Positions 1 through 64,000 of a stretch of DNA of 64,000 nucleotides are shown piece after piece (the stretch's first letter is position 1; each line of letters begins with the position of its first letter). The stretch is taken from positions 2,356,001-2,420,000 of the forward strand of contig NW_027117342.1 of NCBI RefSeq assembly GCF_038025025.1, given 5' to 3'. This DNA comes from Phyllosticta citribraziliensis. Taxonomy: Eukaryota. The position numbers were made by a program, and so were the translations under genes. Under the pieces are notes generated by a model. The model was not told the origin of the DNA. It saw nothing but the letters and a program-made list of their open reading frames with translations, and made no database searches.

Positions 1-1590
1 CTAGTAAACTAACTATTACGCGTAAAGGTTCTAATAATTTAAATAATTTATACCCTACTAATAGTAAAGCAGATATTCCTAGCTGCTGTATACTTAATAC
101 ATCTACTACTTATTATGGTCTAGTCTGTTAGGACTTATTACTATTATATAAGAGTTATAGTATTAAGTTATTATTATGCGGCGTTATTCGCGATCTATTG
201 CAGTTACTACTTACTTAAAGAGCTGTTTTAGCTAGCAGTATCTATAAGGACTATTATATAGAGTCCTAAGGTAAGTAAACTTTAATTCTATCTCTAACTA
301 TTACTAATTATTATCTAGGCTATCAAGTAGCATTATATATCTAGGTTTTACTACTTTATCATCCTATCTTGCCAACTAATATAATTATAGAGGAGGACAC
401 TTATATAAAGACTTAGTCAGGCTAGGCTTTACTTATTTAGCTAGGAATAGCTATAGGCTTATTACTTTACCTATAGTATACTATAGTATTAGGTTCTACT
501 TAATCAGCATTATTAGTTATCGCGCGAGGTTTATCATCTATAGCTATACAGCCTACTACTAACTAGCCTATTATACTATATCACTACTGGTTCGCTATTG
601 CACAGCCTGTTTTAGAGGAAGAAGGTAAAGAGCCTACTTATATATACTATTATTATAATCCTGTAGCTTATCAGGTTCTAGCAGCTAAGTACTTACTGCC
701 TGCTGCTTTATATAATAGCAGTAATAGTAAGATTCGCGTTATAGTGTCACTAGTTAGCTCTAATAAGGCACCTATTAAGTAGGACTTTAAGTCAATACTT
801 TACATCCCTTATAAGAATATAGAGAGTGTCGCGCGAGTAAGTTTATCTTACTAATATAAGGGATTCTTATCTAACTAATTATATAGGTGCGCCTTAGTAG
901 TTCTAAAGTACAAGAGCGCGCTAAATATATCTTGGCCTTAGGTAATAGTATACCTTACTTATATATTATAGTTTCTACTTAGCAATTTAACTACTTATTA
1001 GTTAAAACTTAAGCTAGCTTGCGCGATACTTTTCTTATCTAGTATACTAGAATTAATAACCCTGTCAGCTATACTAAGTATTATAATAATACTAATACTT
1101 ATGTGTTTATTAGTTATTACTACCTGCCTAGTTTCTTATAGGGCCGCTGTACTAACTACCTTTAAGGTACAGGCAACCTTAACTATACTATAAGTGACTT
1201 AAAGGGTGCCAAGCCGCCTACTTATTATAAGAGGCATGAAGATAAAATTTATATAGAGGAGTTCTAGAACTTGCGCTACTAAGCTAGGGTAGAGGATTAA
1301 ACTAATTAGGCTTTAGCTAAATAGGACATCCTACCTAATAAGCTAGAAGATCTAGAGGAGACTATCTTATATAATAATAGTTATAATAAGAAGAAGGGAA
1401 AAGGATAGAAGTAAAGGGTAGAAAGTAAAGAAGAGGGAAGTAGGGAATAAGTAGTAAAAAGAAGAGACTAGAGAGTAGAAGTTAAGGTTAATAGTATTTA
1501 TATAAGGGTAGATAGTAAACTAATTAGTCTACTTTCTATATCTTTATAATATTTACTATAGGCCTAAGTGACTTGTTTTATTATTACTTT
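1..1590 (-). mobile_element. RIP-degenerate element of unknown class, truncated by window start, abutting the 3' end of gypsy element A
   Basis: Minus-strand frame from ATG 1237 (MPLIISRRLGTL*VTY...) reads on for >200 codons, interrupted only by TAA/TAG. It sits where the 3' LTR of element A would be expected. Confidence 0.45.
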
Positions 1591-4500
1591 CTATTTTAAT
1601 CTATAGTTCTTCTTAGAGGAAGGCAGTCTTCTATTTTTCTAGATTTTTTAGTAGTCCTGCTATAGTAGGGTGTAATGAGTGGAATTCTTTAATTTTCTAT
1701 AGTACACTACTAAAAGAACTTATATTATACTACTAGTTATCTTAGTCATATCTAGTCTATTTAACTTAGTATTAAAGCTTTCTATATAAGACTTGACTAG
1801 CTTAAATATGGTCTACTTCCTACTTAGGCTCGTCTTAAATAATCTTAGGTTCTAGTTTAGTATATTCTTAACTAGGAAGCTGTTCTATTTCAGCCTTATA
1901 TAGCCTATTAGTATAGAAAAGGTTGACCATCTTTATATATAAGGGAAGATTAAGGATGTAGAAGGGTCCTTCTATTCCTATAATCTTAAAAGGTCTAGTA
2001 TTAGGAAAGTCTAATTTAAGGTTTAGCTAATTAGTAGACCATCCTATTTTCTTAATATAGATATAATCTCTAACTATAAAGTCTAGCGCGCGACGGTATT
2101 TATTAGCTTATTAGTATATATACTCTTAGGATTTAAGAATAAGATTCTTTATAAATTTAAAAGCTTCTTATCTTCTCTTTTATAGCATTTATACTACTAT
2201 ATAAGCTATTTTCTCTAGTTACTAGGGGGTTTTAGTTCTTTATTACTAGTTATAGTATAATTAAGGGGAATATCCTAACTTAATCTTAAAAGGTAAAAGT
2301 CTAGTAGCTTTATAGGGAAGTGTTACTTATATAAGGTCTATTAATAGTAGAAGATTAGACTAATTATTCTAAAAGTAATTAATAAAAGGTCTTAATCTTT
2401 ATATAAGATGCTGATTAATAATCTCTATAATACTATTAGTCTAAGAGTAGTAGGATGAGTTAAAATACTACTCTATACTAGTCAGCTTATATAGTTTATT
2501 TATAAACGCTGAGATGAACTAAGGGCCTTAGTTAGATAGGATAGACTTAGGGTTTCTATAAATATAGTAGATATATTTATAAAAGAGCCTAGAGACTCCT
2601 TTAGTATTAATCTTTTTTATATAAGGTAAACTAAAGGTTCTTTAACTTAACTAGTCTATAATAACTAGGATTGTATTATAGCCCTTTTAGTCTTTAGGTA
2701 TCTCTTTAAAATCTATAGCTAAGTATTACTAGGGTTGAGTAGGAATCTCTAGGGGTTATAGAAGGCCTAGGTCTTTATTATAAAACTCTTTTATTTAGCA
2801 GTAAATATGGCATCCTCGCCTATAAATATTAATTATGCAATTTATAGCTAGCTAGTAGTAATATTACTTAAGGAGTTTTCGCATCTTTATAATACTAGGA
2901 TAGGTAGTTATATAGGTAGTATATAAAGTATTAAGTATTCTTGCGCGGAGGTTATTATAATCCAGTATAAAGAGTATACTATATTATAGTAAAAGACTAT
3001 CCTTTAGTTCCTAACTATTTCTTTATTTAAGGTCTTTTAAGAGGGCTTTCTATCTCTAGAGTTCTAATTTAGAATCTTCCTAGTTTGTATAGAGAAGTTT
3101 ATCTAAAAATAATACTAGAGGAGGAAGTTCTTATTTTAAAATAGAAAGAGGGATGATAGTTTCTAGTAGGATAAGGTATATCTCTTATATAGCCCTTACT
3201 TTTTCTTTTTAAGTCTTTAGGTCTTCTTATTTTTAAGTAAGGTAATTAGTAATAATATTTTCCTTTCCTAGTTAATAGGAGAATTGTATATAGAATTCTA
3301 TAAAAAACTTAGACTATCTAGCTTGTTATTAATTAAGTTATTATTTAGTAGAGTAGTACTCTAATGCCTAATGGTCTGTAATTATAAGAAAAGGTTTTTT
3401 AAGGCTAATAAGTATTAGTCTCTATTCTTCTAGTCTATTCTTAATAGCTAGTAGTTCTTTATCTAAAATTCTATAATGAAGTTCTGTATTAGCTATTACC
3501 TTAGAGTAGAAGGCTACTAGTTTCTAATTATATAAAGGTTATTAGAGCTATGTTAAAATGCCTATAGTAACTCTATTACTTGCGTCAGTCTCTATATAAG
3601 TATTAAGAGTAGGGTTATAGTTAGCTAGGAGTGTGTTACTATATATTAGCTTCTTAAGTTACTAAATTACCTCTTCTTCTAGGGGTCCTAGTTATTACTA
3701 TTTTACCTTAGAGTATAGTTTCTCTAATAGTTAGCTAATTTATCTATAGTTAGGGAGAAATTATTAGTAGAAATTATAGAAACCTAGGAAGGATTAAAGA
3801 GCTTTAAGGGTTTTTAGTATTAGCTAGTTTTATATAGGTTCTACCTTATCTAGGTCTATCTAAATGCCTTCTATAGAAATGATATATCTAAGGAACTTTA
3901 TATAAGTAACTAAAAACTCACTCTTCTTTAAATCTACCTATAGTTCTACTTTTTATAGTCTTGCTAGTACTTTTTTTACTTGTTCCTTATGCTCTATAGG
4001 GTCTTTAGAGATAATAAGCATGTTATCTATAAAAGCCATAATGAAATTATCTAAATACTTAAAGAGAACCTAGTTAATAAAATGTTAAAAGGCTGCTAGT
4101 CTATTGCTTAATCTAAAAGGTAAGACATGGTATTTAAATAACCTATATCTTGTATAAAAAGTAGTTTTATCTTTAGAATCCTTAGTAAGACGGATGTAGT
4201 AGAAAGCTTGTTAAATATTAAGCTTAGTATAAATCTTGCCCTTTCTAATATGCTGAAGTAACTCTATAATAAGAGGGAGGGGGTGTAAATCCTTAGCAGT
4301 TTATTTATTAAGCTATTAGTAGTCTACGCAAAATCTCTATCCCCTACCAGGCTTTTTTACTACTAGAATAGGAGAAGTATAGGTGGTAAAGCTTTTAGTA
4401 ATAAAGCCTTTCTAAATATTCTTAATAATATACTCTTTTGCAGCCTTAAGCTGTTCTAGAGACATTCTATAGAGAGGGCTAGGCGGAAGCTCTAGTAGAC

Positions 4501-7500
4501 CATTATATATAAGAGATATTTTATAATTAACTCCTGTGTAATATGGTAGTAGCTTATTAGACTCTATTTTAGAAAACACATCTTAAAATTCCTTATAAGC
4601 AGCTAGTAGCTTAGAAGCTAGTAATTCCTTGGTTTCCTTATCTTTAATAGCCGCTTAGACTTGTATAAGGTTAATAGCGTAGATCTCTATTAGTGCAATT
4701 TGTATTTTATAAATAGAAAGCTTAAATACATCTTAAGTTTAGAATTTAATTCCCTTAATAACCTATATAGAGGGAAGAAGGCATTTATTAAATTTTTTAT
4801 CTCTATAGTCTATATCTACTTGGTGTTCTTTCTATAGTTCTTTACTTTGCACGGAGATTTTTAGTAGGCGTAGAAGATGCTAAAAGGACTGGTTAACTAG
4901 TAGCTATCTCTAGACTAGTTTATGTTATTTATAGTCTAGGAGGACATTGTACTAGTCGAAAAACTATTGCCTAAGAATTATGTTATTGCAGCTAATATCG
5001 CAAATAAAAGTATAAGTAGAAACCATTTAATCTTAGAAATAGAGTTAAAGATAAAAGTAAAAATTAACTTTCTTATTTATATATTAGTTAAACCTAGTAA
5101 TATTAAGCCCTTTGCCTATTATTCTCTTTTTTATAGCACCTATAGACTAGAGAGTTAGTAGTAGCTTAGGGTAAATAAAACTTATACTACTAGTACTAGT
5201 ATTAGCTAGGGCACGAATTTCTAAGGTACAGCCGTTAGATATAATTAAGGTTCGTATAGTAAAGGGTACACCTCTAATAAAGTAACTAAGATTTATATGA
5301 GAACCTTTAATATATATTACTCTAAGTTTAGACCTAAGGTAGGAGACTTTACCTAGGTCTTATTATTTTCTAATAAAGACTAATCTCCTTTATTTATATA
5401 GATATCTTTAGTGCTTTCTTCTTTAACTAACTCTATTGCCTTTATCTCTAGTTGTGGGCATTATCTCTATAAATAGCTAAACTAGCTGTAGTGATTACAC
5501 GGTCTAATCTCTATATAGACTTCTACTTTACCTTTACAGGTTGTATTGTGTAAGGGAGCCCTGGATATAGATCACACCTAGGTATAACTAGAAGATAAAG
5601 CACTTATACTGCCTAAGGTAGTTATCTTTACTTATTCTTATTATCTCTTCTTTACTCGTTCCTTATGTGATGTGAGCGTTGGTTTTCTATAGTTAGAATG
5701 GTAGTTACTAAGACTTTAAGTAATAGGGTAGGCTTATTAGAGGTACTTATAAAAGTTAACATCCCTATCTTGCTCTACAGTAACTATATGGGTTTAAAGG
5801 AGAGGATCTATTATATTATAAAAGTCCTCTTTCTACTATTCCTAGGGAAGATCTATATCTAAGGCTAATTATATAAAGTTTAATTAAAACTTCTAAAGGT
5901 CTATAGGGATGTAGTATATAAGAGAGCGTAACTACTTCTTTATATCCTTATATTTATATAGACTCTAGAGGAGGTTATCTAGGAATTTAAAGATATCCTT
6001 ATCTAGAGTGACTTTATTAGCCTTTATATAAGAAGTAAGAAAAGGAGTTAGGTGATATGAGACTTCTCTACTAATATAGGAAATAATATAACCTGTAATG
6101 TTCTATTTAGTCTCCTCTGCTGTATCCTTAGTAAAGTAATTATAGTTTTATTTAATTTTATTTTATATAAGGAGGGTCTAGTATTTATATAAGGGGTCTT
6201 CTCTATTAGTAAGAAGAGGAGGATTAGGAACCTTGCCACTTTAGTATTTCTTACTACTTAAAGATAAAGTAGAGGTTTTAGTAGTAGTTTCTCTTATATA
6301 GGTAGAAGGATCTTAAGAGAGGGTAATAGGTCTTAGGTGCTAAGCTAATAAAGAGGGCCTAATATATCCTTCCCTTAGAACTTCCCTAAGTCTGTTAGTG
6401 TAGTTTAAGAGTATTTACTTAAGAGCCTAGTTCTGCCTTTATGCATGGTTTAGTTACTACTATACTTAAGACTTGTTTAAGGATGCAATCTTAGATTTAA
6501 ATTAATTAATATCTAAGTGCAGTACCTTTATAAATGCCTCTATAACTAGAGCTTAAACTATATAAGTTAACCCTAGGTCTTAGGTATATTCTTTCACCTC
6601 TACTACTAGGACTAAGTAGAAATTATATAGGAGAATAGGAGTAGGTCCTCTCTTATTATTATTTAATAAGTATCTAGTATTGCGTAAATCTTTAGTCCCT
6701 TTATATAAATCTTATTAAGTTAATTAACTAGTACTAATACCTTTAGTAGTGCTAGATGTATTAGCTTTATTCTTAGCTATACTGTCTTTATAGTCTTCTA
6801 CTTAGAATATCCCTTAAGCAGGTTATAGATGGGATGCCTCCTAGATATTTATATACTACCCTATAGCCTTAATTAAAGACTTCTATAGTTAATACATACT
6901 TAATGCTCCTTAGTCCTTAGATGATACTGATGTGCCTAATAAAGATAACTTAGGTTTACTAGGGAAAAGTAATAAGCGGTCTTATATAAGACTGTAGCTG
7001 TGTATGATGTTACTTGGGTTGAATATTATAATACCTTTATAGGTAAAGAAGTAGGATAGAGCTAAAACTTAGAATGATCTTTTATATCTATTATAACTTA
7101 TAGATTTCTTGTTATATAGGTAAGGGCTAAAGGTAAACTGCTAGAGAATATATATATATCTTAATTAAATCTAATAAGTTAAAAGAATAAAATATAAAAG
7201 ATACTTACTACCTATATATTTCCTAGTCCTTCCTTTATACCATTCTACCTCTTATCCTTTGTACAAGGGTCCTTAGTTATTATTAGGTAAGTTATAAAGG
7301 TAAGGTATTAATAGGCTATTATGTGGTATCTGCCTAGGGCTGTAGTAGCTAGTGCCAGGCTGTAGTGGCTGGTGCTAGCCTGTGGGTTTCAGCCTGAGCT
7401 ATAGTGGGCTGCTACCTAAGGTGAGGCTTGTGCTTCTCATAACCGCGCGACGCCGGGTTTATCTATGCTGGCCCTGGTGCTTGTATAGGCGCGTGTATGC

Positions 7501-7511
7501 CTATCATGACA
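1590..7511 (-). mobile_element. Ty3/gypsy LTR retrotransposon A (degenerate gag-pol, possible chromodomain)
   Basis: Minus-strand remnants: zinc knuckle PCNHYS*FSYL*R*CPQL (~5455-5503); RT ...SPILVVKKPGRG*RFCVDY...MAFIDNMLI (~3800-4490); RNase H ETDASN...DKELLAI...TDH*ALEY (~3350-3600); integrase GYNTILVII...LSN*GP*FIS (~2300-2750). Confidence 0.9.
7008..7511 (-). repeat. 5' LTR of gypsy element A (~504 bp)
   Basis: Minus strand begins TGTCATGA (7511) and ends GTAACA (7008), giving TG...CA termini upstream of gag. No matching 3' LTR is visible in the window. Confidence 0.65.
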
Positions 7512-10500
7512 AGTTTAAAAAATTTAGCTTATTACCTAAAGAATAGGATAGAATTTTTATAGTTATACCTAACTCTCTTATTATAGAAAAGAATTATTTT
7601 AAAATTAAATAAAAAGAAGCTAAAGATAATTAAGAATAGCCTTTTAATACCTTACTATCTATTAAATAATAAGAGAAAAATAAAGAATTTAGAGTAGAAT
7701 AATAGCTACTTAATAAGATTTATAAACCTTTTATCCCTTAAGGTTAGGGAGTTAATACTACCTATAAAAATAAAGTAAATAAAATAAAACTAGTTAATAA
7801 TACTAGACCTTCTACCTAAGTACTAGAAGTTAATTTAGAATAGAGGGTAAAAGTATAGGAAAAAGTACTTATAATAATACCTTTAGAATTAAGTCCTTAT
7901 AGCTATCTTAGATTTATCCCCTAATTTATAACTACTCAGATAGGGTCTTATCTTATAGAAGAATAACTATATAAACTCTATATATAGAATAGTCTATAGG
8001 AATAAGAAAAAGTAATCTTACTTAAAATCCTATTTAATTAAGAAGAAACCCTAGCCTAGACCTTTTAAGAAATAGGGAAAGTTAATAAAGTAATAGTATC
8101 TTTATAGAAGATTAAGATAATTCCTTATAAAGCTTAATAAGTAAAGGGATACTATATTCCCTAAGCTCTCTAAAGTATTTTTAAAGAAATAGTATATAAA
8201 TATTATATAAAAGGAATACTTAAATATAGCTAAGTAAGCTACTAAAATAGGGTTTTCCTAGTAGAAAAGAAATCTTTAAGGATCTATAGGATAATTAATA
8301 ATATATAATAAGTTAATACCTAAACTATCTATAATATATACTAACCCCTAATAATAGATAAATATTCTAAATAGTTTATAGGTATATAACTACTTAGTAT
8401 CCTTAACTTCCTCTCTAGCTATAATTAAATAGGTCTCTATATTAACTCCTAAGACTTAATAACTTTCTAGATAAGCCTTAGCCTTTTCTAATAAATAATA
8501 CTTCCTTAAGGAGTAACTAACTTACCAGGTTAATTTTAAAGAGTTATAGAATTTATTCTATACTAGATCCTTAGGAAAGTAGCCAGACCTTACCTTAATA
8601 ATATTAAAGTAGCTAGACTAAAGACTAAGTATAATAATAAAATAGTAATCCCTAGGGTTTAATAATATATTCTTAAGTACCTACTAAACCTAGATACTAC
8701 TCTACTAGAACTAGAACTTACTAGATATACTATCTTAGTATTAAAATACTAGTTCTATTACCTTAAGGTTATAATTATTAGATATATCTATAGAGAAAAT
8801 AGAAGGGAGCCCCATTAATTAAAAATTACTACCATTATAGACTAGCTAAAATATAAAAATAAATACCATATTAGAATATTTTTAGGAATATATACCTACT
8901 ATTATATTTAGATTAAAAACTATACTATAGTAGCTACTCTATTATTTAATCTCCTTTAATAATTAGTAGAATTTACTTAGGGCCTTAAAGAATAAGACTT
9001 AATAGATTCTCTAAAGAGAAGCCTAATAAGGGCCCTAGTATTTAGATTAATTAACTATAATAAAGGAGCTAGAGAAATTATTTTAATAGTTAATACTTCT
9101 AATATTAGCTAGGGAGGCTACCTCCTCCAGATTAGAGATAATAATAAAAGATACCCTTATTATTATAAGAGCAGAATATAGAATTCTATAGAATAAAACT
9201 ATAACTCTAGAAAACTTAAATATAAGGCTCTCCTTAATAGCCTAAAGAAATTTAAGTCTTAGCTATATATAATAAAATTTACTATTAAGACCAATTATAC
9301 TATCTTAGTAGCCTAAATTAATAAAATAGCAACAGATCTTCCTAGAGCACTTATAACCTATTAGCTTACCTAGATCTAATTAATAGACTTTAACATTTAT
9401 TATATCCCTAGAAGAAAGAACCTAGTAGCAGATAGACTCTCTTAAAATCTAACTTTTAAATAACTACCAGATAAAGAGGAGGAGCCTACACCTTTATAAG
9501 ATATAAATAACTAGATATAGAATTAATTATTTATATATAATATTAAAGTATACCCTATCCAGCTTAATAATAATAATAAAGAAAATAGGGATATATTAAA
9601 TAATACTCTAAACTAGTTTAGAGTAATATCACTAGAAATTCCTCTAATTTAATCCCCACTTAATAAGTCATACTTAACCAAAAAATATCTTATAATTACT
9701 AAATAGCTTACTATACTTTAGTATCCTCCTCATTTAGATTAAGTAGAATTTAAATCCTTTAAGAAGTAGGCCCTTAAATTTATTATTTATAACCAGATAT
9801 TATTTAAAAAGGTAACCTAAAACTTACTACTCTATAGGGTAGTTAATAGCCCTAATTAATAATAAGCTATTTAGGAAAACATTCACAATAAAAATAGTTA
9901 CTAAGGCCTAGAAGCTACTTTAGCTAAGATCTTAAAACTCTACTTTTAAGATACTCTTTATAAAGATATCTATTAATTTATTAAGTCCTATCTAGAATAT
10001 TAGTAATAAGTATCCTATTATATTAAAGAATCTCTTAAAGTCTCCTATATAACTACTTTAATATCTCAATAGGTAATTAATATAACCTATATTACTAAAA
10101 GTAATAGAAAATTAAAATATACTATTACTTAGGAAAAAGTCTTAGGATAGGTTAAGGTAGCTACTATAAAAATAGCCAACTCTTTAGAAATAGTAAGATT
10201 TATCTATAAAGATATTATCTACTAATATAGATACCTAACCTAGATTACCTAAGATAGAGGCCCTAAAAATAAAGCTATAGTAGAAGCCCTTTAAATTAAA
10301 TATAGTATTAATATCTACTTAATAAGTACTTACTACCTAATAGCTAATAGTTTTATTAAATAGGGTTATTAGCCTATCCTTAATACCCTTTTAAAACTTA
10401 CCTAGGGTAGTAATAGATATTAGATATTCTATCTACTAACTATTACTTAGATAGACTATACTACTACTTAAAGAACTACTAGTCTAATACTAGTAGAACT

Positions 10501-13500
10501 AGTATATAGGTATAATATAATTCTTCTAATTAAGCTAGAAATCCTTTCTTAGTAGGCTCTACCTTAATCTTTAATATAGAATAATACTAACCTCCTTACC
10601 CTTTAGACCTAATAGATTAAATAATAAAACTAGTAACTATCTAAAGTTATCTTATATACCTATTAATAAAGAATTATAGCTATAAAATACTAGGATAATA
10701 TTTATAATATCTATCCTAGTACTAATATCCTAAATAAAGGAGATATAGTACTCTTAAAAAACTCTATATTAGAAATAGCCTATAATAAAAAGATATAGTT
10801 TTAATAGTAAGGCCCCTATAAGATCTTTTAAATTAACTATTATATAGATACCTATTACCTTAAGGAGCTAGGAAGGAGAGGGGCTTAGCTTTAAGATACC
10901 TATCTAGAATAATAGCTTAAAAGATTCCTATAATAAGAGGATAACCTTTAAGAAGAACCTATTATATCTATAAAAGGCCTAATTCTAGAAGAGTAACCTA
11001 TAGCTAAGGTATCTCTAATATTAATCTATAAAAGGCACCCTCCTCTATAATAAAGGGAATATAATATCTAGACTCCTATACCCTTATTTAGGGAGAGGCT
11101 TTACTCTAGTTATAGACTTAACTAAATTATAAAATTAGACTCTAACTCTAAAGACCCCCTTAAGAACTACTATAAGGTACTACTATACCTTAGACCTCCT
11201 TCCCTAAGGGTTATTATTCTACTATATTACCTATTATTAGCCCTCTAGTACTAGCTATTTCTCTCTAAAATATATAGGATCCCTAATTCTATAACCTAAA
11301 TTTATAGAGATACCCCCTAAATTAATATCCTTAAATACTTAGAAAATACTATAGTCTAGCTTAGTTTTTTATTTCTATACCTAATTTCCCTTATCTAGTT
11401 TTATTAGTAATATCCCTACCTATACTATAGACTATATCCACCCTAAAATTATAGTCCTTAAAGTACCTAGAATACCCTATATAATCTATAGCTATAGTCT
11501 CTAAAGCCCCTAGGATACCTTACCTAGTCTATAGCTATAGTCCCTAATATACCTAGGACTATATACCTACCCTACCTACTAGTAATTATAGTTACTACCC
11601 TAATTTTTAAAGTAAATATACTAGAATCCCTATTCCCTACTAGCTAAAATCCTAGGGATCCCCTTATTATAGCCCTAGAAAAATAACTAAGAAAGTAATA
11701 ATAAATAGTCCTTAAAGCTCTCTCTATTACTACCCTTAACTTAAAAAACTAAGAAAACTAAAAAATTAGATCTTACTAAGATCCCTATTACCCTTATTTT
11801 AAAATCCCTAGTTAAAAAACTAGAAATCTAGTAATTTTTATTTTCCCTATAAATTCCTAGGAGGTCTCCTACTTATTTATTAAGTATAAAAAGAACCTAG
11901 AAAAACCTCACTCCTTAATTCCCTCTTTATCCTATCTAGTAATATAATAACCTAGGCACCTAGTCTAATATTATAATACCTAATATCAAACTTAATAACC
12001 TCATTATTATATATCTTTATATATAAAAATTAGGCTAGAAACTTAGATTATAGTAGGATTTTAATAATAAACCCTTATATTAGTTACCTTAATACTAGCT
12101 TAAAATACTAACTAAAAAATAGAAAACCTAACTTACTAATTTCTTATAGCCTACTATACTTTAAAGGTATAAAGGGCTCCCTCTAAATTATCTTCCTTAA
12201 ATAACTAAGCTTTTAAAAGGGCCTCCTAATATTACTAGCTAACTTTAGTAACTCTATTAACTACTATATAGACCCTTTCCTCCTTAAGAAGTATAAAATA
12301 ATAAATAAAGTTATCTACTATATCTATTAAATAATAACTTATAAAAAGCTACTAGAACTCTAATAAATTAAGTCTCCTAGGATAAGAAGAGTAGGGCCTA
12401 GTATTAAGCTATAAACTCCTAGAAGGATTAGCTAAAAAACCCCCTAAAACTAAGATAAGTAGAATTAATATATTCCCTATTAAAAACCCTAGGAATTAAG
12501 TAATAGCTAATAAATAGAATAAAAAGACTATCCTTATTATAGCCCTAAGTATAAAGAGTATAAGGGACCTCTATTAAAATAGCTAAAATCTAAAGAGTAC
12601 TAAAGATACTAATATACTCCTCCCCTAGACTAGTAGTTATAGAATAGTTAATAAGAGCCTAATCCTAAAACCTAGATAAATTAGAATAGATCTAATTAAT
12701 CTATTACTACTAATTACTTAGTAAAGATAAAAGCTATAAGTTTTAAGAACTTATACTATAAAGTAATAGGATAATATAATCCTAAAGTACTAGGCCTAGG
12801 CCCTACTTCTTAGAAGGTATAAAGATACTAGCCTTATTATAGAAGTCTTAATAAATATCTTTTATAAGTTTAAAGGTAAAAGGCCCATCTTTACTACTAG
12901 ACTATAGGAGTAAATAAAAGGAAGTACCTATAGACTTCTTAATAAAGGATAAAGGTAAGAAGTTAAGCTAATTATAATTTAGCTAGATATTAGGACCTAG
13001 AGTAGAGATAATTACTTTAAGAATTAATAAAAGATTAAAAATAGTATTTAGTAAATAGATAACTTACTTAATTCTAAAGAGGTAGCTATAAGGATAGATT
13101 ATAAGAGAAGGATAGAATAGAGTTAAGGAGATAAAGAGGCCTTACCTAGATAAAGTAGATCTTTTATCCTAAGCCAGATCTAGCCTAATAACTATATATA
13201 GAAGGAGTATAATTATAACTACTCTTTTTAGCTTTAGTAGGTACTAACCTAATACTACTACCTACTATAAAATATACTTATCCTCCTTTAAATAACTAAC
13301 CCTCCCTACCTCTACTATATCTACCTATCCTCCCTCTACACCTATTATTCATCCTTTATACCTTTACTTTATCTCTCTATAGCTTATCTTAAGTCTATTT
13401 TTACTAGATCATACTATTTAGTAAGCTTTAGCTTACTAGTAAAGCTTAAGCTTATAGCTTTATTTTTACCTATACATCTTTAATTAGGCGCGCCTATTAT

Positions 13501-13504
13501 CACA
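7512..13504 (+). mobile_element. Ty3/gypsy LTR retrotransposon B (pol plus 3' LTR; 5' part cut off by element A)
   Basis: Plus-strand RT ...VFLVEKK...LP*GVTN...ARPYLNNI (YLDD mutated to YLNN, 8591-8602); RNase H IVNTSNIS*GG (~9085); integrase NSFIK*GY*PI (~10345); GPY (~10810). LTR-like end ...TATCACA at 13504. Confidence 0.88.
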
Positions 13505-16500
13505 CCTTTACATCACTAGTACCTACTACTCCTACCTAGATACTACCTATATATAACCCTTTTTAGAAGAAGTAAAGCTTTTTACTTCTCTAATTTATAG
13601 ATAGTAGCTATTAAACTATTCCTTATTTTACTCCTATAAGTAATATACTTATAATATAATCTCCTAGAACTTTTTATTATATAAGTTAATCTACTTTACT
13701 TATAAGGCTAGTAGGTCTCTAGTACTCTTTATATCTTATTATAGTATAAGCTACTATATAGGTATCTCTATCTTAATAGGGAGTATATAGTCCCTCCTAT
13801 ATAAGACCTCTATAAGAGTTATTTTAGTTATTCTATAAATTATAGTCCTATTAGCTTATAAGATATTATAAAAGTATAGCCTCTAAAGCTTAATACCTCT
13901 AGTAGATAGCTTAGCTAGTATATTATTAATTTACCTATACTCTCTTTTAACTATACTATTTAACTCTAGATAGTATACTAAAATATTAACTTTAGATATA
14001 TAGTATAGTTCTATAATAAGTTTAGTATAGCTTAGGTTCTTACTACCTTTATCTATAATAAGATATTAAAAGGTACTATAATAATAAATTAGCTCTTTAT
14101 ATAAGAAGTTAGCTACTAAGGTAGCTTTTAATAAATATAGGATCTATTCTTTAACCTAGCTAGAAACTACTTCTTATATATTAATATAGAAACCTCTAGG
14201 TATATAGATAATATCTATATACTACTTATTACCTAGGATTAATATTTTAAGGGATAGGTAGAGGGCCTCCTTATTATATAATAAACTATAAAATATATAG
14301 GTCTAATAATTTTAGTATTTTTACTTATACTTAATCTATAGTCCTTTTTAAAAGTACTAATCTAAGACTTTCCTAAATATTTCTTCTTTAGTATAATAGC
14401 TAAACTTATAGTATAGCTATTATATTATTTATTTTTAAGCTATAGAATTATCTACTACTCTTTTTAATAGTATATTCTTTAATAATTATTAAAATAGGTA
14501 CTAGTTATAGACCTAGTACCTATAGGCCTTCTATTACTATTTCTAGGCCTCTAATTATATAACTTTAGGTAGGAGTAGGCTATAAGTAATAAACTTAGCT
14601 AGATCCTTAAATTCTTAGGAGTACTCCTTATATAATACTCTATATAGAATAACCTCTCCTAGTAGGCTAGAAGGGCCTAGTATTAGTATTTAATTAGCTA
14701 ATATTAACTCTCCCCTAATCTAGTAGATAGTTAATAGGAGGTCTATAGAACTAACTATATATATACTTAGCTATAGAGATAATAATAAGTTATTAATTTT
14801 ATCTTCTATCTTCTCTATCTATTTTTATAGGTCTTCCTTACTTAACTCCTTAAAATTTAGCCTCTTTAATAGTATATCTACTATCCTATTCTTTATCCTA
14901 GTAATATATAGTATCTTAAAATTTTATATAGATAGCTAATTAAGCTACTACTTAAGGACTCTACTTATTATAAATTTAGTCCTACTATTTAGGTAGTCTT
15001 ATAGGATATAATAGTCTATCTTAATAAGGAAGTATTATCTAAATAGCTATAGTTTAAATCTAGTAATTATATATACTAGTACTTAGTATTCTAGCTTTCT
15101 AGAGTTATAAAATAATTCTATTCTAGACTAAATACTACTCTTATATCTTACTAGATATCTAGTACTATCCTTCTCTTATATTAAAACTACTCCCTATCCT
15201 ATACTACTATTATTTATAACTATAATAATATCTCTTAGGGACTCCTCTCTATATATAATAGATACTAAGGTAGGTACTATTATAATAGCTTCCTTAATTT
15301 TAGCTATAGCTTTATTATACTTATTTTTCTAAGTAAATAGTATATTCTTCCTTATTAGAGTATATAGTAGTACTACCTTATATAAGTACTCTTTAACCTA
15401 GTAATAAAAATAGGTAGTTACTCCTAGGAAGCCTCTTAATAATTTAAGGTCTTAGGAAATATCCTAGTTATTAATCTTATCTACTTTAAACTTAGTAGAT
15501 AGGTATCTAAATTCTCTATATTTAAACTTAATAACTTTAACTTCTAGTATATTAAAGAAGGACTTTTCCCCTAAGATTATAAATCTAGCTAATTCTAGGT
15601 TCTATAGTATACTATTAATATCCTAGATATATTTAAGTATAAATTACCTAACTCCTACTACTATACTTTCTATATTATTATATTAGCTCCTTTATTAGCC
15701 TCTTATAATATTATTTATAAAAAGGTTAGCCTTATCTTATTAGTTATCTAGTATATATCTTAGGCTATAAACTACTTATCCTAGAGAATTAATTATACCT
15801 TAAGAAAGTATATAGTTATACTAGTATCCTTAAAGAGTAATAAATCTAGTAAGATCCTAATACTTTTTAGTAACTATAAATTAATTAAAACTAGAGTATA
15901 GGTCTATAAGGGTATATATTATAAAGCCTCTCTAGTATTCTATATAGTTATCTATTAGTCCTAGTATACTAGTATCTTAAATAGTAATATTATTTAGTAT
16001 TTATAAATTATTAATCTATCTATATATACTATTTTTCTTAGGTAAGACTATCTAAGGATTATAATATTAACTAGAGTAGTATTTAATAATTCCTATATCT
16101 TACTAAGTAGTAAGTAAGTTAAATATATATTATATTTTAGCCTATAAAATATATAATACTCTAATTCTCTAGGCCTTATATAGTATTATCTTAATAGGGA
16201 ACCTATATATTACTATTAGCTTAATTTATCCTATTTCTAATAGGTTAAATAAGATAGTACCTTTTCTACTATATAATATTTCTAGTATTAGTTTCTACTC
16301 TTTTAGCTAGAGGTTATCTCTAATAATAAGCCTAGCTAGCCTTTCCTATATAAGGTATATACCTAGTTAAAAGATAATAATCCTTAAATAGAATAAGTAG
16401 GTAAATTATCTCTAGCCCTAGAGGTCCCTTACTAGTATAATAGTTTACTTAATAATTATAGTCTCTTTAGTCTTCTACCCCTTAATTATATTTAATAACT

Positions 16501-19500
16501 CTTCCTATAGTATTAAGTTATCTATAGGCTCTATTTTTATACCTTTTTATTTATATACTATATACTAGTATAGGTTTTATTATCCTATAGTATTAAGATA
16601 ATTAGGAAATATACTATACTAAGATACCCTATAATAAATAATACTCTATTCTCCTATTATATATATAGTTAAAAATATATTATCTAATACTAAATTAGTA
16701 TTTTTAGTATTTTATTTATTTTAATTATATAGGCCTCCTACTAATTAGTATAGTAATTATATACTAATTAGCCCCTAAATTATTATACTAGCTAGTTTCC
16801 TAGCCTTACTACTTATATACTATTACTACTTTAGATTCTAATAGGGCTAATATAGTATATAGTATCTTTAATACCTTTAATAAATAGGAATACCTAGTAG
16901 GTAATAATTTCTATATAGTAGTAAGGGTTAATAGGGTAGGTAAACCTTAATTTAACTACTCTAGTAGGTATAGTTTTAAATTTACTACCTACTAAGATAA
17001 TCTAGGATATTCCTAATATAATAAGGATAGTAGTTTAGTTATATACTAGGAAATAAGTACTCTAGGACTAATCTCCTCCTATTTAAATAGTTAAACTTAG
17101 GATCTATTATTTAATTTTATACTTTAAACTATTTATAAATCCTATAGTTATATTAAAACTATTAGGTAGTATATCTTAAACTAGGATACTAAGTTTAGCT
17201 ATAAGGGCCTTAGAAATACTATTTATATTTACTCTAGTATCTACTAGTACTTATACTATATAGCTACTAAAGGATACTAGGATAAAGGATAATAGGATAT
17301 AGTAGATAATAAGGCCCTATTATTTAGCTAGTATTATAACCTCTTTATAAGTTATTAGCTTTAGCTTATAATCTTCTCTAGTAGTTATAGAATCCTCCTA
17401 GCCTTTTAGTAATTTAATACTAAAGTATATCTTATATATAGATAGGTCTATAGGCTTACTATCCTAAAGGGGCTTACTATTAGGCCTATATAAAATAAAG
17501 CTCTAAGTAGGTATATACTTTATAGTATATACTAGGCTTATATATATATAGTTAAAAACTCTAGAGATAGTTTTACCCTTAGTAACTAATATATTAGTTA
17601 GTATATTTAAATATATAAAGATCCTATCTAGGAAATAATCTTCTTATTTAAATAGGTAATACTAGGAGAAGTTAAATTCTACTAGCTTATTAAAGGAGTT
17701 AAACTAGTACCCTTTAATATTATCTACTAATTCTATATATATAGTATATATTAGCTTCTATAGGTCCTCTATTATATATAGGTATTTATTTAGTACCTAT
17801 AGGTTATTATAAAGTATTTCTTAGACCTCTTCTATAATCTTAGTACTAATAAGAGTATAAAATAACTTCTATATATTATTATATAGGCTAAGGATTCCTT
17901 TTATATACCTAATAGTCTCCTTATTAAAGATATCTCTATATCTCTAGCTATTTAGACCTAGTTTATACTATTTATAATAGAATAGGTCTCTAAATATAAT
18001 AGTTTTAACCTAGTACTACTTAGGGGGGGCCTCTTTACTAAGTAGCTCTAGTTTATTACTCTCTAATTCCTTAAGAATAATACTTAGTTTATTTTATAGG
18101 ATTTCTTTAATATTAGATATATCCTTATTAGTATCTTCTATAATTACTCTTTAAGGTTTATCTATATTAGGCTCCTAAGTAGGCTCTTTACTAGAGATAG
18201 TAGGTTCTTTAATATTATTATCTAGTAGACTAGTAATAGCTAGTTACCTTAGCTATTAAGGTATATTTACTAGTAGGGTTATATTTAAAATATCCTTATT
18301 AGATATATTCCTAGTCTTATTAGATATTACCTACTTAGCTATATTCCTAATTTATTTATTAATAGTTATTTTATTAATTATAGCTTATAAAATTTTAGCT
18401 CCTCTTCTCCTAGCTAGCTTCTTTAGCTTCCTTATATATTTTATAATCTTTATTAGATTTATAAAAATTATATTTTTAGAAGGTACTTTAGCCTTAAAAT
18501 AGTATATACTATATATTACCCCTTTATTATAATAATAAATCTAATAGAAATAAGGCTAGCTATCCTCTATATTAGCCTAAGTATAATTAATTTAAGTATA
18601 CTAGCTTAGGTCCTAGTTATATTAGTCTTAATTATAATAGCTATAGTCTAAAGGTATATTATATCTAGTATTAATTTATAGTAGGGGCTAATATCTATAT
18701 AGTTCTTTATTTATTATAGATTAAGATAATAACTCTCCCTTAGTCTAGTAAGGAGTTACTTATTATTCTAGTACTAGTAGTATTTTTAATAAATTATTAT
18801 TATTTATCTACCCCTAATACTATAAGTACTTCTTAATATCTAGCTATTTATTCTACTTATAAGTTAATATTAGCTAGCTATTAAAGTCCTAGATATATCT
18901 ATTTTAACTAATAGATATAAGGCTAGTATATATAAATAGTAATAGAATAGGATAACTCCTAACTATATAGCCTATCTTATTATAACTCTAGTATTCCCCT
19001 ATTCCTATACTTTAATTTATATTTAAACTAGCTAGTCTTACCTAGTTATAGGAGTTAGGGTTATATTAAGGTTAGCCTATAAGAGCTATCCTAAATAGTA
19101 GTAGCCTTATTAGTAGAAGACTAGGACCTATTTATAGAATATACTATTCTAGTAGTAGTATATACTATCTAGCTAGCTAGCCTATTCTAATAGAGCTATT
19201 ATAGGGAAATAATAACTAGATAACCCTTATATATAGGTCCCTACTACTTATAATATACCTATACTTCTTACTATCTATAAGCTATTTATAGATATAGCTA
19301 GTAGCCTCCTAGATTAATTTAATATATATCTTAGCTAGCTTATCTACTAGGTCTTTAACTATAATATTATTACTCTTTACTAAAGGGGTCCTAGTCTTAG
19401 AGGTTAATTATTTACTTAAAGCTATAATTATAGAGGAAGAGCTATTAGAGGATAATATTATAAATAATAGAGGAGACCTTAAAAGGTATCCTCTCCTTAT

Positions 19501-21715
19501 TAGTATAGGGTCTATAATATAGTCTAGCCCCTTAATATAGTATATAACTATATTTATAATCTCTAGTAAGTCTATAGAGTATAATACTATATACTATTTA
19601 TATTTTAGTTAGGTCTTAATATATAACTAGAGATACTAAATATTCCTAGCTCTATAGGCTAAATACCCCTTTTATAAGAACCTAGTTTATATATTTATAT
19701 ATAGGGTATTAAGGAACTATATCTCTTATAAGCTTTTATTAATATATCCTTCTTCTATTACCTTATTACTAAGTATCTTATAAAGTCTAAAGAACTTATC
19801 TATTTTAAAGGGGTAATAGAGGTCCTTATATCTCTTAGCTAAATTCTTAATATAGCTCTAGTTCCTATTAATTATACTAGTATCTTAGTTCTTATATTAT
19901 ATTAATATCTAAACTTTTAGACCTTCCTAGTCTCTAGTCTAGAACTTAATAGTATAATAGATTTCTAGGCTAATTAGGGTTTTATAATATTAAACTAGCT
20001 TTAGTATAAATTCTTTTAGGAGACTCCTAGCTATAGTATAGAAGTATTTATATATTTCTAGGAATAATAATATATTATCTCCTTTAAACTATAGCCTTTA
20101 CTTTAGTACTAGTATCTAGCTTATTAGGATTATTTATATTAGAGAAACTATTCTTATATAGTATTAGTTAGCTTCTATTAGTATTAATAACTCCTTCCTA
20201 GACTAGGGGAGAGTTATTTCTATAGTATCTAGTATTAGTTAATTAGCTTAGCTTAGTACTATTATTTTATTACTATCTATCCCTAATAGTAGTATAATTA
20301 TAGGAGGTATACCTAGCCTAGTAAAAGGTCTAAATAAACCTATAGCTAGTACTATACCTTATAAGAGAGTTTAAGTACTAATTACTAATAATAGAGGTAC
20401 TATAGATAGTCCTCCTTAAATAATTATAGGCCCCTACTACTAGCCCCTAGGAGAGTACCTACTATTATAAGAACTAGATTATTATCTTTTTCCTTTATCT
20501 CCTTCTAATATACCCCTTCCTCCTCTTCTATTTCTTCCTAATCTACTAGAAGAACTTATAGTTCTTATAGGCTAGCTATTAAATTTATTATATAATTATA
20601 TCTAAATCTATCTTTATAATTTATTATATAAACTATTAACCTTATAATATAATAGAATAGTCCTAGAAACTTAATAGGCCTTAATAATCTAAAATCTATA
20701 AAATAACTATATAAAAATTATAGAATTAACTATCTAGGCTTATCCCCTATACTTTATAGGTAGAAATACCTAGAATAATATTATACTTAATAAAAATAGA
20801 ACTAGCTAAAATTAAATAGTATAGTATTATTATTCTATAAAGTATATATTATCCTACTATAAAATTATAAATATTAATCTTATAGCTTATATAATATCTA
20901 TAAAATAGTACCTAAAATAAATAAGTAAATAAATACTAGTATAATAGTAATAACTAGTATAGTAAATATATAATAATAGGCTAGATAGGGGAGGATAAAA
21001 TTAATAGTACTTATTAGTAATATCCTAAAGCCTTTTACTTATCTAATTTCTACTACTATTATATATTTATATAATTAGGTAATAGTAAGCTCCTACTCTA
21101 TAGAAGCTATACTATAAAATATAGATAGAACTAGCTACTTACTAATATACTTACTTAGCTAGCTAAAATACTAGTACTAGGAGAGGTATAAGAGATAGTA
21201 ACTAGTAGTAAATAAGTAGACTCTATAAGATAGGAATAAAATAACTACTAAATTAACTAAAATAAGCTACTATCTAGCCATTACTTTATTATCTAAGTAG
21301 TATAAGACTCAGGTATAAATAATAAGTATAAATAAATAAATAACTAAGTATTTAGTAGATAATAGTTTAACCTAGTATAAAAGACTTTATTTATATAAGT
21401 AGTACCTCTTAATAAGCAGCTATAAAAGGGGGTATATAACTAGCTAATCTACTACTAAAATACTAATAATATAAAACCTCCTATTACTACTAAAGGTACT
21501 AAGTTTACTTATACTTTTATTAGCTATTATTATTACTACTAACCTATATAGAACTATATCTTCCTAGTATTCTAGAGCTACCTATAGTCTTATTTTCTTA
21601 CTAGCCTAATCTTCTACTTATATCTAAGCTAAAACTACAGCTAAGAATAAGAATAATAATTACTAAAAGTAACTATTAAAAGCCGCGAAAACTGTGCCGG
21701 CCAGCAGTGCTATAC
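13505..21715 (-). mobile_element. Ty3/gypsy LTR retrotransposon C (heavily RIP-mutated, long gag region, probable 5' LTR near 21.0-21.7 kb)
   Basis: Minus-strand RT S*GIINS...ANLFINNI (FIDD mutated to FINN, ~15709-15810); RNase H INNSSIG*GVVL (~15185-15220); protease NLGAN (from DSGA, ~16760-16790). 17310-21720 is repeated at 26090-30485. Confidence 0.82.
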
Positions 21716-22899
21716 TAGTAGTACTAGGAATAACTAGAGGGCTAGATAATAGACTAGCAGCTAAAGACTACTAGCTAGCTACTAGTAAGATTTAAGGAGT
21801 AGCTAATAGTACTATACTACTAATAAAGGTTTAGCTACTCTTAGCTATTATACAGCTTACTAACTATATAATATAATAAGATAAGCTATCTCTATTACCT
21901 TTAGAACTATCTAGGCCTAAAATCTTACTTATATACCTTACTAGAGGCTATAGACTATAAACTTAATAATACCTAGAGCTTCTAGTATATCTATTAATAT
22001 AGTATTTTATCCTAATACCTTATAGGGCAGGATAGAAGGGAGAGAACTTATTAGTAAGGAGTAGATAGAAAATTAATACCCTCTATAAGTAAAATTAACC
22101 TATTAATAGTATTATAGTACCTAGTAGAGTAAATTAATACTAACTACTAATAATTAATAGGTAAGGAGTAAGAGTAGTCACTATAAAGCCTATATAGGAA
22201 GACTATCTACTCCTTATAGCTAATACTAACTATATATAGCTAGTATATAGGGGAAAGGTATAGCTAAAACCTATAAATACTAGAGGCGCGCCAGCGCGCG
22301 TAATAAGTTAAGGATATCTAAATAGGCTATTCCTAATATATAGGTATACTAGGGGAAGTTATTATTCTAGTTAACTAAATTCTAGGCTCTTTTTACTATT
22401 TTATCTAGTAGTCTATCTATATTAGACATAGTATACTAGAGAGCTAGCTAAATTATATAGAAGTAAGTTTTAGTATATTTAGTTAGGATATAAAGTAGAA
22501 GTATTAGGGAATAGTATCCTAACTATTTATAAGGGACTCCTTTTAGAGCTAAGAGTTAAAATAGTAGTAGCTTTTACTATACTAAAATAGTAGTAGCTTT
22601 TACTATTAAGTTTATTTAAGGGAAAGATTATTAGACCTAGTATAGCTTTTACTATATATTTAACTAAAGGGGAAAAGTAGGTAGTAGTACTTTTATACTT
22701 TTAGCTACTATTTTAATATAGGTTACCCTATAGAGATAGTAGATTCTTATCTAATAGGAATAAGTATTATAAGTAAGGTTTATTAATTAGGCTAAGCTAA
22801 CTATTAAATAGGGACCTATAAGTAGGGGGGGGCCTGCTAAGGAAGGCGCCTATAAGGGGGTTACCTATAGTACTAATAAGCGCGCGCGTGACTAGTTAT

Positions 22900-25800
22900 T
22901 AGGTCTATAGCTATAAGTAAATAGAGGATCCTTCCTAATTTTAAGGGTAATTTTATAGTCTTTAGGGGAGTAATTAGGTAGGGATTTAGCTTAGTCCTAA
23001 TTAAAAATAAAGATAAGGTTATAGAGGTAATTAGGGACTTATAATTTAAGTTTAGAAGGAGAGAGCTTAGGTTTTCCTTTTTTAAACTTCTTAAAGTCTT
23101 TAGGAGTAATAGTATTTATTATAGTAGAGTAGAACTAGGTAATAGAATTAATAGGAAAGAAAATATCTAAATTATAGTCCTATTTATAGGTAAGTTAATA
23201 GAAGAATATAATACTAATAAATTTTATATTAAAGGCTAACTATTCTATATCTTATTATAGTAGAAGAGAATCTATAGGAAGGATTTAAACTAGTTTCCCT
23301 TTAATAAGATAACTAGCTTAGAGGTAATTCTTAAAAGAGAGAGTAACTAAGTACTATTTATAGTTAGTAGTAATATTATACTTAAAGAGCTAAAGGTCTT
23401 CTAGAATAAAAGAGATTTATAAAATAGTAGTAATATAGTAGAAGACCTAGCTAAGATAGTCCTTAAATACTATATTTACTAGGGTAGTATATTTAAGAAT
23501 AGAGTTAACTAACCTATTAGTATTAAGGAGCTTTATAGGTAACTAGAATAGGAATATATTAATATAATATTTATATATATAGTTCTTATTAATTATATTT
23601 ACTTTAGTACTACTATTAAATAAGATCTTTATAGGGGAACTATCTATTAAAGAATAAAAGACTAGGTAGCCCCTAATTTAGGGTTAGATAATATCTAATA
23701 TTAAAATCTTATAAGATAGTAAGCTAAGAGTTAAATCTTATTTAATAGAGAAGGAATAGAGAGATATAAGGTATACTAGCTAAGAATTTAGAGGGTAACT
23801 ATCCTCTAGGTTTAACCTTTTAACTTAGAGTTAGTATTAGTTTCTTTATTAGTAAAAGAGTCTTTAGATAAGCTAATATCTATAAGATTTATTTAAGTAG
23901 GGTAGAGGTTAGTATTCTAAGTAGAATAGATAAAATTATTAGTATAGTATCTAGAATCTTAGTAATAGAAGTAATAATCTTAAATAGTAAGCTTTATATA
24001 GCTAGTTAAATCTAGCTTTATAGGGGATAATTTAGACTTATACTAGACTCTAGTCTAATTTAGAGGCTTTATAATAGTAAGCCTTTATTTAGAGCTAGAG
24101 TTAATACTAGGAGTTAAGGCTAGTATATAAGAAGTAGGATAGTTAGAGTTATTTCTAGCTAGCTAATTCTATTAGTAAAAGGACTAAAGATAAGGCTAAT
24201 AGATAGTAATACTAAGAGTATTTCTTTTAATATTCTAGAGAATTTTAAGGGCCTTAAAGGTCTAGTTAAAGGTTAGGTAGAGGATATAATAAGAGAAAAA
24301 GAGATAGAGAGAGTAAATAAAGCTATAGAGATATTAGTCCTCTATATAACTAGCTTAAGATTAGAGAGTAAAGAGTTTTATATAGAACTAGAAGGTATTT
24401 TTATCTCCTCTCTAATAAATAAAGTAGAGTTTAGTATAGGCCCTTTTAACTAGATCTAATATACTAGACTAGTATTTAATTTTATAGAAGAAGTTAGAAA
24501 GGGAGATAAGATAGCCTTCCTAGTTATAGTAAGTAAACTATTCTTTTATAAAAATAAAGAGGGGGTTATTAAAGAAGTAAAGAGTATAGAGTATCTTCCT
24601 CTTTTCTATAAAATAGAGAGGTATATCTATTTCTAATTTAGTCTTAATTATAAAGTACTACTAAATATATTATTAGGATTTATACTATTAAATTTCTCTA
24701 ATAGGTATATACTAGATTTCTAGAAGGATTTAGATAGGTTAACCTAAGTAGTAATAGAGTCTTTATAGAGGAAAGAGGTCTCTTTATAGTTATATATTAG
24801 GGGTTAAATAGTAATTATATAATTAGTAAGAGCTTAGTTTATAGGTTCTTAAATTATAGTAAAGTAGAGTAGCTAGGCTAATTAATAGAGAGAAAGATCT
24901 TTTTTATTATTAATAACCTTAATATAAGGAGTATTAGTAACCTTATTAAAGAGCTAGTTTTATAGGGAGATAGCTTTAACCTCTAAGGTATAAGTCTCCT
25001 TAATAAGGACTTAATAGTCTATCTTTTAAGCTAATATAGTAGTATCTTATCTTTCTATCCTAGTATAGAGTTTATTAATAGTATAGCTAAGGTTAAAGTT
25101 CTTCTTCCTAAGTTTATTAAAGATACTCTTTATACTATTATAGGAAGCCTAGAGGTATTTAAAAGTAGTTATTTCCCTTATAACTAATAAGGGGATCTTA
25201 GAGATAGAGATATAGTAAAGTATCTAGTAGTAGTTCTTAATAAGGTCTTAAAGAAAGATAAATAAGGAGGGGGTAGTATTTAGAGTTTTAATAATAAAAT
25301 CTTTAAAGGTATATAGGGATTTCTATTCTAAAAGGAATAGATAGTAGGCTCCTCTATTATAGATAAAGAGACTAATAAGGTTTAAGCTAGGATAGATAAT
25401 TAAAATAGTAGTATAATTAGATAAGGAGTTATTATTATTATTAATACTAATAGTTTCTAAGCTAGGGAGTAGAATATTAGCTATATTTATATCTAATTAT
25501 ATAATAGAAGGGCCTTTACCCTTACCTAGCTAAGGTCCTTATTTATTAGTAAAGAGTAGGTAGCTAGAGGCTATTATCTTAGCCTTATTAATATTAAGCT
25601 TAAATATATTAGAGGGTTAAGGGCCTAGTTTATTTAAAGTATTTTGAGTAGAATCTAGTAAAGTATTAGTAGTAGAGGAAGCCTAGAATAAAACTAATTA
25701 AAAATAGGTAATAGGGGTATAATATAAGTACTTTATAAAGTAATAAGGATAGGAGCTAGAGGCTTTAGAAGATATAGTATTCTAGATATTAATTAGTAGG

Positions 25801-26080
25801 ATAGATTTCTAAAATAGGAAGTAGGGGCTACTTTAAATATAGTAATAAGGTTATTAGATAGAGTTAAAGAGACCTTAGACTTATATAAGGCTTTAAGAGG
25901 TAAACACTATATTTAGCTAACTAAAAGTCTAAGGTAAAGAGAAAAAAAGAAGTAGAATAAGAGAGAAGGTAGAAATATAGTTATAGTAGGCTAATTACTT
26001 AGCCTACTAAGTAAGTATATAGTTATATACCTACTTTTACTAGGTAGGATTCTAGTAAACTAGACCTTATATAGGTGTAG
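22900..26080 (-). mobile_element. Fragment of another gypsy-like element D (gag-protease)
   Basis: Minus-strand ILFNSSTKVNII (23591-23626) reverts by A>G changes to the retropepsin motif LFDSGAEVN. It abuts the second copy of element C. Confidence 0.6.
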
Positions 26081-26089
26081 GCCTAATAA

Positions 26090-29000
26090 AGGCCCTACTA
26101 TTTAGCTTATATTATAACTTCCTTATAGATTATTAGCTTTAGCTTACTATCTCTATTAATAGTTATAGAATCCTCTTATCCCTCTAGTAATTTAATACTA
26201 AAGTATATCTTATATATTAATAAGTCTATAGGCTTACTATCCTATAGGGGCTTACTATTAGGCCTATATAAAATAAAGCTTTATATAGGTATATACTTTA
26301 TAGTATATACTAGGCTTATATATATATATAGTTAAAAACTCTAGAGATGGTTTTACCCTTAGCTACTAATATATTAGTTAGTATATTTAAATATATAAAG
26401 ATCCTATCTAGGAAATAAACTTCTTACTTAAATAGGTAGTACTATAAGAAATTAAACTCTATAGACTTTCTAGAAGAGTTAAACTAGTACCCTTTAATAT
26501 TATTAACTAGTTCTATATATATAATATAAAATATATTAGCTTCTATAGGTCCTCTATTATATATAGGTACTTATTTAGTACCTATAGATTATTATAAAGT
26601 ATTTCCTAGACCTCTTCTATAATTTTAGTACTAATAGGAGTATAAAATAACTTCTATATATTATTATATAAGCTAAGGATTCCCTTTATATACCTAATAG
26701 TCTTCTTACTAAAGATATCTCTATATCTTTAGCTATTTAGACTAAGTTTATACTACTTATAATAGAATAGGTCCCTAAATATAATAGTCTTAACCTAGTA
26801 CTACTTAAGGGGGGCCCCTTTACTAAGTAGCTCTAGATTATTATTTTCTAACCCTTTAAGTATAATACTTAGCTTATTTTATAGAATTTCTTTAATATTA
26901 GATATATTCTTATTAGTATCCTCTATAGTTACTCTTTATAGTTTATCTAAATTAGACTCTTAAATAGGCTCTTTACTAGAGATTATAGGCTCTTTAATAT
27001 TACTACCTAATAGGTAAGTAATAGCTAGTTATCTTAGCTACTAAGGTATATTTACTAGTAGGGTTATACCTAGGATATCCTTATTAGATATATTCCTAGT
27101 CTTATTAATTATTACTTACTTAGCTATATTCCTAACCTATTAATTAATTACTATTTTATTAACTATAGCTTATAGGATTTTAGCTCTCTATTATCTAGCT
27201 AGCTTCTTTAGCTTCCTTATATATTTTATAATCTTTATTAGGTTTATAAAGATTATATTTCTAGGGGGTACTTCTACCTTAAAATAGTATATACTATATA
27301 TTATCCCTTTATTATAATAGTAAATTTAATAGAAGTAAAGCTAGCTATCCTCTATATTAGTCTATATATAGTTAATCTAAGTATACTAGCTATAGTCCTA
27401 GTTATATTAATCTTAATTATATTAGCTATAGTCTAAAGGTATATTATATCTAGTATTAATTTATAGTAGGGGCTAATATCCCTATAGCTCTTTATTTATT
27501 ATAGATTAGGATAATAACTCTTCCCTAGTCTAGTAGGGAGTTATTTATTATTCTAGTACTAGTAGTATTTTTAGTAAATTATTACTATTTATCTACCCCT
27601 AGTATTATAAGTACTTCTTAATATCTAGCTATTTATTCTACTTATAAGTTAATATTAGCTAGCTATTAAAGTCTTAGATATACCTATTTTAACTAATAGA
27701 TATAAGGCTAGTATATATAAATAGTAATAGAATAGAATAACTCCTAACTATATAGCCTATCTTATTATAACTCTAGTATTCTCCTATCTCTATACTCTAG
27801 TTTATATTTAAACTAGTAGGTCTAGCCTAGTTATAGGAGTTAGGGTTATACTATAGTTAGCCTATAGGAGTTATTCTAGGTAGTAGTAGCCTTATTAATA
27901 GGAGACTAGGACCTATCTATAAAGTATATTATCCTAGTAGTAGTATATACTACCTAGCTAGCTAGCCTATCCTAATAGACCTATTATAAGAAAATAATAA
28001 TTAGATAACCCTTATATATAGGTCCCTATTACTTATAATATATCTATACTTCTTACTATCTATAAGCTATTTATAGATATAGCTAGTAGCCTCCTAGATT
28101 AATTTAATATATATCTTAGCTAGCTTATCTACTAGGTCTTTAATTATAGTATTATTACTCTTTACTAAAGGGGTCCTAGTCTTAGAGGTTAATTATCTAC
28201 TTAAAGCTATAGTTATAAAGGAAGAGCTATCTAAGGATAATACTATAAGTAATAGAGGGGACTATAGGAGGTATCCTCTTCTTACTAATATAAGGTCTAT
28301 AATATAGTCTAACCCCTTAATATAGTATTTAATAGTATTTATAACTTCTAGTAAATCTATAGTATATAATACTATATACTATTTATATTCTAGCTAGGCC
28401 TTAATATATAACTAGAGATACTAAAAATTCCTAGCCCTATAGGATAAGTATCCTTTATATAAGAACCTAGTTTATATATCTATATATAGGGTATTAAGGA
28501 ACTATATCTCTTAGAGGCTCTTATTAATATATCCCTCTTCTACTACCTTATTATTAAGTATCTAATAAAGCCTAAAGAACTTATCTACTTTAGAAAGGTA
28601 GTAAAGGTCTTTATACCTTTTAGCTAAATCCTTAATATAACTTTAGTTCCTACTAATTATACTAGTATCTTAGTTCTTATAATATATAAGTATCTAGACT
28701 TTTAGACCTTCCTAATCTCTAGTCTTAAACTTAATAGTATAGTAAATTTCTAGACTAATAAGGGTTTTATAGTACTAGACTAGTTTTAATATAAACTCTT
28801 CTAAGAGACTCCTAGTTATAGTATAAAAGTACTTATATATTTTAAGGAATAATAATATATTATCTCCTCTAAATTATAGCCTTTACTTTAGTACTAGTAT
28901 CTAGCTTATTAGAACTATCTAAATTAGAGAAGCTATTCTTATATAGTACTAATTAGCTTCTATTAGTAATAATAACTCTCTACTAGCCTAGGGGAGAGTT

Positions 29001-30485
29001 ATTTCTATAGTATCTAATATTAGCTAATTAGCTTAGCTTAGCTATATTATTTTATTACTATCTATCTCTAATAGTAGTATAATTATAGGAGGTACTCCTA
29101 GTCTAATAAATAGCCTAAATAGTACCTAAGCTATTTCTATACCTTATAAGGGTACTTATAAATTAATTACTAGTAGTAGGACTAATATTAATAGTCCTCT
29201 ATATATAATTATAGGCCCCTACTATTCGCTACTTAAGGAGTAGCTACTACTATAAGACCCTATCCTTCTTCCTTATCCTTCTCCTAATATACCTCTTCCT
29301 CCTTAAAAGCTACTAGAAGTACTTATAATTCTTATAGCTTAGTTATTAAATTTATTATATAATTATATCTAAATCTACTTTTATAACTTATTATATAAAC
29401 TACTAACCTTATAGTATAATAGAATAGTCCTAGAAACTTATTAGACCTTAATAGTCTAATATCTATAAAATAATTATAGAAAAACTAGAGAACTAATTAC
29501 CTAGGCTTACCTCCTCTACTTTATAGGTAGAGATACCTAGAATAATATTATACTTAATAAAAATAGAACTAATTAAAATAGGATAGTATAGTATTATTAT
29601 TCTATAATTTATATACTAACCTACTATATAATTATAAATATTAATCTTATAGCTTATATAGTATCTATAAAGTAATATTTAGGATAAATAAGTAAATAGT
29701 AGTAAGTATAGTAATAGTAACTAGTATAGTAAATATATAATAATAGGCTAGGTAGGGGAGGGTAAAATTAATAGAACTTATTAGTAATATCCTATAGCCT
29801 TTTACTTACCTAATTTCTACTAATATTATATATCTATATAATTAGGTAATAAGAAGCTCCTAATCTATAGAAGCTATACTATAAAATATAGGTAGAATTA
29901 GCTACTTACTAATATACTTACTTAGCTAGCTAAAATACTAGTACCTAAAGAGGTATAAGAGATAGTAACTAGTAGTAAATAAGTAGGCTCTATAGGATAG
30001 GACTAAAATAACTACTAAACTAACTAAAATAAGCTACTATCTAGCTATAATTTTATTATTTAAGTAGTATAAGACTTAGGTATAAATAATAAGTATAAAT
30101 AAATAAATAACTAAGTATTTAGTAGACTATAGTTTAACTAAGTATGAAAGACTTTATTTATACTAGTAGTCTCTCTATAAGTAGCTATAAAAGGGGGCAT
30201 ATAACTAGCTAATCTACTACTAAAAATACTAATAATATAAGACCTCCTAATACTACTAAAGATACTAAGTTTACCTATACTTTTATTAGCTATTATTATT
30301 ACTACTAAACTATATAGAACTATAATTTTCTAAGATTCTAGAGCTATATATTATCCTATTATTATACTAGCCTAATCCCCTACTTATATTAGAGCTAAAA
30401 TCACTATTAGGAATAGGAATAATAATGCTAAAAATAACCTTCTAGAGCTATAAAAACGGTGCTGACTAGTAGTGCTATACTAGTA
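26090..30485 (-). mobile_element. Second, diverged copy of the LTR/gag part of element C
   Basis: Colinear direct repeat of 17310-21720, offset ~8.77 kb. Shared strings include GGGCTTACTATTAGGCCTATATAAAATAAAGCT and AGTGCTATACTAGTA at the end. Confidence 0.9.
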
Positions 30486-31846
30486 CTAGGGTATATAAGT
30501 ATAGGAGATAAAGCTAAGTAAGGAGAGTATATAAATAAGGTAGAAGTTAAATTAGTAGTAAGTCTACTTAGGAGTATTAATTATAAGAAAATAAAGATAG
30601 CTATCTATAGTATCTATATAATAAGATCCTTTTATATTCTATTACCTAACTTACCTTAGGAATTATAATAGAAGGAAGGTAGGTACTATAAGAGAATAAG
30701 ATCTTATCTTAATCCTATATTATATAGTAGCTTACTAGCTTAATAGTAGTAATATACTTTTTAAAACTAATTACTTAGTTAAGTCCCTACTATAGGTATA
30801 GGGGGTTCTATTCTTATTTCTATTATTATATTAGTATTATATATATAAGTACTAGGGTTAAGTTATCTAAGTAGCTAAGGCTCTTAGGGAGTTAGGTAAC
30901 TTTAGTATATATAGCTTATAGTTATAGCTAGTAGTTATAGTATAGGTATACCTAGTACTTAATACTAAGTAGTATTTAATATAATTATAGGTTTTTAGCT
31001 AACCTATAATAGCTATAGCTTAGGCTAATACTAGCTACTATAGCCTTAGATAGATATAGTATAATAACCTATTAATACCTTACCTTTATAGATAACCTAA
31101 TAATAACCACTAACCCTTATATAAAGGTTTAGAGATAGAAAAGTATAAAGAGAAGGTTAGGAAATAGATAGGAAGTAAGTATCTTTTATATTTTATTCTT
31201 TTAACTTATTATATTTAATTAAGATATATATATATTCTCTAGTAGTTTACCTTTAGCCCTAACCTATAAAATAAGAATCTTATAAGTCATAATAATCTCT
31301 AGTCTTAAACTTAATAGTATAGTAAATTTCTAGGCTATATAATAACTACTCTTACTCCTTACCTATTAATTATTAGTTGTCTATAAGACTTACTCTACTA
31401 GGTACTATAATACTTTATCTCTATAGTCTTAGACTTTTAAGAGATATTATACTAACTAATAAATAAATAACTAACTAAATAAATACTTATATATATATAA
31501 TAGCCTGATACATCTAGCCTAGGAGGAGAAGTAAGTTTTTATTATTCTATACTAGCCGCGTGATGACTTCCCTTAGTCCTTACCTATTAATTATTAGTAG
31601 TCTGCATTGATTTGCTCTACTAGGCGCCGTAACACGTCCGTGGCGCTTAATCTGCTGTGCCACCTACCATGTATGTTACTATAAGGTCTTTAACTGCGCT
31701 GATGTGCCCAATTTGACAACCTCATTTTCTGAACTTACTGGTCAGTGGTCCCATCAACGTCAATTTAGCTTCTCTTTCTCCACAAACATGTTTTGGTGAG
31801 TGAACCCCTTCATCGGGTACCAGTGCTCTCTGACAATTGAAGCGAA

Positions 31847-32810
31847 ATGGATCCTCTGATTACCGATTCAGTCCACCAGACAGGGCCGGGGCGTTGGTCG
31901 CTTGGATCAGCCATAATTTGCGAGCAAGGCTTCAAGCCACACGAGAGAGCCCTCGTGACATGGGAGGATGAAAACAACGGCCACTACTACAGCCTTCGAA
32001 AAGCGACAGAAGCAGACAGTCCCTTGCGCCCGCACGGCGATGTTCCCGGAACTTCTTTACCCGAAGACCATTTGTTACACCGGGCAGGAACTTCTTCTGC
32101 TGTCTGGACACTGGGTGGAATTGTCTGCAAGGTCAAAAGTTGGATACCTGGGATGCAGCTGGAACATGAGACCATCGCCTTCGTCAACAAACACTTCTCC
32201 AGAGTCCCGACCGCGAGGGTGCTCTTCGCATGGATCGACGAGCCACTCAACAGGACGTTTACCATCCTTGAGACCGTTAGAGGCAATCGCTTGGACAGGG
32301 TGTGGCCTTCACTTTCAAACGCACAACGCCTGTCGATTGCAGCGCAAGTCGCAGCCTTCTGTGCCACGATGTCAACACAAACGTCAACAAAGTTCCAAAC
32401 AGCGTCAGGATGCGGACCAACGGAGCTTTTTCTGATCCCAAAGGCCACAGAGGATTATCCTTCGTGGAAGCCGCTGATCTGGGACGTGCAGGACCGAGAG
32501 TACGCGGCTGAGTACTTCTTACCCATGAAGATGGGGCCCAGCTTTGTTTTCTACCACTCTGATCTTGGCCCGACCAACATCATCATTGGCCGCGATGGAG
32601 AAGTGCAAGCAGTCATAGATTGGGAATCAGCTGCATTCTCTCCCAACATTCTACGTTGCTCTAAAGCCCCATATTAGCTACGGATTTGCGCTGGAAGACC
32701 GCCCAAATGAACTGTGGGCATGGAGCGAGCTCTTAGCGTCAGAGTTGAAGCAACTGGGGTTTGAATCGGACAGAGAGGCGTACAATGCATGGAAAATGCG
32801 ACGATCATAA
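31847..32810 (+). pseudogene. APH/choline-kinase-like phosphotransferase with a 1-nt frameshift near 32640 (pseudogene or sequence error)
   Basis: HSDLGPTNI (Brenner-type motif) and IDWE motifs. The ORF stops at 32677, but the shifted frame continues PTFYVALKPHISYGFALE...WKMRRS* to 32810. Confidence 0.75.
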
Positions 32811-33494
32811 AGAGAGGGAGTAGATTGGGTTCCGTCCAGTCCACGGGAGGGTTGTATCTCCATCAACACCGTCCTAAAGACTCCACTTCCGCAATTACCT
32901 GAAGAGCGAATCAGGTGAGCAGCCAGGAAATGTCTCGCGCGTGACATGTGCGCAAGGCTGACATGTGTGAAGTCGCCAGGGGTGCTTGTGTCCACAAAAC
33001 GAGGGTCCCAGACCCTGAATTTTCTCCGGTGTAGGCCACGCAAAGGTGACCTCCTCGCGTGGTGGCAAAGAAGTGTACCTCACGCATTTCCAAAACCTTC
33101 TTTTTTATTGTCCCATAGAACTGGGCTTGTTCAATAAATGCTATGGGACCAACGACACCGTAAGCGCATAATGAAAAGCCGCAATCAAGAATAATGATCA
33201 CCACAAACAGAACATGTTAACAATATGAGAGACAGCTGTCCTGGAGATTGGGCTAGAGCATATAAAAGCACTTCGAGGACCTTGCTTTTCTTATCAAGAC
33301 ACACACCCCGTAAAAGTTCAAGTCCAAGTTCATGGACGAAGTCGGAGAGACCAAATCCGTAAAATGAATATACAAAGGAACAAGCAAACAACCCCAGAAG
33401 ACTTGCCGCAGAGGCCGAGAGCAAGCAGTCCTGAGCGTTTGAACATCAAGCAAACCGACGCAAGACTTGGCAAGAGCCCAAGTGGCAGATCAAG

Positions 33495-33776
33495 ATGTGT
33501 GGCGCAACCCGCTTCAACATCCTCTTCCCCTGCGGCCACCGCGGTGGCTTCACCCAAAGCTGGCCCTGCGGCTCCGCTTGCCGTCAGGTTGCAACAGAGG
33601 TCGTTAACCGCAACGATACGGCCCGCTGCCCTCGCTGCGCGGCGTACCAGGGCCAGCAACCGCAGAGGAATGCCGTCATGTGGGCGGCGAGCAGAGGCGA
33701 GCCAGTATTCGAAAGCGGCGACGAAGATTCCGACTATGTCAGAGAGGTGCGCCGGAACTGCCCTCAGCGTCGCTGA
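33495..33776 (+). CDS. Small Cys-rich hypothetical protein (93 aa, possible Zn-binding)
   Basis: MC...CGH...C...C...CPRC pattern and a good start context (AAGATG). No homology search was possible. Confidence 0.55.
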   Translation: MCGATRFNILFPCGHRGGFTQSWPCGSACRQVATEVVNRNDTARCPRCAAYQGQQPQRNAVMWAASRGEPVFESGDEDSDYVREVRRNCPQRR

Positions 33777-34348
33777 GCCGCGACCAAGAGGAAGGAGCGA
33801 CGACGGCCATGTGCGGTTTCCCGTCACGAAGCGCCAGCTAACAGCTTTTCTTGACACGGCTATACAGACTGCGGTGGTTGGTCCTATATCTTTCTTTTGA
33901 GCTCCTGCGCCCCCTTCCAGGATGAATTCGAATACCCAAATCCGTGGCCGAGAGGAGTCAATTGTTTTCATTGGGGGTTGTCTATAACGAACCGGGTTCC
34001 GGAGCTGTTGGCATAATGAATCGATGTTTGTTCAAGTTGGAGTGATTGCTATAGTAGAATAAATCCTGTCGACTCGGACTACGGCGATGGATTCATGGCA
34101 CAGCTCCTCGATCGCCATGAGAAATCCCTTGATGACGTCGAGCGTCAAGTTAATAAAGCAGTAGAGGCTGTGCTTCGACACAGCGATAAAGACACCGTGA
34201 CCATCCAGAATCGGAGCAAATTTCCACCGAACCCATCAGGGTTACTGCAACCAAGCCCATAGTGTAGCAATAGGTGAATGACCATCAAAGTCTGCTAGCC
34301 AGCTTCTTCTCTAACAGTCTTCGTCCAAAGCCTTTCGCCATATCGTGC

Positions 34349-36383
34349 CTATTTTTTCTTTTTTGTCTTGTCCAAGACCTCAACCAACCTGGCCGGCACT
34401 CCCCTCTTTTCCAGCGCCTTCAGCACAGCATCTTTCTGGGGTCCCTGTACCATCACTTCCATCACTGGATTCTTGGGACTGCTGCCCACCAATCTCTCAA
34501 CGCTAGTCGAACTAGCACACGTCTTCCTCAACTCGTCCGCCAACGCTTGTGGGTTTACGAAGTAGGCCTCGACTCCACTTGCCTTGGTCACCGTCTTGTT
34601 CCCAGAGCGAGTTTCCAAAACAATGCTGATCCTTGGAGCGGCACCTGCCTTGGGCTTCGTCGATTCCAAAGTATCGTCATTGCGCAAGATGGCATGGAAT
34701 GGGGCACACGAAGCCAGTACACGGTCAACAAGCGCGTCGCGCAAGACGAAGCCCTTGTTGATGACGTCCTTGTCGGATTTCACGCTGCCGTCAAACACTG
34801 CATTGGCGAGAATTGGGTTCATAGTGACGATGCGCTTGTTTTTGGGCGAAATGAGATTTTCGGCTTCGATGTAAGCTGTAACAATCGGTCGTAGCTCGGC
34901 TGGCGTGTAGAAGCCCTTTGGATCGGCTTTGACGGCAGAGAAAAGAGGCGAGAGCCGCTCCTTCGGTTTGAAGAGCTCCACCCTCTTCAACTTCTGGCCA
35001 ACGGAGCTATCCGACCCGTCGCCCGTAGCAGCTGAAGTACTTGTCTTTCCAGACCCTGAACCTGTCTCCTTCTTTGGAAGTCGATATGGCTTGAAGTTCT
35101 TGATTGCCTGGTCTTCGAAGTCGATATCCAGGATCACAACCTCGTTGTTATTTTGATCTTTGGCTTTGATGATCTGTGCTTTGTCCAGGGATTTGATGAA
35201 TTTCTTGATATTCTTGTAGGATGTTTTTTTGATTAGTAGAGATGCTGCTTGTGCTGGAGTGTATGCGGGGAGGAAAGGCTGGACCAGGTTCGACATGACG
35301 AACGACTGTGAAAGCGGAAAAGAAAGCCCGTAGTTCGGCTCATTTTTGCTTGTTTCCATAAAGTGGCGGACCCCGTACAAGAAAGCATTCTTGAAAGCCT
35401 CGTCGATTTCTGTCCAGTCAGCATGCTGTTGAATGGAGGAGGAAGGAAGCGGCTGACCTTTGGTTGTCAACTCTTTATCTTCGACAACATCTGGTTGGTC
35501 GTCTGCAGGCAAATTGGTGTCGCGCGCATTATCCGCTGCGCCAGCCGGCCGCGAGTCATTCTTGCCAACCGAGGGCAGATTCACGCCGCCGTTGTCATCC
35601 TCATCTTGCAGATCTGCCGCGTCCAGTTGGGCCTGTATTTGCTCCACATCGGACTGGTTGGCCAACCAGCCATCCAAATGTTCAGGCGGAGATATGCCTG
35701 GCTTTCCTCCGGTGCTCCATGCCCAAAGCTCGTCTCCCGCCCATTGAATCATCTTTACGGCATGGCCCTTTGCTCCGCGAACGTCTCGCAGCGCACTAAC
35801 GTCAATTTCGCAGACTCCGACAGCCATTGGTACCGTTGGCGATTCTAGAGATGCGATAGCGACAGCGGCACCTTCCTTGGCTTTCTCTGGGAAAGGCGGC
35901 CCATTTTGCAGGCCTGGTGTCATGAGATCCGCACCACCCTGCAACTTCTCGACCACAAAGGATGGGGTGTGCAGCAGTGGGAGGACCCCAGGGTTATGCC
36001 ATAAAGTGTAAACGGTGGGGTAGACCCTCTCCTCGAGCTTGACCCACAAGACTCTCAGGTCTTGGTTCGGATATGCGCCGACGTAAATGGTGCCAGAAAC
36101 TTTTTTCGCGTCGGGGCCGGCCGTTGTCGCAAAGCGCGCGGAGAGGGAGCCATCCGGCAACAAGGAATTCCTTAGAGCAGTCAAGCCCGCCTTATCCTCT
36201 GGGTCGGCATTATCGCTGGAGGGTACCGTGAGACCCAGGTCAGATATGATATGGTCCGCAAGCTTGCGCCGCTCCGAGTTCTTGATCGGGGAGAGGGGTT
36301 TGATCTGTCCAAGAGCTTGTGAGCAGTGTGCATGTAGCCAAGAGATGGAGAGATTATTATACGTTCGGCTTCTTCTTGAACAT
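34349..36383 (-). CDS. TMA64: Translation initiation/re-initiation factor eIF2D (ligatin/Tma64): PUA, SWIB and SUI1 domains
   Basis: Exon 1 MFKKKPN (36383-36363), intron 36362-36305, then IKPLSPIKNSERRK...GADLMTPGL (PUA) and RSGNKTVTK...VMVQG (SUI1). Second intron 35457-35410. Confidence 0.92.
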
Positions 36384-36771
36384 GTTGTGGGCAGAGCGCT
36401 GTTGGAGAGGCAGGCTGAGAGTTGGGCGGTTGGGTTAAGCGGTTCAGGCTGCCCGGTGCGCGAAGCTATGACGTTCAGAGAGAAATAGTCGTGTCCGGTG
36501 CTGACTCGTGTTCTCCACCCAGTAGGCGGTAAGGAAATTCCCCACCAGCCCCGCGTCGCCATTCCGTTCTCCATGCCATGTGGGACGAATCCTTCTGCAG
36601 TCTCCACCCTCACACCCGCGGCTACAATCCATCGGCCATGACGGCGCTACTCGAAATGTGCGGGGATCGGCCGCCCTTGGCCTTCATACACTGTTCCCAG
36701 GACGATACTAATCATCTACTCCTTTTCGCCAATATAAATTGCCCCGTGCCCCCTTCCCTCAGTTGGCCATC

Positions 36772-38279
36772 ATGTCTGACTACACGGGCGCGGCAGCACG
36801 CCGCCTTTCCCAAATTGGAAATCTCTTGAAATCCAGCCAAAAGGCAATGGCTCTTCCATGGAATCCTGATTCTACCGAGTTCCCCACCAGGAACGAGCTC
36901 CTCAAGGTCGACGGTGCACCAGAAGGAGCCGCGTGGGTTTGGGGAAAAGATGACTTTGTTCGTGAGCCCGGCCAGTCCAAGTACCAATCACTCACAGTGC
37001 TCGTCAGATCGGAAGACTGAATCTCCTCACCCCCTCGCGTGTCTTGGCCGCCTCAAAGGAAATACGGACCGGAGAAATTGTGCCAGTGAAGTACATATTT
37101 CCACATCAGACATCGTCTTCGCTGAAGCTGACGTTGTCGACCAGTCTCCCCCTTAATGTCCCGGAGGTGCCTGCCTTTGAGCGGGAGGCCTTCCAGCATG
37201 AGATCAAAACTCTCGTCGAAAACAAAGCGTACGACGACAAGTATTCACTGAACACCCAAAGTGGAACACAGTGGGACGGATTCCGCCATGTACGTCAATT
37301 TTCACAAATCTAATCATTGCGCTCGGAGTGTTGCCTCCTCGAAAGCCTATCTCTGAAAGAGCTGGGCCTGGCCTGGCGTCTCCGCTCGGATTCAATCCGA
37401 GGCCCCCTTGCAAGAAGCCAGCTAACAAACGGACAGTTTTCCCATCTGCCGACAGGATCCTTTTATAATAACGTATGTTGATTAGTAAATAATTCATCCG
37501 CAGCAAGACTGACACCGCATAGACCAAAGGTGACGACATTGTTGGGCCAAACGCCAACCTCAAGTGCTCAATTCACCATTGGGCCGAGCACGGCATCGCC
37601 GGTCGAGGTGTTCTAATAGACTACCTCAGCTACGCCAAAAAGAAGGGAATCGAGTACGACCCCTATGACCACTACGAAATCAGCTACGAGGTCAGCCGCC
37701 GCCAATTCTCATTCTCCGCACAAGACAACTGACACCAGACCTTGCAGGAGCTGGAAGCGTGCGGCAAAGACCAAGGCCTTGACATCCGCCCGGCGGCGAA
37801 AGGCGGCGACATCCAAATCGGCGATATCGTCTTCATCCGGACCGGCTTCGTCGAAGCGTACCACCAAAAGCCGCGCGACGAGCGCAACGCCCTGGCCCAA
37901 CGGCACTCCGACCTGTCGGCGGAGTCGGGCCAGCGCTGGGCCGGGCTGAAGCAGGAGACGGCCATGCTCGACTGGCTCCACGACTGCTACTTTGCTGCCG
38001 TCGCCGGCGACGCGCCGTCCTTTGAGGCGTGGCCCACCCAGTATGGCTGGTATCTGCACGAGTACATCCTCGCTCTCTGGGGGATGCCGCTTGGCGAGAT
38101 GTTGGATCTGGAGGGACTCGTCCAGAAGTGTAGAGAGCGCAAGCGGTGGACGTTCTTCTTCTCCAGCGCCCCCGCAAACTGTCCCGGTATGTGTCATCTG
38201 AATATGAGCATGGAGGCTGGTTGGCTGACTTCTTCCAGGTGGCGTAAGCACGCATGTCAACGGGCACGCCATTTTCTAA
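36772..38279 (+). CDS. Putative cyclase family (kynurenine-formamidase-like) metal-dependent hydrolase, 7 exons
   Basis: Spliced motifs AWVWGKDD/IGRLNLLTP, NTQSGTQWDGFRH, GIAGRGVLID, GDIVFIRTG, LHEYILALWGMPLGEMLDLE, GGVSTHVNGHAIF*. GT..AG introns with branch sites. Confidence 0.9.
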
Positions 38280-38495
38280 CGTCGGCAAATTGAGCACTAG
38301 GAAAGCCCTTTTCATTCACTTTGGCTTGATCTTATGAAAATTGATGCATCAAATTCAGACAGTACATGATTGAAGTGGGGTGTTCGCACCCAGTGTATCT
38401 CGTTACATTCATCGCGGCATTATTTACAAATCGTACATCTCGTCACCAAGCCTGCAACATGTAAATGCTACACAGACACCACCTCATCCTCCCGC

Positions 38496-41051
38496 TCAGT
38501 ACTCTTCCAGGAGCACCTTCTTCAATTGGCCAACCTCGGTTTCGTAAGCTTCAATCTTGGCCTGAGAAGTCGCGATCTTGCCCAGCAACCATTGGATCCT
38601 CGGCGAGATCTCGTACGGTTGCTTTGGCAGCTCGCCCAAGAGCCGCAGCTCCGTCTCGTACTTGTCAATACTCTTGTTCTCGATCTTGGTTTGTTCGGCC
38701 ATGATGGCCAAATCAAGTCTCGCTTTGAGCACGCGGTCGTCTGTGAGCTTCTTGAAAGCAGATTGGTACACAGGCTTGCCCGGCTTGATGCTTGTTGGAC
38801 GCCCATTGGCAGACGAAATGGTGATGAGTTCAGCCTGCTCGAGGGCTTGCAGCACCTGCTCGCCCTCGCTCTTGTACAGGTCGTTGAGCAACATGGCGTT
38901 GTATTTGAGCGTCTCTTGCTGCGCCAGCTGCTTGATGAGCAGCCAGGCCTGCTCTGGAGTCCAGCGGCGCGAGCTGCCGTCCAGTCCGGTGATGTAAAGC
39001 TTGATGATCTCAGAGGCAGATTGCTCGATGATCTGGCTGACGGCCTTCTTGGGTGTCTCGCCGCCCTTGATACGCCGGGCCAAAAATTCCAAGTCGGTGA
39101 GGCGGCCACCAAGGGCAGAAATGCACTCGTCCAGTTCGTTCAGATCCTTGCGACGTTGAGAACGTGTAAGATTCTTGTGCTCTCCGATGGACTCAACGTC
39201 GTCTTCATCTGCAGCGTCGAGGTGCTTGATGACGAAGCGTTTGGCAACGTCTGGGGAGCAATCGCTGAGTGATATCTGCCTGAAGACGCGATTAGGCAGA
39301 GCCTTGCCCAGAGACTTGCTGAAAGACGAGTCATGCGTCAAGAAGATGACGTGAGCTAGATTGGCGTTGGTGATCCTGGCGGCCCACTCTGAAATCTTGT
39401 CAAAGAGAAGACCGTCTTCTTGGCCCTTGTAGAGGAAGTTGTCAATCACAACAACCGGTCTACGCTCCGAATGAGCCTCGAGCCACTCGTCGTCGCTCAG
39501 ATTCGCATCCTTGTCATCTTTCTTTCGTCCCTCAAGAGCGATACCTCTTAGCGCGTACGAGGTTGTGTTCCAAATTTTGTCCAATTGGCCATCGAGGGTT
39601 TCGGAGAACCCAGTCTTGACGCCAGCGGCACCTTGGGCGGCGAGATCGATCATGCCGCTGAAGCTGTTCATCCACGAGAAGACAGGCCTGTAGCCAACTT
39701 GACCAGCGGCTGCGCTGATGGTGGCACTTTCGCTACGGGCCTCTTGAATGGGCTTGCAATCAATCGTCACCTTGTGGCGGCGGTGCTTGAGGGCTTCGTC
39801 AATGAGCTCCTTCTTTCCAGATCCACGAGGCCCCTGCACGATGATGAAGGTATCGTGGTCCTCCATGAGCCACGCTCGAATTTGGTCAATGTTCTCCTTG
39901 CGGTCATCCCAGATGGCATCCATCCCTGCATCATCCTCGGGGTTGTGGCGGAAAGACATCAAATCCGTGGCACGGTGCTTGAACCAAGCGTAGACTTTGT
40001 TGTCGCCCAGACTGAATGTCCTTGTGACGTGGGCCTTGACAAAAAACGTGCGAATGGGATCAAAAACGGACACCGTAATGGTACCGATGATGGCAATGAG
40101 GGCGGGAATGACGATGCGAGGATGGCCAAGGAGCCAGTCGCGAATCCAGTGCGACTTTCTTCGGGGTTCGTAAGTCAGGCGAATGACAGTTCCAGACTTG
40201 CCCCCTCCCTGGTTTTCCAACAGCTTGATGCCATGGAGACAGTTCTTGGCGAGTATGGCTCGCTGGACCAGCGCAAAATCCAAAAAGGCAAACTTGGGCT
40301 CCAACTTGCTGTCTGGCGGCTGGGGGATGATATCCTTGAGCTTGCCATAGGGCCTGAAGATGCTGTAGAGCTGCTCCGAAGACAGGGCAGACGCTTCAGT
40401 ACCCGACTCTGCAGGCAGGTACTCGACCTTGAGACGAGAGCTAGGAAGGCGGTAGAGATCCTCAACCCACGGCTGACCACGCACAAGTCGCGCGCGCATG
40501 CGCTGAAATGGGTTCCACCAAGGCTTGATGGGAGATGCCTTGAGATGCTTGATGATTTCGGATTCGATGACGTCGGGGTTGACAGAAGGATCGTGGTTGA
40601 TTTTGACAAAGGCTCCGCCTTCTTTAAGACGGGGAAGCACTGTCTCGACCTGGACCTGAGCTTTTTGCAATGCGGTGCATTTTTTGAGGACGGCCGTGGG
40701 ATCAGCAGCAGCAACGTAGGGGCCTTTGAGGTATTTCATCAGGGAGGGAAACCGCTTCTCGCTCTGGAGCGGGAGGCGCATGAGCCACTGGAGCTTGAGA
40801 GGGAAGACATCTGAAAGGGTTCAGTTAGTATTGCTTGGCTGCAAGAATGAAGCTGACGACGTACGATCGAAGAACAGAAGGGCCTGGTTGGATTTCTGCA
40901 GGCGTATATGGCCAGACTTGTCCTCGCCTGCTTCCAGGGTCGACTTGATCTGTTTCTTGGTGGTGGAAGAGATGCATCTCGTGCCCGCCAGCTCAAGGCC
41001 GACGGCGAGGCGACTGGTCCGCAGACCCAGCCTGCCAACGCTGATGTTCAT
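38496..41051 (-). CDS. YME2: Mitochondrial escape protein 2 (RNA12 family, inner membrane)
   Basis: Presequence-like N-terminus, intron 40864-40811, PRLKEGGAFVK, GQPWVEDL, RRM-like segment, TM HPRIVIPALIAII, VQGPRGSGKKEL, GGRLTDLEFL. Confidence 0.93.
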
Positions 41052-41337
41052 GAGGGGCGTAGAAGTTTTTTCACGACATGGTGACGGCGACGTGGCAGGT
41101 CAGAGCCGGTTTTCATGCGCAGGGCAGCGGAGCAGTCGCGGTGGAGGCGGGATCGACATCGAGACCACCCACATGAGAGGCCATAGCAAGCTACGGTACG
41201 GTACATGCACGCACTGCGCTTATGGTCCCACTCGCCCGCCCCAGCTGGCCTGTTCCCCAGACACCCGCCATCCCACAACTAAACTCCCGTCGCTGTCCCG
41301 GGCTTTGTCTTGAACACACATCTACTGCCCTCCAACC

Positions 41338-42004
41338 ATGTCTTCAAGGTTAGGGATTTCCAGGTGCGGCTTCGCCGTCCATCGCTGCCGGGCCCGAAGC
41401 TAACTAATCCTCCTCCACAGATTCAACTCCAACCTCTACCAGCGCGACGCCCGCTCCGCGCTCTTCTCCCCCTATGAGCAGCGGAAAGCATCGCCCTCCC
41501 CACATTCGCGACCCTCGAGCAGGCCGTCTTCCGGCGCAGGCTACGGCATCCCCGGCGCCAACGGTCCCGCCTTTTCCGCGTACCCGGGCTCCTCTGGCTC
41601 CTCGAGCCAAAACGGCGGCTTCCGCAGCGCGACGCCCAACTCCAAGGGCCAATACAGCGATGCCGTCTTGAGCGAGCTGGAGAGCCAGAATGAGGAAAAC
41701 TTGGAGGGCATGAGCGCCAAGGTCAAGATGCTCAAGAGCGTGAGTCTGATCTAGAGTACACTGGCGCGCGCGACCATTGTTGACTTGGGCGTCGCAGATT
41801 ACAACGGCCATCGGAGACGAGATCCGCGACTCGACGGCATTGGCCGAGAAGATGAACAATTCTTTCGACAATACGCGTGTGCGTTTGCGCGGCACAGTGA
41901 ATCGCATGTTGCGCATGGCCGAGAGGACCGGCGTTGGCTGGAAGGTGTGGCTGGCCTTTTTCGCCGCCGTCATTCTGCTCTTTTGGTACGTGTGGCTATT
42001 CTGA
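41338..42004 (+). CDS. BET1: ER-Golgi Qc-SNARE Bet1
   Basis: 3 exons (introns 41349-41420 and 41740-41798). LSELESQNEENLEGMSAKVKMLK/ITTAIGDEIRDS...RLRGTVNRML SNARE motif plus C-terminal TM. Confidence 0.9.
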
Positions 42005-42300
42005 TGGCCGGACCGCCCATCCCTTTACAACACCATATATTTCACGGGTACGCGCAACAAGAGATATGGGAGCTATGGTTCGCCAAGGCAAAAGAATACA
42101 ACGCGCAAAAGCACGGCGTTTGGGGTATATTTTGAAGACATAACCTGTAGAGTTTGGAGGCATGCCGGCATCATGCAACTCCTGTATGTAATGTTTTTCG
42201 CTCCTTGGAGCACAGTAATTATTTTTCACGGATCCTATACGCCGATTTCATGGATGTCGTAGAACCACGAGGCCCTTTTCAAAGCGAAGAATCCAAACTG

Positions 42301-43575
42301 TTATCCACGACGCCAATCGGGGCGAGGGGGAGGTTGCATCCACGACGGATTCCCCCTTCCGCGTCCTGCATTTGGACTGCTACTGAGCAAGGACGTACCA
42401 TCTCCAAGCAGCGAACTCGGGCCGTCACTGAGAAAGCTGCCGCGAGGAGTACCGCGGTTAAGGTTGAAACTGGGAATGCTGTTCTGCTGGGAGGAGCGGG
42501 AACGTCTAAACGGATCCGAGCCGTTGGAGTTTGCGTTTCCTGACGTTTGCGACTGTCTTGTTCGTTGGCCGAGCCTGTTGCTACTTCGGAGCTCACTCGA
42601 ATCGATGTGGATACTGTGCGCCGACTCGTTGATTGTCGACTCCTCTTCGAGCTCGGTATCAGTGTGCTCGTAGCTCCCGGCCTCCATAATCTCGTCGTCG
42701 AGGTCTCGTTCGTCTTGCAGGTCGCCCGCCATTTCCGCCTCTTCGCGTTCCACCCATTGCTGCGCATCTTCGAGGTCTTGGCCCTGGTCTTCTGCCAGGA
42801 GACTGGCGTCCCCGTACATGCTCTCCTCGTTGAAAGTGACGTCATGGGCTTCTGTCATCTCAGTGACTTCTGGTGCGTCTTCACTCTCTTCCTCGCCGCT
42901 GTTGTCCTCTTCGTCGTCGTCGTCCTCGCCGTCATCATCCTCTTCTTCTTCTTCATCGTCGTCGTCTTCACCATCATCCTCGTCGTCGTCGTCCTCATCA
43001 TCGCTGTCATCCAAGCCACCCTCTGGTATGTCTGCGTCCAAGTCAGGGACCTCGGCGTCGAGGTCTTGGTCGCCACCGTGGGGTTCGGCTGCGGCTTCCT
43101 CCTCGGCAGCTCCGCGCTCAATCATTTCCCGTCTCCTCATTTCCTCTTCTCTCTGCTCCTGGGCGTTTGCGAGATCCATCATGGCAGCCTCGCGCTGGGC
43201 GAGTATCTCCTGCTCCTCGCGCTCCAAGGCTTCATCCTCGGCGGCCTGGAAAGTTTTTGCGATGCCGGGAGGGCGCAGCCAGCCGGCGCCAAAGCGGCGC
43301 ACGTTGAGCTTGCGCTGCTCGATTATGTTCTCATCGTTGACCAGGGCGGCGAGAGCGGCAGAGCGAGTGGGCTGGCTGCGGCGATTGCGGTGGGGATGGC
43401 CATTGGGACGTTCTTGAAGCTGCTGCAGAAGGTTGTTCTGAGGCGGTGGAGAGTGGGAGGGCAAATGGGGCGAGGAGTGCCACGCGGAGAGGTCCTGGAG
43501 CAGGTCAGAGATGGCGATTCCAAATTGGTGTGTTAGACATACCTCGCGCGGAATTATCGGGGGCAGGGAGAGCAT
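42301..43575 (-). CDS. Apc15/Mnd2-domain protein (APC/C subunit-like) with long acidic tract
   Basis: Start MLSLPPIIPR, 48-nt intron 43542-43495, motif IEQRKLNVRRFGAGWLRPPGIAKT typical of fungal Apc15p, D/E-rich middle region. Confidence 0.8.
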   Translation of the reverse strand: MLSLPPIIPREVCLTHQFGIAISDLLQDLSAWHSSPHLPSHSPPPQNNLLQQLQERPNGHPHRNRRSQPTRSAALAALVNDENIIEQRKLNVRRFGAGWLRPPGIAKTFQAAEDEALEREEQEILAQREAAMMDLANAQEQREEEMRRREMIERGAAEEEAAAEPHGGDQDLDAEVPDLDADIPEGGLDDSDDEDDDDEDDGEDDDDEEEEEDDDGEDDDDEEDNSGEEESEDAPEVTEMTEAHDVTFNEESMYGDASLLAEDQGQDLEDAQQWVEREEAEMAGDLQDERDLDDEIMEAGSYEHTDTELEEESTINESAHSIHIDSSELRSSNRLGQRTRQSQTSGNANSNGSDPFRRSRSSQQNSIPSFNLNRGTPRGSFLSDGPSSLLGDGTSLLSSSPNAGRGRGNPSWMQPPPRPDWRRG

Positions 43576-44135
43576 GGTGATGTGTGTGTCAGGTAATGTG
43601 CAGTTGGATGTTTGTGCAGTGACTTTTCGGAGGGGCAACCAGATGGCGCACGGGCTGGGCAGCAGATCGTCGCAGGGGTCCGGGCAAAACTGACTCGGTA
43701 AGCGAAAGAGGCCGAGTCGAGCCAGGGGGCGGGGTGCAGCTCTCTCATCCCTCGCTGACTGAAGATTCCACAACATTGACCTCCGTCACACGCTCACAAC
43801 AATGGCCACGGCACCGCAGCTCCCTCTCCGCTGCTCCAATTGCTTCGCGCGTGCCTGTCGTACCACGCTTGCTGACCGGCGCACGCCTTAGTTATTGCCG
43901 TCCGAAATCCCCCTGAATTCCCCAAGCGCGGATCACTGCTCATCGCCATCAAACGCCGTCACCGTATCCCCAACCGTCCCCACACTTTGCTTCTTCAAAT
44001 GCTCGCCTTCTCGCCCTGCTTCTTGACCATCACATAAACACTCCAAGCCTTTCTTTTATTTGCCACCACCCCAAACCCAGCTACCTCGCCAGAGCTCCAC
44101 CAAATACACCCGGCTCCTCATCAACAAGGAAAAAA

Positions 44136-44315
44136 ATGCCTTCTCCCAGCCGCCGCGCCACCAAGCCGAGAAAGTCTCTGCAGGCCCAAATCACGGTGCC
44201 TCTGGTTCTGCTCACCGTCTTCCTGGTCCTGCTCTTCTCACCGCTTCTACTCGCCATGCACCCGCAGCCAGTGCAGCCCAAGCCGGCGCCCGTGGCCGAG
44301 CAAGTCGTCGCATAA
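44136..44315 (+). CDS. Candidate 59-aa single-pass membrane microprotein
   Basis: AAAATG context. MPSPSRRATKPRKSLQAQITVPLVLLTVFLVLLFSPLLLAMHPQPVQPKPAPVAEQVVA*. Absent from the supplied ORF track, whose shortest entries are 60 aa. Confidence 0.5.
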   Translation: MPSPSRRATKPRKSLQAQITVPLVLLTVFLVLLFSPLLLAMHPQPVQPKPAPVAEQVVA

Positions 44316-44884
44316 GCCAACACCAACCAACCTCAGTCTGGCGCGAGATGGCAGAGCAAATCTCCCGTCGCAGGGCTCGTGGTGACTGCTTCAACGCGAC
44401 TATGGAAGCGCGCAATACGAAAAGAGACGACAAGACATCAATTCCACCACAAAGATACACACGAAGAACATAATTACCATTAGCATCAAGCGAAAGAAAA
44501 GCAAAAAGCAAACCCTATCCTCGCGCCACTCGAGCATGCTCTCACAACTGCTCGCCTTTTACAAAAACTTCAGAACGTAGCTCTGAGCGCAGGAGCTGTT
44601 ATCTGATCACCTGCTGCTCCCTTGGTCCATCTCTCGTCCACTCAGGTCAACTGCTCAACGGCACGACCTGAGATCCATCAACACCTGAAAGCATAAGAGC
44701 AACACAAAAAAGGCCATCAGACAGAACGACTGGACAGAAAATCCGTGGTGTCAACGCCAACCAAACAATCCATCCGCCTCCTCCACCTCGCACACAAGGG
44801 ATGCAGAAAAAACGACACTTGACACCTGGCCTGGCGCCTGTCTCATCTTCTCCAGCAATCAGCTGACGCGCAGAGGGAGCTATC

Positions 44885-44921
44885 TAGCCAGCTAGCCAGC
44901 TAGCCAGCTAGCCAGCTAGCC
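44885..44921. repeat. (CTAGCCAG)n tandem repeat, ~4.5 copies
   Basis: Directly visible. Confidence 0.9.
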
Positions 44922-46955
44922 CCCACCCCTTCTCTCCGCCGCGGCGGAAAAAAGGCCAGTCAGATGATCGAGCGGGTCAATCAAGGGAGGCCAAGGGAGG
45001 AACGAAGGGGCCGACTTGCTGAGACAGCAAAATAGCCATCCTCATTGAAAAAAAAATTCAAAACGTTTGCAATGCCCACTTGGCTTAAGACGTCTCGCCT
45101 TGCCTCATTATATGCTATTCTGTCGGTGCTCTAGCTCAAGCTCAAGCATCACGAACATCAGCCCCCACGCGCCCTCAACTCCCTCATTATGCCATCGAAG
45201 TCCAATCTCGTCGTGCCCAAGCCCAAGAAATGACGCGTGACGGCAGACGCGCCGCGCCTACTTACCGTCTAATGGGTGGTCCCCAGGTAGGGCAATTTCC
45301 GAATCACGAGAGCCACTCATTCCGCCAATTCTACGTACGTACAGAACACGCCATGATCTAGTCAGCGTACAGAACGGACCAATGATGTGGATGCTTGAAA
45401 GCACGCGCGAGTGGTAGGTAGGCGTTGAGGACGATGGCCGACTACGGTATTTGTATAGGCAAGAGGAAGATGGGCGTTGCTGGCTGCTGGTACTGTACTT
45501 CGTTTCAAGGCAGGGCGACGTGCGATGATTGAATCCTAGCGCAGAGCAATGAATGTATTGCGCCGCGGTGGTGCTTGGGATACTGTGCTGTTGCTTTGTT
45601 CTGTTGTAGATACATGCCGATGCAGTCGGTGGACGAACAGAGTAGCTAGACTCATACTAAATCTTGACTTCCAGTCCATACACACATGCTTATACACCTA
45701 ACACACAGCTCAGACTCCTCACATCCTCAATGAAGAAATTGCCATCGCGTCGCCATGCCATATCCGCCTACCCGCCAATCCTACCCATCCGCCGTGCTAT
45801 AGATGCACACAGAAGAGGACGCCAACAACCACATATCGCCACATCATGCATACTCCCACATCACCTACATGTGTACCGCACACCCGTGCCTGTTTTCGTC
45901 AGCGCACGCAACACATATATATACACACATCGGAAAACCTAGCGCAAGCCACCATCACAGCAAGTGCACAAAGGACGAGACTCCCTAGGTCTAATGCAGC
46001 AGCAGATGATTGCTCACTAAGCGTAGCTCTTGTAGTAAATAAATACTCCCTAGACGCAATCTCATGTTGCCACGAGGTCTGTCGCATTTCTTTCGACACC
46101 TAACGTGCCATCATGGTGCGATGAATCCCCAGATCGCCTGCCTCTCGCCTCTCGTCTCTCGCCCGCGACCCACACCACGCGGACGTACCCACACCACGCA
46201 GCGCAACTCCGACAACGGCGGCCGGTGGCCAATCAAGCCGAGCGACCTCGCAACATGCGTGCCTAATCAACCCAACCACCTCAGTAACCTCCGACAACAT
46301 GGAAAAACTTTTCACACGCTTTGCTGCGGTGTCTGCTGCTGTTGAGACACGTAGAGCACGCAATCGGAGAAGGAGAAGATGAGACGAGGAAGAGGAAGAT
46401 GAAGAAGAGGAAAGAAAAGGTGGGTGGAATGTAGCCTTGTATTTTTCTCGATAAACCCGGTTCCGTCTCGATATCGCCCAAGCCAAGCAGTATGAACCGA
46501 ACGCACGCACGCACGCACGCACGCAAGCAAGCCAGCCGGCAAGAAACAGCAAGAAAGCAAGCCAAGAAAGAGTTTTTAGTCTTTTAACCCATGAGCAGCG
46601 TCCCGTTGAAAACGAAGAAGAAAAGGGCAGGAGCAAGACCATGAGCAAGAGCAAGGGCAAGGTAGTAGCAGCAAAGAGCAATGATAAAGAGAGCAGCAGC
46701 AAAGAGGGCAGAAACGACTCGCAAGCAAAAGCAGAAACCTACCATTTACTACCGTCGCTGTACAACTATCAAGATTGGTCGGAGAAGAAGAGTGGGAAAA
46801 AAGAAGAGAAAAGAGTAGAGGTTCCGCAGGGTATCGTAAGCGTAGAGATTCGTCCAAGTCCAAGGGAGGAGACACAGGCATGCGCGCGCGCGCGCACGCC
46901 GCAAGAAAAAGGTTCATCGAGTTTCCGAGCGGTCGGTTGGCCGAATGGTCCCCTC

Positions 46956-49900
46956 TCAGGCCGAAGCAGTGATGAGCTCACGAGGGGCAGTCTCGCCCTT
47001 GCCCAGCAGCTCGTACGGAGGCCGCTTGACGATGCCGCCGGTGACGGGGAGCTGCGTGCCCACACCCGTCAAGAAGGTGTCGACGTCGCGAGCGCACATG
47101 CGACCCTCGTTGATGCCCCAGACAATGAGCGACTGGCCGCGACGGCAGTCACCCGCCGCGAAGACGCCGGGGACGTTGGTGTTGTAGTGGCCTGGAGAGG
47201 TCTTGACGTTCTTGCGAGCATCCTTTTCAATCTCCTCTCCAAGCAAGCGAGCCTCGGGGCCCAGGAAACCCATGGAGAGCAGGACAAGGTCGGCCGGGAA
47301 GAATTGTTCGCTGCCCTCGACCTGTTTCATGTCCCAACCACCAGTGGCACTCTTGGTCCACTCGACGCGAACCGTGTTGATGCCCTTGACTTTGCCATTG
47401 CCGTCTTCGACAAATTCCTTGGACATGACGCAGTATTCGCGCGGGTCTCTGCCCATGTGGGTCTTGACTTCAGAGTGACCGTAGTCGACGCGGTAGATGC
47501 GAGGCCACTGGGGCCAAGGGTTGTCGTTTGCACGCTCCGGCGGAGGCTGAGGCAACAGCTCAAAGTTGGTGACAGACTTGGCACCGTGGCGGACAGAGGT
47601 GCCGATGCAGTCGTTGCCCGTGTCACCGCCACCAATGACGACGACGTGCTTGTCCTTGGCAGAAATGTAGGACCCGTCAGCGAGGTTGGAGTCCAGGAGA
47701 GACTTGGTGTTCTTGTGGAGGAACTCCATGGCGTAGTGGACGCCCTCGAGGTTGCGCCCTGGGATGGGGAGGTCGCGAGCAACAGTGGCGCCAGTGGCAA
47801 TGACGACGGCGTCGTTGCTAGCCCTGAGGGACTCGAGCGTGACATCGCCCTCGCCGACCGCAACACCCGTGACAAAGTTGATTCCTTCAGCGGCCATGAA
47901 GTCAACACGGCGCTGGACCACCTTTTTGTCAAGCTTCATGTTGGGAATACCATACATAAGCAGACCGCCAACACGGTCAGCCCGCTCGTAGACGGTGACG
48001 CTGTGGCCGGCCCTGTTGAGCTGGTCGGCAGCCGCAAGACCGGCAGGACCAGATCCGATGATGGCGACCTGCTTGCCGCTGCGGACACTGGGCGGGTTCG
48101 GAATCATCCAGCCCATCTCAAAGCCACGGTCAATGATGGCGCACTCGATAGACTTGATACCGACAGGATCCTCGTTGATGCCCAGGACGCAGGCGCCCTC
48201 ACATGGAGCTGGGCAAACACGACCAGTGAACTCGGGGAAGTTGTTGGTCATTAGCAGACGCTTAAGCGCATCTTGCCATTGATTAGCAAACACCAATTCA
48301 TTCCATTTGGGGATGATGTTGCTGATCGGGCAGCCAGTGTCCGATTGACAGAAGGGAACGCCGCAGTCCATGCAGCGCGCGGTCTGGTACTTGAGCTCGT
48401 CATCACTAAGACGGTTCGACAGCTCCTGCCAATCGCGAGTGCGAGTCTTGGGGTTGCGGTACTTTTCGGCGTGGCGCTTGTACTTCATGAAGCCCCGCGT
48501 CTTGTCAAGGACAAGAGCGGAACGCTTCTTCTCAGCCTTGGCATCCCCGACGCTCTCTTCAATGTCGAGAAGGTCGCTCTTCTTCTTGTGCGTCTCCTCC
48601 TGCTTCTTCTTCCTGCTGTCTTCGTGCGCAGCGCGGACAGGGTTGCCGGGAAGGATGGGAAGAGGGTATTGCTGCTTCTTGGTCTCAGCAGCCTTGGCAG
48701 CCTCCTCCTCGAGGACGCGCTTGTAGTCCGTTGGCAGGACCTTGACGAAGCGGGGAAGAGCGCGAGTAAAGTCGAGCAGGATGCGCGCGGCAAGCTCCGA
48801 GCCAGTGTAGTGGTGGTGGTCCTCGATGAGACCACGAAGGAAGGCGATTTCGGTGGGGTCTTCAATACCAGAAATCTCAACCATCTCCTGGTTGACCTTG
48901 CTCTCAAAGTCGTGGTACATGTCCAGAACGTAGGCGATACCACCAGACATACCGGCCGCAAAGTTTCGTCCCGTCGGACCAAGGATGAGAACACGACCTC
49001 CTGTCATGTACTCGCAACAGTGGTCACCAACACCCTCGACAACTGCGGTGACGCCCGAGTTGCGGACCGCGAAACGCTCAGCAGCGACACCTCGGAAGAA
49101 GCAGGTTCCCCGGGTCGCTCCGTACAGACAGACGTTGCCAATCAGGACGTTCTCCTCGGCCTTGAATACGGCGGACCGCGGAGGATAGATGATGAGACGG
49201 CCACCGGACAAGCCCTTTCCGACGTAGTCGTTCGCGTCACCCTCAAGCTCAAGCGTTGCACCCGGAGCCAGGTACGCGCCGAAAGACTGACCAGCAGAAC
49301 CCTTGATAGTCGCGTGGATGGTGTCCTGCGGAAGGCCGGCCTCACCATACCTCTTGCTGATTTGATAGGACAAGGAGGCTCCAAGTGCGCGGTCAGTGTT
49401 GACAATGTCGCACTCGATGCGAGTGGGCAGCCCCTTCTCAAGCGCAAGTTCAGACTCGGCAATGAGCTTGTTGTCTAGGCGAACGTGGAGCCTGTGGTCT
49501 TGCTTGCGAACATTATACGTAGCAACACCCGGTCGAAGGGTGTGAGCCGGCGTGAGAATCAGAGAAAGGTCAATGTTTTCAGTCTTGGGAGTGCGCAGGT
49601 CGTCGCGCAACCGAAGAACCTCGCAACGGCCAACCATCTCGTTGATGGTGCGGAAACCAAGCTTGGCCATGATGGCACGGAGCTCGTTGGCGACGTAGTA
49701 GAAGAAGTTGATGACGTGCTCTGGCGTGCCTTGGAACTTCTTCCTGAGCTCTGGGTCCTGGGTTGCGATACCTACGGGGCAAGTGTTCAAGTCTACCAAT
49801 CGTCAGCTCCTTTCGAGTCAACTCAGTCTGTCCGCCGGAAATACTTACGGCACTTTCTCATCATGATGCAACCCATGGCGATCAGGGGCGTGGTTGCGAA

Positions 49901-52900
49901 ACCCCATTCTTCAGCACCGAGCAGCGTGGCAATAGCCATGTCGCGTCCAGTGCGGATCTGGCCGTCTGTCTGCACGATGACACGGCCGCGGAGGTCGTTG
50001 AGCACCAGCGTTTGATGGGTCTCAGCCAATCCGAGCTCCCACGGAAGACCGGCGTACTTGATGCCAGTCCAGCGAGAAGCGCCAGTGCCACCATCGTGGC
50101 CAGAAATGAGGATGTGGTCGGCTTTGGCCTTGGCGACACCGGACGCAACAATACCGACACCAGTCTCAGAGACAAGCTTGACGGAGACGCGAGACCGCGG
50201 GTTCGAGCACTTGAGGTCGTAGATGAGCTGCTTCAAGTCCTCGATGGAGTAAATGTCGTGGTGAGGCGGGGGCGAAATCAGACCGACACCAGGGGTGGAG
50301 TGACGAGTCTTTGCAATTGGACCCGACACCTTGTGACCGGGCAGCTCACCACCTTCTCCGGGCTTAGCACCCTGCGCCATTTTGATCTGGAGCTCATCGG
50401 CATCGGCCAGGTATGCACTGGTGACTCCGAATCGACCAGACGCGACCTGCTTGATGGCAGACCTCATAGTGTCACCATTGTCCATGCGCAGACTGCGCTC
50501 CGCGTCCTCACCACCCTCGCCAGTGTTGGACTTGCCTCCCAGGCGATTCATGGCAACGGCAAGTGTCGAGTGAGACTCCATCGAGATGGATCCGTACGAC
50601 ATGGCACCCGTGACGCAACGCCGCACAATCTCAGTCCATGGCTCAACCTGCTCGATGGGAACGGGGTTGCACTCGTCGAAGTTGAAGTCCAGAAGGCCAC
50701 GGAGCGTGCAGTCCTTGATGCGCTCATACTCAGTCCGGGAGTACGCTTCATAGGACTTGTCATTCTTGGTCCTCACAGCGTCCTGGATGTTTGCGATGGC
50801 CGTGGGGTCGTTGACGTGCGGTTCGCCACCGTCTCTCCAGTGGTACTCGCCCGTCTCGGCGAGACCGGGAACCTCCACAATGGCGCGGCTTGGGAAACCC
50901 TTGTCGTGGAGAGCGAAAGCGTCCTGAGCAATGAGCTCAAAGGTCATTCCCTTGATACGGCTTGCCGTGCCGGTGAAGCAACGGTCAACCACAGCGTCGT
51001 CGATACCGAGGGCTTCGAAAATTTGAGCGCCCTTGTAGCTTTGCAATGTGGAGATACCCATCTTGCTCATGACCTTGAGGATACCACCGTCGCAAGAGTG
51101 CTTGTAGTTTTCGATGAGCTGCTTGGGCTCAATCTTCTTGCGGATGAGCTTCTCGCGGTGCATCTTCAGGATGCATTCGATGGCAAGGTACGGGCAAATG
51201 GCATCAGCACCGTAGCCGACAAGCACACACATGTGGTGAACCTCGCGAGCCTCAGCCGTCTCGACAATGAGGGCAGCCTGAGACCGCCACCGGTTCTTGA
51301 CGAGATGATGGTGGACCATACCAGTGGCCAGCAGAGCAGACACCGGAATGCGATCCGCGGAAACGTCTCGGTCCGAGAGGATCAGGATACTCTTGCCGGC
51401 CTCGATACCCTCAGTCGCGGCATCGCAGATCCGGTCAAGCGCCTCGAGGTAGCCCTGGACGCCGTCCTTCTTGGGGAACGTTATGTCGATGACTTGCGAA
51501 GACCAGTCCGAGTGCACCGCGTTGATGTTCTTAAGAGCGTTGAACTCTTCGATAGACAGGATCGGCGAAGGGAGCAAGAGCCTGTGGGCCTGCGTCTCGT
51601 TCATCTCCAACAGGTTGCCCTGAGGACCGACGTAGCACTCCAAGGACATGACGATGGCCTCACGGATAGGATCAATGGGCGGGTTTGTGACCTGGGCAAA
51701 GAGCTGGCGGAAGTACTCGTAGAGAAGTCGAGGCTGCTGTGCAAGACAGGCCAGCGGAGCATCGTTACCCATCGAACCGAGAGCCTCCTTCGAATCGGCC
51801 GCCATTGGGCCCAAAAGCAGCGAGACCTGCTCAAGCGAGTATCCGAAAGCCTTAAGACGAGGGTCTTCCTGCACTCGTGTTTCACTAATGGTGTGAGACA
51901 GATCAACTCCCTTTTGCGAAAGCGTGTTGTAGACGCCGTCCATGGTAATCAAGTACTTGTCGATCCATGTCCTAAAGTCGCGTCGGTTGGCCACGGTCGC
52001 CTTGAGCTCCGAATCGTCCACGATCCTTCCGGCAACGGTGTCGACGAGGAGCATCCTACCCGGCTGAAGACGACCCTTTTGGACGACGCGCTCGGGGTCG
52101 ATGTTGATGGTGCCGACCTCCGAGGCACAAATGATGCGGTCGTCGTCGGTAACGTAGAAGCGGCATGGACGCAGACCGTTGCGGTCAAGGTTGGCACCGC
52201 AGTATCTGCCGTCGGCAAAAGTGAAGAGCGCAGGACCATCCCAAGGCTCCATCATGCAGCCGGCCCACTCGTAGAAAGCCTGCTTCGCCGGGTCCATGGC
52301 GTGGTTGCCTTGCCACGCCTCGGGAACCATCAGCATCACAGCCTCAGGGAGCGAGAGGACTCCATTGATGGTCAGGAGCTCGAGAACATTGTCGAATGCG
52401 GCCGAGTCGGAGCCACCATCCTCGATGATGGGGAAGAGAAGCTCCAGCTCGTCACCAAAGAGGTCGGACTTGAGGTTGCCCTCGCGAGCCCTCATCCAAT
52501 TCTTGTTGCCGCGCAGCGTGTTGATCTCACCGTTGTGAGCGGCCCACCTCAGAGGTTGAGCACGGTCCCAACTGGGGAAAGTGTTTGTCGAGAAACGAGA
52601 GTGAACAAGGGCAAAGTGGCCCTCGTAGTCAACATTGACTAAATCGTGGTAATATTCGTAGACTTGCACGGGCGCAAGCTGACCCTTGTAGACGATGTTT
52701 TTGTTGCTCAGAGAGCAAAGGTAAAACCAATTGTGCAGACCAATAACGTGCGTTGCCCTCTTGCGCAGCACATAGAGCTGCCTCTCAAAATAGGCCTCGT
52801 CAAACTCATCAGAGTACGTCTCCTTTGGCGCGTTCCCCGGCCCGTACGCATCCCTGGCCACGACAAACGGCTGCAGAATGATGGGCTCGCGAGAGAGGGC

Positions 52901-53544
52901 GGCCGGACCCAGCAGCGAAGAGTCCTTGGGGACCTCGCGCCAACCAAGCACGCGCAGCCCAAGAGAATCGGCAACTTCCTCGAACGTGGCAATCGTCTCC
53001 TTCAATATCTCCGTGTCCGGCTTGAAGAACAAGTTGCCCGCGGCATACTGTCCCTGGGGAGGGAGCTTGATGCCCTGCTCGCGCTCAAAGTTCTTGACGA
53101 AGAACTTGTGAGGGATCGAGGTCATGACACCGGCACCGTCGCCGTCTCTGGCGTCTGAGCCAACAGCACCGCGGTGGGTCATGTTGCACAGAAGGTTGCG
53201 GGCTGTAAACGCGACTGCATTAGCTCACGAACGGTTGGTGTGGAAGAATGCGGATTTTACCATCGCTGACGATTTTGTGGCTTGCAATGCCCTTGATCTG
53301 GCTACACAGGTGTTAGTGGGTGGTGGGTGGCAAGGACCAGACGAACCACTTACGCAGCAAAGCCTACTCCACACGCATCTTTCTCCAATTCGGGGTCGTA
53401 CAGACCCTGCTTTTTAGGCAGAGCGCCGGCCCATGATTTGTTTTCCTCGTCGTTTTGGTAATTGTATACGCTCACTGAAGGATATTCTTCCTCGAACTCA
53501 GGGGTACATTGCTTTGTGTCCTCTGTGAACGTAACCCGACCCAT
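46956..53544 (-). CDS. GLT1: NADH-dependent glutamate synthase (GOGAT), fused alpha/beta subunits
   Basis: [77 protein letters not shown]. Introns 53353-53302, 53260-53203 and 49848-49793. Confidence 0.98.
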
Positions 53545-53645
53545 AGCTTCGGCTGGATGCCGAATGACTGCGCTCAGGTGGGTGACGGCAGAGGCGAAGA
53601 TTGCTGGTGGGTGCGAAAGGTGGGCTTGGTCGGAGGTAGGGCCGC

Positions 53646-53990
53646 CTGGGAGGGGGGGTTATTGTCAACAGGAATTCCTTTGTGCCGTCGGGGCGGCGGT
53701 GGGAGTGGCAGAGGTAAAGAGCTTGGGAGTGTCGCGGAGTGCAGCAGGGGAGCGAGCGGCAATGACGGCAATGGCGCGCGGCGAGGGAGAAGCAGACAGA
53801 GAGGGATGGGCGCAATGGATGATGTCGTGGTGGTGGAGGGTTGTGGATTTTTGGGCCGAGGCGAGGCGACGCGATAAGGGCTTGGGCGGATGGGATGGAT
53901 GGTGGCTAGCCCAAGACGGAAAGGGAAGGCGCAGGGCGTCGGGCGGAGGCGTGCGAGATGTGGCGTGGAGAGGAGAGGTGGGTGGCTTAC
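53646..53990 (-). other. Predicted 5'-UTR intron of GLT1
   Basis: Minus-strand CAG|GTAAGC donor at 53990, GTTGAC branch-like site, and CCCAG acceptor at 53646, ~100 nt before the ATG. Confidence 0.6.
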
Positions 53991-54605
53991 CTGTGATGGT
54001 GGGATCAGGATGGTGTCGAGCAGAGGGTGCAGAAGGGAAGGGAGGGCGGAAGGCGGACGAGTTTATGAGGGCTTGGTGGTGGTGGAGAAGTGGACAAGAC
54101 GCTTAGCATCTGGGCGGCTGTCATTGGACCATCAGGACAGGACATATCATGGATTCGGTCATCTAACACGGTGCTGTAAGCCATGTACTGTATCGTGTGG
54201 CGGGCCGGCGGCCGAGAGGGAGAGACGACGTCGACAATTATTTCTTGTCGCGTCGTCGTTCGTTTCGTTCCGAGAGTTCCCTGAGGATTGGGCGAGTTGG
54301 CGCTGGGGTGGTGCTGGCGTGGACCCCAGTGTGCGTTATGGCCGGCGTGCCATTGGCTGCAGGGCGGCGTGCCTGCAAATCATGGCGGCGCTCCCTGTCA
54401 CGGCGCCCGTCAGAGCTGTAATTCTTCTTCGTCATCTGCTCTTATCGACCACCGCACCGCACCGCACCGCACCGCACCACCTCAGCCAGACTCCAGCTTT
54501 TGGTTGTTCACCACGGTCGACAGAGGCACTGAGGTGGCCAATTGCACCGTCGCCGTCGTCAGCATCCCCTCCACTCTTGGATCCCCGGCGCCCACTGCAA
54601 ATCCA

Positions 54606-54612
54606 TGACTCA
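54606..54612. promoter_or_regulatory. Gcn4/CpcA-type site TGACTCA upstream of GLT1
   Basis: Exact consensus match ~1 kb upstream of an amino-acid biosynthesis gene. A single 7-mer could be chance. Confidence 0.35.
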
Positions 54613-57171
54613 ATCGCCAGTGCTCCCCCACGTTTCTCCTCCGCATCATGTCCGACATCGCCCCGGACCATTGCGGACTCGACCTGCCCTCCTCCGAAGC
54701 CGCTCACCACCACCACCATCGGTCATGCGCCGCTGGAAAGGTAGGATCCAGGGTCCCGCAAACCTTCGTCCAGACAAGGTGCTCCTTCGCATCTACTTTG
54801 CCTCATCATGGCCTCTCTGCGGCGCGAAACCCGTTGCTCGCCCACGCCCTGCTCTCTTCCGTCAGCCCCTACCGACCTACACCGTCGGGTACAACCGCTT
54901 CCACCTGGCCTCAGCCAGCTAGCTACTCTGCGCTGCGAACCCTCCCGCCGCGATTGCTTGATCGAATGGCCTAGCCTATTGATCATGGCGCCCCAGCCCG
55001 ACTGCCACGGCCAAAAAGACCTTCATTTCCACCTCCAACCTCAATGATCCTTGCTGCCCCATGGATGTGCAGATCCCACATCGCTGCCAGGATGAGCTGC
55101 ATGCTTCCGAGCATCCTCGCCCAGCCAGCCCAACCTAGTCATTCTCCATGATCCACCATCAACTTTTACCTTCACCAGTCGTCCTCCACCACTGCCTCGG
55201 CAATTCCACAGCTCCAAACTCAATCTTTTTCCATCCTTTTTCCATCTGCCAAGTGCCTTCTTCCGCACACCGGGCGCAACGTGCAGCGTTGCATCGGTTG
55301 AGACCGTTCCGACGCCAAGTGGCCTGCCTGCTCGTCAAGCTTCACAAATCTGGTGGCCTAATGCCCTTTTGCCTGTGCCGTGCTGGCCAAGGCCCGTCGG
55401 CGACGACCAGACGAGTTGTTGTCCTCTTTTTGCCTCGCTGGGGTCCTCCCAGCCGAATACAGCCTTAAATAGCCAGCAAAGGCAGATTGCAAGGTGAGCT
55501 CGAACAGGGAGACGTCGAATTGACTTCTCCTCGGCGCCAGTGCCGCCCACTGACCGACCTTACATGAAGACATGAGCCACAATCGACCATTGACTTTGAA
55601 ACCTCTGGCTGCGCAGATCTTTCATCCGTTCAGGAGTTGACATAGTCGAACACCGTCTTCCAATGCTGAACCGATGGAGCTCCACACGCTGAAGACTGAC
55701 CTGAAAACAACCCTCTCGCGGTCGACCATCCTTAATATTTGGCCTCGCAGACCCTTGTCGTCACGGAGATATGCCGCGAATTACCGGACTCGGAAACGAC
55801 AACCGGCACAAGCGGTACAAGCACGTCACACTTGCAGCCGCAAATATTCATCAGACAGATGAAGAAGAAAAACCACACTAGAACGAAGTCCTACCAGCAT
55901 ACAAGAATACCAGCAGTAAAAAGCACTGCACTCAAGAGGCAGTTACAAACATCGCTCCCACCCCATCTAATCCTAACCGCCCATAGAAACAGAGAGAGAA
56001 AGAAAAATGACAGAGAGCCATAGTATTCACCAGCGCAGCACGAGCAGGACAAACTGAACAAAAGACACATCAGAAAAGCACCACCGCAGCGTCAGCTCAC
56101 AACAAACAGAGTAGAGCAGAAGCACGACGCACGTACAAGGCCAGCCACTACCTGTAGCAAAGGAAGGCAGTCATTCAACACTTCTCTACTGACCTACCAA
56201 CCTACTTGACACAGCAGTTGTCGGCATGTTACCCGAAAGCCGGCTGGAAGAGTATAGGAAAACCAAAACAAGAGTGGAATACCCATATAGGGTCCACAGT
56301 ACACGGCGCACCATCGGATGTTCGAATATCAGCTGTAGGTAGGACGGGTAGGATAGCTAATCAGCGCTGCACATCCTTGTACGCAGCACAAAACAGATAG
56401 AGAGACTCTACATTACACTCTAAACATCTTTTCTTACCTCTCCCACATTTATCTTCTTTCCTCTACTCCACTCCCGTGCAAGTTGGAAGGGAAATTGGTT
56501 CGCTTGTTTTGACGTACGCTTGAAGGCTGGTGGCTAGTATAGGACCACGACCACGCTACGAGATGGGGAAAATAGACGTCATGTCGATCTACGCAGGCAT
56601 GTCACGTTGATGAGAGGGCGTCGCAAAAAGCTGGGCAGTTCAGAGCAGAGCTACGCAACGCAACGCCCCGAGCAAGAAATCCACATCAACCACGCAAAGC
56701 CATCAAAAAGCTCACAAAACACCTCAATCGCAACAATCAAGATCAGCCTTGTAATCCGGTAGTATTCGTCATGCCAATGGGTATCTATCCCCGGGTTTAT
56801 GCCAATTGCCTCGTCATCAAAAATCATCCTCGTGCCACTGTCTTGCTGGTCCAGTGTACGCGTCCACCGCGTTCATCGCCCGCCCAGCTCGTAACCTCTG
56901 CGCTCGCTCGCTCGCTCATCAAAAGCAGACAACCCCAAAGCCAGTAATGCTTTTTTTGTTTTGCACGCCCAGTAGTCGCAACCTGCTGCTCCAGAATGTC
57001 CGAACGCATCCAGAAGATCTCAATCATTCGCAATGGAATCTTTGGTTTTGAGGGACGAGTCGAGTCGAGTGAAGTGAGTCCAGACGCTCTGCGATGATGA
57101 TGAAGTCGTCAGTGAATGCTGCTGAGCGGCGCAAGTGGGCGCGCGGCGGGGCCAGGGACGACGACGCACCT

Positions 57172-57652
57172 CTACTGCTGCATGGAGTCGTCGGGGTCCT
57201 CAAAGTCGTCATCTTCCTCCTCGTCGTAGTCTTCCATGTTGCCGGCCTCCTCGTTGGCCTTGGTGAAGTCGATCGTCTTGCCGCGCGTGCGCCTGCCGCC
57301 GTCGATGATGTTGTCCGGGTCGATCTCCTCCATGTTGTCCTCGTCCGCGTCTTCGGCTGCTGCGGCTGTTAGCTGACCAGTCGTTGGGTTTGGGGTCGCG
57401 TGTGGGGACGCGTACGCTCGGGAACCTGCGTGGCGGTTAGCTGGGTCAGTTCTTGGTGGGTGCTGTTGGGCTGGGCTGGATTGCGTCACGTACCGGCTCC
57501 TCTGCGCCAGACTCCTCTTCAGAGCTGTCGTCGTCCTCGCCCATGCTGACATCGTCGGTGGCGGGCTCGGTGGCCTTGCCCTTTCCCTTGCCCGTGTCGA
57601 CGGTGGTCGTGGCCTCGCCAGCGGTGTTGGTGGTCTCGTTTTGCGCGCTCAT
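57172..57652 (-). CDS. CHZ1: Histone H2A.Z chaperone, CHZ domain
   Basis: KGKGKA followed by an acidic tract; CHZ motif MEEIDPDNIIDGGRRTRGKTIDF. Two introns flank a 10-nt exon (57425-57416). Confidence 0.9.
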
Positions 57653-58649
57653 TGTGACCGAGGAGGCGTGCTTTGGGTTGAAAGTTGTAGGTGGGATGAA
57701 TTGGAGTTGGGAGAGGCGGGTTCAAGATCGACCGCGGTGGTTGTTTGGGTGGTGTGGGGAAGTGAGGGTGGTGAAGGGTGGATTGGGAAACTTTGAGGGC
57801 GTGTGCAGGCGTGCAACCCGAACCTGAACCAGCACCGCAAGCGCGACGGTGCTCGCCAGCCAATCACCGGGGCAATGGCTGCGCTAGCGCCAGCGTCGCG
57901 CTTGGACCCGGAATCGGAAGAACAGACCTGCCAGCCCACCCAGTGCATGTCAAGCAAAACAGCAAACACTAGAGAACAAGGCCTTCTTGTCGCTGAACTT
58001 CATGGAATTCATCTTCTAATTGCTGCTGACTGATACCTGCATCTGCCATCGTTTGCGTGCTTTGGAGCGAGACGCTCTGACCTGTGCCATCTACCCCAGG
58101 GAACCGCCATGCATTCATTTAGAGACTCACGAAGCTACATGTTTGAGCACATCAAACCCCAGCTTCTCGCTCGCCCGCCCGTCTCCACTGAGAAATCATC
58201 TCTTCACTTGTGGCGTCATGGGTCTGGGAGCATTCGTTGGTTGCGACGCAGCAGTACAATTCAAGGAAACGGATTGGCGAAGATCAAAGCATGGAGCCAT
58301 GGGCCAAGTCTTGCTCGTAGAATGTGATAAATTATCCCAACAGCGCAATTGATGCCGTGAAGAGTCCAAACTTCTCAAACAGCCCGCCCATCGCGGTGCA
58401 ATTAAGAGGCATTGCTGCTGATCCGACTGGGCGTGCTGAGGCACAGCGGCGGGTCATCGGAGCTCGCGAGACCGCGATGGGCTTTCGCAAAGCACCCTTG
58501 CGCGACTCGAGCGAGCTCTCCGAAAAAAAGTGTCAAGACCGCCGATATCGATCTATCCACCCAACCCGTCCCTCATATCCTTCGCTGCACGCTCCCCTCG
58601 TCCTCTTCCTCTACCTCGCCCACCTGTCTCTATACGATTTCTTCCCAAA

Positions 58650-59884
58650 ATGTCTCCCATTGCTGCTAGCGGCGGCGCGTCCAGCGACACCAAGAAGGAG
58701 TCCTCCATCGCCAGATTTACTGGAGCTGGTACTTCTACCCTGCTTGCCCTCAGAGAGCGCCCAATTGACTGTCCTAGGTACCGCTGGTATCGCTGAGCTC
58801 GCCATCTTCCACCCTGTACGCACGCGGCCTCCAGTCTGCCATGCGATCGATTTTGTTGACGTCTCGGTCTAGGTCGACACCACGGCGAAGAGGTTGATGA
58901 GCAACCAAGGCAAAGTTTGTCGCCGTAATCGCACATTGATGTTCAGCCCGCTAAGACTTCCATCCTAGATCGCCTCCGTCAAGCAGTTGAACTCGGTCGT
59001 CTTCAAGGACAAGGCCGCTGCCTCGATTCCCTCCCGTTTCGTCTCGCTGTTCCCCGGTCTCGGATATGCCGCTGCGTACAAGGTATGTCGAGGACTCGCC
59101 GTGGGCCAGCACAATGCTGACGGGCTGTAGGTCCTGCAGAGAGTGTACAAGTACGGCGGACAGCCCTTCGCAAAGGACTTCCTTGCCAAGCACTATGGCA
59201 ACCATTTCGACGGCGCATTTGGCAAGGGCACGGGCAAGGCCATTATGCACGCCACCGCCGGCAGGTGAGATATTGCATGAACAAAGACAACCTTTGGCAT
59301 CGGCTGACAGATGGCAGCTTGGTCGGCATTGGCGAGATTGTCCTTCTCCCTCTCGACGTTTTGAAGATCAAGCGCCAGACCAACCCCGAGGCTTTCAGGG
59401 GACGTGGTCTCTTCCGCATTGTCAAGGACGAAGGCTTCGGCCTCTACAGAGGTTGGGGCTGGACTGCTGCCCGCAACGCTCCCGGCTCGTTCGCTGTAAG
59501 AAGGACTCTGCACCTGACAACAAAGAACATGCTAACAATCCTCACTAGCTCTTCGGTGGCTCTGCATTCGCCAAGGAGTACATCTTCAAGCTCAAGGACT
59601 ACAACAAGGCCTCTTGGTCCCAGAACTTTGTCGCGTCGATCGCGGGTGCCACTGCTTCGCTCGTCGTCTCTGCTCCTCTAGACGTCATCAAGACCAGAAT
59701 CCAGAACCGCAACTTCGAGAACCCCGAGAGCGGATTCAAGATTATCTCCAACATGATGAAGCACGAAGGAGCCACCAGCTTCTTCAAGGGGCTCACGCCC
59801 AAGCTGCTGATGACCGGGCCCAAGCTGGTCTTCTCCTTCTGGCTGGCCCAGACGTTGATCCCCATGTTTGACAAGCTCATGTAA
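58650..59884 (+). CDS. GGC1: Mitochondrial GTP/GDP carrier, 7 exons
   Basis: ELAIFHP/VDTTAKRLMSN, LFPGLGYAAAYK/VLQRVYKYGGQP, PLDVLKIKRQTNPE, PLDVIKTRIQN, PKLLMTGPKLVFSF. Confidence 0.96.
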
Positions 59885-60606
59885 GGGGCGTGTGCAGCGA
59901 CAGGACAGGTGACTTGTGGATAAGCGTGGAAGAAGGGAAGGCGGTCCTAAAAAGAGCTTACTGTACGGTGTTTTGGGTCTACATGTGCCTGGGCAGGCAT
60001 TTTCATCACATATTTTGTTTTCTGGTTACGGACGATTACCCAGCCGAGGAGCGAAGTTTATACGATAGACAGCGTGCAAAATCAAGATACACTCATCTCT
60101 CACCGTAAGTACAGTACGAGGCACCCGACGTGTGGTCGATGATGGGGCTTGGCGGGTAGGGTACGGTAGGTCACGCCGAAGGGACCGGAATGAGCCAGCC
60201 CAGTGGACCTCAGCGCAGCCAGGTGCCGTGGGCGGGCGTAGGGCACGAGGTTGGGTTTTGGTTCTTTGAAACAGAAAAACGGGCGCAGGGCACGGCATGT
60301 TGGGGCTCTGCATGGCTGGACTGGAAGCATCCGTCGGGTGCAAGTGCAATGTAGTGGGCGTCACGTGGGCGACGTCGCTCGCTCTCAGTCAAGTCAGGCA
60401 GGTGAGGTCTCCTCCTAGCCCGGTGCCGTGCCTTTACCTCACGAGCCCGCAACATCTAGCTCCACTTGACGCTCTCGACACTCCCCTTGGCAGCCCACCC
60501 ACCCCGACCTCACCCTCTTTCCGTTCCCATATAACCTGCGGCTTTTCCACGACGGTCCTCCCCTTCGCTTCTCCACTTCCCCGTTTCCTCCTCCACAACC
60601 GCCACG

Positions 60607-61612
60607 ATGAACCCTGAGTAGTACGTATCCCCACGCTATCTCCGCCGCGCTGCGCTGCGCCTTTGTCGCCCACCGCTGCACCGCTCGTTTTCGACGCCGA
60701 TGATGACGCTTGCCGCTAACGCTGTCGCTCCGCAGAGTTCTGCCCTCTTTTTCCCTCGCTGCAACCCGTGCCGACGCTGGCCTGTTCGAGAGAGCCCCTC
60801 GGATGCCTAGCCCAGCAGTCGACCGCTAACCACGCTCCGCCACCAGATACGACTACCTCTTCAAGCTGCTCCTCATCGGCGACTCCGGTGTCGGCAAGTC
60901 TTGCTTGCTGCTCAGATTCGCGGATGACACGTACACCGAGAGCTACATCTCAACCATCGGCGTTGACTTTGTATGTTGGGGATGCTGCGGGTGAGCCCAG
61001 CTGCGGACCGCTAACGACCCAACAGAAGATTCGGACGATCGAACTCGACGGCAAGACCGTCAAGCTGCAGATTGTACGTCATGGTTTCCGGAGCGCACCG
61101 ACATTTGGTTGCTGACTTGAAGTGAACAGTGGGACACGGCTGGCCAGGAGCGTTTCCGCACCATCACCTCGTCCTACTACCGCGGAGCCCACGGAATCTG
61201 TGTCGTCTACGATGTTACGGACATGGACAGCTTCAACAACGTCAAGCAGTGGCTGCAAGAGATTGACCGCTACGCTACCGAGGGTGTGAACAAGCTGCTC
61301 GTCGGCAACAAGTCAGATATGGCGGACAAGAAGGTCGTGGAGTACACTGTTGCGAAGGTAGGATGACGGCATCATGATTCAACGGAGCCGCCGGTGGGTG
61401 CTAACACGGAACTGCAGGAGTTCGCCGACAGCCTCGGCATCCCCTTCCTCGAGACGTCGGCCAAGAACGCTTCCAACGTCGAGCAAGCGTTCTTGACCAT
61501 GGCCAGGCAAATCAAGGAGCGCATGGGCACGACCCAGGTGAACAACAAGCCCACGGTTCCCATCGGCCAGGGCCAGGGAGTCCAGTCGGGCTCTGCCAGT
61601 GGATGCTGCTAA
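60607..61612 (+). CDS. YPT1: Rab1-family small GTPase Ypt1
   Basis: [48 protein letters not shown]-terminal CC. Five exons; the first intervening sequence is 60618-60846. Confidence 0.98.
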
Positions 61613-62612
61613 GCGCAATGTGACAGAGGGGCGGCGTGGAGACGAAGAGCCGGGGCGCCTCGCGGAGACGACTGCAGGCAACCAGCACGTCCGGCACAGA
61701 AGTCATGTTCAAATGCGTCCTTTTGCATGGTAGATGGCGGGCAATCCTTTGGATGCGCACGGGGTTTTCTGGTCACCTATTAATGGTATGGCAACGCAGT
61801 CGGACACGCCAGAATGCGATTCAGGATGCCACGGTGAATAGGATTTTTGGCGACAACGGTGTGCGCAAGTGGATTTCCCGAGTCAGCTTTTTTCCTTCTT
61901 TCTTTCCTTGTCCTTTACCCCAACGATTTCTCTGTGGATCCATCATTGAGTGTGGGCTTCTCTGCGTATGTTAGTGCACTCATCAACAGAATCTTCGTAC
62001 ACCCATTGGTGCCGTCCTGCCCTGTGATCTGAATCGCACAACAGCGCGTGAGGAAAGCATAGGGTTGGCTTTTGGTATATATTCGTTTTGGAATTTTCTA
62101 TTTCGCATTTTGCCAAGGGGCAGCCGAGGGTCAGTCGGGCGCTAGAGCCCCGTAGAGTGCGGTAGTGGTGGTCGAGTCGGGCTGCTACGTGTATCGGCTT
62201 CCATCGTCCTGGGCAGGGGGCTGGTCACGCAGACGGGCCATGCGAAGGTTTCTGGAGGGTCCGATTGGATTTGATGGCATTCCTCAGGGCCAATATAAGA
62301 GACTCTGCAGGCAACGACGCCCATTGTGGCTTGTGAGGGTGGCTGTGCGCTGCATTGATCCACTGGACCCTTGGGACTTGCGCGTTGCATCATGGGCAAT
62401 CAATCGACTTCCTTCTTACAAGCACAGCCGGTCAAAGTATATGAGGGCCCGACATCCCTGACCACCTCCTCCGACTCCTCTCCTTAGGTTGTCGCTCCGC
62501 CATCACGTCCGTCGACCGGATCCCTTCATCTGTCGTCTCCCCCCGACACCCTCTCGCCGCTCGCCGCCTCGCCCGCGTCCGGTCCGCCCACCACCAGCCC
62601 GTCGTGATCGCC

Positions 62613-64000
62613 ATGGCCGAGTCAAAGCCAGCAGCGCCTTTGTCGCCAGATTCTGGGCCTACTGATCCGCATCTTCCCAAGCTGCCCTCCGGCTGGATAG
62701 CCCAGTGGGATAGCTCGTACGTTGTCCGCCCTCGTTCCACCGCCGCTCCCTCGTCCGGATCGCTTTGTTCGGCTTACACGCATCTCGGCGCTGACCCTCT
62801 GCCTTTCCAGCTCGCGCAAGTACTACTACGTCCAGATCAGCACCGGAGTCTCGCAATGGGAGCTACCCACCAGCGAGGCGCCCGCCGGCCCCTCCAAGCG
62901 CCCCGAACAGATCCCGCCGCTCGAAAGTGAGGCCGGCCAAGAGCTCACAAGAGGCGCAAACGGAAGCGCAGCGGATTACTCTGGAGACCGCGGCTTGGGT
63001 GTAAGCCCCCTTCCGTGGGCGGCCGGTCTCAAATGAGACTTGCGAGAGGAGGTACTGACGCCGACTCTAGAGCACAGCATTGCACCTGCTCGCCGGCCAA
63101 CAGCATGGGAAGCAATCGTCTGGAATCGGCGGCCTCGCGTCATCCTTTCTCGGTGGTGGCTCACACGGATCCTCGCACGCACAATCGTCGAGTAGTCACA
63201 ACAGCGGCACTGGAGGTCTCGTCGGACAGCTCGCGAGCGGCCTTCTCGGAGGGTCCAAGCCGCATGCGCAGCAGCAGAGTCACGGAAACTCTACTAGCTC
63301 GCATCAGAGCGGGCTGAGTGGAGTCCTGGGTGGAATTTTGGGAAGCAGTCACAGCTCGGTTTGTTTTACCTTTGGCAAGCAAGTGCTTCGGTCTGATATT
63401 CTTTCGACAGAGCCAACAGCAGCAACAACAAAGTTACAGGTATTCCTCATCAGGCGCACCTTCGGGCGGCTACTCTGGCACGGCACCACCTGTGCAGTAC
63501 ACTCCTGGAAGCTCAGCTGGTCACACTCCCTCAGCAACCGGGGCTTACACTCCGAGCGGACCTCAGTATCCGGGCCAGCCGGGATATAACAACCACTACC
63601 CAGCGGCGTCTCCCCAACCAGGCCATGCACAATACCAAGCGGCGCCACAGTCTTCCTCGTTTGGACCAGGACAACCTGCTCAGGCATATGTTCCTCAGGG
63701 ACACAATTCGTTTCCGCCTCCGCCTCCCCAACACCAGACCTATGTGGCCTCATCGGCGAACATTTCTGCTCCTACACAGACCCAATTCGGACAAACAACT
63801 CAACATGACCACAGTCAAGGTGGCTACTTCAACCAACCGAGTTATGGGCAAGCAGCCTATGGGAACGGACAGTTCCAGCATCAACCGGCCCCTGTCGCTC
63901 CCGAAAGCTACGGCACAAGCACTACGCACGCGGCTCCGCCGTCATACGTGCAGAATGCGTCCCAAAGCGGCTTCACACAACAAGCGCCCCAACAAGCAGC
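62613..64000 (+). CDS. WW-domain protein with G/S/H- and Q/P/Y-rich low-complexity tail (3'-partial)
   Basis: LPSGWIAQWD/SSRKYYYVQISTGVSQWELP is a WW domain split by an intron. Further introns start near 63001 and 63359. The last exon stays open to the window end. Confidence 0.85.

Follow-up and report, generated by a model that had tools for sequence, protein, structure and literature searches.

A probable donor-split spliceosomal twin intron of type [D3,4] in the YPT1/Rab1 gene of Phyllosticta citribraziliensis

The window analysed here is a 64,000-nt stretch of the Phyllosticta citribraziliensis assembly GCF_038025025.1 (contig NW_027117342.1, positions 2,356,001 to 2,420,000 of the forward strand), and all coordinates below are counted from its first letter. 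On its plus strand lies a gene for a small GTPase of the Rab1/YPT1 group, for which a five-exon model was built with the following parts:

60607-60617, plus strand: exon 1, reading ATG AAC CCT GA and ending in phase 2 (sequence, RNA joint 60617>60847, CDS model)
60847-60970, plus strand: exon 2, which opens A TAC GAC TAC and encodes the P-loop GDSGVGKS (sequence, RNA contigs, family match, CDS model)
60971-61025, plus strand: intron 2, 55 nt (CDS model)
61026-61073, plus strand: exon 3 (CDS model)
61074-61129, plus strand: intron 3, 56 nt (RNA-contig joint 61073>61130)
61130-61357, plus strand: exon 4 (CDS model, PF00071 and PDB matches)
61358-61417, plus strand: intron 4, 60 nt, donor GTAGGA (RNA-contig joint 61355>61416, cut +2)
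61418-61612, plus strand: exon 5, including the stop codon (PF00071 match)

The start codon stands at 60607, ATGAACCCTGA ends at 60617, and the five exons together yield a 606-nt coding sequence for a protein of 201 amino acids that begins MNPEYDY and terminates in CC. The Ras family PF00071 was matched by exons 2, 4 and 5, and among the PDB matches the best solved relatives of the exon 4 product were Rab1A (E about 4e-40) and yeast YPT1. The product has the Ras-family fold with a P-loop, is closest to Rab1/Ypt1, and carries the C-terminal CC prenylation motif expected of a Rab1/YPT1 small GTPase. The gene model is backed by the joints for introns 3 and 4 that were recovered in RNA contigs. 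The donor of intron 4, GTAGGA, is off-consensus (G at +4 and A at +6, with the G at +5 kept), yet this intron is spliced in the RNA contigs of two of the sequencing runs described below, X2 and X3.

The first intervening sequence occupies 60618-60846 and measures 229 nt, which is the size of two units (115 + 114 nt); introns 2-4 of the same gene are 55-60 nt long. Read as an intron nested within the donor of another, it divides into three parts:

60618-60620, plus strand: GTA, nucleotides 1-3 of the split donor of the putative external intron (sequence; GTA or GTG in 6/6 orthologues; record 15 of run X9 ends exactly at 60620)
60621-60735, plus strand: putative internal intron of 115 nt, with donor GTACGT at 60621-60626, branch element GCTAAC at 60715-60720 and acceptor CAG at 60733-60735
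60736-60846, plus strand: putative remainder of the external intron, with AGT at 60736-60738 (donor nucleotides 4-6), branch element GCTAAC at 60825-60830 and acceptor CAG at 60844-60846

A spliceosomal twin intron (stwintron) had been proposed at this site from the letters of the window, and every coordinate and motif named in that sequence-only reading was present. All three signals of a canonical U2 intron, namely a donor, a branch element and an acceptor, are present within the internal unit, its GCTAAC lying 16 nt ahead of the acceptor G; the outer GCTAAC lies 17 nt ahead of the CAG at 60846. The external donor is split as GTA/[60621-60735]/AGT, and when its halves are rejoined by removal of the inner intron they make a perfect consensus donor, GTAAGT, for a 114-nt external intron. 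That external intron reads GTAGTA at its 5' end before the removal and would be canonical after it, with GURWGY, a branch element and HAG. A blastn search for a repeat or mobile origin of 60621-60735 or 60736-60846 within the window returned matches of 12-25 nt only, and the inner and outer units had only words of 7-8 nt in common (blastn).

Splicing from the donor at 60621 to 60846 had been predicted to bring a stop at codon 5, and translation of that form indeed gave MNPE-stop; the unspliced RNA and the RNA from which only the inner unit has been spliced read MNPE-stop as well. A further combination, the donor at 60621 with a cut after 60849 (GAG TA/C), was considered and rejected, as it would leave an intron with TA as its last letters and the RNA reads GA/ATAC.

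The strength of the genomic donor was scored against the frequencies tabulated for Fusarium, which cover 2022 introns of 226 core genes (PMC5677156, Table 1). GTAGTA is off-consensus at +4, +5 and +6: the Fusarium donors have G at +4 in 4% of cases, G at +5 in 93% (T in 3%) and T at +6 in 66% (A in 14%). Donor positions 1, 2 and 5 are the ones that the stwintron authors regard as strictly biased (PMC9024468). Judged by its letters, GTAGTA is a very poor donor.

Twenty-four sequencing runs were listed for comparison, all of them as contigs, and four (X1, X2, X3 and X9) were compared with the window over 60500-61650; contigs of this kind drop rare forms and allow neither the rates nor the order of splicing steps to be read. 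Run X1 gave 0 contigs over this interval. Run X2 behaves as RNA, because depth is absent from every intron, and three of its contigs carry the joint 60617>60847 (skipping 229 nt, GT..AG), with loose ends that read exon 2 letters after 60617 and ...ATGAACCCTGA before 60847. The same joint was found in a single 60-nt contig of X9 at a depth of 370.7; this run is an RNA-Seq library recorded as a plant metagenome, and its source is a close relative and not the strain of the window. X3, whose source organism is more distant, has a loose end before 60847 with the last letters ...ATGAATCCCGA. By X2, X9 and the loose end in X3, the mature mRNA has lost the intervening sequence entirely, with exons 1 and 2 joined at the external sites, and the mature junction CCCTGA/ATACGAC forecast from the window was thereby recovered. 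It follows from this joint that the final cut falls at the poor GTAGTA and not at the strong GTACGT three bases downstream, and that the only in-frame product requires a cut before GTAGTA. The mis-splice joint 60620>60847 was listed in none of the four runs (X1, X2, X3 and X9).

Evidence on the step between pre-mRNA and mature mRNA came from X9, where seven contigs have breaks that fall exactly at the borders of the inner unit. The four records that bear on the question are:

Record 16: mature joint, 60 nt, depth 370.7
Record 15: 60588-60620, 33 nt, depth 11
Record 17: about 60591-60765 (aligned over 60592-60761, with 1 letter before and 4 after), 175 nt, depth 4.3
Record 18: 26 loose letters followed by 60779-60876, 124 nt, depth 17

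Record 17 has a first 31-mer that ends at 60621 and a last one that starts at 60735. In record 18 the loose letters open with AGT at the homologue of 60736 and match 60736-60761 at 21/26 places, from which it follows that the relative carries a 17-nt deletion of 60762-60778; apart from this deletion, X9 and the window differ at 9 places over 170 nt. In the X9 outer unit, 5 of the first 26 places differ, and the inner branch site and both borders are unchanged.

Unitigs with k=31 were simulated from slices of the window under three mixes of molecules. A mix of pre-mRNA, inner-spliced intermediate and mature mRNA produced unitigs of 60, 33, 175 and 141 nt together with a 60-nt junction unitig, and 141 nt less the 17-nt deletion of X9 equals the observed 124 nt. 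Pre-mRNA and mature mRNA only gave the 60-nt mature-joint unitig and one unitig of 289 nt, and pre-mRNA, mature mRNA and the mis-splice 60620>60847 gave 59, 33, 59, 286 and 31 nt. The four lengths observed in X9 (60, 33, 175 and 124 nt) all fit only the mix that contains the intermediate. Depth in X9 is also higher on both sides of the inner intron, at 11 over the GTA after exon 1 and 17 over the outer unit, than within the inner unit itself (4.3). Two SNPs were considered as the cause of the breaks and rejected: this would require a SNP at exactly 31 nt from each inner border, and the depths run the wrong way, since 11 and 17 should then have fallen relative to 4.3 and not risen.

The intermediate junction itself, 60620>60736, was listed in none of the four runs X1, X2, X3 and X9. 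The corresponding junction unitig is absent from the X9 records; in the right half of this unitig, 5 of the first 18 letters are not those of the window, and this divergence may explain its absence. No intermediate was seen in X2, where depth is very high yet zero over 60656-60811 in contigs that drop rare forms. The check for an intermediate in RNA had been suggested along with the twin intron: the contig ends, lengths and depths of X9 fit it, and the letters across 60620/60736 were not seen. We regard the X9 contig pattern, with the intermediate deduced from ends, lengths and depths, as good but not final evidence for an inner-spliced form.

To place the split donor in a comparative frame, metagenome contigs were scanned with the exon 4 protein, giving 567 relatives, from which 80 loci were kept. 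The start of exon 2 could be matched by pattern in 47/80 loci; in the other 33, exon 2 lay off the contig or was too diverged. By layout, the 47 loci comprised 7 with AG/ATAY, 13 with AG/Y, 20 with a contiguous E-Y (cDNA or no intron) and 7 others. The AG/ATAY loci are L001, L002, L004, L005, L006, L007 and L035, of which L005 was left out because it ends inside the intron. The sequence-only reading had named the absence of a split donor from orthologues as evidence against it, and the split donor, GTR-[intron]-WGT, proved to be kept in 6/6 metagenomic orthologues with a readable 5' end.

In these six loci, exon 1 ends ...GA and is followed by GTA or GTG and then by a canonical donor (GTACGA in one, GTATGT in two and GTAAGT in three), each with a branch element and HAG behind it. 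Directly after the inner acceptor stands AGT in five loci and TGT in one, and the rebuilt donors are GTAAGT (three), GTGAGT (two) and GTATGT (one), so that the halves of the split donor vary only inside the consensus GUR/WGY. Across the seven sequences formed by the window and the six loci, fixed criteria found exactly one qualifying internal site in each; the inner unit ranges from 60 to 183 nt and the outer from 78 to 136 nt, the inner donor has G at +5 in 7/7, and the intron interiors are unalignable, with exon 1, the string GA-GT-R-GT-A-n-G and exon 2 invariant. L035 has 76% identity in exon 4 and starts MASQE, yet has the same twin layout. The GTG of L002 and L035 is incompatible with a Tyr codon, which indicates that the three bases evolve under the constraints of a splice signal rather than those of coding sequence. 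Conserved internal sites within unalignable interiors suggest that both the internal acceptor and the WGY that follows it are under selection.

A second scan, of genome contigs (125 relatives, 79 loci kept), contained no fungal orthologue with a usable 5' end; its loci were Asgard and bacterial small GTPases and a few tiny stray contigs. One of its loci, L101, is a 393-nt contig in a bacterial isolate assembly with 36 residues at 92% identity to this Rab1 exon, and is probably stray eukaryotic DNA. In another, L144, residues 1-37 were matched at 78% on a 5.8-Mb contig of a metagenome-assembled genome labelled Trueperaceae.

How often such an arrangement arises by chance was estimated at two levels. 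A relaxed [D3,4] motif pattern matched the 64-kb window 3 times, and 200 shuffles gave a mean of 2.8; the two further matches are on the minus strand, with starts at 54710 (316 nt) and 14046 (132 nt), and their number fits chance. With the exon borders fixed, an internal branch element and HAG followed by WGY appeared in 266/5000 shuffles of the window's intervening sequence (about 5%), and a qualifying internal site was found in 4.5-10% of 5000 dinucleotide-preserving shuffles per sequence. For the seven sequences together the product is about 4e-9 and Fisher's combined p is 4e-4, neither of them a strict probability as the sequences are related, and the independence of the orthologues is argued only from their unalignable introns. 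Since the motif match is at chance level, it is reading frame, RNA and orthologues that carry the case, and not the motif.

We assign a probability of roughly 0.85 to the reading of 60618-60846 as a [D3,4] spliceosomal twin intron of the donor-disrupted kind, with a 115-nt intron between donor nucleotides 3 and 4. Splicing would proceed by intron definition, the nearest strong sites, GTACGT at 60621 and the CAG at 60735, pairing first so that the internal intron would be removed; nearest-site pairing of this kind has been described for fungal stwintrons (PMC7138796). The removal would join GTA to AGT and so place a consensus GTAAGT directly after exon 1. In the second reaction this donor would be used with the branch element at 60825-60830 and the acceptor at 60846, giving GA/A TAC and a protein that reads MNPEYDY. 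We infer that these steps take place in this order and that the two-step path is the main productive one, mainly because the conserved WGY has no role unless the second step matters.

A simpler account is that 60618-60846 is one ordinary 229-nt intron, with the 5' end GTAGTACGT, removed in a single step from the weak GTAGTA at 60618, the inner sites being a side path or unused. The mature joint is indeed GT..AG over 229 nt, the joint 60620>60736 is unlisted, about 2.8 such motif patterns per 64 kb are expected by chance, and intron 4 of the same gene likewise has an off-consensus donor, GTAGGA. However, a one-step removal would have to start from a GTAGTA without the +5 G found in 93% of Fusarium introns (PMC5677156), it offers no reason why 6/6 orthologues keep an internal HAG followed by a WGY that completes GTR, and the lengths and depth steps of X9 misfit the single 289-nt unitig that it predicts; we consider it unlikely. 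Still less probable, and in our estimation very much so, is that inner splicing forms an unproductive or regulatory branch, with the stop at codon 5 and degradation of the RNA, and that productive mRNA is made by one direct step. It would agree with the MNPE-stop of the unspliced, intermediate and mis-spliced forms alike, and with the T-R-A stop that the mis-splice gives in 7/7 sequences because GTR precedes an exon 2 beginning with A (one-step use of the strong inner donor leads to an immediate TAA or TGA in all seven); mis-splicing to a distal site has moreover been reported for [D1,2] stwintrons (PMC9024468; PMC12403724). Against this, the donor, once rejoined, matches the consensus perfectly and has a branch element and acceptor of its own, and the intermediate should therefore splice well; selection on WGY after the inner acceptor (7/7) is sensible only if the second step matters, and the joint 60620>60847 was unlisted in all runs.

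If the first intervening sequence is a donor-split twin intron, it joins a small and unevenly populated set. Types [D1,2] and [D2,3] (PMC5639578) and types [D5,6] and [A2,3] (PMC9024468) have been demonstrated, [D4,5] and, sensu lato, [D6,7] and [D7,8] have been published (PMC7138796), and almost all known stwintrons are [D1,2], the other types being rarely met (PMC12403724). The types best known to the sequence-only reading ([D1,2], [D2,3] and [D5,6]) were correctly given, but the list was incomplete in that [D4,5], [A2,3], [D6,7] and [D7,8] are also in print. Under the published naming rule (PMC7138796) the case in the window is called [D3,4], a label that was not found in the main-text sections consulted from the stwintron literature. 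The core stwintron papers had no mention of YPT1 or of a GTPase, and a YPT1 twin intron was likewise not found in further literature searches. Twin introns are thus an established, if rare, class, and the split position seen in the window was not found reported in the sections consulted.

In the recursive splicing of animals, at ratchet points, a first reaction rebuilds a 5' splice site and a second reaction uses the rebuilt site. The first step there uses the donor of the upstream exon, and the exon end together with the GT of an AG/GT makes up the rebuilt site. A rebuilt 5' splice site would be common to both systems; in the window, by contrast, the donor for the first step is intronic, 3 nt beyond the end of the exon, the internal site reads CAG/AGT, and the donor would be rebuilt from two intronic halves. 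Because its first step would proceed without the exon's own donor, the case in the window is not recursive splicing in the animal sense.

Four published stwintrons invite closer comparison. The bioDA [D2,3] stwintron of Sordariomycetes resembles the twin intron proposed for the window in that the donor of its external U2 intron is interrupted by an internal one, in its two consecutive splicing reactions, in its conservation across a fungal class and in its old intron position (PMC5639578). It differs in being split between donor nucleotides 2 and 3, in lying in another gene and in sitting at the older canonical intron's own position, whereas the mature junction in the window is offset by 3 nt (PMC5639578). 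In the reticulon-like gene of Lipomyces lipofer, a [D4,5] stwintron, named under the same nomenclature and split at the position adjoining that of the window, likewise has units of similar size, 158 + 162 nt compared with 115 + 114 nt (PMC7138796). Unlike the window, it is split as GUGA/GU and occurs in a single yeast genus, within an N-terminal extension of low conservation, and its intermediate was sequenced by RT-PCR, where that of the window was deduced from contigs (PMC7138796).

The rtnA [D5,6] stwintron of Pezizomycotina is, like that of the window, an old [D] stwintron that forms the first intervening sequence of a widely conserved gene, but it is split after G5, and its unspliced outer site keeps the +5 G where the window has T (PMC6616335; PMC9024468). 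In the DHA1 antiporter gene, [D1,2]/[A2,3] stwintrons tie nested introns to discordant intron positions with the same protein, as in the window; the shift there is of 1 nt, through alternative loss of overlapping internal introns, against an offset of 3 nt here, and no alternative [A]-type path is evident in the window (PMC5587772).

The offset is measured against the 13/80 Rab1-like metagenome loci (L009, L016, L017, L024, L025, L029, L038, L039, L042, L055, L059, L071 and L074) that have a single intron after the TA of the Tyr codon, GARTA/GT...AG/Y. The 5' side was seen in 9/13 of them, with a canonical donor directly after GAR TA (as in GAATA/GTGAGT and GAGTA/GTGAGT); the exceptions before the donor are GAC TA in L042 and GAG CA in L055. 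This donor position is that of the window's inner donor, after 60620; removal of the twin intron leaves its mature junction 3 nt upstream of that point (GA/A TAC). The shared donor position implies that the inner unit has kept an intron position that is widespread and apparently old. What looks like the addition is the stretch from AGT to CAG, together with ATA, a lead taken from the letters of the window and its relatives. Such an addition would differ from the published route, in which new sites arise within an old intron and its outer borders are unchanged (PMC7138796), and the 3-nt offset recalls the stwintron-based shift of 1 nt (PMC5587772). L016 and L017 have the same intron start near position 1770, with the Glu codon GAG in one and GAA in the other before the canonical TA/Y intron; that Glu-codon base is free in these two lineages and is G in 7/7 twin-intron sequences.

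Taken jointly, these observations allow a broader reading, which we put forward tentatively and hold to be more doubtful than probable. The locus would then represent the first example of type [D3,4], of ancient origin and fixed, in much of the filamentous ascomycetes, within an essential gene, Rab1/YPT1; a second unit would have been added behind an ancient phase-2 intron whose donor position was kept, the exon junction would have slid by 3 nt with the protein unchanged, and Rab1 output would be subject to an inbuilt gate, set by the order in which the two splicing steps occur.

A [D3,4] stwintron would fill the sole split position missing from the published series [D1,2], [D2,3], [D4,5] and [D5,6]. 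Gene finders trained on GT..G5 donors would tend to choose GTACGT at such a locus and to call a stop at codon 5 or mis-start the protein, and wrong automatic annotation has already been noted for [D1,2] stwintrons (PMC5587772). The finding is of use in gene annotation, and its interest lies mainly in splicing and intron evolution. Stwintrons are rare natural tests of site pairing by intron definition and of the birth, loss and shift of introns, and a highly conserved trafficking gene, whose product Ypt1 has been reported essential in yeast (PMC2120609), makes for easy comparison over many genomes. Whether introns slide is an old question, to which the 3-nt offset between this junction and the canonical intron found in other lineages is relevant, and a slide of 3 nt without change to the protein would, if true, be a natural case of intron sliding through intron nesting.
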